Source: Anaerovoracaceae bacterium | Lineage (GTDB): Bacteria > Bacillota > Clostridia > Peptostreptococcales > Anaerovoracaceae | Reading direction: 5' to 3' | Assembly: GCA_036638575.1 (NCBI GenBank) | Contig: JAVWKI010000003.1 | Span: forward strand, 1-31,428 | DNA: 31,428 bases | In this document: positions 1-31,428 of the stretch, in pieces | How the letters are laid out: each line of letters starts with the position of its first letter | Position numbering within the stretch: position 1 is the first letter of the stretch | The notes under the pieces: generated by a model | The model's input: only the letters and a program-made list of their open reading frames with translations | Told to the model about the DNA's origin: nothing | Database searches by the model: none | Position numbers and translations under genes: made by a program

Positions 1-234
1 CAATCTCTCAAATGTAAACCATTGTTATTAAATAAACAGAATATTTCGCACTTTTTTAAAAATTTAAAACCCTGTCAGCAAGTAACCATGCCCGATCCGC
101 GGTTTTTCAACACTTAAAAAATTTTTTTAACCTTCTGCCATTTCTGCAAACCTTCCCCTAAGGGCACCCCCTCCTTCTGCTTAACATGATGATACCCTTA
201 ATTTTCATATTTATGCATACAATTTGCTTCAATT

Positions 235-266
235 AAAAAACTCCGAGAAATTTCTCGAAGTTTTTT
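235..266 (-). terminator. Rho-independent terminator downstream of MATE gene
   Basis: Imperfect inverted repeat AAAAAACT-C-CGAGAA / TTCTCG-A-AGTTTTTT with A/T tails, about 27 nt past the MATE stop. Confidence 0.6.
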
Positions 267-292
267 CATTTATTCTTGGTTTATTTCTCTCC

Positions 293-1660
293 TCACGAAT
301 GTCGAACTAGGGATTTTATCCATTTTTTTGAAACAAATCGTTTGGTCAAAATGATACATTTTATTATTTCTTCCGATTTCACCACCAAGACGGCAATATA
401 AATTGGCCAATGGAGAACAAGGGCAGTAAAAAATGCCAAAGGAACGCCGATAATCCAAACCGTTCCCACCTCGGTAAACATCGCATATCGGGTGTCTCCA
501 CCGCACCGAAGTACGCCCACAATATTGATTCCGTTATAAAGGACAAGTCCCATAAATAAACCGTACACACAAAGAATCATAAAGGTATAATATGCACCCT
601 CCGGAGTGAAGTTAAAGAGGCTGATAATCGGTTTGGAAATGCCAATCAATGTCAATCCAAAAATCACACCAATAATCGTTCCTACCTTCAATAGCCGCTT
701 TGCTAGCACGTAGGCTTCCTCCATCTTTCCTTCTCCGATTTTTTGCCCCACCATAATCAATACCGCATCGCCCATACTAAAGGCTGCCATCTGCAAGATA
801 TTTTGAATGGTATTTGCCGCTTGCACCGCTGCACATTCTGTAATGCCCACACGAGCAAAAATTGCCACATAAAACGCAGTCCCAAGCCCCCACATGGTTT
901 CATTAATGGTTGTGGGAATGGAATTTTTCACCACACGAAGCACAAAGGCTTTCGGCCATCCGAAATAATCATGAAGCCTACCGCAAAGAATATTCTTCCG
1001 AATAAATACAATATATATGGTAATCAGCACTTGAAGGAATCGAGAAAGCACAGTGGCAATGGCCGCTCCCTTAATCCCCAGTTCCGGTGCACCAAAGCTT
1101 CCGAAAATCAGCAGATAGTTTAATATGGTATTGGTAATAAAGGCTGCAATACTACTGAATAGGGGAATATGTGTCTGCTGGGTTGCCCTAAGGGCACACT
1201 CAAAGGGAAGAATAATGGCAATGAAAAGAAAACACAACCCTCCCGCACGAACATACTGGGTTCCCAGGGCAATGGTTTCGGGAATATTGGTGAAAATTCT
1301 CAATATCTTCTCTGGGAAAAATGTCGCCCCAAGGAAGAATAGGATGCCGATAGCCATGCAAACCGTCAAGGTAAAGCCAATGGTTTTTCGAATCTGCTTG
1401 GTATTCTTTGCTCCCCAAAACTGTGCCATAAAGGTGGAACATCCACTGGAAAATCCATAGACAATCATCCAGAAGATAAAGTAAATCTGAACCGACACCC
1501 CTACTGCCGCAAGCTGACTCTCTCCTAAGCTTCCGACCATCAAGCTGTCCACCAAATTTAAGGATGAGCCGATTAGACTTTGAATTGCAATCGGCAAAGC
1601 CACTCTCGCCAACCGGCCATAAAAATGTTTATTTTCTCTTTCTAGTGTATCGTAAGTCAT
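293..1660 (-). CDS. MATE family multidrug efflux transporter
   Basis: 455 aa with about 12 hydrophobic segments. MATE-typical motifs: [56 protein letters not shown]. Start overlaps the upstream stop (ATGA). Confidence 0.93.
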
Positions 1661-2112
1661 TCGTTCCTCAACATTACTATCTTCAATCCGGCTTCTTCCA
1701 GCATCTCTACAGAAAGGGGATCCGGATATCCTTCTTTTACAACAATTCTTCTAATTCCTGCATTGATAATCATCTTTGCACAAATAATGCAAGGCTGATG
1801 GGTGATATACATGCTGGCCCCCTCAATGCTCTGCGCCAAGGTTGCCGCCTGAATAATTGCATTTTGCTCTGCGTGCAATGCTCTGCAAAGCTCATGTCGC
1901 TCTCCCGAAGGAATATTCATGGCTTGCCGCAAGCAGCCGCCCTTTTCACTGCAATGGGGAATGCCCTTAGGCGCACCATTGTATCCAGTAGCAATAATAT
2001 GCTTATCCTGGACGATTACTGCGCCCACCTGCCGTCTCAAGCAGGTAGACCGTTCCGCCGTTAATTCTGCCATTTTCATAAAATATTCATCCCAAGTGGG
2101 TCGTGTATCCAT
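1657..2112 (-). CDS. dCMP deaminase / ComEB-like cytidine-deoxycytidylate deaminase
   Basis: [26 protein letters not shown], and zinc motifs HAEQNA and PCIIC. Start set at ATG 2112, which follows the RBS GGAGGAAAGG (ORF track start 2136). Confidence 0.92.
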
Positions 2113-2132
2113 ATCCTTTCCTCCCTGCATAC

Positions 2133-2873
2133 TCAATAGTACACCTCCTGCAAGTAAAGTCCTTGCGGCGGTGCGGTATGCCCCGCTTTTGTTCTATCCT
2201 TACCGGCAAGAATTTTTTTCATCTCTTCTGCCGGGATTTTGCCGCTTCCTACATCCACTAGCGTTCCGGTAATGATTCTTACCATATTATACAAGAATCC
2301 ATCACCTACAATTTCCAAGGTAATCTCTTCTCCCTGTTTTTCTAAGGTTAGGCTGTGCACCGTCCTTACGGTTGTCTCTCGTTCCTCACCTCCGGAAGCT
2401 TCAAAACATTTGAAATCATGGGTACCCACAATCTCTGCTGCGGCAAGCCGCATCAGGTCCAAGTTTAAAGGCTTTTTTACATAGTAATAAAGGTTCCGTC
2501 CAAAAGGACTTTTCTCCTCTGTGTTCATTATTTTGTAGCAATATTTCTTGCCTACCGCATTAAACCTCGCATGAAAACCCGCTTCTTTTTCTTCAACAGC
2601 ACCAATCCGAATTGCTCCGGGTAAGATATTGTTTACCGCAAATTTTATCCGTTCTGTGGGAATACCAAATTCACCGGAAAAAGATGCCCGCTGCCCAAAG
2701 GCATGGACCCCTCCATCCGTTCTACTGGTTCCGTTAATTTTAATGGGCTTACCGCAAATTATCGACAACGCTTTTTCCACTTCTCCTTGGACGGTGGGAA
2801 CATTTGGCTGTCTCTGCCAACCAAAAAAATCGGTTCCATCATATTCTATTGTCAGCAAAATCGTTCGTTCCAT
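2133..2873 (-). CDS. truA: tRNA pseudouridine(38-40) synthase
   Basis: [14 protein letters not shown], catalytic [33 protein letters not shown]. Confidence 0.96.
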
Positions 2874-2925
2874 TGTATTATTTACTTTCTTTTCTTTGTA
2901 TTTTTTTATCTTTTTTGGTCAATCT

Positions 2926-3219
2926 TTATCTAGGCAGCTGAATTTTTTTGTTGTCTACAGACTCACGATAAAGGGTAAATTTGTGACCGATAGCTTGTAC
3001 AAATTCTGCATTTAACTCTTCTGCCAATTCATTTGCAACTTCCTTTGCCTTTAAATAGCAGCCTTCTTGCAGCTTTACCTTCACCAATTCTCTTGACTCA
3101 AAGCCGTTTTCCAATTCTTTGCGAATATTCTCCGTCAAGCCGTTTTTTCCTAGAAATACCGTAGGTTCCATATCATGTGCTAGCTTTTTCAAGTAGCTTC
3201 TTTGCTTTCCTGTTATCAT
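2926..3219 (-). CDS. yhbY: YhbY/CRM-domain RNA-binding ribosome assembly protein
   Basis: 97 aa. MITGKQRSYLKKLAH, GKNGLT, ELVKVK, VQAIGHKFTLYR match the CRM/YhbY pattern. Confidence 0.9.
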   Translation of the reverse strand: MITGKQRSYLKKLAHDMEPTVFLGKNGLTENIRKELENGFESRELVKVKLQEGCYLKAKEVANELAEELNAEFVQAIGHKFTLYRESVDNKKIQLPR

Positions 3220-3266
3220 TTCTTCTCCTTTTTTCTCTTCCGCAAATCTCTGGCAATCCTATCCGC

Positions 3267-3959
3267 CTATTTTAGCGGAAAGAATAACACGATGCATATT
3301 CCTGCTGCAGCCTCTATGTAGAGGGCTAGCGGATATTGCACTATCTTCTTTTGTTTCTTTTTTAGCAGCCCCATCGCTGCCCCAATTCCTGCCAAAAACA
3401 CCCCAAAAATAAGAACAAAGCCGATTCCTTTTGGTCCGAGCATTAACCCTAACGCTCCGCAAAGCTTAGCACTTCCAAGGAGCAAGCCTTCTTTTTTTCG
3501 GATTAATTTCCCCGCCAAGCCCAGGAGGATCATCCCGCCAAATCCAATCAATGCACCCCATAGTAGCTGCAAATATTGTGAATGGAAGGGGATAAATCCA
3601 AAGGCAGTAATGGCCAAAAATAAAACCAGCTCCTGGGAAATTACCTTGTATTTTTTGGTGGCAATGGCCAGTTCTAAAAGCAACCACAGGGCAAAGGTTG
3701 CCCCTATGGCATACTGCCAGTTTTTCATTCCTAAATAGATGTCGATGACAATAAAAGACGCAACGAAGACATATTTCCAAGGATAGCTTTTAATCCGTTG
3801 ACTGTGGGGAGAAAGAACCGCCTCATCCGGTTCTTTCCCATAATCACAAAGCCACGTTGCAGGGATTCGATTGAATCCATAAACCGCTCCATTGCCTGCA
3901 ATCACGCCCACGCCTATGCTCGCTGCGACAATTATTATACTCCTTAACAGTTGATCCAT
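3267..3959 (-). CDS. Prepilin peptidase (A24/GXGD) homologue, both catalytic Asp apparently substituted
   Basis: Polytopic membrane protein with A24 layout, but ELAIATKKY where homologues have xIxD-x-K/R-Y and LLGSAKL where they have GxGDxKL. C-terminal YPLALYI resembles the PFxPFI-type motif. Start at 3959 (TAATG overlap with the malic enzyme stop). Confidence 0.72.
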   Translation of the reverse strand: MDQLLRSIIIVAASIGVGVIAGNGAVYGFNRIPATWLCDYGKEPDEAVLSPHSQRIKSYPWKYVFVASFIVIDIYLGMKNWQYAIGATFALWLLLELAIATKKYKVISQELVLFLAITAFGFIPFHSQYLQLLWGALIGFGGMILLGLAGKLIRKKEGLLLGSAKLCGALGLMLGPKGIGFVLIFGVFLAGIGAAMGLLKKKQKKIVQYPLALYIEAAAGICIVLFFPLK

Positions 3960-5101
3960 TATTCCTTCCATGCTCCTGCAACCGCATCGGCCACTACATC
4001 AGCAACGCCGGGAGTGAATGCACTTGGAATAATATTTTCTGCTGTTAAATCCTTATCTTCAATTACTTCTGCTAGGGCATAGGCCGCCGCAACTTTCATT
4101 TCTTCGGTGATTCTCTTTGCCCCTGCCCTTAGGGCACCCTTAAATAGTCCCGGGAAAATCAAAACATTGTTGATCTGATTAGGAAAATCCGATCGCCCTG
4201 TTGCCACAACTGCAGCCCCGGCTTCTCTGGCAAGATCCGGCATAATTTCCGGCTCTGGATTGGCCATGGCAAAAATCATGGAATCCTTATCCATCGCACC
4301 AATCATCTCCGCGCTTAGTGCCTTTGGTCCGGATACGCCCACAAACAGATCTCTATCCTTTACTGCCTCTGCCAAATCACAGCCATAGGTACAAGCAATG
4401 CCGTCCTTAGCTGCCAAAAGTTTTTCTGCAAGGGCCTGTGCCGGCTCTTTGCGCTTATCACAAACTGCAATATCACAAACGCCTAAGCTGAACAGCATCT
4501 TGGCGATGGCAGTTCCTGCCGCTCCCGCACCATTTAATACAAGCTTTAATTGATCAATTCGTTTTCCGGTTAATCTGCACGCATTGATTACCGCCGCGGA
4601 AACCACCACTGCCGTTCCATGCTGATCGTCATGAAATACCGGAATATCCACCTCCGCTTGCAATCGCTCTTCGATTTCAAAGCAACGCGGGGCGGAAATG
4701 TCTTCTAAGTTAATTCCCCCTAGCGTTGGTGCAATATTTTTGGCGATCATCACAATATCTTCCACCTCTTGGCTTTGGATACAAATGGGAATCGCATCTA
4801 CTCCTGCAAACTCTTTAAACAACAAGCATTTTCCATCCATAACCGGGATAGAGGCTGCCGCGCCAATATTTCCAAGACCCAGCACCGCAGAGCCATCACT
4901 GATTACCGCTACGGTATTGCTCTTGTTGGTGTATCGATATACCTCTTCCGGGTTTTCGTGTATTTTTCTGCACGGCTCTGCAACACCCGGAGTGTAAGCG
5001 GTAGAAAGATCTTCTTTTGTCTTTACTGCAACCTTGCTAATGGTTGCCATTTTCCCTTTATTTTGTTCGTGCATCTCTAAGGATGCTTTGTAATAATCCA
5101 T
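3959..5101 (-). CDS. NAD(P)-dependent malic enzyme (short, no PTA domain)
   Basis: AYTPGVA, SDGSAVLGLGNIG, GINLEDISAPRCF, FHDDQHGTA, GAGAAG, FAMANP, TGRSDFPNQINNVLIFPG. Confidence 0.94.
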   Translation of the reverse strand: MDYYKASLEMHEQNKGKMATISKVAVKTKEDLSTAYTPGVAEPCRKIHENPEEVYRYTNKSNTVAVISDGSAVLGLGNIGAAASIPVMDGKCLLFKEFAGVDAIPICIQSQEVEDIVMIAKNIAPTLGGINLEDISAPRCFEIEERLQAEVDIPVFHDDQHGTAVVVSAAVINACRLTGKRIDQLKLVLNGAGAAGTAIAKMLFSLGVCDIAVCDKRKEPAQALAEKLLAAKDGIACTYGCDLAEAVKDRDLFVGVSGPKALSAEMIGAMDKDSMIFAMANPEPEIMPDLAREAGAAVVATGRSDFPNQINNVLIFPGLFKGALRAGAKRITEEMKVAAAYALAEVIEDKDLTAENIIPSAFTPGVADVVADAVAGAWKE

Positions 5102-5110
5102 TGTTTTCTC

Positions 5111-6748
5111 CTATTTCTGCACCTTGAAGCTGCTCTTTAGGTCCACAATCCGGTTAAATACTTTTTCTGTTTCTGTCGTTAACTTACTGTCTGCCACATA
5201 ATATCCATGTCTGAAAAACTGGAATTTTTCTCCCGGTTTTGCAGCCTGAATGGATGGCTCTGCCATAGCCTTGTATTCTACCAGTGAATCCGGATTCATT
5301 TCTCCTTCAAGCATTAGGTAGCCATAATCTCTAATCGTAATTTCTTCTGCGGTTTTGGCATCAATCCAGTGAATTGTGCCCTTAACCTTTCTTCCTTCAA
5401 ATCCGTTTCCTGAACGGGTTTGCGGATCGTAGGTACAATGCAGTTCCTTGATGGTTCCATCTTCATTTTTGATCACTTGGTCACAGGTAATGAAGTACGC
5501 CCCTTTGAATCGAACCTCGTTTCCTGGGAAGAGTCTGAAATATTTCTTTATCGGCTCTTCCATGAAGTCTGCTCCATCTACATAAAGTTCCTTGCTAAAC
5601 GGAACCATTCTGTTGCCCATTTCCGGAACATTTCTGTTGTTTTCCATCTCCATTTCTTCGGTTTGATCTTCCGGGTAATTGGTAATCACAACCTTAATTG
5701 GATCAAAAACAACATTTCTGCTCTCTACCTTGTCCTGTAAGTCTTCTCTGACGCAGTGCTCTAAAAGAGAAACCTCTACCACACTGTTGGCTTTGGCCAC
5801 GCCAATTCGCTCACAAAAATCTCTGATGGCTTCTGGCGTATACCCTCTTCTTCTGAGCCCTGCAATGGTTGGCATTCTCGGATCATCCCAACCTTCAACC
5901 TTTCCCTCGTCTACTAGTGCCTTTAAATGTCTTTTGCTCATCACCGTATTGGTAATATTTAGTCTTGCAAATTCGATCTGCTGCGGCTGTGGATTCCACC
6001 AGCCCAGCTCATTTAAGGTCCAGTCGTATAGTGGTCGATGATCTTCAAACTCTAACGTACAAATTGAATGGGTTATGCCCTCGATGGCATCTTCAATGGG
6101 ATGAGCGAAATCATACATTGGATAGATACACCACTGGTTTCCCGTATTGTGATGCTGTACATGAGCAATTCTGTAAATTACAGGATCTCTCATGTTGATA
6201 TTTGCGCTAGCCATATCTATTTTTGCACGCAAAACTTTTTCTCCGTCTGCGTATTTTCCTTCTTTCATCTCTTCGAAAAGTCTTAAGTTTTCTTCTACAC
6301 TTCGTTCTCGATAAGGACTTTCCTTCCCCGGCTCGGTCAATGTTCCTCTATAGCTTCGAATTTCTTCTGCATTGAGATCACAAACAAAGGCCTTACCCTT
6401 TTGAATCAAGGTCACTGCCGCCTCATACATCTTTGGGAAATAGTCCGAAGCCCAAAGCTGTTTATCCCACTGGAAACCAAGCCATGTGATATCTTCTTCA
6501 ATGGAGTCAACATATTCAATGTCTTCCTTCACCGGGTTGGTATCGTCATATCGTAGGTTGCACATTCCGTTATACTTCTGTGCCGTTGTAAAGTTTAAAC
6601 AAATTGACTTTGCATGACCAATATGCAAATATCCATTTGGTTCCGGCGGAAATCTGGTATAAACCTTATCTCCGTATTTCCCCTCTTCAAGGTCCTTATC
6701 AATAATATTGCGTATAAAATTTGATGATTTATTTTCCATCTCTGACAT
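5111..6748 (-). CDS. glnS: Glutamine--tRNA ligase
   Basis: [19 protein letters not shown] (HIGH), [15 protein letters not shown] (MSK-type), [35 protein letters not shown] 7 nt upstream. Confidence 0.97.
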
Positions 6749-6845
6749 AGCGTGACTCCTTCATAAAAACTATTAATTTGCCTAGGTATTATACCATATT
6801 GGTCAGAATTATTCTACCTCTGTCCCCAATAAAAAGGATAGTCTA

Positions 6846-6866
6846 GGGCCATTTCTCAATCGGCCC
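6846..6866 (-). terminator. Possible weak terminator after radical SAM gene
   Basis: Short GC stem GGGCC...GGCCC, followed several nt later on the minus strand by CCTTTTT. Confidence 0.3.
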
Positions 6867-6882
6867 GCCCTTCCCGGTTCGT

Positions 6883-7971
6883 TTAAATAAATTGCTTCAT
6901 CAGCTGCTCTGAAAGTTCATCAATATTTTCTGCGGTAATTTGGTTTGCTTCAATCAGCTCCCTTACCTTCCCCGCAAATATAGGATTCTCCAAATCGGCC
7001 CGGCTATGCAAATAACCGATTCTTCGCCCCACGCGGAAAACAAGTTGTTCCTCCTCCGGCAGAGCCAGGAACCAGTCTAAGGCACCCAAAATCTTTTCCT
7101 TTTCTTCCGGAAGCTTTCCTGAGGCCTCGGGGATCAAATTCAAAATATGATCGTTGCTAACGACTCTACTATGGATTCCCTCTAGTAATGAAATCATTCG
7201 GCGAAGCTCCCTTACCATGTCCAAATCCTTGGTTCTGGTAAATCGTCCATTGGCATAATCCTCTGCCAATGGAACCCCATCAATGACCACAAAGGTTCTA
7301 ATTCGAATATAGTCCGGATCAATTTGATTTAAGGCATCTGCTGTTTCTTCAGCATTTTTTTCGCTGTATTCCTTGCCGCCAAGCCCAGGCATATAGTACT
7401 CCGACAAGGTAATCCCCGCAGCTTTGATCTTTCTTCCCGCTTCAATATGAATTGCCTTAGTTGCACCTTTTTTGACGCCTTCCAAAACCGCATCGCAGCC
7501 GCTTTCCATTCCAATATGTACCCTGTTCAGGCCTGCTGCAAACAAGGTGTTTAACTCCTCTTCCGTCTTTCTTGCAACGGTATGCGACCGAGCATAGGAG
7601 GTAACCCGCTCTACGCTAGGAAATTCCTCTTTGACCAAACGTATAATCTCTGCCAAATCTTCTGACGGTGCAATCAACGTATTGGCGTCTTGCAAAAACA
7701 CCGACTTCATTCCCGCCAACTTCCATTGATGCGCCATCTGTGCCGCACTACTTCCGTCAAACTCTCCTGTGTCCGCATAGTGTTTTACCCGTCGAATTTC
7801 TGCTTTTATTTCTTCTTTGTCCCGCAACGAAAATTTCTTCCCCTTGTATAATCCGCAGAATTTACACTGATTCCAAGGGCAGTTTCTGGTCACACGAAGA
7901 AGCAGGCTCTCCGCCTCACTTGGTGGGCGAATTGGTCCTAGTTCAAGATTTTCAAGCATCCTATTTTCCAT
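6883..7971 (-). CDS. Radical SAM protein of unknown function (IRPPSEA-type family)
   Basis: GPIRPPSEAESLLLRVTRNCPWNQCKFC (CX4CX2C), FLQDAN, VHIGMESG, YYMPGLGG, PDYIRIRT, NDHILN. Confidence 0.88.
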   Translation of the reverse strand: MENRMLENLELGPIRPPSEAESLLLRVTRNCPWNQCKFCGLYKGKKFSLRDKEEIKAEIRRVKHYADTGEFDGSSAAQMAHQWKLAGMKSVFLQDANTLIAPSEDLAEIIRLVKEEFPSVERVTSYARSHTVARKTEEELNTLFAAGLNRVHIGMESGCDAVLEGVKKGATKAIHIEAGRKIKAAGITLSEYYMPGLGGKEYSEKNAEETADALNQIDPDYIRIRTFVVIDGVPLAEDYANGRFTRTKDLDMVRELRRMISLLEGIHSRVVSNDHILNLIPEASGKLPEEKEKILGALDWFLALPEEEQLVFRVGRRIGYLHSRADLENPIFAGKVRELIEANQITAENIDELSEQLMKQFI

Positions 7972-8020
7972 TGTTCATTCCCCTTTTTCTTTTTCTTAAC
8001 CTTATCACTTCTCTTGCCCT

Positions 8021-8049
8021 AGTGTACCACAAACTTTCTGCTACGTCAG
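8021..8049 (-). promoter_or_regulatory. Candidate sigmaA promoter of radical SAM gene
   Basis: Minus strand CTGACG-17 nt-TACACT with extended -10 TG. Confidence 0.5.
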
Positions 8050-8072
8050 TACCTTGCCAGGGGTTCAATGGA

Positions 8073-9380
8073 CTATTTCCAGGTACGTTTACTTCCGGTT
8101 AACTCCTGAGCATAGCCCCATAATGCAGTGGGGGACATGACGCACTGATAAAACAGAATAAACAAAATAAACCCACCGATATTTCGCCGAACTTTCAATT
8201 CTAACTGATCAAAAACTTGAATTTTTTGTAATCGCATTAAGATAATAAAGGTTGCTAATGTCATAGGAAGAACGAAAAAAAACATAATTCCAACAATAAG
8301 ATAGTTTCCAAATAGAGCAAGAATCACTCCCGGTATAAAGAAAAAAGTATAAGCAAAGTCAATGTAAATAATCGCAATATCTAACAGCGTTAACACTTTG
8401 TAGTACAGATTTGGCTGCTGCCAAGGTTTCACTGCTCTCAGGCCTTCAATCATCCCTCTTGCCCAGCGAGAGCGTTGTCTCACCAAGTGAACAAATTTTT
8501 CCGGTACCTCGGTAAAGGCCACCGCCAAGGGTTCATAATATACCTTCCAGTTCACCTTCAAAAAATTCCAGGTAAGGACAATATCTTCTCCAATACAATC
8601 CTGCCATCCACCGAAGGATCGTACTAGCTCCGTGTTGTAAATACTAAATGCCCCTTGCGCCACCAAGGTTCCTTGGTACATTCCCTGCATTTTTTTAATT
8701 GCCGCCATGCTGATAAAGTAGTCCCACTCTTGCATTTTGGTCCAAAGATTAGACCGGCTATTTTTTGCCATAATTGCACCGGCCACCGCCCCTACATCCT
8801 CATAGGCATCGATTCGTGCAACTAAGTAACGCAAAGCCTTCTGGTGAAGCAAGGTATCTGCATCAATGGTCACAACATACTCTGTTTCTACCTTTTCCAA
8901 AGCTTGGTTCAAGGCAAAATGCTTCCCCTGCTCAGCTACAAAGCAATAGTTTATGGGCATCTTCAAAAAATCCTTGCTTGCACGCTCTACTTCTGCCTTT
9001 GTGCCATCGGTAGAATTATTGTCTGCAACCCAAACCGTTACTGCACCCTGATAATCCTGTTGATGTAAATACTTTAAGGTGTTATAAATGTTTTCCTCTT
9101 CATTGTAGGCGGCAATTAACACCGTAATCGGCTTCAATGGATTGGTATTGATATTGTATTTTTGCTTATTTAGCAAAGAGCTAATCACCAACAATAAGTT
9201 AATGAAGCCCGGGACCAGTCCTACTCCCCCAATGATCAGAACTGCCAACACCTCTCCTACAACTGCCGAAAGATCATGAAACCAGGGAATTCCAATGAAT
9301 AGACAAATTGTCATATACAAACAAGCTCCCCCCAGAGAAATGAAAAATTTGTGCTTAACCGGCACATACCACTTTGACAT
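8073..9380 (-). CDS. Processive glycosyltransferase family 2 (IcaA/PgaC-like)
   Basis: IAAYNEE, DNNSTD, GKHFALN, TIDADT (DxD), IGED and QRSRW (QxxRW). N- and C-terminal TM helices. Confidence 0.9.
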   Translation of the reverse strand: MSKWYVPVKHKFFISLGGACLYMTICLFIGIPWFHDLSAVVGEVLAVLIIGGVGLVPGFINLLLVISSLLNKQKYNINTNPLKPITVLIAAYNEEENIYNTLKYLHQQDYQGAVTVWVADNNSTDGTKAEVERASKDFLKMPINYCFVAEQGKHFALNQALEKVETEYVVTIDADTLLHQKALRYLVARIDAYEDVGAVAGAIMAKNSRSNLWTKMQEWDYFISMAAIKKMQGMYQGTLVAQGAFSIYNTELVRSFGGWQDCIGEDIVLTWNFLKVNWKVYYEPLAVAFTEVPEKFVHLVRQRSRWARGMIEGLRAVKPWQQPNLYYKVLTLLDIAIIYIDFAYTFFFIPGVILALFGNYLIVGIMFFFVLPMTLATFIILMRLQKIQVFDQLELKVRRNIGGFILFILFYQCVMSPTALWGYAQELTGSKRTWK

Positions 9381-9429
9381 GAATACCCTCCTATCTTGTC
9401 CAAGTTTAACTTACCTTTTCTATACCAGT

Positions 9430-9458
9430 ATACTATCACTTCCTTCTGTAGAAAGCAA
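9430..9458 (-). promoter_or_regulatory. Candidate proximal sigmaA promoter of GT2 gene
   Basis: Minus strand TTGCTT-17 nt-TAGTAT, about 50 nt upstream of the GGAGG RBS and ATG. Confidence 0.45.
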
Positions 9459-9548
9459 TAGGTCTTACCGCCCTATCATAAAAAGAAGAAAAGTTTAATC
9501 TTTCCCACTTTTCTTTCTTCTTTTATCCTTTTTTCTTCTTTTTATTTT

Positions 9549-9581
9549 TATATAGCACCCTTATCTTAAAATTTTCTTAAA
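9549..9581 (-). promoter_or_regulatory. CiaR-type direct-repeat box plus -10, facing the GT2 gene
   Basis: Minus strand TTTAAG-AAAAT-TTTAAG (9581-9565), then 10 nt, then TATATA (9554-9549). Confidence 0.65.
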
Positions 9582-9588
9582 GCACTTC

Positions 9589-9621
9589 TTTAAGTCTTTT
9601 TTCAGACCTCCGCCCTATGAT
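9589..9621 (+). promoter_or_regulatory. CiaR-type direct-repeat box plus -10, facing the response regulator (autoregulation)
   Basis: TTTAAG-TCTTT-TTTCAG (9589-9605), then 10 nt, then TATGAT (9616-9621). An alternative extended -10 TGATATACT lies at 9618-9626. Confidence 0.6.
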
Positions 9622-9687
9622 ATACTAATGAGATAAAGACTGTGCAATAAAAGAAAGTTGGCGGCATACCGCCACGGAGGTAAAACC

Positions 9688-10362
9688 ATGAGAATATTAA
9701 TTGTAGAAGATGAGGTGCGTCTAGCAGAAGCACTATCCCACATACTAACCGACAAAAAATATATGACCGATGTGGTTCATAATGGGGATGACGGATTAGA
9801 CTATGGACTTAGCGATATTTATGATGCCATTATCCTGGATGTAATGCTCCCGGGAATGAATGGCTTTGAGGTTGCCAAGTCCCTAAGAAAAGAAAAAATC
9901 CAAACGCCAATTCTCATGCTTACCGCCAAAGGAGAAATTGCAAGCAAGGTTGCCGGCTTAGATTGCGGTGCCGACGATTACATGACCAAGCCCTTTGCTC
10001 CAGAAGAGCTTCTCGCACGCCTTCGCGCATTGACTAGACGTCAAGGTGAAGTATTGCTAGACGAAACCAGCTTCGGAGATTTGACCTTGAATTTATCCAC
10101 CTGCGATTTAATGTGCGGTGGGAAGTCTACCCACTTAAACTACAAGGAGTTTGAAATTCTCAAGCTGTTAATGGCAAATCCAAAAGCTGCAATTACCAAG
10201 GAGGATATTATCACCAAGGTTTGGGGCTATGACTCTGACGCCAGCGATAACAACGTGGAGGCCTATATTTCGTTTTTACGAAAAAAACTTTCCTTCTTAA
10301 ACTCAACCGTTTCCATTAACGCCCTAAGAAAAGTAGGATATCGCCTAGGAGAAGAAAAATAA
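9688..10362 (+). CDS. OmpR/PhoB-family response regulator (CiaR-like)
   Basis: MRILIVEDE, IILDVMLP (phospho-Asp), LTAK, GADDYMTKPF, winged-helix VWGYDSD...NVEAYISFLRKKL...RKVGY. Start at ATG 9688 after GGAGG. Confidence 0.95.
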   Translation: MRILIVEDEVRLAEALSHILTDKKYMTDVVHNGDDGLDYGLSDIYDAIILDVMLPGMNGFEVAKSLRKEKIQTPILMLTAKGEIASKVAGLDCGADDYMTKPFAPEELLARLRALTRRQGEVLLDETSFGDLTLNLSTCDLMCGGKSTHLNYKEFEILKLLMANPKAAITKEDIITKVWGYDSDASDNNVEAYISFLRKKLSFLNSTVSINALRKVGYRLGEEK

Positions 10363-11621
10363 TGTTAAAAAAATTAAAACGCAAGATCATTTTAATTAAC
10401 ATGATTCTCGTGGGAGTTGTCTTGATTTCCGTGTTTTTTATTGTATCCTTAAATGCCTATAAGGGTGGACTACTCAATATCAACAAAGCCCTTGCACAAT
10501 CGGTGAGCTTCGTCCAAAACCAGGGTCTTGAACAGTTTAAGTTCAAAAAACCTTTAGGCAACGAAACTACCAAACAGCCAAGCCTAAATCGCCCGGCCAA
10601 TAATATTGCTACCGTCACCGTAGTCTTAACCGGCAACGGAAATATCGCCAGCGTGTATGAGGATCTTGGTTCTATTTCTACCGAGAATTTAAACAAAGCA
10701 GTAACGCAGGTTATCAATACCGACCAAACCACAGGAAAACTGCCTTCCATAAATCTTTTTTATTTAAAAATTTGCTCTGAAGGGGTCACCTATGTTTCCT
10801 TTGCTAATACTGCGCCTTTGCGTGAAACCATGGAACGGGTAATCGTCATCGCTGCTGTGCTCAGTACAGGAACCATGATTGTCTTCTTTTTCATCAGCTT
10901 ACTGCTAGCAGGAATTGCCATCAAGCCGGTGAAAAAAGCTTGGGAGCAGCAACAACAATTTGTTGCCGATGCTTCTCATGAATTGAAAACTCCACTGACA
11001 GTTATTCTCGCCAACAACAACATTCTTCTCTCCCATGATAAGGAATCGATTTCTTCACAAAAAAAATGGGTAGAAAGTACGCAAGATGAAGCCTTACACA
11101 TGAAAAAATTGGTAGATAATCTCTTGTTTTTGGCCAGATCTGATGCTGCGGAAAACAAATTCACCCTCACTCAGGTTCCGCTTAGTGATATTCTCATGGA
11201 AAGTGCCTTGCAGTTTGAGCCAGTTGCCTTTGAAAAAGGCGTCTTGGTGGATACCGAGGTGGTTCCCAACATGACCATCTCCGGGGATCTTACACAAATC
11301 CGTCAGCTGGTACACATCCTACTGGATAACGGCTGTAAATATGCAGGGGAAAACGGTCGTGTCTTTGCAACCCTTAAGCCGGTAGGAAACATCAAGCGCC
11401 TTTCTGTAAAAAATACAGGGACTCCCATCCCTGCCGAAGATATTGAACATATTTTTGAGCGATTTTATCGTTCGGACAAGGTCCGCACCCAGCAAAACGG
11501 CGAGGGAGGCTACGGCCTTGGCCTAGCCATTGCAAAAAATATTGTAGAACAACATAAAGGCAAAATTTCCGTATCCAGCAGCAAGGAAAACGGAACAGAA
11601 TTTATCGTGGATTTTCGATAA
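10362..11621 (+). CDS. Sensor histidine kinase (CiaH-like)
   Basis: Two TM helices with an extracytoplasmic loop. H-box QQQFVADASHELKTPL, N-box ILLDNGCKY, IFERFYRSD, GLGLAIAK. TAATG overlap with the regulator. Confidence 0.95.
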   Translation: MLKKLKRKIILINMILVGVVLISVFFIVSLNAYKGGLLNINKALAQSVSFVQNQGLEQFKFKKPLGNETTKQPSLNRPANNIATVTVVLTGNGNIASVYEDLGSISTENLNKAVTQVINTDQTTGKLPSINLFYLKICSEGVTYVSFANTAPLRETMERVIVIAAVLSTGTMIVFFFISLLLAGIAIKPVKKAWEQQQQFVADASHELKTPLTVILANNNILLSHDKESISSQKKWVESTQDEALHMKKLVDNLLFLARSDAAENKFTLTQVPLSDILMESALQFEPVAFEKGVLVDTEVVPNMTISGDLTQIRQLVHILLDNGCKYAGENGRVFATLKPVGNIKRLSVKNTGTPIPAEDIEHIFERFYRSDKVRTQQNGEGGYGLGLAIAKNIVEQHKGKISVSSSKENGTEFIVDFR

Positions 11622-11651
11622 ACAAAGGACTTACGCTAAAAATAAGATCGA

Positions 11652-11684
11652 AAAAACAGTGAAGCCAAAGACTTCACTGTTTTT
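11652..11684. terminator. Bidirectional intrinsic terminator between kinase and thiolase
   Basis: Perfect 13-bp inverted repeat AAAAACAGTGAAG / CTTCACTGTTTTT with a 7-nt loop, between convergent genes. Confidence 0.85.
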
Positions 11685-11715
11685 GTTTCCTTATTAATTT
11701 AATAAAGGGGATTAC

Positions 11716-12894
11716 TTATCTAGTTACTACTAGTGCAGTACCCTGTCCGCCACCGATACAAAGTGTAGCAAGACCTGTCTTCGCATCTCTCTTGATCATT
11801 TCGTGGATTAGTGAAACGAAGATTCTGCATCCGGATGAACCGATTGGGTGTCCAAGAGCGATTGCTCCTCCGTTTACGTTTACCTTTTCCATGTCGAAAC
11901 CAAGTTCTTTTGCTACTGCAAGTGACTGTGCAGCAAATGCTTCGTTTGCTTCGATTAGATCGATATCTGCGATAGTGTATCCAGCTTTTGCTAGTGCTTT
12001 TTCTGATGAAGGAACTGGTCCGATACCCATGATAGTTGGGTCAACACCTGCTGAAGCATAGCCTGAAACTGTGCAAAGAGGCTTGATTCCAAGTTCGTCA
12101 GCTTTTTCTTTGCTCATTACTACTACTGCAGCACCTGCATCGTTTAAGCCTGAAGCGTTAGCAGCAGTTACTACTCCGTCCTTCTTGAATGCTGGCTTTA
12201 ATTTTGCAGTCTTTTCGATAGTTGTTCCAAATTTAGGGAATTCATCTGTATCAAATACAACTGGTTCGCCCTTTCTCTGAGGAATTTCTACTGGAACGAT
12301 TTCATCTTTGAATCTGCCGCTTGTTACTGCTGCTTCTGCCTTGTTCTGTGAAGCAACTGCAAACTCGTCTAGCTGTTCTCTTGTAAGGTTCCACTGCTCA
12401 GCAATGTTTTCTGCTGTGATTCCCATGTGGTAGTTGTTAAATGCATCCCAAAGTCCGTCATTAACCATGATGTCTACCATCTGAGTGTTGTTCATTCTTG
12501 CTCCCCATCTTGCTGTAGGAACAACGTATCCTGCCTGTGACATGTTTTCTGCTCCACCTGCAACGATGATATCAGCATCTCCTGCCTTGATAATCTGAGC
12601 AGCAAGCTCGATAGCTCTAAGACCTGATCCGCATACCTTGTTTAATGTCATTGATGGTACTTCAATTGGAATTCCAGCTTCCATTGAAATCTGTCTTGCA
12701 ATGTTCTGTCCAAGTCCGCCCTGAAGAACGCAACCCATAAGAACCTCGTCGATCATCTCGCCTTTGATTCCTGCTCTTTCGATTGCACCTTTAACTGCAA
12801 TCGCACCAAGTGTTGATGCCGGAATGCCCTTTAGTGTTCCACCAAAGTTACCAATCGGTGTTCTAGCTGCACTTACAATTACTACTTCTCTCAT
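11716..12894 (-). CDS. thlA: Acetyl-CoA acetyltransferase (thiolase)
   Basis: [19 protein letters not shown] (active Cys), [26 protein letters not shown]. Confidence 0.97.
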
Positions 12895-12954
12895 GTTTGA
12901 GTGTCCTCCTTATGTAAAATAAATAATTAAAATTTGCTATTTGTTATGGTAAAT

Positions 12955-12982
12955 ATAATATCATAAAATGATAATTATGCAA
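12955..12982 (-). promoter_or_regulatory. Candidate sigmaA promoter of thiolase
   Basis: Minus strand TTGCAT-16 nt-TATTAT with extended -10 TG. Confidence 0.5.
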
Positions 12983-13043
12983 GGAATAATATGGTTTTCA
13001 GACAATGGCAATTTACCCTTAGTCTAAAGGCAAGGGAAACTTC

Positions 13044-14441
13044 CTAAGCCGGGAATAATTGTAGTCCCACAGTTAAGGCGATTGCGCCGATAATCCAAAG
13101 GATCAACACTAACGGTAGTACATATTTCAAAAACTTTGTCCACGGAATTTTAGCCATAGTCAATGATGCCATTAACACCCCATTGGTTGGTGTAATAAAG
13201 CTAGTTATTCCCGTTCCAAACTGGAAGGCGGTAACAATATTTTGTCTGGATACTCCAACCAAATCTCCTAGCGGTGCCATAATCGGAATCGTTAGTGCCG
13301 CGTGACCGGATGAAGATGGCACAAAGAAGGAGATAATATTCTGCACAACCAGCATGATGTTTGCAAACACAGCTTTAGGAAGACCACCAAGCATATTTGC
13401 CGCACCATTTAATATGGTATCGATAATTTTTCCGTCTTGGGCAATAATAATAATCGCTCTTGCCAATCCAATAACCAAGGCTGCATAAATTAAATCTTTG
13501 GATCCATCGATAAAGGAATCTGCAATTTCTGCTTGATTTAATCTACCAACAATACCGCCAAACACGCCAATCATAACAAAGATCATGGAAATTTCTTTTG
13601 TGTACCACCCTTGTGCCAATACACCCCAAACCATAACTGCCATACCGATGCCAAAAACAGCCAGCACCGCGCCATCCTTCTTGGTAAATGGCTTTATTTC
13701 TGTGCTTGCGCCCAATAATGTCTCTCGATTCTCCTGATCCAAGTGATAAACCAAGGATTTTTCCGGATTCTTTTTTACCTTTTTTGCATAGAAAAGAACA
13801 AAGGTAATGGAAACCGTCATCATGATCACCCAGATTACGCCTCTATAAACAATTGCTGATCCCGGTGCAAGTCCTGCAAGGGACTGTGCCAGGCCCACAG
13901 AAAACGGGTTAACGGTCGAGGCCGCTGTTCCTGCTGCCGCGCCAATGTATACAATGGAAAGCCCGGTGAGGGAGTCATATCCCATAGCCATCATCAGAGG
14001 GATAAAAATCATATAAAAGGGCAAGGTTTCTTCGCACATCCCAAAGGTTGTCCCCCCTAGACCGAACAGAATCATACACAAGGGAATAATAAACAGCTCT
14101 TTTTTCCCGAATATTTTTGCAGCTCTTCCAATGCCGGCTTCTATCGCTCCGGTTCGATTAATTACGCCAAAGGCGCCGCCTACAATCAATACAAATCCAA
14201 TTGTTTCTCCCGCATTGATGATGCCCTTAATTGGAGCGGTGAAAAAATCGTCTACCCCTTGAGGATTGGATGCCACCTCATGATAGGAGCCTGCAACGAC
14301 AATGGTTTTTCCGTCATCGGTTTCTTTTGTGTCAAATTGCCCACTGGGAACCAACCAAGTTAGTATGGTCATAAATAGAATAATTGCAAATATAATGGTG
14401 TAGGTGTGGGGAATACTTAATTTCTTTTTTAACTTACTCAT
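13044..14441 (-). CDS. YfcC family (DcuC/ArcD-related) secondary transporter
   Basis: IPHTYTII, LTWLVPSGQFD, GMCEETLPFY, STVNPFSVGLAQSLA, FFVPSSSGHAALTIPIMAPLGD, AFQFGTG, ITPT. About 11-12 TM segments. Confidence 0.92.
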   Translation of the reverse strand: MSKLKKKLSIPHTYTIIFAIILFMTILTWLVPSGQFDTKETDDGKTIVVAGSYHEVASNPQGVDDFFTAPIKGIINAGETIGFVLIVGGAFGVINRTGAIEAGIGRAAKIFGKKELFIIPLCMILFGLGGTTFGMCEETLPFYMIFIPLMMAMGYDSLTGLSIVYIGAAAGTAASTVNPFSVGLAQSLAGLAPGSAIVYRGVIWVIMMTVSITFVLFYAKKVKKNPEKSLVYHLDQENRETLLGASTEIKPFTKKDGAVLAVFGIGMAVMVWGVLAQGWYTKEISMIFVMIGVFGGIVGRLNQAEIADSFIDGSKDLIYAALVIGLARAIIIIAQDGKIIDTILNGAANMLGGLPKAVFANIMLVVQNIISFFVPSSSGHAALTIPIMAPLGDLVGVSRQNIVTAFQFGTGITSFITPTNGVLMASLTMAKIPWTKFLKYVLPLVLILWIIGAIALTVGLQLFPA

Positions 14442-14455
14442 TTCCTTCTCCTCTA

Positions 14456-15661
14456 TTAATACAGTTCTTTCTGCTTTTTTAATTCTGCCTTTGCTTGTGC
14501 CACAAGTACCGGTCGGTCAAAGAGATCCAGGGCAATTCCTGCAAAGCTTTTGACCATTTGATGTAGGCGCTTATATGCTTCCGATGAATTGGCGTAAGCC
14601 AAAGCACTTTCATCATGTACAATAAACGACAAGCCTTCATCCAGTCCGATTTCCGTATACAAGGTGGGCACAAGATTGCTGACATTTCCAATGTCTGTGG
14701 ACCCCGGCATAGGATCCCAGGTTCTATATACCTGTTCAAACCCTTGCCTTTGCATATTTTCTTCAGCAAGCTTCCCCAGTACAGGGATGGTCACAATGTC
14801 ATCTAAGGATGCATCCGGCATGGAAACCTCTAATTTGGCTCCGGTCATTAGCTCTGCACCTTTCGCACAGTTAATCACTTTTTGTGTAATTTGATCAACA
14901 TAGGCTCGTTTTTTCCCTCTTACATAGAATTTGCAAGAAGCATTTTCCGGAATAATGTTTACCGCTTGTCCCCCATTGGTGACAATTCCATGAATGCGGA
15001 CATCCTGCATAATCTGTTGCCGCAAGGCATTGACCCCCGCAAAGGTCAATTGTACCGCATCTAAGGCGTTAATCCCTTCATAAGGAAATTGTGCCGCATG
15101 AGCAGGCTTCCCCTTGAAGGAGAACTCCAAAGAATCCATTGCAAGGGCCGGTGCCATAATATCTGTTTTTTCTTCAAGATGTGCTTGCATAACAATGTCT
15201 AAATCATCAAAGCAACCTTCCTCCAGCATAAGGGCCTTCCCATTGTAGGTTTCTTCTGCCGGTGTTCCGATTAGAACCACCTTGCCATTGATAGATTCTA
15301 TCATTCTACCAAGAACAATTGCCGTTCCTGCTGTTACTGCCGATATCCAATTATGTCCACAGGCATGAGCGGCTTCTCCCTTAGGTCCATATCCAGGTAG
15401 GGCATCGTATTCTGCCAAAAATCCGATTACCGGTCCATCTCCATTTCCTCGTTCTGCTCTAAATGCCGTTTTTTCTTTGCCGTAAGGATAGGTGACCGAA
15501 AACTTTTCGCCACGCATTAGTTCTGTTAAGTAATTTGCACTTTCTACTTCTTCTCCACCCAATTCCGGATGGTTAAAAATAAAATCACAAATCTCCTCAA
15601 TCTTTTCGCTTAATTTTTCTTCTAGCATTTCTGCTAAACTCTTTTTTTCTTCTGTTTTCAT
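14456..15661 (-). CDS. M20 family amidohydrolase (PM20D2/HmrA/AbgB-like), catalytic set intact
   Basis: HPELGGEE, AEYDALPG, HACGHN, GTPAEE, QAH, GINALDA, STDIGNVS and a C-terminal His (IVH). Confidence 0.92.
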   Translation of the reverse strand: MKTEEKKSLAEMLEEKLSEKIEEICDFIFNHPELGGEEVESANYLTELMRGEKFSVTYPYGKEKTAFRAERGNGDGPVIGFLAEYDALPGYGPKGEAAHACGHNWISAVTAGTAIVLGRMIESINGKVVLIGTPAEETYNGKALMLEEGCFDDLDIVMQAHLEEKTDIMAPALAMDSLEFSFKGKPAHAAQFPYEGINALDAVQLTFAGVNALRQQIMQDVRIHGIVTNGGQAVNIIPENASCKFYVRGKKRAYVDQITQKVINCAKGAELMTGAKLEVSMPDASLDDIVTIPVLGKLAEENMQRQGFEQVYRTWDPMPGSTDIGNVSNLVPTLYTEIGLDEGLSFIVHDESALAYANSSEAYKRLHQMVKSFAGIALDLFDRPVLVAQAKAELKKQKELY

Positions 15662-15691
15662 TTAAGCCTCCTTTTGTTTGCCCCTATATAG

Positions 15692-15708
15692 AGCAAATCT
15701 CGTGCCAA
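15692..15708 (-). promoter_or_regulatory. sigma54 (-24/-12) promoter for the M20-yfcC operon
   Basis: Minus strand TTGGCAC-GAGAT-TTGCT, matching the consensus TGGCAC-N5-TTGCW, about 30 nt upstream of the start. A cognate activator gene lies about 1.5 kb away. Confidence 0.88.
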
Positions 15709-15789
15709 CTTAGCAGAATATTTGTCCATTTCCCCTTAAACCCTTGTAGTTTCAACGTACATTTTCTTTTTCTCCTTGGGAATAAAAAG

Positions 15790-15818
15790 AAAACGACTTA
15801 GATTCGCTAAGTCGTTTT
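15790..15818 (-). terminator. Intrinsic terminator-like palindrome after upstream M20 paralogue
   Basis: Perfect 12-bp inverted repeat AAAACGACTTAG-attcg-CTAAGTCGTTTT, followed on the minus strand by CTTTTT. Confidence 0.7.
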
Positions 15819-15857
15819 TGCTTTATTCCTAAGTCATTTTTGCTTTCAGTCATTTTT
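15807..15857. repeat. Tandem direct repeats, candidate enhancer (UAS) for the sigma54 activator
   Basis: CTAAGTCGTTTTTGCTTT (15807-15824) and CTAAGTCATTTTTGCTTT (15829-15846) share 17 of 18 nt with a 22-bp period. A partial third copy AGTCATTTTT lies at 15848-15857. The repeats are 100-150 bp upstream of the -24 element. Confidence 0.7.
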
Positions 15858-15864
15858 AACTTGT

Positions 15865-17079
15865 CTATTTAATGCTTTCTCCAACAACCTTCCCTTGTGC
15901 TTTTTCCACTTCCAACAAAAGTTTTTTGTCTAGGAATAGCTCCATGGCAATTTTGGCCATTATTTTAGAAATTTGATGAAGCTTCCTGGTGGAAAACTTT
16001 GAGTTAACATATTGCAGTGCGCGTTCATCATGTACGCGAAATTCTCCATCTGCCCCAATATCAAATTCCATATATAAGGTCGGACAAATATGGCTTACAT
16101 TTCCAATATCCGAAGAGGTGAATTCCCCCTCTTGCATGTATTCCGGAGACGGTTCAATTCCTTCTTCCCCCATATATTCTAGGGCCAAACCGGTTAACAC
16201 CGGGTTGTTGATCATATTGTCATAGGAATTCTCAAAATAAGACATGGTCATTTCTGCCCCGGCCATTAATGCTGCACCTTCCGCACAACGAATAATCTTT
16301 GGTTTAATGCTTTCTAAGTAGGTTCTATCCTTTGCCCGAATATAGTACCGACATGCTGCGGTTCCCGGAATAACACTAGGTGCATCGCCTCCTTCAGAGA
16401 CAATTCCGTGAAGCTTCACGTCAGAACGAAGATATTGCCGTAGCGCATTGATCCCCATAAAGGTAAATTGTACCGCATCCAAAGCATTAATCCCCTCTTC
16501 AGGATAGGCTGAAGCATGGCTAGAACGCCCTTTAAAGGAAAACTCAATGGCATCCATGGCCAGAAACTTGGATTCCACTGAAGTATATTTTTCAAGATGG
16601 GATTGAATCACCACATCCACATCATCAAAGGCATGGGCCTTGATCATCTCTGCCTTGCAGCCTACGTTTTCCATTGCCGGTGTACCAATCACGCGAATCG
16701 TCCCCTGAAACTGTTCCTTTAGCTCAAGCAAAATCATTGCCGTACCCATGGAAACCGCAGAAATCCAATTGTGCCCACAAGCATGGGCAGGAAAGCCTCC
16801 CGGCCCTAACCCCGGCAAGGCGTCATACTCAGCAATAAAACCAATCACCGGACCTTCTCCATTTTTAAATTCTGCCAAGAAGGATGTGTCTAAGTCACAA
16901 TATCCAGAAGTAACCGTAAACCCTTTTTTCTTGGCCAGCTCCATTAAAAATGCTGAGGAAACATACTCCTCCGTTCCCAGTTCCGGATTTTTGAACAGGA
17001 AGTCACTAATATATTCCATCTCTCCATAGTTCTTTTTTGCTGCTATCTCTATTTCCCCACATAATTTTTCATCAATCAT
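15865..17079 (-). CDS. M20 family amidohydrolase paralogue with GTPAME in place of GTPAEE
   Basis: NPELGTEE, AEYDALPG, HACGHN, GTPAME, QSH, GINALDAVQ, SSDIGNVS, RVH. Collinear with 14456..15661. Start at 17079 or 17082 (MMIDEK) after AAGGAG. Confidence 0.9.
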   Translation of the reverse strand: MIDEKLCGEIEIAAKKNYGEMEYISDFLFKNPELGTEEYVSSAFLMELAKKKGFTVTSGYCDLDTSFLAEFKNGEGPVIGFIAEYDALPGLGPGGFPAHACGHNWISAVSMGTAMILLELKEQFQGTIRVIGTPAMENVGCKAEMIKAHAFDDVDVVIQSHLEKYTSVESKFLAMDAIEFSFKGRSSHASAYPEEGINALDAVQFTFMGINALRQYLRSDVKLHGIVSEGGDAPSVIPGTAACRYYIRAKDRTYLESIKPKIIRCAEGAALMAGAEMTMSYFENSYDNMINNPVLTGLALEYMGEEGIEPSPEYMQEGEFTSSDIGNVSHICPTLYMEFDIGADGEFRVHDERALQYVNSKFSTRKLHQISKIMAKIAMELFLDKKLLLEVEKAQGKVVGESIK

Positions 17080-17116
17080 CATGGACTCCTTTACTTAACC
17101 ACCTTTTTCTCTATCT

Positions 17117-17125
17117 ATCTTAGCA
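17117..17125 (-). promoter_or_regulatory. Candidate extended -10 promoter for the variant M20 gene
   Basis: Minus strand TG-C-TAAGAT about 35 nt upstream of the start, with no clear -35. Confidence 0.4.
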
Positions 17126-17153
17126 CAAAAACCCTCCCTTGACGATGGAGATA

Positions 17154-17162
17154 TGGTATACT
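17154..17162 (+). promoter_or_regulatory. Extended -10 promoter, possibly giving a leaderless activator mRNA
   Basis: TG-G-TATACT ending 6 nt before ATG 17169. No SD at a usable spacing. Confidence 0.55.
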
Positions 17163-17168
17163 TTACCT

Positions 17169-18578
17169 ATGGAAAAACAATTTAATTTAGATAAAGAACA
17201 ACTGAACACAATCTTAACTAAGCTTACCGATGGGCTTCTGATCAGCGATAGCTCCGGTAATATTTTGTTTTGTAACGAAGCCATCGCTTCTTACTATAAT
17301 CTTACACGAACGAAGCTGCTTACCATGAAGAACTATGATCTTCTAGAGCAAGGCCTCATCGATCATTCCTTCACTGCACTGGTACTGAGCACAAAGAAGC
17401 CCATTACCTATGAGCAGCAGTGCAAGTCCGGAGAAAAATTGTTAAACAAAACCATACCCATCTTCGATCAGGCCGGCAAGGTTGTTTATGTTGTAGAGCA
17501 ATGCTATTCTGTTGCCGCACTTTTGTTTAATTCGGGCATCGGCCCAGAGGAAGAAGCTGCCGCCGAAACCTTACAAGCAGCGGGCAGTGCTGTAGAAAAA
17601 GCACCACCGCTAGCAGAGTTTAAAAGTCCCGCTATGGAAAAGCTTTATAGCTTAGCCGATCATATGGCACCAAAGAACATCAACATTTTGATTTTAGGAG
17701 ATTCCGGTACAGGCAAAACGCAATTGGCCAAACGGATTCACAATAACAGTGCCCGAAAATATGGCCCCTTTATTACCATCAACTGCTCCACCATCCCAGA
17801 AAATCTACTGGAGTCGGAGCTTTTTGGCTATACCAAGGGTGCCTTCAGTGGAGCAAATTCTTCCGGCAAGCAAGGCTTGGTGGAACTAGCCAACAACGGA
17901 ACCTTGTTCCTTGATGAAATCGGAGAGCTTCCCTTAGGTATTCAATCTAAGCTTCTCCAATTGGTTCAAGAAAAAGTATTTCTTCCCGTAGGCGGCGTTC
18001 ACCCTAAGCAAGTAGATACTCGAATCATTGCAGCCACCAATCGGGATTTGGCTTCTCAAATTGCCGAAGGCGTTTTTCGTGAAGATCTCTACTATCGTTT
18101 GGCCGTGGTAACCATTACCATGCCCCCTTTGGCGGGAAGAAAAGAAGATATCCATCGGTTAATTAAACACTTTACCAACAGATTCAATATTAAACATGAT
18201 ATGGAGGTTTCCTTTTCAAGAGAAACCATTCGGCGCCTTTGTGACTATTCCTACCCGGGAAATATTCGCGAGCTGGAACACCTGATCGAATTTTTGATCC
18301 TCAATGCCAAGGAGGAATACGTCACCCCTTATATGCTTCCTGCCAACATTCTTCATGACGAAGCAGCCTTAGATCCACCAGAGAAAATGGCCGAGCCTCC
18401 TTCTCCTGAGGATTATCACCAGGTGTCAACCTTTGATTCCTTTATCGAGGCACAGGAACGAGGACTGATTCAGAGCCTATACCCCCAGTATGGGAACTCC
18501 TATAAATTGGCCGACCGGCTAGGTATTTCACAAAGCAAAGCAAGCCGCTTGATTCGAAAATATATTAAACAGGACTAA
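17169..18578 (+). CDS. sigma54-dependent transcriptional activator (PAS + AAA+ + TyrR-like HTH)
   Basis: N-terminal PAS-like region (DGLLISDSSGNILFCNEA), Walker A GDSGTGKT, ESELFGY, GAFSGA, Walker B LFLDEIGE, IIAATNRDL, FREDLYYRL, YPGNIREL, C-terminal YKLADRLGISQSKASRLIRKY. Confidence 0.95.
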   Translation: MEKQFNLDKEQLNTILTKLTDGLLISDSSGNILFCNEAIASYYNLTRTKLLTMKNYDLLEQGLIDHSFTALVLSTKKPITYEQQCKSGEKLLNKTIPIFDQAGKVVYVVEQCYSVAALLFNSGIGPEEEAAAETLQAAGSAVEKAPPLAEFKSPAMEKLYSLADHMAPKNINILILGDSGTGKTQLAKRIHNNSARKYGPFITINCSTIPENLLESELFGYTKGAFSGANSSGKQGLVELANNGTLFLDEIGELPLGIQSKLLQLVQEKVFLPVGGVHPKQVDTRIIAATNRDLASQIAEGVFREDLYYRLAVVTITMPPLAGRKEDIHRLIKHFTNRFNIKHDMEVSFSRETIRRLCDYSYPGNIRELEHLIEFLILNAKEEYVTPYMLPANILHDEAALDPPEKMAEPPSPEDYHQVSTFDSFIEAQERGLIQSLYPQYGNSYKLADRLGISQSKASRLIRKYIKQD

Positions 18579-18599
18579 GCTTATTATCAAGATTACAAC

Positions 18600-18633
18600 A
18601 AAGACGTAGCAGATTTCTCTTGCTACGTCTTTT
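18600..18633. terminator. Bidirectional intrinsic terminator
   Basis: 12-bp inverted repeat AAAGACGTAGCA / TGCTACGTCTTT between convergent genes. Confidence 0.8.
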
Positions 18634-18664
18634 GATTTTCTTTTTATTTTGGTTTCCCCTAGGG

Positions 18665-19603
18665 TTAACCCTTACACTTAACAATGTGTTTTTCAATTAA
18701 TTTTACCGGCTTGTAGGAAAGCTTTGCCTTACGCAAATTAGGAATTCCCATGTCCTCTTCTCGATTAATGTATTTCACATTGGCTGCCATGTGCTTGCAA
18801 AACTCATTGTTAATGGCTTGATAAAGTCCTCTAAACTGCGTATTGGCTTTTTCCACATGCTCGGTCACCGTCTTTCGATCCAGATCTCCTCCAATGGCAA
18901 TGGCCTCTATCTTTCCGTCAATTAGAATCGCCCCGGCCTTGTAGCCTATGGTTTCAATATTACAAAACACGTCCTTCATGGCTTCCTCTTCCATTTTCAA
19001 CAATTCCATCTCATGGGCAGGAACGTCCTTCCGTGCGTTAAAGTCTGAAATAAATCGCATGGCATCCTCTGCCATTGCAGAGGTTAGTGGAACGTACTCA
19101 TAGTCATAGGTCTTGTGAAAATAGTTTAAATGGTTTTTCTTCCCATGATATTCTCTGCCCTTTAATTCGATCAAATCTTGTGTTCGATACACATAGTCGT
19201 AATTTGGCCGATCATCAATGTAAGAAAGCTGTCCCGGGCAGGCCTCCTTCAAGAAGTCCAACATATGCATCGGTACAAGTCTCATACTGAAGGGATAACC
19301 TTCCGCTTCAAAAATCTTCTTTGCTTCAAAGATGGTTTGGTGAAGCTTCTCCGGGTCATAGGTTCCGGTTTTGGTCAATGGAGGAAACATAAACGGCAAG
19401 ACAATGCCCTCTTCTAGTTCAAGGTGACTGATTCCTGCAATACACAGATAGTCTCCAATAATCTGCCAACTGAATTTATTAATATTTCTCCACATATACA
19501 GTGCCGAAAAGGATAAACCGGACGTCTTGTATTCAAATCCATTTAAGTATTCTTCCAAGATCTCCTTATTTTCTATGGTTATTTTCTCGCTAAACATGAA
19601 CAT
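18665..19603 (-). CDS. DUF2156 / phosphatidylglycerol lysyltransferase C-terminal-like domain protein (soluble)
   Basis: SFSALYMW, DRPNYDYVY, LKGREYHGKKNHLNYF, HVEKANTQFRGLYQAIN, YINREEDMGIPNLRKAKLSYKP. Confidence 0.88.
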   Translation of the reverse strand: MFMFSEKITIENKEILEEYLNGFEYKTSGLSFSALYMWRNINKFSWQIIGDYLCIAGISHLELEEGIVLPFMFPPLTKTGTYDPEKLHQTIFEAKKIFEAEGYPFSMRLVPMHMLDFLKEACPGQLSYIDDRPNYDYVYRTQDLIELKGREYHGKKNHLNYFHKTYDYEYVPLTSAMAEDAMRFISDFNARKDVPAHEMELLKMEEEAMKDVFCNIETIGYKAGAILIDGKIEAIAIGGDLDRKTVTEHVEKANTQFRGLYQAINNEFCKHMAANVKYINREEDMGIPNLRKAKLSYKPVKLIEKHIVKCKG

Positions 19604-19612
19604 CAAATTTAC

Positions 19613-20164
19613 CTACTTAATGATTGCAGAAATTTGTTTGAAGCCTTCTTCTTTTGCCCCGCCTACAAATTCAAACAATACTGCCTCTACGGTTGTCAAC
19701 ACTGCGCCAGACTGGGCCATTCTCTGAAATGCTGTTTTTTTGTCGTGCTTCTTTCTGGATGAACAGCAGTCGGTAGCAACAAAAACATCATAGCCTCTCT
19801 CAATTAAATCCAGAGCGGTCTGCTGAACACAAATATGGGCTTCGATACCGAAAAGAATAACGGTTTTTGCTCCTGTTTTTTCTAGCTCTGCAACAAACTC
19901 TTCCGCACCAAAAGCGCTAAATGAAGTTTTTTCGATTGGGGAAAATTCACCCAAAGCTTCCTTAATCGGTTCTATGGTATCACCAAGCCCTCTGGTGTAT
20001 TGCTGTGTAACCAAAATCGGTACATTCATCACTCTTGCACCTTTAACCATCTTGACTACAGAAGCGCAAAGCTCTTCCTCATCTCGCATAGCAGGCATCA
20101 ACCGTTCCTGGAAGTCTATAGCAATAACGGCTGTGTTGTTTTTTTCGATTTTAAAGTTCTTCAT
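19613..20164 (-). CDS. Isochorismatase/cysteine hydrolase family protein (YcaC-related)
   Basis: IDFQERL (Asp), TQQYTRGLG, EKTSFS (Lys), GIEAHICVQQT (Cys). Start at ATG 20164 after GGAGG. Confidence 0.9.
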   Translation of the reverse strand: MKNFKIEKNNTAVIAIDFQERLMPAMRDEEELCASVVKMVKGARVMNVPILVTQQYTRGLGDTIEPIKEALGEFSPIEKTSFSAFGAEEFVAELEKTGAKTVILFGIEAHICVQQTALDLIERGYDVFVATDCCSSRKKHDKKTAFQRMAQSGAVLTTVEAVLFEFVGGAKEEGFKQISAIIK

Positions 20165-20924
20165 TTTCAATCCTCCACTGTTCTATCTCTTTAATTAATC
20201 CCTTATTGGTTAAATCACATTTTAATGGGGTAATGCTCGCATAGTCTTCTTGGTCTGCAATAACATCAATGCGCGTATCCTTGCTTCGATAAATTACAGG
20301 ACTGCCATGGTACCAGTACTCCTTTTCGCCTTGTTCGTTTTCCTTTGGATTAAACCATTCCTCATATTCTCTTACCCCAAGGCGGGTATATTTAACACCT
20401 TTTATTTTCTCTTTGGGCAGGTTTGGCACGTTGATATTTAGGGTCAACACTCCATCCCCATTGGTTCTCATCTTCTGTGCGGCAGAAATTGCAAGTTCAC
20501 AAGCATAGGTAAAGTGCTCCGGCTCATGACTATTGACCGAAACCGCTACCGCTGGTTTGCCGCAAAGCGCTCCTTCTAAGGCCGCCGATACCGTCCCGGA
20601 ATAAAGGGTATCTGTTCCCAGGTTTCCCCCATGGTTAATTCCCGCAAAGACCATATCTATCTCTATCTTTTGTTGTTCCAAATAGCGCAAGCCTAGCTTT
20701 ACACAATCTGCCGGAGTACCGCTGATTTCCAGCCCCTTAACGGCATGTTCAAAGTCTACTTCCTTAATGGTAATGGGTTTTCCCACCGTAATCCCATGTC
20801 CGGTAGCACTTCTTTGTGTATGTGGTGCAGCAACATATACATCGGCTATTGACGATAATGCTTCTACCAATCTTGCAATACCTTCCGCCTTTATGCCATC
20901 GTCATTGGCAACCAAAATTTTCAT
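20151..20924 (-). CDS. surE: 5'/3'-nucleotidase SurE
   Basis: ILVANDDGI, APHTQRSATG, SGTPADCV, GINHGGNLG, YSGTVSAA, ASITPL. Confidence 0.96.
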   Translation of the reverse strand: MKILVANDDGIKAEGIARLVEALSSIADVYVAAPHTQRSATGHGITVGKPITIKEVDFEHAVKGLEISGTPADCVKLGLRYLEQQKIEIDMVFAGINHGGNLGTDTLYSGTVSAALEGALCGKPAVAVSVNSHEPEHFTYACELAISAAQKMRTNGDGVLTLNINVPNLPKEKIKGVKYTRLGVREYEEWFNPKENEQGEKEYWYHGSPVIYRSKDTRIDVIADQEDYASITPLKCDLTNKGLIKEIEQWRIENEEL

Positions 20925-21114
20925 TTTTCTATCTCCCTTTTCTTCACATTGATTTCTTTTTTTATCTTAGTATATTTTCCCCTTTAAATATGCCCATTTC
21001 TAGGGGTTCATACTAAAGTTTTATCTCCGGTTTCCCTTTTCAATACTATTGTTCTACATACATTTCCCTCGGGAAGTGTTAATTTTATATCATAAATCTA
21101 CAGGAGGTAAAATT

Positions 21115-21429
21115 ATGCTAAACGAACAAGTTATCAAAAGTTACATCGGGAGTGAGCACACCCAAGAGTTGGAAGCACTTTCCGCGAACATTGCAGCCGC
21201 AGGTTTTCCTAAGGTTAATCTCAAAAGTCCTAAACTGACATTGGTTCTATCCATCATCCTAGGCTTTCTTGGCCTTGATAGACTGTACCAAGGTGGGATC
21301 AAGATGTTTGCCTACAAACTGCTGATGATCGTCTTCACCTTTGGAATTTGGTGGATTGCAGACATTTACTTCTGCAGAAAAGCAACAGAAGAAGATAATT
21401 ATAATAAACTGGCTAGCATCACAGCTTAA
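21115..21429 (+). CDS. TM2 domain-containing small membrane protein
   Basis: LSIILGFLGLDRLYQG...FTFGIWWIADI is the TM2 pattern. Start at ATG 21115 after AGGAGG (104 aa). Confidence 0.85.
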   Translation: MLNEQVIKSYIGSEHTQELEALSANIAAAGFPKVNLKSPKLTLVLSIILGFLGLDRLYQGGIKMFAYKLLMIVFTFGIWWIADIYFCRKATEEDNYNKLASITA

Positions 21430-21462
21430 CGGCTTCTGTCAAAAACATTAAACTTATCGGAT

Positions 21463-21486
21463 AAATGGGTAGACTTCTACCCATTT
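21463..21486. terminator. Terminator hairpin between TM2 gene and convergent luxR-type gene
   Basis: AAATGGGTAG-ACTT-CTACCCATTT (10-bp stem), overlapping the luxR stop codon. Confidence 0.7.
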
Positions 21487-22418
21487 TCTTTATGTATAAT
21501 TCCATTTACACCCCCACGGTTTTTAATATTTAGCTTTTTGAAAATATTATAAATGTGGGTTTTTACTGTGCTTTCGGAAATATACAATTCTGCTGCAATT
21601 TCACTATTGCTTTTTCCTCTATAAATCAGTACCACCAAGTCTTTTTCTCTTGTGGTTAAGTCATACTCTCTGGCTAGCTCATCCATGCGCAAATCCAGGT
21701 CAAAGGCCTTAGGCTCTTCCTTGTATACCTCTGAAAAATCCACCTTGTAAATGAAGTAGACGTTTGCCAGGTTGACAATGAACCAAAAGATAATGGTTAA
21801 GTCCAGTGGTTCTCTAATGAATCTGCTGTTTCCCCAGTATACTGAAGCCTCTCCCCAAAAAAACGAACCATAGTTCCAAAGGAGCATGGCGGTAACCACC
21901 AGCATGTAACGCATTTCGTTCTTTTTTTGCAGCAAAACTCCTCGGCTCATGTAAATGACACTTCCCACCAAAAGCAATAAGATTAATACTACATCGGTAA
22001 CCAAAAGCAGCCATCTTAGGGTATAAAAGTACTTTATAGAAAGCACGAAAGAGGATATGCACCAAAGAGAAGCATAAACGATAACGTAAATCTTCACATT
22101 TTTGTTAAAAAACGCAAAGGTTTTTTCCCCAATAATTTTTTGTTGAAGATTAATCCATAAGTAAAATAATATTGCAATTATACAGCTTCCGATTCTTAGG
22201 ACAAAGGTATTGGTCATCCCACCGATGACGTAGCCTGTGTAATAAATCAGCATATCATAAAGACTCATGATCAAAAGTACGATAATGAAGTACTTCAACG
22301 CACCATTTAATTCTGTTTTTTTCTTTTTACCGGACAAAAATATCATCGTGATGCTCCCAATGCTCAAAAATATTGCTACCATGTAGCAGAGCAAAATGGC
22401 ATTTTCGACTATTTTCAT
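21477..22418 (-). CDS. Membrane-anchored LuxR-family transcriptional regulator
   Basis: About 7 hydrophobic helices in residues 1-225. C-terminal LTTREKDLVVLIYRGKSNSEIAAELYISESTVKTHIYNIFKKL is a LuxR HTH. Confidence 0.9.
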   Translation of the reverse strand: MKIVENAILLCYMVAIFLSIGSITMIFLSGKKKKTELNGALKYFIIVLLIMSLYDMLIYYTGYVIGGMTNTFVLRIGSCIIAILFYLWINLQQKIIGEKTFAFFNKNVKIYVIVYASLWCISSFVLSIKYFYTLRWLLLVTDVVLILLLLVGSVIYMSRGVLLQKKNEMRYMLVVTAMLLWNYGSFFWGEASVYWGNSRFIREPLDLTIIFWFIVNLANVYFIYKVDFSEVYKEEPKAFDLDLRMDELAREYDLTTREKDLVVLIYRGKSNSEIAAELYISESTVKTHIYNIFKKLNIKNRGGVNGIIHKENG

Positions 22419-22456
22419 TGTTTATCAGCTCCTTTACTAAATCGCGTCCAGTTGTT

Positions 22457-22485
22457 ATTGTACCACATTTATCTCCATACGCCAA
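22457..22485 (-). promoter_or_regulatory. Candidate sigmaA promoter of the LuxR-type gene
   Basis: Minus strand TTGGCG-17 nt-TACAAT with extended -10 TG. The -35 overlaps the terminator arm. Confidence 0.6.
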
Positions 22486-22512
22486 GAAACTCGGGTGCCC
22501 CCGAGTTTCTTG
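22483..22512 (-). terminator. Intrinsic terminator downstream of sirtuin and its intergenic region
   Basis: Perfect 13-bp stem CAAGAAACTCGGG / CCCGAGTTTCTTG with a 4-nt loop. The U-tract is short. Confidence 0.7.
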
Positions 22513-22664
22513 ATATTACTTAATACTTTTTTCGGCAATCGTTCAGTGATAAAATTCCCCCTGTTGCCGCTTACTTTTACTCCGTAATTTTATCTGCTTT
22601 TTCCTTTTGCAGCAAGGCCATAAAAGTTGTAAATTCACCCTAGCTGCCTCAAACTATAGTATGA

Positions 22665-23402
22665 TTACAGTCCCATTACACTACCAAGCACTTGGCCAAT
22701 TTTTTCATTAAGCTGCAAATCTACATTAACGCTATGGGCGGTTTTGCTTTTGTTGATCAGCACCACCTTGTCCCCGCGAAAGTAGTTCACAAAGCTGGCC
22801 GCCGGATACACCACCAGTGATGTACCGCCAATAATCAAGGTGTCTGCCTTACTGATGGCCTTCACCGCTCCCTGGATCACCTTATCGTCAAGAGCCTCTT
22901 CATAAAGCACCACATCCGGTTTTACAATGCCTCCGCATTTACGGCAAATAGGAACGCCCGTCCTACAGTTTTCTTTGCCCAAAACATAATCCAGATCATA
23001 GGCCTCCCCGCAAGTCATGCAAAAATTCCTCAGGACAGATCCATGAAGCTCGTATACGTTTTTGCTTCCTGCAAGCTGGTGCAGTCCATCAATGTTTTGT
23101 GTCACCACAGCCGATAGCTTCCCCTGTGCCTCAAGCTGTGCAAGTGCCAGGTGTGCCTTATTGGGCTTCGCCTCCGGATAGATTAAATTTTTCTTGTAAT
23201 AATCAAAAAAAGTTTCCGTATCCTCCATGAAGAAGCTATGGGAGATCATTTCTTCGGGGGATTTCCCATAATCGGTCTGTGCCTGATAAAGCCCTGCTTC
23301 CGAACGAAAATCCGGAATATTGCTCTCTGTGGATACTCCCGCTCCCCCAAAGAAAACAATATTGTTGCTTTCTTCTATAATTTTTTTTAATTCTTCATAC
23401 AT
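22665..23402 (-). CDS. cobB: NAD-dependent protein deacylase (Sir2/CobB family)
   Basis: GGAGVSTESNIPDFRS, TQNIDGLHQ, HGS, two CxxC zinc motifs, KPDVVLY, GTSLVVYPA. Start at ATG 23402 after GGAGG. Confidence 0.95.
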   Translation of the reverse strand: MYEELKKIIEESNNIVFFGGAGVSTESNIPDFRSEAGLYQAQTDYGKSPEEMISHSFFMEDTETFFDYYKKNLIYPEAKPNKAHLALAQLEAQGKLSAVVTQNIDGLHQLAGSKNVYELHGSVLRNFCMTCGEAYDLDYVLGKENCRTGVPICRKCGGIVKPDVVLYEEALDDKVIQGAVKAISKADTLIIGGTSLVVYPAASFVNYFRGDKVVLINKSKTAHSVNVDLQLNEKIGQVLGSVMGL

Positions 23403-23449
23403 TTTTCTGCCCTCCTTGCGCCTAATTATACCACAAAATTCAAGGATGT

Positions 23450-24184
23450 TTATTGCATTTCCGTCAGGTGCTTCCAGTATCTTATCGGCATAAAGTTTTT
23501 CTGGCATCTTGGATTGGTTCGCTCCTTAATGGCAATGGTATCAAAGTAATTTTTCCAAAGCGTCCGGTAAAGTTCTTCCTCCTCCCCTATGGGCGGTAGG
23601 TCTTCTTTGGTAAATTTAGAAATATACCATTCTCCCTTTGCGGAAATTAAGGCCTTTTCTCGCTTGAGATCGTGGATAATAAAGGCTTCCTCACGGAATC
23701 GATCGCAAAAATGATCGGCCAAAAATTCCACCACATCATGATCCGGCTCTATGGGGCTGTAAAGAACTTGGTTGTTTAACAAGGTAAATCGAATAAGTCC
23801 GGTGAGCCGATGAATTTCATTGTTTACCTTTTTTTCCGCTTTTTGTACCTCAAACACAATGGGATGCCCATGAAACATACTGGTTCCGCTGCCATGGTTA
23901 AATCCAAAGCGAACATAATTCAAGATCTTGGTTTCCTTATCCTCTACCGACGAACGGTACACCTTATAAATCCGCCCCAAATCGTAAGCAGAAATTTTTT
24001 GGGCGATCGCCCCATAAACGATATCGCTTTTGTCCTCTTCTGTTTCTTGAACCTTAAATCCACCCAGTAGCCCTGATTGATATTCTTCTTGGGGGTAAAT
24101 GCCGGTGGCTTTTTCACCGTAATAGTGATAATAAATGCAGGTCAGTAGCCCCTCAAATGTACCATCATACAAATAGTCAACCAT
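23450..24184 (-). CDS. Putative DNA repair protein (TIGR03915/DUF4130 type), no UDG domain
   Basis: YLYDGTFEGLLTCIY, EIHRLTGLIRF, IEPDHDV, HFCDRF, IIHDLKR, WKNYFDTIAIKERTNPRCQKNFMPIRYWKHLTEM. Overlaps the radical SAM gene. Confidence 0.88.
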   Translation of the reverse strand: MVDYLYDGTFEGLLTCIYYHYYGEKATGIYPQEEYQSGLLGGFKVQETEEDKSDIVYGAIAQKISAYDLGRIYKVYRSSVEDKETKILNYVRFGFNHGSGTSMFHGHPIVFEVQKAEKKVNNEIHRLTGLIRFTLLNNQVLYSPIEPDHDVVEFLADHFCDRFREEAFIIHDLKREKALISAKGEWYISKFTKEDLPPIGEEEELYRTLWKNYFDTIAIKERTNPRCQKNFMPIRYWKHLTEMQ

Positions 24185-25535
24185 TTAATTTATTTCCTCC
24201 CGATAGTTTTCCCATTCCTTGATTAAACAAAGATAGCTGCACTCCGTCCCTAGTCTCTAGAAGTTGGTCTCTGATTTTTTCCGGGGTGAAGCTTCCCTCA
24301 CCGTAGTATTTCCCCTTGCAAGTAATAAAGTGTCTCGCCCGCTTCACCACTACGCCAATTTTTTTTAGGTCCTCATAGCCTACTGCTGCCAGCTTCCGTT
24401 GACGAATAATTCTAAGCGCAGACAAGGTCCCTACCCCCGGAATGCGTAGGAGTTCCTCCATGGACGCCCGATTGATTTCCATGGGAAACATGGATAGATG
24501 CCGTAGGGCCCAGCTAACCTTGGGATCTACCTCCGTATCCAGGTTCGCCTGTCCCTGTGCAAATAACTCATCTGCAGAAAACCCATAAAATCGCAGTAGC
24601 CAATCCGCCTGATATAGTCGATGCTCTCGTGCAAGGGGCGGTGCGGTAAACACATCGGGCAAAATTTCCGACTTTACCACCGGAACATAGGCACTGTAAT
24701 AAACCCGCTTCATCTTGAAGGTGCGGTATAAATTCTCACCGGTTTTGATAATCTGCCGATCCGTTTCCGTCCCTGCACCCACCATCATTTGCGTAGTTTG
24801 CCCTGCGGGAGCAAAGGTTTCCTTTTTGCGCTTACCTAGAGCCGGCAAATACTCCTGTGCCTGTTCTCGCAAATAATTGCTCTCTTGGTTTAAATCCTTG
24901 CCCTTAAACATGTTTCCCGGACCCTTAAGGGACTTATATTCAATTAAGGTATTGGTAATTTGTTTCATGGGAGAAAAAATCCCTTGAATTGTTTTTTGCG
25001 GGGCAAGAAGCTGCAAGGATTCTCTGCTGGGAAGCTCCGCATTGACACTTAACCGATCTGCTTCTAAGCCGATTTGATGGACCAGCTCCGGGCTAACTCC
25101 CGGAATAATTTTGGCGTGAATATACCCTGCAAAGCCATATTGGTGACGCAAAATCCGCAAGCTTTCTAAGATTCGCTCTGCCGTATGATCCGGAGATACC
25201 TCCACCGCCGAGCTTAAAAACAAGCCCTCAATGTAGTTTCTCCGGTAAAACTCTATGGTTAGCTTGGCCAGCTCCGCCGGTTCAAAGGATGCCCGCTCTA
25301 CCTGACTGCTCCGCCGATTCACACAATAAGCACAGTCGTAAACACAATTATTGGTAAATAAAATTTTCAATAGGGAAATACATCGGCCATCCGCTGACCA
25401 AGAATGGCAAATTCCTGCTTCTACCGCGCTTCCGATCTTGCCGTTGTTCTTCCTTCCCGTACCGCTAGTTGAACAAGAAACATCATATTTGGCACTTTCT
25501 GCCAAAATTCGTAATTTATCATAGATTGCGTCCAC
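24177..25535 (-). CDS. Putative DNA modification/repair radical SAM protein (TIGR03916 type, with HhH)
   Basis: AKYDVSCSTSG, GICHSWSADGRCISLLK, CVYDCAYC (CX3CX2C), PAGQTTQMMVGA, REHRLYQADWLLRFYGF, HhH ELLRIPGVG. GTG start after AGGAGG. Confidence 0.93.
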   Translation of the reverse strand: MDAIYDKLRILAESAKYDVSCSTSGTGRKNNGKIGSAVEAGICHSWSADGRCISLLKILFTNNCVYDCAYCVNRRSSQVERASFEPAELAKLTIEFYRRNYIEGLFLSSAVEVSPDHTAERILESLRILRHQYGFAGYIHAKIIPGVSPELVHQIGLEADRLSVNAELPSRESLQLLAPQKTIQGIFSPMKQITNTLIEYKSLKGPGNMFKGKDLNQESNYLREQAQEYLPALGKRKKETFAPAGQTTQMMVGAGTETDRQIIKTGENLYRTFKMKRVYYSAYVPVVKSEILPDVFTAPPLAREHRLYQADWLLRFYGFSADELFAQGQANLDTEVDPKVSWALRHLSMFPMEINRASMEELLRIPGVGTLSALRIIRQRKLAAVGYEDLKKIGVVVKRARHFITCKGKYYGEGSFTPEKIRDQLLETRDGVQLSLFNQGMGKLSGGNKLNG

Positions 25536-25584
25536 TGCTACCCTCCTATCACGGTTTCCTCTTTGCTATAGTTTATCATAGAAA

Positions 25585-25596
25585 GAACATACGTTC
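25585..25596. promoter_or_regulatory. LexA (SOS/Cheo) box
   Basis: GAAC-ATAC-GTTC, the Firmicute LexA consensus GAAC-N4-GTTC, overlapping a minus-strand promoter TTGAAC(25598-25593)-17 nt-TAAACT(25575-25570). Confidence 0.75.
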
Positions 25597-25601
25597 AACC
25601 A

Positions 25602-25630
25602 TTGTTTTTCTCTATTTTCAATGATAAACT
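25602..25630 (+). promoter_or_regulatory. Candidate sigmaA promoter of patatin gene
   Basis: TTGTTT-17 nt-TAAACT with extended -10 TG. Confidence 0.5.
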
Positions 25631-25674
25631 TGAATCAAAGTAAGCGAAAACGCGAAGATGAGGAGGCAGTTATC

Positions 25675-26838
25675 ATGGAAAAAACAGCATTGGTTCTTTC
25701 CGGAGGCGGAAGCAGAGGCGGCTATCAGGTGGGCGTATGGCAGGCACTGCGAGAGTTAGGCATAGAAATAGATATCGTTACCGGGACTTCCGTGGGTGCA
25801 ATTAATGCCTCCATGGTGGTCACCGGGGAGTTTGAGCAGGCGAAGGCACTTTGGATAGAGGCAGAAACCAATATGATCTTTGATTTGGACAACGACAGCC
25901 TTTATAATGCGGCGAAAACCGAAAAAATCAAAAATACCCACGGATTTATGGGCATGCCTATGCAAGAAGCCTTAAGCTATGCCAAAAACGCCTTAATCCG
26001 AGGCGGTGCAGGCTCAGGTGGAATGCTGGAAATCTTGGAAAAATATTTGAATCTAGACGATTTTTTCGCCTCTCCCATTGAATACGGAATGGTCACTGCA
26101 GAGCTACCAACCTTCAAGGGTCACTACCTTTACAAGGAGGAGCTCCCCAAGGATTTAGCTCACCAATACATTTTGGCCAGTGCCTCTTGTTTCCCTGCCG
26201 CAAGATATTGCGTAATTGACGAAAAGAAATTTGTAGATGGTGGATATGCAGACAATTTACCCATTGACATGGCCATGGATAAAGGTGCTACCCGCATAAT
26301 TGCCGTGGACCTAGAAGCGGTAGGCGTAGTAAAAAAAGAAAGTCTCCTTCGTGCAAAAACCCAAGCCAAAGAATTTCAGTATATTTCTTCCCTTTGGGAT
26401 TTGGGGAATTTTCTTTGCTTTGATCCGGAAACCAATCGAAGAAATTTAACCCTAGGCTACTTAGATGCCATGAAAGCATTTAAGCAATACCAAGGAAAAT
26501 ATTATACCTTTCCCCAAAATACCTTCCCGGAAAACCAAATGCGTAGGGCCGATGCTGCCGCACATATTTTTGATTTAGATCCCCTTGTTGTCTACAGCAA
26601 GGATCAGCTTGATGCAGCCTTACGCCCTAAAATCCTTGATGCACAAATTGCATTAGGCAAAAAAACGCAGCCCCTACACACGAAGCTGCGCCATGAAACC
26701 TTAACGATCTTTATTGCAGAAAGCCTAAAAGAACATCAATCAGAAAGTCCATTTCTAAAAAAATATGTATTGAAAACCTTGCGAGAAGAAGTCCTTGCTG
26801 CTAGCTATCTGCTGAGAAATAATCTACTTTTTGACTGA
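25675..26838 (+). CDS. Patatin-like phospholipase
   Basis: LSGGGSRG, GTSVG (GxSxG), ASASCFP, FVDGG. Start at ATG 25675 after AGGAGG. Confidence 0.92.
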   Translation: MEKTALVLSGGGSRGGYQVGVWQALRELGIEIDIVTGTSVGAINASMVVTGEFEQAKALWIEAETNMIFDLDNDSLYNAAKTEKIKNTHGFMGMPMQEALSYAKNALIRGGAGSGGMLEILEKYLNLDDFFASPIEYGMVTAELPTFKGHYLYKEELPKDLAHQYILASASCFPAARYCVIDEKKFVDGGYADNLPIDMAMDKGATRIIAVDLEAVGVVKKESLLRAKTQAKEFQYISSLWDLGNFLCFDPETNRRNLTLGYLDAMKAFKQYQGKYYTFPQNTFPENQMRRADAAAHIFDLDPLVVYSKDQLDAALRPKILDAQIALGKKTQPLHTKLRHETLTIFIAESLKEHQSESPFLKKYVLKTLREEVLAASYLLRNNLLFD

Positions 26839-27372
26839 TTCATCCCAAATAATTCTGCCTTCATTCCTTGGCTTTGCAACAGGGTAGTCTCCGTCACAGT
26901 AACCCAGTATGCAGTTACCAATGCCCATATATTCCTCTCCTACGCCCCACTGTTCCATGAGGGCCTTTCCTTCTTCTGTCTCAAAAACCTCTTTTGCACG
27001 ATGGATCCAGCAAGAATCCACCCCAATGGCATGGGCAGCATTGAGCATATTACAAATGGTTGCACTGCCATCCTCTACTCTTGTGGTCCGTTCCTTTTTG
27101 GCAAAGACCACCACCAAAGTTGGTGCACCATAAAACGGATCCGAATCACTTCCCATCACCTGTCCATTTAGGGCTGAAATCCGCCCAAGGGTTTCTTTCT
27201 CTCTTACCACGACCATAATCGGACTTTGGGCACTTCGTCCTGAAGGTGCAAATAATCCTGCACGAAGAATTTGTTCTACCGCTTCTGCCGGTACCTGAGT
27301 TTCTTTAAATTTCCTCACGCTTCTTCTGGTTTCAATATTTTTTAATACTTCAATTCCTTTTTTCTCGTTCAT
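26824..27372 (-). CDS. Nitroreductase family protein
   Basis: IETRRSVRKF, AGLFAPSG, FYGAP, DGSATICNMLNAAHAIGVDSCWI. Start at ATG 27372 (MNEKK). Confidence 0.92.
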   Translation of the reverse strand: MNEKKGIEVLKNIETRRSVRKFKETQVPAEAVEQILRAGLFAPSGRSAQSPIMVVVREKETLGRISALNGQVMGSDSDPFYGAPTLVVVFAKKERTTRVEDGSATICNMLNAAHAIGVDSCWIHRAKEVFETEEGKALMEQWGVGEEYMGIGNCILGYCDGDYPVAKPRNEGRIIWDESVKK

Positions 27373-27388
27373 TTTTTCTTCCTTTCTG

Positions 27389-28771
27389 TTAACGTTTATT
27401 CTCAAACCAAAGCTGACATAGGCCTTCTATCTTCGTTGGAATTTCCGAAAGCTGCAACTGATTATAGTAAAAAATCAGCGAGGTTGCCGGAGATTTTTCT
27501 GTATAAGAAACCACCGGCAAGGTCAATATTCCTATACTTCTGGCTTCCTCACACAAAAGCCTCGCACTTTTTTCGCTGTTTACGTTGATGATCATGTTTA
27601 CCCCGGAAGAGGTATTTACCGGAGTAATATACGGATTTTTGCCTAAGGCCTCTGCCGTAGCCGCAAGCTTTTGCGCATAAAGCCTTCTTAATTTTTTAAT
27701 TCCCGTTTGATAATATCCTTTTTCCATAAATAATGCCAGGGTTAATTGCTCCGCCTTGGAGCAGGTTTGTGCATAGTCTTTGCGAATTTCATCAAAAATT
27801 TTCGCCATATCTTCCGGCAATACCATATAGCTAATCTTAATTGAAGCAAACAAGGTTGAAGAAAAAGAGCCCAAATATACAACCCTATCCCGCGTATCTA
27901 ACCCTTGTAATGCCGGCACCGGCTTTCCGAAATAGCGAAGCTCACTATCATAGTCATCTTCAATAATATAGCTGTTGTTTTTTTCGGCCCAAGACAATAA
28001 TTGGTATCGTCTTCCCACAGGGGTGACCGCCCCCGTAGGGAACTGGTTCGATGGACTCACATAAACTGCCGAGCGAATATTTGCCGGAAGCTTTTCAATA
28101 TCAATTCCATCCGGTTTTACCGCTACCGGAGTAATGGCAAAGCCACGATCGCGAAAAATACTCTTTACCGGAAGGTATCCCGGGTCCTCTACCGCCACGT
28201 GTCCAATGCCCATTTTGTTTAGAATTGTGGATAAGTGCGCTGTAATTTGCTGTGTACCTGCCGCAATCACCACCTGCTCCGGGGTACATTTCACCCCTCT
28301 AGAATGATAGACATATTTTGAGATTTCAAAGCGTAAGGATTCCTCCCCTTGAGGGTCACTTTCAAAGAGAAGTAGGTGTACATGATCCGTAAGCACCTTG
28401 TTTAAGCATTTCTTCCATCGGTTAAAATCAAAACAAGAAAGATCATAGCTTAGCTTTGGTTCTTGCTCCCCTATGGTCCTGCTCATCACACTTTCCCCAT
28501 GGTTTTCTTCTTTTTCCGGATAAAACATCGAACTGACAAAATATCCGGATTGTGGCTTACTGTAAATATATCCTTCCACTGCAAGCTGGCTATAAGCAAG
28601 CTCAATGGTTGTAAGGCTCAGCTTCAAGGATGAGGATAAATTTCTAAGAGAAGGAAGCTTCTCCCCGGGGACAATTTCTTGCGCCAAAATTGCCGCCTTA
28701 ATAAAATCATAGAGCTGCAAATAAAGCGCTCTTGCGGAATTACTCTCAAAAATCGGGATGATTGCTTTCAT
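27389..28771 (-). CDS. MocR/GabR family regulator (GntR wHTH + PLP aminotransferase-like domain; PdxR-like)
   Basis: LYLQLY...GEKLPSLRNLS...AYSQLAVEGYI, EDPGY, PSNQFPTG, IIEDDYDSE. FSSTLF occupies the usual FSK position. Start at ATG 28771 after GGAGG. Confidence 0.92.
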   Translation of the reverse strand: MKAIIPIFESNSARALYLQLYDFIKAAILAQEIVPGEKLPSLRNLSSSLKLSLTTIELAYSQLAVEGYIYSKPQSGYFVSSMFYPEKEENHGESVMSRTIGEQEPKLSYDLSCFDFNRWKKCLNKVLTDHVHLLLFESDPQGEESLRFEISKYVYHSRGVKCTPEQVVIAAGTQQITAHLSTILNKMGIGHVAVEDPGYLPVKSIFRDRGFAITPVAVKPDGIDIEKLPANIRSAVYVSPSNQFPTGAVTPVGRRYQLLSWAEKNNSYIIEDDYDSELRYFGKPVPALQGLDTRDRVVYLGSFSSTLFASIKISYMVLPEDMAKIFDEIRKDYAQTCSKAEQLTLALFMEKGYYQTGIKKLRRLYAQKLAATAEALGKNPYITPVNTSSGVNMIINVNSEKSARLLCEEARSIGILTLPVVSYTEKSPATSLIFYYNQLQLSEIPTKIEGLCQLWFENKR

Positions 28772-28815
28772 AAACTGCCTCCAACTGTATATATAAAAAA
28801 AAATATTTTTGCATA

Positions 28816-28844
28816 TTTCCATAATAACACCAATGAGATAGTAT
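28816..28844 (+). promoter_or_regulatory. Candidate sigmaA promoter of ECF S-component gene
   Basis: TTTCCA-17 nt-TAGTAT. Confidence 0.45.
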
Positions 28845-28871
28845 GTATAGGGTGAAAAAAGGAGAAAAAAA

Positions 28872-29432
28872 ATGTTAACAAATGAAAAATCAATGATTCA
28901 AAAACTAGTCATGACCGCAATGATGATGTGTCTGATTATGGTGATGACCTTTATTATTCGAATTCCGGTACCAGCTACACAAGGCTATATTCATCTAGGC
29001 GACTGTATGATCTTCCTGGGCGTTTTACTTCTTGGCTGGAAATACGGTGCAGTTGCCGCCGGTGTAGGCTCTGCTTTGGCAGACCTTTGGGGTGGCTATG
29101 TGATTTATGCACCCATTACACTGGTAGTAAAGGCTGCCATGGCCATTTCTGTAGGCTTGTTCGTTCAGTGGGCACTAAAAGGTGGCCTATCTGCAATGAA
29201 GCTTTGCATTATGGAAATTATCGGAATGATTATTGGCGGTGCGATCATGTGCGCAGGTTACTATTTAGCAGAAGGCTTTATGGTTGGAAACTGGGTTGCT
29301 CCTCTGGCAGCAATTCCAATGAACATCATTCAATTTGTTGTGGGCGTGTTCCTTGCAACGATTTTGGTTAATGCCCTATACAAAACCCCTGCCCGAAAGA
29401 TGTTCGCTTATCACTTAGATACTGTACAATAA
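28872..29432 (+). CDS. ECF transporter S component, probably vitamin B6 (PdxU/HmpT-like)
   Basis: 186 aa with about 6 TM segments; IRIPVPATQGYIHLGD...GVGSALAD. Substrate inferred from the divergent MocR regulator. Confidence 0.88.
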   Translation: MLTNEKSMIQKLVMTAMMMCLIMVMTFIIRIPVPATQGYIHLGDCMIFLGVLLLGWKYGAVAAGVGSALADLWGGYVIYAPITLVVKAAMAISVGLFVQWALKGGLSAMKLCIMEIIGMIIGGAIMCAGYYLAEGFMVGNWVAPLAAIPMNIIQFVVGVFLATILVNALYKTPARKMFAYHLDTVQ

Positions 29433-29455
29433 CCCTTAACCCAATAAACAAAATG

Positions 29456-29494
29456 AAATACCCGAAATTGGTGCGAACCGATCTCGGGTATTTT
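29456..29494. terminator. Bidirectional intrinsic terminator
   Basis: 17-bp stem (one mismatch, one G-U pair) AAATACCCGAAATTGGT-GCGA-ACCGATCTCGGGTATTT with a GNRA loop, between convergent genes. Confidence 0.8.
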
Positions 29495-29495
29495 A

Positions 29496-30365
29496 TTAAT
29501 TTTCTAATTTTATAAAGTTATCCTTCATTAACGGGCCATTGATAAAGGCATCCATGGTTGCATAGCTGCTGGCATTTGCAATGCTGCCCACTCTCTTTGT
29601 TCCATGATTCTTATAGACATAAACATCTTCATGAATGTATATCAGTGCAGCCTCCCATCCACCATGAGGGCTGCTTTCATAGGTCTTTGCACTACCGAAG
29701 AAAAAAACCTCCCGCGATGACAGCTGATACGGTCTCCAATATTGCACTTGTCCCGCGTAGCCGGTCTTGTCCAAAATCCTAGGATCGACCTTCACCAAAT
29801 ACCCGGTTTTTTCATAGGTCAGTCGGATTAAGGTATCCCTACCAGTCCAAGGCTTCATATCCTTTGCAATATCCTTGTAGATTTGCTCATATTCCTCTAG
29901 TTCATTTCTGCCTCCACCAATAATCGGTGCAACAATGGTATCAATTTGTGCCAGCACGGTTCCTTGCTTATTCTTCACTTTTAGCAATACCTGTATTTTG
30001 TTTGGTGCGTCTTGCTTTGTGACCAGTTCAAGGGTTTTTCCATTATAATAAGAAGCTGGATAAGCACGCTCTCCACCTATGGTGAGATAGCCTGATCCAT
30101 CTACCGTAATCACTTGCCGATCGTATGCCAGTCCCTTGCCTTGCTCCACAACCTCCAGCACATCGGCAGTTCCCGTTTTCCCTCGAATGGTTTCTAAGAC
30201 ATTTTTGCCGATCATCTCTGCCTCTGCACGGTTTTCTGTTCGCCCATAACTCTCTGTAATGGGTGAAATTACCGCTATGGCAATGGTCACAAAAATGGCA
30301 CAAACCACTAGGCCCACAATGACCTCCACCAAGGTCATTCCTTTTTTATTGGCCAGCGCGTTCAT
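29496..30365 (-). CDS. Type IV prepilin-like protein with large C-terminal domain
   Basis: Class III signal NKKG|MTLVEVIVGLVVCAIFVTIAIAV (G-1, E+5, hydrophobic helix). 289 aa. RBS GGAGG. Confidence 0.88.
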   Translation of the reverse strand: MNALANKKGMTLVEVIVGLVVCAIFVTIAIAVISPITESYGRTENRAEAEMIGKNVLETIRGKTGTADVLEVVEQGKGLAYDRQVITVDGSGYLTIGGERAYPASYYNGKTLELVTKQDAPNKIQVLLKVKNKQGTVLAQIDTIVAPIIGGGRNELEEYEQIYKDIAKDMKPWTGRDTLIRLTYEKTGYLVKVDPRILDKTGYAGQVQYWRPYQLSSREVFFFGSAKTYESSPHGGWEAALIYIHEDVYVYKNHGTKRVGSIANASSYATMDAFINGPLMKDNFIKLEN

Positions 30366-30738
30366 GGGCTTCTCCTCCCTCTTGGCCTAACCTTCCTCCC
30401 GGGGTAAAATAAGTTAGGGCTTCTGCTTCCTTAATTGAAATCGATTGTTCTATGGTCTTACCGGGCAAACTAATCTTCATCTTCCCTTGGGCCAGCTCAG
30501 TTCCGCCACCTCGCTCAATTATTTTTGCTGCCTCTTCAAGGTTTGCCGAGGCGGTTTGGGCTTTCCTATTCATGTTGGTCGAAGTAAACAGGATCGTCGT
30601 TGCCGCACCCAAAATAATAATCAAGATCACAAAAGCAAGAACCCCTTCAATCAGTAGTTCCCCGGATTTGTTCCTTAAGGCCTTCCCTATTGCTCGCCCA
30701 AGTCGATTGTTTAGTTTTTTGAATCTACTACTTTCCAT
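30346..30738 (-). CDS. Small type IV minor pilin-like protein
   Basis: Basic leader ending NKSG|ELLIEGVLAFVILIIILGAA (E+5 present). Start at 30738 or 30744. Confidence 0.75.
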   Translation of the reverse strand: MESSRFKKLNNRLGRAIGKALRNKSGELLIEGVLAFVILIIILGAATTILFTSTNMNRKAQTASANLEEAAKIIERGGGTELAQGKMKISLPGKTIEQSISIKEAEALTYFTPGGRLGQEGGEAHERAGQ

Positions 30739-31298
30739 GTACAATTACTCCAAATCTCTTTTCCCGCTGTTCGTTCATACCAACCGCTAAATCGATAATT
30801 TACCGTCAAGCTATATACATTTCCCACAGAATCCCCTACCGTAAAGGTAACATCCAGACTTTTGATGGAAACAAAAGCCTTGGCCAATTCTGCACCGATG
30901 GCACCACCCTTATCCACCTGAGCTGAGCTGTCTAGCTTTATGGAAACATCTGTTATGGTGTATCCCGATAGCTGCTCCCCTTCTAGTGCTATTGTTACCG
31001 GAGAAATATCCCAGGAGGACTCCACAAGCTCCGCGGTATTTTTCGCCTTTAGATCCGCGATAATCATCCCCTTCAAATAGTCTCCCAGCTCGCCTTTTTC
31101 CAGAGAATCCGTAATGGTTTGGGTAGTGGATTTTGCAATGAAATAAATCTGTCGCTCTTGGCCTTGCTTATGGGTAGCCGCCAAATTTCCGGACGTAAAA
31201 ACCAGCACGGCTCCACCTATAATTAGTAGAATTACCGCAACAATAATGACCATAATCAGGGTTTCGCCCTTTTGATTGTTGAGCTTGTTCTTCATCAT
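30711..31298 (-). CDS. PilX/GspK-like minor pilin (no Glu at +5)
   Basis: NNQKG|ETLIMVIIVAVILLIIGGAVL followed by RQIYFIAKS (PilX-like). Start at ATG 31298, in an ATGA overlap with the upstream stop. Confidence 0.75.
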   Translation of the reverse strand: MMKNKLNNQKGETLIMVIIVAVILLIIGGAVLVFTSGNLAATHKQGQERQIYFIAKSTTQTITDSLEKGELGDYLKGMIIADLKAKNTAELVESSWDISPVTIALEGEQLSGYTITDVSIKLDSSAQVDKGGAIGAELAKAFVSIKSLDVTFTVGDSVGNVYSLTVNYRFSGWYERTAGKEIWSNCTWKVVDSKN

Positions 31299-31428
31299 TC
31301 CGCTTGCCCCCAAGGTGTTCTATGGAAATCACTTCCAATGGAATAATTTGGCTTATATTCGCCCTGGTTTCCATTGTTTTCTTTTATGGTTGGATAAATA
31401 TAAGCAAAGGGTCCTGTGCCACCATTCT
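31295..31428 (-). CDS. 3' end of an upstream gene in the pilin-like operon (partial, function unknown)
   Basis: Open frame from the window edge (31426): NGGTGPFAYIYPTIKENNGNQGEYKPNYSIGSDFHRTPWGQAE*, ending in a TGA that overlaps the next ATG. Confidence 0.6.
   Translation of the reverse strand, partial: NGGTGPFAYIYPTIKENNGNQGEYKPNYSIGSDFHRTPWGQAE

Follow-up and report, generated by a model that had tools for sequence, protein, structure and literature searches.

Gene content of the locus

The window, i.e. the whole stretch of 31,428 nucleotides analysed here, contains a conserved run of housekeeping genes on one strand in the order glnS-(malic enzyme)-A24L-(yhbY)-truA-dCMP deaminase-MATE. 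We use the label A24L for a "short-N-terminus" type of A24 prepilin peptidase that is specific to this lineage, the Anaerovoracaceae-like family. The gene had initially been annotated as intact and embedded in a housekeeping run from glnS to the MATE transporter gene, and both its open frame and the domains of the neighboring genes (Pfam and NCBIfam) agree with this description:

293-1660, minus strand, MATE transporter
1657-2136, minus strand, dCMP deaminase
2133-2873, minus strand, TruA
2926-3219, minus strand, YhbY
3267..3959, minus strand, A24L (putative A24-like pseudo-peptidase), intact ORF of 230 aa, PF01478 22.6 bits
3959..5101, minus strand, malic enzyme, upstream of A24L, its stop overlapping the A24L start
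5111-6748, minus strand, GlnRS (glnS)

The ATG at 3959-3957 overlaps the TAA stop codon of the malic enzyme gene (TAATG) and is preceded by GGAAGG at a distance of 4 nt. An alternative start, ATG 3971, would add four residues (234 aa) and leaves almost no spacer to the Shine-Dalgarno sequence. Given the overlap and the well-placed GGAAGG as opposed to the scant spacer at 3971, the ATG at 3959 is the likely start, and all A24L residue numbers are counted from it (230-aa numbering). Scanning the glnS-to-MATE run for internal promoters and terminators returned none above chance.

Homology of A24L to prepilin peptidases

A phmmer search against 5.8 billion proteins yielded 238 matches for the A24L protein, the top one with an E of 1.8e-71 and 56% identity. 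Almost all carry PF01478 (Peptidase_A24), more than 100 such proteins falling between E=1.8e-71 and 1e-50, and the named ones are prepilin peptidases or A24 family peptidases of Anaerovoracaceae, Ihubacter and Emergencia. The window protein itself reaches 22.6 bits against PF01478 (residues 95-196 against profile positions 4-101), which is below the cut-off of 26.5; its orthologues score 50-64 bits. No NCBIfam profile matched it. All 30 of its 30 neighbors in the ESM-Atlas belong to PF01478 clusters.

On the structural side, an AF2 model of A24L (pLDDT 86) has as its top VIA-align match FlaK, the preflagellin peptidase of Methanococcus maripaludis (PDB 3S0X, chain 3s0x_B; rmsd 3.4 Å over 136 residues, 86-230), with a Z of 8.4 that lies about 1.5 above the next row, a Z of about 8 being modest for a helical bundle. 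FlaK shares 20% identity with A24L but keeps both catalytic Asp residues. Foldseek of the same model against the PDB gave no significant match, with FlaK in tenth place (E=0.68), and searches of the PDB sequences with A24L (phmmer) and with the family profile (hmmsearch) returned nothing relevant. By sequence similarity the A24L protein is a true A24 homologue and a member of the Peptidase A24 superfamily. The homology on which the initial annotation had been built is thus upheld by the strong similarity to Asp-intact prepilin peptidases and by the ESM-Atlas neighborhood.

The absence of the N-terminal CxxC pairs of PilD had been pointed out for this protein. We likewise found no CxxC pair in it, and PF06750 (A24_N_bact) matches neither A24L nor its orthologues. 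Since the whole subfamily is without a PF06750 match, the missing pairs are a trait of the subfamily and not a sign of degeneration.

Degeneration of three active-site motifs

The register of the catalytic positions was fixed apart from Pfam by an alignment with 28 orthologues and the canonical PilD of the same genome. In motif 1 all other aligned sequences read AIAD.KY.I(V)PDQ and the window protein AIATKKYKVISQE; in motif 2 all others have GGGDIKL and the window protein LLLGSAKL; at the C-terminal motif P.(V/G)PYI of the others corresponds to PLALYI, the canonical PilD having FGPFL there. The three stretches are located as follows:

3630..3674, minus strand, degenerate motif 1, ELAIATKKYKVISQE (family consensus E.AIAD.KY.I.PDQ)
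3462..3488, minus strand, degenerate GxGD motif, GLLLGSAKL (consensus LGGGDIKL)
3315..3338, minus strand, degenerate C-terminal proline motif, QYPLALYI (consensus P.(V/G)PYI)

The first catalytic Asp is replaced by Thr101 (codon ACC, 3657-3659) and the second, within GxGD, by Ser163 (codon 3471-3473). Among 223 near-full-length homologues Asp is found at the first site in 212, at the second in 202 and at both in 201. The replacement of both residues, claimed at the outset for these very codons, is therefore seen in the codons, in the alignment and against the homologue set. Further changes in motif 1 are Ile to Val106, Pro to Ser108, Asp to Gln109 and Gln to Glu110. The GxGD motif has in addition lost a Gly (Leu160), and the proline motif its Pro (Leu213).

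To see where the changes fall, we took the 201 Asp-intact homologues and picked out the 31 alignment columns with a conservation of 85% or more. The window protein departs from 8 of the 14 such columns within the three motif stretches and from 0 of the 17 elsewhere (Fisher p=3.8e-4; the stretches were chosen from known A24 motifs, yet after the sequence had been seen). Asp73 in TM2 was considered as a newly gained acidic residue and rejected, as live homologues also have Asp there.

Both Asp residues are described as essential in PilD and TadV-type enzymes (PMC3244431 and its references 11 and 12). Judged from its sequence, the A24L of the window is not an active GxGD aspartyl protease, its active site being destroyed in three motifs; with this decay and the established enzymology taken together it would be unable to act as one.

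Conservation of A24L in the species, the genus and the family

Thr101 and Ser163 are also present in two other assemblies of the species, which excludes an assembly error. The sole amino-acid difference among the three assemblies is G150E, present in two of them (codon 150, window 3510-3512). Gly150 is conserved in at least 85% of the active homologues, and its replacement hints at some relaxation.

In the two same-genus genomes G001 (99% complete) and G002 (94%) the genes for GlnRS, malic enzyme, A24L, YhbY, TruA, the deaminase and the MATE transporter occur in this order. Their A24L proteins are 54% identical to the window protein (neighboring genes 60-88%) and retain both Asp residues (..GD.KY.IIPDQ and G.GDAKL), which answers the question raised in the initial annotation about syntenic orthologues. 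Phylogenetically these two form the sister group of the window protein (support 88).

In many genera the gene is found in the same place, between glnS and truA. We detected A24L in 267 of the 401 family genomes searched, Anaerovorax odorimutans being among the bearers, and did not find it in about a third. Genomes in which A24L was not detected (e.g. G003, G009, G021, G022, G027) have instead a short TadV-like A24 with an ORF of 150-190 aa, a finding that points to different peptidases working for one Tad system in different members of the family.

A second A24 peptidase and the pilus systems of the genome

The genome to which the window belongs (G000) is a metagenome-assembled genome of 1.87 Mb in 285 contigs. 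Its completeness is 84.6%, so that the gene inventory is incomplete. A profile search revealed one other PF01478 match (62 bits), on contig C30. It is a canonical PilD of 254 aa (A24_N_bact 108.6 bits, Peptidase_A24 60.4 bits) with the cysteine pairs CPRC and CRFC, the motifs IDLD..IPD and GGGDIKL, and both Asp intact; its gene is followed by pilC and then by pilB and pilT. An active-site-intact A24 had been expected elsewhere in this genome, and the PilD beside pilC/pilB/pilT fits that expectation.

An orthologous pil cluster is present in G032, a genome of another genus (PilC 67% identical). A search with PilC as query gave no match in G001, G002 or G028. In G001 and G002, A24L is the sole A24 match, for which reason it is presumably the working prepilin peptidase there. 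All five genomes (G000, G001, G002, G028, G032) have a Tad-like locus, which in G000 appears to be intact:

Contig C125, 327-3951, minus strand, Tad-like locus: tadA (398 aa), tadB, tadC, Flp-like prepilin, TadE-like

The Flp-like prepilin has 57 aa, a cleavage region ..NTKG/MEMVQ and an Flp1_like score of 32 bits, just under the cut-off. No peptidase gene is located on contig C125. Of 22 family genomes searched, 20 yielded a TadA-type ATPase. It is known that a prepilin peptidase can serve more than one system and that its gene can lie away from those of the systems served (PMC6668835).

The window had also been said to encode prepilin-like substrates, and we found three such genes with class III signal peptides:

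29496..31313, minus strand, three prepilin-like genes at the contig end

Their signal peptides read KKG/MTLVE (in the protein with a PilJ_C domain), KSG/ELLIE and QKG/ETLIM. By their sequence they are candidate clients of the A24 enzymes of the genome, and the cluster may extend past the window.

Recurrent loss of the active site

A tree built from 123 representatives groups the window protein with its live relatives in a well-supported clade of 25 rows. This clade contains a subclade of 16 rows (support 94), all of which lack the second Asp and ten of which lack both; all are full-length (216-322 aa). At the level of species genomes, at least six genera contain a dead or degenerate A24L:

Genus g1: dead in the window species only
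Genus g31: dead in G032
Genus g27: degenerate in G028
Genus g72: G077 and G293, Asp replaced by Cys at the first site, insert of about 25 aa in motif 2
Genus g70: dead in G291; second Asp replaced by Glu in G179 and G245; live in G075 and G332
Genus g86: dead in G091, G254 and G299

Since the restoration of several motifs at once is implausible, several independent losses have to be assumed. The insert in genus g72 consists of hydrophilic residues that stand in place of the GxGD region.

A PF01478 census showed a second A24 above the cut-off in 11 of the 11 dead-A24L genomes inspected, G091 being borderline. In G000, G028 and G032 an inspection of the second A24 showed both Asp residues to be intact. 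When A24L is the only A24, both Asp residues are kept (18 of 18 genomes); ten genomes combine a live A24L with a second A24. The association between a second A24 and a dead A24L has a raw Fisher p of 2.3e-4, a value that is phylogenetically uncorrected and comes from a sample partly chosen by trait, the second batch of genomes having been picked for resemblance to dead forms and the independent events being few. An independent-pairs test of the same association showed no significance, the contrasts being too few. The distribution is consistent with catalysis being lost only where another A24 is present.

Decay does occur in some dead copies: that of G254 is interrupted by an in-frame TGA. The same genome (contigs C65, C93) also holds another A24L-like copy, which with 66.9 bits scores as an intact peptidase and could be a paralogue or bin contamination. 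Two long-dead Asp-less A24L proteins, P0147 and P0184, have no Pfam match at all. Metagenome scans with the exact motif-1 DNA and with a degenerate back-translation gave no match.

Evolutionary rates and selection

At 0.46 the terminal branch of the window protein is no longer than the branches leading to the two live sisters, which measure 0.51 and 0.55. Relative-rate tests after Tajima, eight in all against four outgroups, were without exception non-significant, the dead protein being the slower one in some. We further simulated neutral drift on the sister genes with a simple model that ignores indels: when about 55% of the codons have changed (about 0.4 substitutions per site) the frame stays open in about 0.3% of cases, and at half that divergence in 2-3%. 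With site-specific losses, no acceleration of the rate and such rare retention of an open frame, neutral decay of the whole gene is a poor fit. The active site is released from selection; the scaffold is not.

For the window lineage itself dN/dS is not available because dS is saturated against every relative. Between other dead copies, however close to saturation their dS, NG86 estimates could be made: the pair G077-G293 has a pN of 0.26, a pS of 0.64 and an omega of about 0.2, and the pair G179-G245 an omega of about 0.26, compared with 0.07-0.15 for live pairs.

Constraint on the N-terminal module

The N-terminal part of A24L forms a module of two transmembrane segments and a connecting loop:

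3765..3896, minus strand, N-terminal module (residues 22-65): TM1 end GNGAVYGFNRIP, acidic loop WLCDYGKEPDE, QRIKSYPWKY leading into TM2

All its features, GNGAVY.FN.IP, WLCDYG.EP and QR.KS.PWKY, are intact in the window protein. The G, V, N, P, QR, P.K and F of the module are invariant over 15-21 mostly Asp-less relatives. Across 15 Asp-less representatives with a mean identity of about 30% there are 11 invariant columns, and 10 of these 11 lie in the N-terminal ~60 residues. In dead pairs of genus g86 the N-terminal 90 residues are 54-58% identical as opposed to 28-30% for the former catalytic core; in live pairs both parts are about equally conserved. In the dead lineages selection therefore persists and shifts to the TM1-loop-TM2 module.

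Interpretation

We propose that the A24L of the window is a pseudo-peptidase that selection has retained since its catalysis became redundant, and that its job is most likely still in pilin biogenesis. To this reading as a whole we give a probability of roughly 60%. An inactive pseudo-peptidase had already been suggested for the gene; the loss of both Asp residues in register, the degeneration of three motifs and the intact PilD elsewhere in the genome all speak for it. The chaperone or decoy function suggested along with it is a speculative one. The sequence of events might have been as follows. In most relatives A24L keeps both Asp residues and often is the only A24 of the genome, for which reason it is presumed to mature the prepilins, Flp-like ones included, of the nearly universal Tad-type locus. 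In the species studied here a canonical PilD would have arrived, or have been retained, together with a type IVa pilus cluster. Its presence would have made proteolysis by A24L redundant, and redundancy would have allowed the three active-site motifs to decay. The scaffold, and above all the TM1-loop-TM2 module, has according to the statistical comparisons stayed under purifying selection, which would leave a non-catalytic membrane protein. Such a protein might act as a holdase, a hand-over factor or a competitor of PilD that binds class III signal peptides but leaves them uncut; alternatively it might be a structural partner of the Tad platform. From this line of reasoning a role in pilin handling seems most plausible. 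That the dead A24L proteins in general are recurrent, selection-maintained pseudo-prepilin peptidases whose N-terminal module binds signal peptides or the Tad platform, and thereby regulates or chaperones pilin flux, is a broader and clearly more tentative proposal.

The main rival, ahead of any residual enzymatic activity or an artefact, is a dispensable relic early in decay: catalysis was lost once PilD had made it redundant, no function is left, and the frame is open owing to recency or to the cost of disrupting the operon (polarity, toxic fragments). We consider this possible, if somewhat doubtful. It would account for the redundancy with the PilD on C30, for G150E at a conserved Gly in two of the three assemblies, for the further decay in relatives (the TGA in G254 and the poorly conserved core in g86) and for the third or so of the searched family genomes in which A24L was not detected. 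It does not readily explain why the changes are confined to the motif columns, with none at the other conserved columns, nor why the rate has not increased relative to the live sisters. Drift up to the observed change at the motifs would rarely have left an open frame in our simulation, and dead lineages have lasted across speciation with an omega of about 0.2.

The concentration of constraint in dead lineages on the N-terminal ~95 residues could also reflect a second enzymatic activity of this part, e.g. a PilD-like N-methylation of pilins that are cleaved by another peptidase; the methyltransferase function of canonical PilD reportedly resides in its N-terminal cytoplasmic domain. This is improbable, considering that the module has neither a PF06750 match nor zinc-binding CxxC pairs, that its loop comprises only about 30 residues and that the PilD of the genome already has a complete A24_N_bact domain. 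Slightly less probable still is continued proteolysis by way of other acidic residues such as Glu96, Glu110 or the unusual Glu216 near the cytoplasmic face. Glu110 does stand in for the neighboring conserved Asp at position 109 (PDQ to SQE), and Glu216 in the last helix is absent from 29 aligned relatives; but both Asp of the dyad, the GxGD glycine and the C-terminal Pro motif have been lost together, both Asp residues are reportedly required in A24 enzymes, and no GxGD protease is known to us in which the dyad has moved to other residues. A sequencing, assembly or binning artefact, conceivable in a genome fragmented into 285 contigs, can practically be dismissed, as three assemblies agree on Thr and Ser, eight separate substitutions have left the frame intact and the flanks are syntenic with same-genus genomes.

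Comparison with known systems

PilD/XcpA (MEROPS A24A; PF06750 and PF01478) shares with A24L the multi-TM core and the order of the motifs (Asp motif, GxGD, C-terminal Pro motif), and the flanks of the PilD N-domain align with TM1-loop-TM2 of A24L. A24L differs from it in being without the zinc-ribbon/CxxC insert, and in the window copy the catalytic Asp residues and flanking motif residues are replaced. The truncated A24 enzymes TadV/FppA/CpaA are without the methyltransferase domain, as are the Asp-intact A24L orthologues. The latter are the only A24 in genomes where no pilus machinery other than a Tad-like locus was found, and an Asp-intact A24L probably plays the role of TadV. A24L differs in being about 235 aa long, with an extra conserved N-terminal TM and loop, and, in contrast to tadV, its gene lies between glnS and truA outside the tad locus; the window copy moreover is dead.

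Rhomboid pseudo-proteases of the intramembrane fold are well known. In iRhoms and Derlins the catalytic residues of an intramembrane protease fold have been lost and the proteins are kept by selection, presumably for client binding, which these dead rhomboids retain. The parallel to A24L is one of analogy only: iRhoms and Derlins have an unrelated fold, are eukaryotic and have been characterised experimentally, whereas client binding by A24L is what we infer. As MEROPS-style "non-peptidase homologues" exist for many families, the category of a pseudo-peptidase is not new. Searching the literature for a pseudo- or inactive prepilin peptidase (A24/GxGD), we found no relevant description, and a syntenic, recurrently inactivated and selection-maintained A24 orthologue appears to be undescribed.

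Asp-less A24L members score under the Pfam threshold or are not matched. On account of this they are labelled either "prepilin peptidase" by similarity or hypothetical, and both labels mislead inventories of pilus systems. Taken together, A24L offers a natural series, active in the sister genomes, dead in the species studied here, and long dead yet conserved in other genera. This series could reveal the non-catalytic parts of a prepilin peptidase, e.g. those for substrate docking or for contact with the machinery, and it could show how one peptidase displaces another once a genome gains a second pilus system. If the broader, more tentative proposal is true, dead A24L would be a prokaryotic counterpart of the iRhoms and Derlins.

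Follow-up and report, generated by a model that had tools for sequence, protein, structure and literature searches.

A conserved M20D peptidase homologue lacking the general base as a possible ligand sensor of a PAS-sigma54 activator

The window, the whole stretch of 31,428 nucleotides of Anaerovoracaceae DNA that was analysed, encodes an M20D paralogue that has lost its general-base glutamate and lies between a sigma54 activator gene and a sigma54-driven operon with an intact M20D gene. On balance, this variant is probably a non-hydrolysing ligand sensor (a pseudo-peptidase) that controls the neighbouring PAS-sigma54 activator. If this is true, a dead peptidase acting as the sensor of an activator would be a new bacterial way to turn on nutrient-use genes.

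The variant M20D gene and its clade

Two tandem, collinear M20 paralogues had been read from the sequence, and this is also what the ORFs, the motifs and the profile matches show (Peptidase_M20, M20_dimer and TIGR01891 for both proteins, which are 48% identical over the full length). Both genes are on the minus strand. The intact M20D amidohydrolase (14456..15661) has the motifs HACGHN and GTPAEE, with GAA GAA as the Glu-Glu codons at 15251-15256. The variant (15865..17082) has HACGHN and GTPAME, such that the metal ligands are kept and the general base is lost; the codon at the general-base position, Met137, is ATG at 16672..16674 (minus-strand reading), exactly as had been claimed. The variant ORF is indeed full length, but the details of its ends needed correction, with Met codons at 17082 and 17079 and the stop codon at 15865-15867.

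The variants form one monophyletic clade (support 100/100) in Anaerovoracaceae-type genomes, with an open, full-length frame in all 44 members. Residue 137 is Met in 42 of these and Asn in 2, whereas Glu is kept in 126/126 other close family members. Among the best 150 cluster representatives from 1.84 billion proteins, Glu is absent only from the variant's own cluster, and the 150 other sequences of this representative set all have it. The 33 nearest variant homologues (52-67% identity) have Met (31) or Asn (2) at this position, and all homologues more distant than these are Glu-Glu. The replacement is therefore fixed in a clade and is not private to this genome. The only unsaturated pair gives dN/dS values of 0.042 (variant), 0.113 (intact copy) and 0.126 (activator); by this single-pair estimate, the variant is under strong purifying selection, as the sequence-only reading required of a conserved pseudo-enzyme. 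With the base loss fixed and the synteny kept (described below), that designation is apparently correct, and the loss of the general base is, as far as sequence comparison can tell, a fixed, old and selected character.

Cys102, His104, His162 and His351 are invariant in the variant homologues and the fifth metal ligand, Glu138, is nearly so (Val in 1/33); the retention of the metal ligands, as noted before for the variant in the window, thus holds across the clade with this single exception. Several other pocket residues are changed. The lid residue Asn236, which is Asn in 100% of the 126 active relatives, is Ser/Thr, Arg223 is Lys/Asn, and Arg69, which the intact copy has in common with PM20D2, is Leu/Met/Ile. 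The lid has thereby lost the Asn of its GGxxxN(I/V)P motif and the Arg of its RxHG motif, and at least four further family-invariant residues are replaced. Because of these pocket changes, the ligand of the variant may differ from the substrate of the intact enzyme. Of the 134 family-conserved positions, 82 are retained and 21 are changed, and the variant-specific residues Phe92, Phe206, Tyr303 and Asn139 are themselves fixed in the clade. The fold is predicted with a pLDDT of 88.

The clade of the intact partner co-diverges with the variant clade, with matching branching orders, and the terminal branches of the variants are somewhat longer. In two loci (L046 and L054), the activator-adjacent, pre-promoter position is occupied by a Glu-Glu M20D gene, and a grouping of these genes with the variants in one clade is not rejected (AU p 0.59).

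The cargo operon, its promoter and the activator

A consensus -24/-12 element, TGGCAC-N5-TTGC (15693..15707, minus strand), lies 32 nt 5' of the ribosome site (AGGAGG) and start codon (ATG) of the intact gene, in agreement with the earlier proposal that the intact M20 gene and YfcC are under a sigma54 promoter, and rpoN is present in the genome. The intact M20D gene is the first gene of this cargo operon, and the last is a YfcC/DcuC-family transporter (13044..14441, minus strand; Pfam DcuC, E 2e-115), whose match to the NCBIfam family YfcC ('putative basic amino acid antiporter') falls short of the cut-off and which has orthologues of 76-82% identity at the same position in related loci. A weak AbgT-family match of this protein is also seen. 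The probable substrate of the cargo hydrolase and the YfcC importer is a basic, lysine-yielding dipeptide or an N-acyl amino acid. An equivalent sigma54 element follows the variant gene in 15/15 other variant loci that are readable there; in the variant loci examined, it is never found in front of the variant gene.

The variant gene has different signals. In the divergent region between variant and activator (17083..17168), an extended -10 box, TGC-TAAGAT (17125-17117, minus strand), is found 35 nt 5' of the variant ATG, and TG-extended -10 boxes with this spacing are seen in most of the 12 other activator-variant intergenic regions that were read. Several of these 12 loci also have AGTCA-N5-6-TGACT repeats in this region. 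On the other side of the gene (15790..15857, minus strand), a hairpin terminator (15818-15790; 12-bp arms followed by a T run; -14.9 kcal/mol, z -5.8 versus shuffles) overlaps with GACTT/AAGTC-type repeats, which are a candidate enhancer (UAS) for the activator. The half-sites and the hairpin with T run recur in related loci, with different stem sequences. Both the candidate sigmaA promoter and the terminator that had been assigned to the variant are thus found, and the variant would be made from its own sigma-A-type promoter, insulated by the terminator from the cargo operon. This insulation is not universal, since in the two Anaerovorax loci the sigma54 promoter is only 46 nt away from the variant, with no hairpin in between.

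The sigma54 enhancer-binding protein (17169..18578, plus strand) has one PAS domain, an AAA+ domain (GAFSGA) and an HTH domain. Its open frame reaches back to the TTG at 17139, and because of the alignment with orthologues the start is most likely the ATG at 17169. Within the PAS domain, conservation is highest in the motif STKKxVTYEQ (residues 74-83 from this Met). The activator gene is present in every variant locus examined, being divergent and adjacent in 14 and convergent, approximately 3 kb downstream, in L033 and L118. Activator, sigma54 promoter, intact M20 and YfcC are kept around the variant as conserved synteny, with exceptions. In L033, L118 and L120, the variant, the repeats, the promoter and the activator are kept but the intact M20 gene is absent, the cargo being an amino-acid permease and a class-III PLP enzyme; in the genome of L033, no other M20D of this family was found. 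Conversely, partner-clade intact M20D genes occur without a variant in L047, L056 and L058. Among 401 sampled genomes of the order, the variant and the cognate PAS domain are found in the same two, adjacent in both, and neither was found alone. These gene arrangements tie the variant to the activator rather than to the intact enzyme, and the cargo of the sigma54 promoter is exchangeable between variant loci.

A sensor role and its alternatives

The sequence-only reading left the variant either a structural subunit of the hydrolase or a sensor for the activator. The sensor role is favored here, because the variant occurs without the intact M20 (three loci) and the intact partner without the variant, and the subunit role is correspondingly less favored. 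In the proposed mechanism, the variant would hold a ligand at its metal centre without cleaving it, and its N-terminal helices (residues 24-48) would dock on the F-alpha/G-beta face of the activator PAS domain, as predicted by modeling. If the ligand makes the two M20 domains close, this contact would change, and the activator could then assemble on the GACTT/AAGTC repeats, approximately 70-150 bp upstream, and open the cargo sigma54 promoter. The well-studied protein partners of such activators that we know of (NifL, PspA and HrpV) are all inhibitors, and by analogy our guess is that without ligand the variant keeps the activator inactive, and that the ligand lifts this inhibition.

Modeling the variant with the activator PAS domain, a check that had been proposed, gave a complex that passes its controls. 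The model with PAS residues 1-125 scores 0.70, compared with 0.00 for the best of three controls, a score that was reached by 58/80 solved complexes and 2/110 mismatched pairs, although this calibration is only rough here, the alignments being our own, and near relatives of a genuine partner frequently pass such tests as well. The three runs share 100% of the contacts and the partner pLDDT is at least 86. On the variant side, the predicted contact is made by residues 24-48 (helices 19-31 and 40-52; 16939..17013, minus strand), where Asp27, Phe28, Lys31, Asn32 and Glu34 are invariant or nearly so in the clade; on the PAS side, it is made by the STKKxVTYEQ helix-strand motif with the conserved Lys77, Thr80 and Tyr81. 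Charge pairing of residue 44 of the variant with PAS residue 74 is seen in several loci. At core position 41, all variants have a hydrophobic residue and 13/14 intact partners have Glu/Lys/Gln, but a hydrophobic residue also occurs there in relatives without the activator, so this feature is not specific. We know of no solved M20-PAS complex. The PAS domain might also sense a ligand unaided, as is generally assumed for PAS-type activators of Clostridia (PMC6615313).

Two other roles are each rather unlikely, to a similar degree. The variant could be the non-catalytic subunit of a hetero-oligomeric hydrolase, paired with the intact M20D via the retained dimerisation domain on the model of AbgA with AbgB, and tuning stability or specificity; activator binding would be compatible with this role. 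The usual state of M20 enzymes is a dimer or tetramer, there are four chains in HmrA (3RAM), the tandem paralogues both keep the M20_dimer domain, and the matching branching orders indicate that variant and partner are inherited together. However, each of the two genes has its own type of promoter and is transcribed separately, a terminator lying in between; the variant occurs without any intact partner in three loci and one whole genome, and partner-clade enzymes also occur without the variant; and AbgA and AbgB, both Glu-Glu, provide no precedent for a dead subunit. With about the same small likelihood, the variant has remained an enzyme, as a slow hydrolase or as a catalyst of another metal-dependent reaction for which a Glu base is not required; it might, for instance, make or destroy the true inducer at a low constitutive level. 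Strong purifying selection has kept all the metal ligands, and the Glu-Glu genes of L046 and L054 imply that an enzymatic role existed or exists in that position. Nevertheless, the base is gone in every clade member, the lid residues 236 and 223 are replaced, and in characterised M20 enzymes replacement of the general-base Glu abolishes activity. Moreover, the alternation of Met and Asn at position 137 suggests that the absence of the base was selected, rather than a new catalytic group.

It is very improbable that the variant, tied to the activator, is a Zn/Mn/Co sensor or metallochaperone that reports metal instead of an organic ligand: the Cys/His/Glu/His/His centre is its most strictly conserved feature and a Met beside it could alter the metal preference, but the Asn of two clade members shows that Met is dispensable as a ligand, and the cargo consists of nutrient-uptake and catabolic genes, one type being PLP-dependent, neither of which is a metal-homeostasis set. 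A decaying duplicate under relaxed selection, to which the longer terminal branches and the 21 changed positions could point, is refuted by a dN/dS below that of the intact copy, the open frames, the retained and newly fixed residues and the confidently predicted fold.

Comparison with known systems

The closest known relatives of the variant, with its fold and length, are the M20D peptidases HmrA of S. aureus (3RAM; phmmer E 1e-59, TM 0.86-0.89) and the human beta-alanyl-lysine / Xaa-Arg dipeptidase PM20D2 (7YH4, 8ZEI; phmmer E 9e-42, TM 0.85). The HxCGHN motif and the five metal ligands are shared with both, but unlike these enzymes the variant has Met for the general-base Glu and replacements of the lid Asn/Arg and Arg69, and a catalytic role is not expected from its sequence.

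The gene order resembles that of E. coli abgR / abgA-abgB-abgT, with its divergent regulator gene, two M20D paralogues and then a transporter gene. The three abg genes are generally regarded as one operon; all are on one strand without large gaps, and abgA and abgB overlap by one base. In the Abg system (p-aminobenzoyl-glutamate hydrolase and transporter), both paralogues are Glu-Glu and the regulator is of the LysR type, whereas here the first paralogue appears to be insulated and non-catalytic, and the regulator is a sigma54 activator.

In NifL-NifA, PspA-PspF, HrpV-HrpS and DhaK/DhaL-DhaR, a separate protein, instead of or in addition to a small molecule, sets the activity of an AAA+ activator, as proposed here. 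The variant-activator pair resembles above all the E. coli Dha system, in which subunits of the enzyme contact the regulator at its sensing domain. DhaK and DhaL still function in their enzyme and DhaR works with sigma70, whereas the partner here is a peptidase homologue apparently without catalysis; in the literature, we found no report of an M20-family partner for such activators.

The cargo itself resembles the yfcC-M20D pair of C. difficile (CD3100-3099) and its relatives, which are of the same transporter and M20D families (50-58% identity) and are also kept together. The C. difficile pair is turned off by lysine via a riboswitch (PMC11477304). We confirmed the lysine riboswitch at yfcC-M20D operons in six loci, and BLAST found neither a second M20 nor an activator at these riboswitch loci. 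The control by sigma54, the activator and the variant that is proposed here, in place of a lysine riboswitch, suggests substrate-induced catabolism.

The variant as a putative pseudoenzyme

The YfcC/DcuC-family transporter gene (13044-14441), the intact M20D amidohydrolase gene (14456-15661, with HACGHN and GTPAEE motifs), and the gene of the second M20D paralogue, here called the variant (15865-17082, with HACGHN but GTPAME), are all on the minus strand, and the activator, a PAS/sigma54-AAA+/HTH protein, is encoded divergently from the variant on the plus strand, from 17139 or 17169 to 18578. These assignments are made from the open reading frames, with a family match for the transporter and domain matches for the other three. 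The variant and the intact copy are 48% identical over a full-length alignment, and residue 137 of the variant is Met (codon ATG, 16672-16674), the intact copy having GAA GAA at the matching place. When the open reading frames, motifs, codon, terminator, and promoter are re-read, the sequence-only reading of this region is right in every particular.

The genes within the window on either side of this module (two-component system, thiolase, LPG_synthase_C-like protein, isochorismatase, and SurE) provide no pathway context and are not kept between loci. The gene next to the activator on its downstream side (18665-19606, minus strand) encodes a 313-aa protein that has only the C-terminal (lysyl-transferase-like) domain of phosphatidylglycerol lysyltransferase (LPG_synthase_C); no conservation of this protein is seen across related loci.

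The two-domain M20 fold, with the catalytic and the dimerisation/lid domain, is present in the variant, as seen from the matches to Pfam Peptidase_M20 and M20_dimer and to TIGR01891 (212 bits, cut-off 154), and the AlphaFold model (pLDDT 88) has HmrA (TM 0.86-0.89) and the human PM20D2 beta-alanyl-lysine dipeptidase (TM 0.85) as its best PDB matches. The metal ligands Cys102, His104, His162, and His351 are invariant in 33 clade members and Glu138 nearly so (Val in one of the 33), and the metal-binding centre (Cys, His, Glu, His, His) is, to judge from these residues, kept. The general-base Glu is gone: position 137 is Met in 42 and Asn in two of 44 clade members, and Glu is found there in every other sequence examined outside the variant clade. 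Two further residues, whose catalytic role we assume by transfer from other M20 enzymes, are replaced as well. The lid residue Asn236, the Asn of GGxxxN(I/V)P, is present in all of 126 active relatives and is Ser or Thr in 41 of the 44 variants; Arg223, the Arg of RxHG, is present in 95% of these relatives and is Lys or Asn in all variants. Of 134 positions with a conservation of at least 90% across the 126 Glu-Glu relatives, the variants keep 82 and change 21, the latter including Arg69, Tyr92, Arg223, Asn236, Thr274, and Asn303, and some of the replacement residues (Phe92, Phe206, and Tyr303) are themselves fixed in the variants. At the level of the alignment, this pattern is the signature of a protein that has kept its fold and metal centre and has left catalysis.

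A search of 5.8 billion proteins finds 33 variant homologues at 52-67% identity; position 137 is Met in 31 of them and Asn in two, position 139 is Asn in all, and every more distant hit is Glu-Glu. The named carriers are Hominibacterium faecale, Anaerovorax, Aminipila, Candidatus Allocopromorpha, and unclassified Bacillota. In the maximum-likelihood tree, the variants are grouped in a single clade (support 100/100), the branching of which mirrors that of the intact neighbours, indicating that the pair is inherited together. In the set of the best 150 cluster representatives drawn from 1.84 billion proteins, the Glu is lacking in the variant's own cluster and in no other. Starting from the window's genome, close orthologues are not found in the 40 related genomes searched, and the module is patchy.

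A sequencing error or private mutation is ruled out by the Met or Asn in 33 of the 33 nearest homologues and by the fully supported clade. Relaxed selection, or a pseudogene, is ruled out by the dN/dS of the variant, which is 0.042 for the sole unsaturated pair of loci (two Anaerovorax genomes), the corresponding values of the intact copy, the activator, and the transporter being 0.113, 0.126, and 0.033; where pairs are saturated, the dN of the variant is similar to or moderately higher than that of the intact copy and lower than that of the activator. From these comparisons, the substitution is an old, fixed, and selected character. The sequence-only reading had proposed a conserved pseudo-enzyme; this proposal is supported by the alignments, in which Met or Asn is fixed across a single clade, purifying selection is retained (in one unsaturated pair), the catalytic residue is gone, and further family-conserved residues are replaced.

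Another member of the family, unrelated to the variant, has also lost its general base. It is an AbgB-like M20 protein of genome G033 (loci L015 and L160, 6427-7851; 474 aa, 40% identical to E. coli AbgB), with the motifs HACGKN and GCPGNE, in which one metal-ligand His is lost too. No activator homologue or sigma54 promoter is found within 14 kb of this gene, and it would therefore be a second, independent M20D pseudoenzyme.

Promoters, candidate enhancer repeats, and exchangeable cargo

The variant stop codon is followed by a hairpin (12-bp arms, -14.9 kcal/mol, z -5.8) and a T run, and the element TGGCAC-N5-TTGC is at 15707-15693, 32 nt upstream of the intact gene's ribosome site and start. 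This -24/-12 element is at the same position in all 15 related loci with a readable region. The activator has the domains expected of the sigma54-dependent class (Sigma54_activat, E 3e-65, with a GAFSGA loop and the Walker A motif GDSGTGKT, and HTH_50); the window's genome carries an rpoN gene (Sigma54_DBD, on contig C21), and sigma54 and 14 activators of this class are encoded in its 1.87 Mb. No sigma54 promoter is found upstream of the variant itself at any locus, and most loci have instead a TG-extended -10 box 30-40 nt before the start.

GACTT/AAGTC half-sites, which are candidate upstream activator sites, are seen at nearly all loci, those with other cargo included, 70-150 bp 5' of the sigma54 promoter. 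They are in the gap 3' of the variant gene, in many cases within the terminator hairpin or next to it (15790-15857 in the window; also in L021, L023, L025-L029, L032, L033, L117, L118, and L120), and a full palindrome of this type, GACTTAAGTC, is present in L026 and L029. The hairpin stems vary between loci and the embedded repeats are conserved, making both terminator and enhancer functions plausible.

Several loci have additional elements. Similar pairs (AGTCA-N5-6-TGACT) between the activator and variant genes of L025, L030, L032, and L119 hint at a possible autoregulation. In two Anaerovorax loci, a second sigma54 promoter precedes the transporter gene (L030 at 7717, L031 at 7729), and just 46 nt, with no hairpin, separate the variant stop from the first one. 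In L014, from a genome of the window's genus (G002), a sigma54 activator distinct from that of the window is encoded divergently from a tandem pair of AbgB-like M20 genes, which are both Glu-Glu and are preceded by a TGGCAC-N5-TTGC promoter, showing that tandem M20 pairs under sigma54 control recur in this group.

The same layout is found in 14 loci from genomes and metagenomes, the window included: the activator is divergent from the variant, a gap of 150-300 bp with GACTT/AAGTC repeats, hairpin, and T run follows the variant, and past the sigma54 promoter there are, where the contig extends far enough, an intact M20D and a YfcC-family transporter. The linkage of variant, activator, promoter, intact M20, and YfcC that the sequence-only reading had pointed to is thereby extended to these loci, and the activator is present at all variant loci examined. 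In 401 genomes sampled from the order, a profile search detects an orthologous PAS domain (>160 bits, next best 99) in two (G000 and G389), and these two are also the ones with an orthologue of the variant (54% identity, other hits at most 51%), adjacent to the PAS domain in both, neither being found alone; those of the lower-identity hits that were checked, in Clostridioides difficile-type loci, are Glu-Glu.

The genes behind the promoter, here called the cargo, are not constant. A subclade nested among the other variants (L033, L118, and L120) keeps variant, repeats, sigma54 promoter, and activator, and by domain matches its cargo (6462-9076, 7443-10061, and 4823-7445, respectively) is an HAAAP-type (Trp_Tyr_perm/Aa_trans) permease and a class-III PLP enzyme that most resembles glutamate-1-semialdehyde aminomutase or GntE. 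No intact M20 is present at these three loci, and in the L033 genome, for which completeness is not given, no M20D of this family is found besides the variant. Intact genes of the partner clade also occur with YfcC and without variant or activator (L047, L056, and L058). The conserved unit is the variant with activator, candidate enhancer, and promoter, and the cargo is exchangeable. This exchangeability argues against an obligatory structural role of the variant in the hydrolase and for a regulatory role, which is the reading favoured here.

A different arrangement is seen in L046 and L054, where the activator is followed by an adjacent Glu-Glu M20D outside the sigma54 promoter, and then by the promoter, YfcC, and a second M20D; the gene order of L052 is identical, the promoter not being detected with the pattern used. 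The activators of these loci carry an additional PAS-like segment at the N terminus. The tree is a five-way polytomy in which either the intact partners or the activator-adjacent Glu-Glu copies can be the sister of the variants, and grouping the variants and the activator-adjacent Glu-Glu copies as one clade is not rejected (AU p 0.59). A plausible path, tentative as to the order of its steps, is a duplication, the capture of one copy by the activator, and the loss of catalysis in the Anaerovoracaceae lineage. In L046 (3300-4990, minus strand; an Aminipila metagenome-assembled genome), the activator beside the Glu-Glu M20D shifts frame between its N-terminal part and the AAA+ domain, which may reflect either a frameshifted pseudogene or an assembly error.

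Predicted contact between the variant and the PAS domain

The complex of the variant (33-row alignment) and activator PAS residues 1-125 (12-row alignment) is modelled with a score of 0.70, the best of three controls being 0.00. This score is reached by 58 of 80 solved complexes and by two of 110 mismatched pairs, a benchmark that is only rough for the custom alignments used here. The contacts agree 100% across three runs, with partner pLDDT of at least 86, and we know of no solved M20-PAS complex that the model could remember.

In the model, the variant side of the interface is formed by helices 19-31 and 40-52 (Tyr24, Asp27, Phe28, Lys31, Asn32, Glu34, Tyr40, Val41, Ala44, Phe45, and Glu48) and the PAS side by Phe68 to Glu82, the presumed F-alpha helix and start of G-beta, which includes STKKxVTYEQ, the motif most conserved within the PAS domain. 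Across 44 variants, little or no change is seen at Asp27, Phe28, Lys31, Asn32, and Glu34; the 14 intact partners differ among themselves at positions 27, 31, and 32, and 13 of them have Glu, Lys, or Gln at the core position 41. When PAS residue 74 is Lys or Arg, residue 44 of the variant is Glu in four of six loci, and when it is Ser, Asn, or Cys, residue 44 is mostly basic or small; a charge pairing of these positions, observed in loci that are not independent, is suggestive only. The modelling supports the prediction that the variant binds the PAS domain of the activator.

Substrate, proposed role, and known systems

Orthologous yfcC-M20D pairs (50-58% identity) are found in C. difficile, Metaclostridioides, Terrisporobacter, Paraclostridium, and a Coprobacillaceae genome, and lysine riboswitches (Rfam RF00168; 113-126 bits and 100 bits) are 5' of these pairs, about 130-180 bp upstream of yfcC (L034, L035, L036, L041, L044, and L063, from Peptostreptococcaceae and one Coprobacillaceae genome). 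For C. difficile CD3100-3099, a lysine riboswitch ahead of the yfcC-M20D pair is described (PMC11477304). These riboswitches tie the transporter-hydrolase pair to lysine supply. Considering also the NCBI name of the transporter family (putative basic amino acid antiporter) and the nearest characterised eukaryotic relative, which cleaves beta-alanyl-lysine and Xaa-Arg, we infer that the cargo substrate may be a lysine-yielding dipeptide or N-acyl amino acid, and the finding flags a likely lysine-linked pathway of uptake and hydrolysis by YfcC and M20D. In the metagenomic locus L025, a Peptidase_S66 (LD-carboxypeptidase) gene (7884-8849) is between the intact M20D and the transporter, which suggests that the substrate in that lineage could be a peptide with an L-D bond or be derived from the cell wall.

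It is on balance probable, if only slightly so, that the variant acts as a non-hydrolysing ligand sensor that controls the activator. It is also possible, with a likelihood that falls just short of even, that the non-catalytic peptidase is a portable receptor protein that binds a ligand on behalf of a PAS-type sigma54 activator, such that a cassette of sensor, activator, enhancer, and promoter can be placed before different catabolic operons. If this portable-receptor reading is true, some "one-component" PAS activators of Clostridia would be two-protein sensors, and the PAS domain would read a partner protein and not a small molecule; PAS-type sigma54 activators of Clostridia are usually assumed to bind their ligands directly (PMC6615313). 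Signal perception by many such activators of amino-acid-fermenting Clostridia is largely unexplained, and a conserved, genetically linked pseudo-peptidase is a concrete alternative that can be tested. M20, a bacterial metallopeptidase family, would thereby join the pseudoenzymes turned regulators, and this would be a natural conversion of an enzyme into a substrate-trapping sensor by removal of the general base. The cassette, which might provide a ligand-inducible switch, is small, has a readable promoter and candidate enhancer, and has at least two cultured carriers (Hominibacterium faecale SF3 and Anaerovorax sp. IOR16), making the idea directly testable.

In the literature searched, neither an M20 pseudo-peptidase nor an enhancer-binding protein with a peptidase-like partner is reported, and in the paper on Clostridiales sigma54 regulons, peptidase, hydrolase, and YfcC are all without mention. 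When compared with the M20D peptidases of the HmrA/PM20D2/AbgB class, the variant is alike in fold and metal site and differs in lacking the catalytic residues. The gene order of the window resembles that of E. coli abgR/abgA-abgB-abgT, but in the Abg system AbgA and AbgB are both Glu-Glu and the regulator is LysR-type, whereas here the variant is without the base and the activator is sigma54-dependent. Co-expressed paralogous subunits that are both catalytic, as in AbgA/AbgB, are not what is found here: a predicted terminator and a change of promoter type are between the two genes, the variant has no base, and it occurs without an intact partner. Abg is also ruled out as a precedent for a dead subunit, because AbgA and AbgB both keep Glu-Glu. 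The variant and the activator are encoded together and co-inherited, as expected of an activator controlled by a partner. Closest in logic are the systems in which an activator is governed by a partner protein, namely NifL-NifA, PspA-PspF, HrpV-HrpS, and especially DhaK/DhaL-DhaR, in which the enzyme subunits bind the sensing domain of the regulator; the system described here differs from all of these in that the partner would be a peptidase-derived pseudoenzyme.
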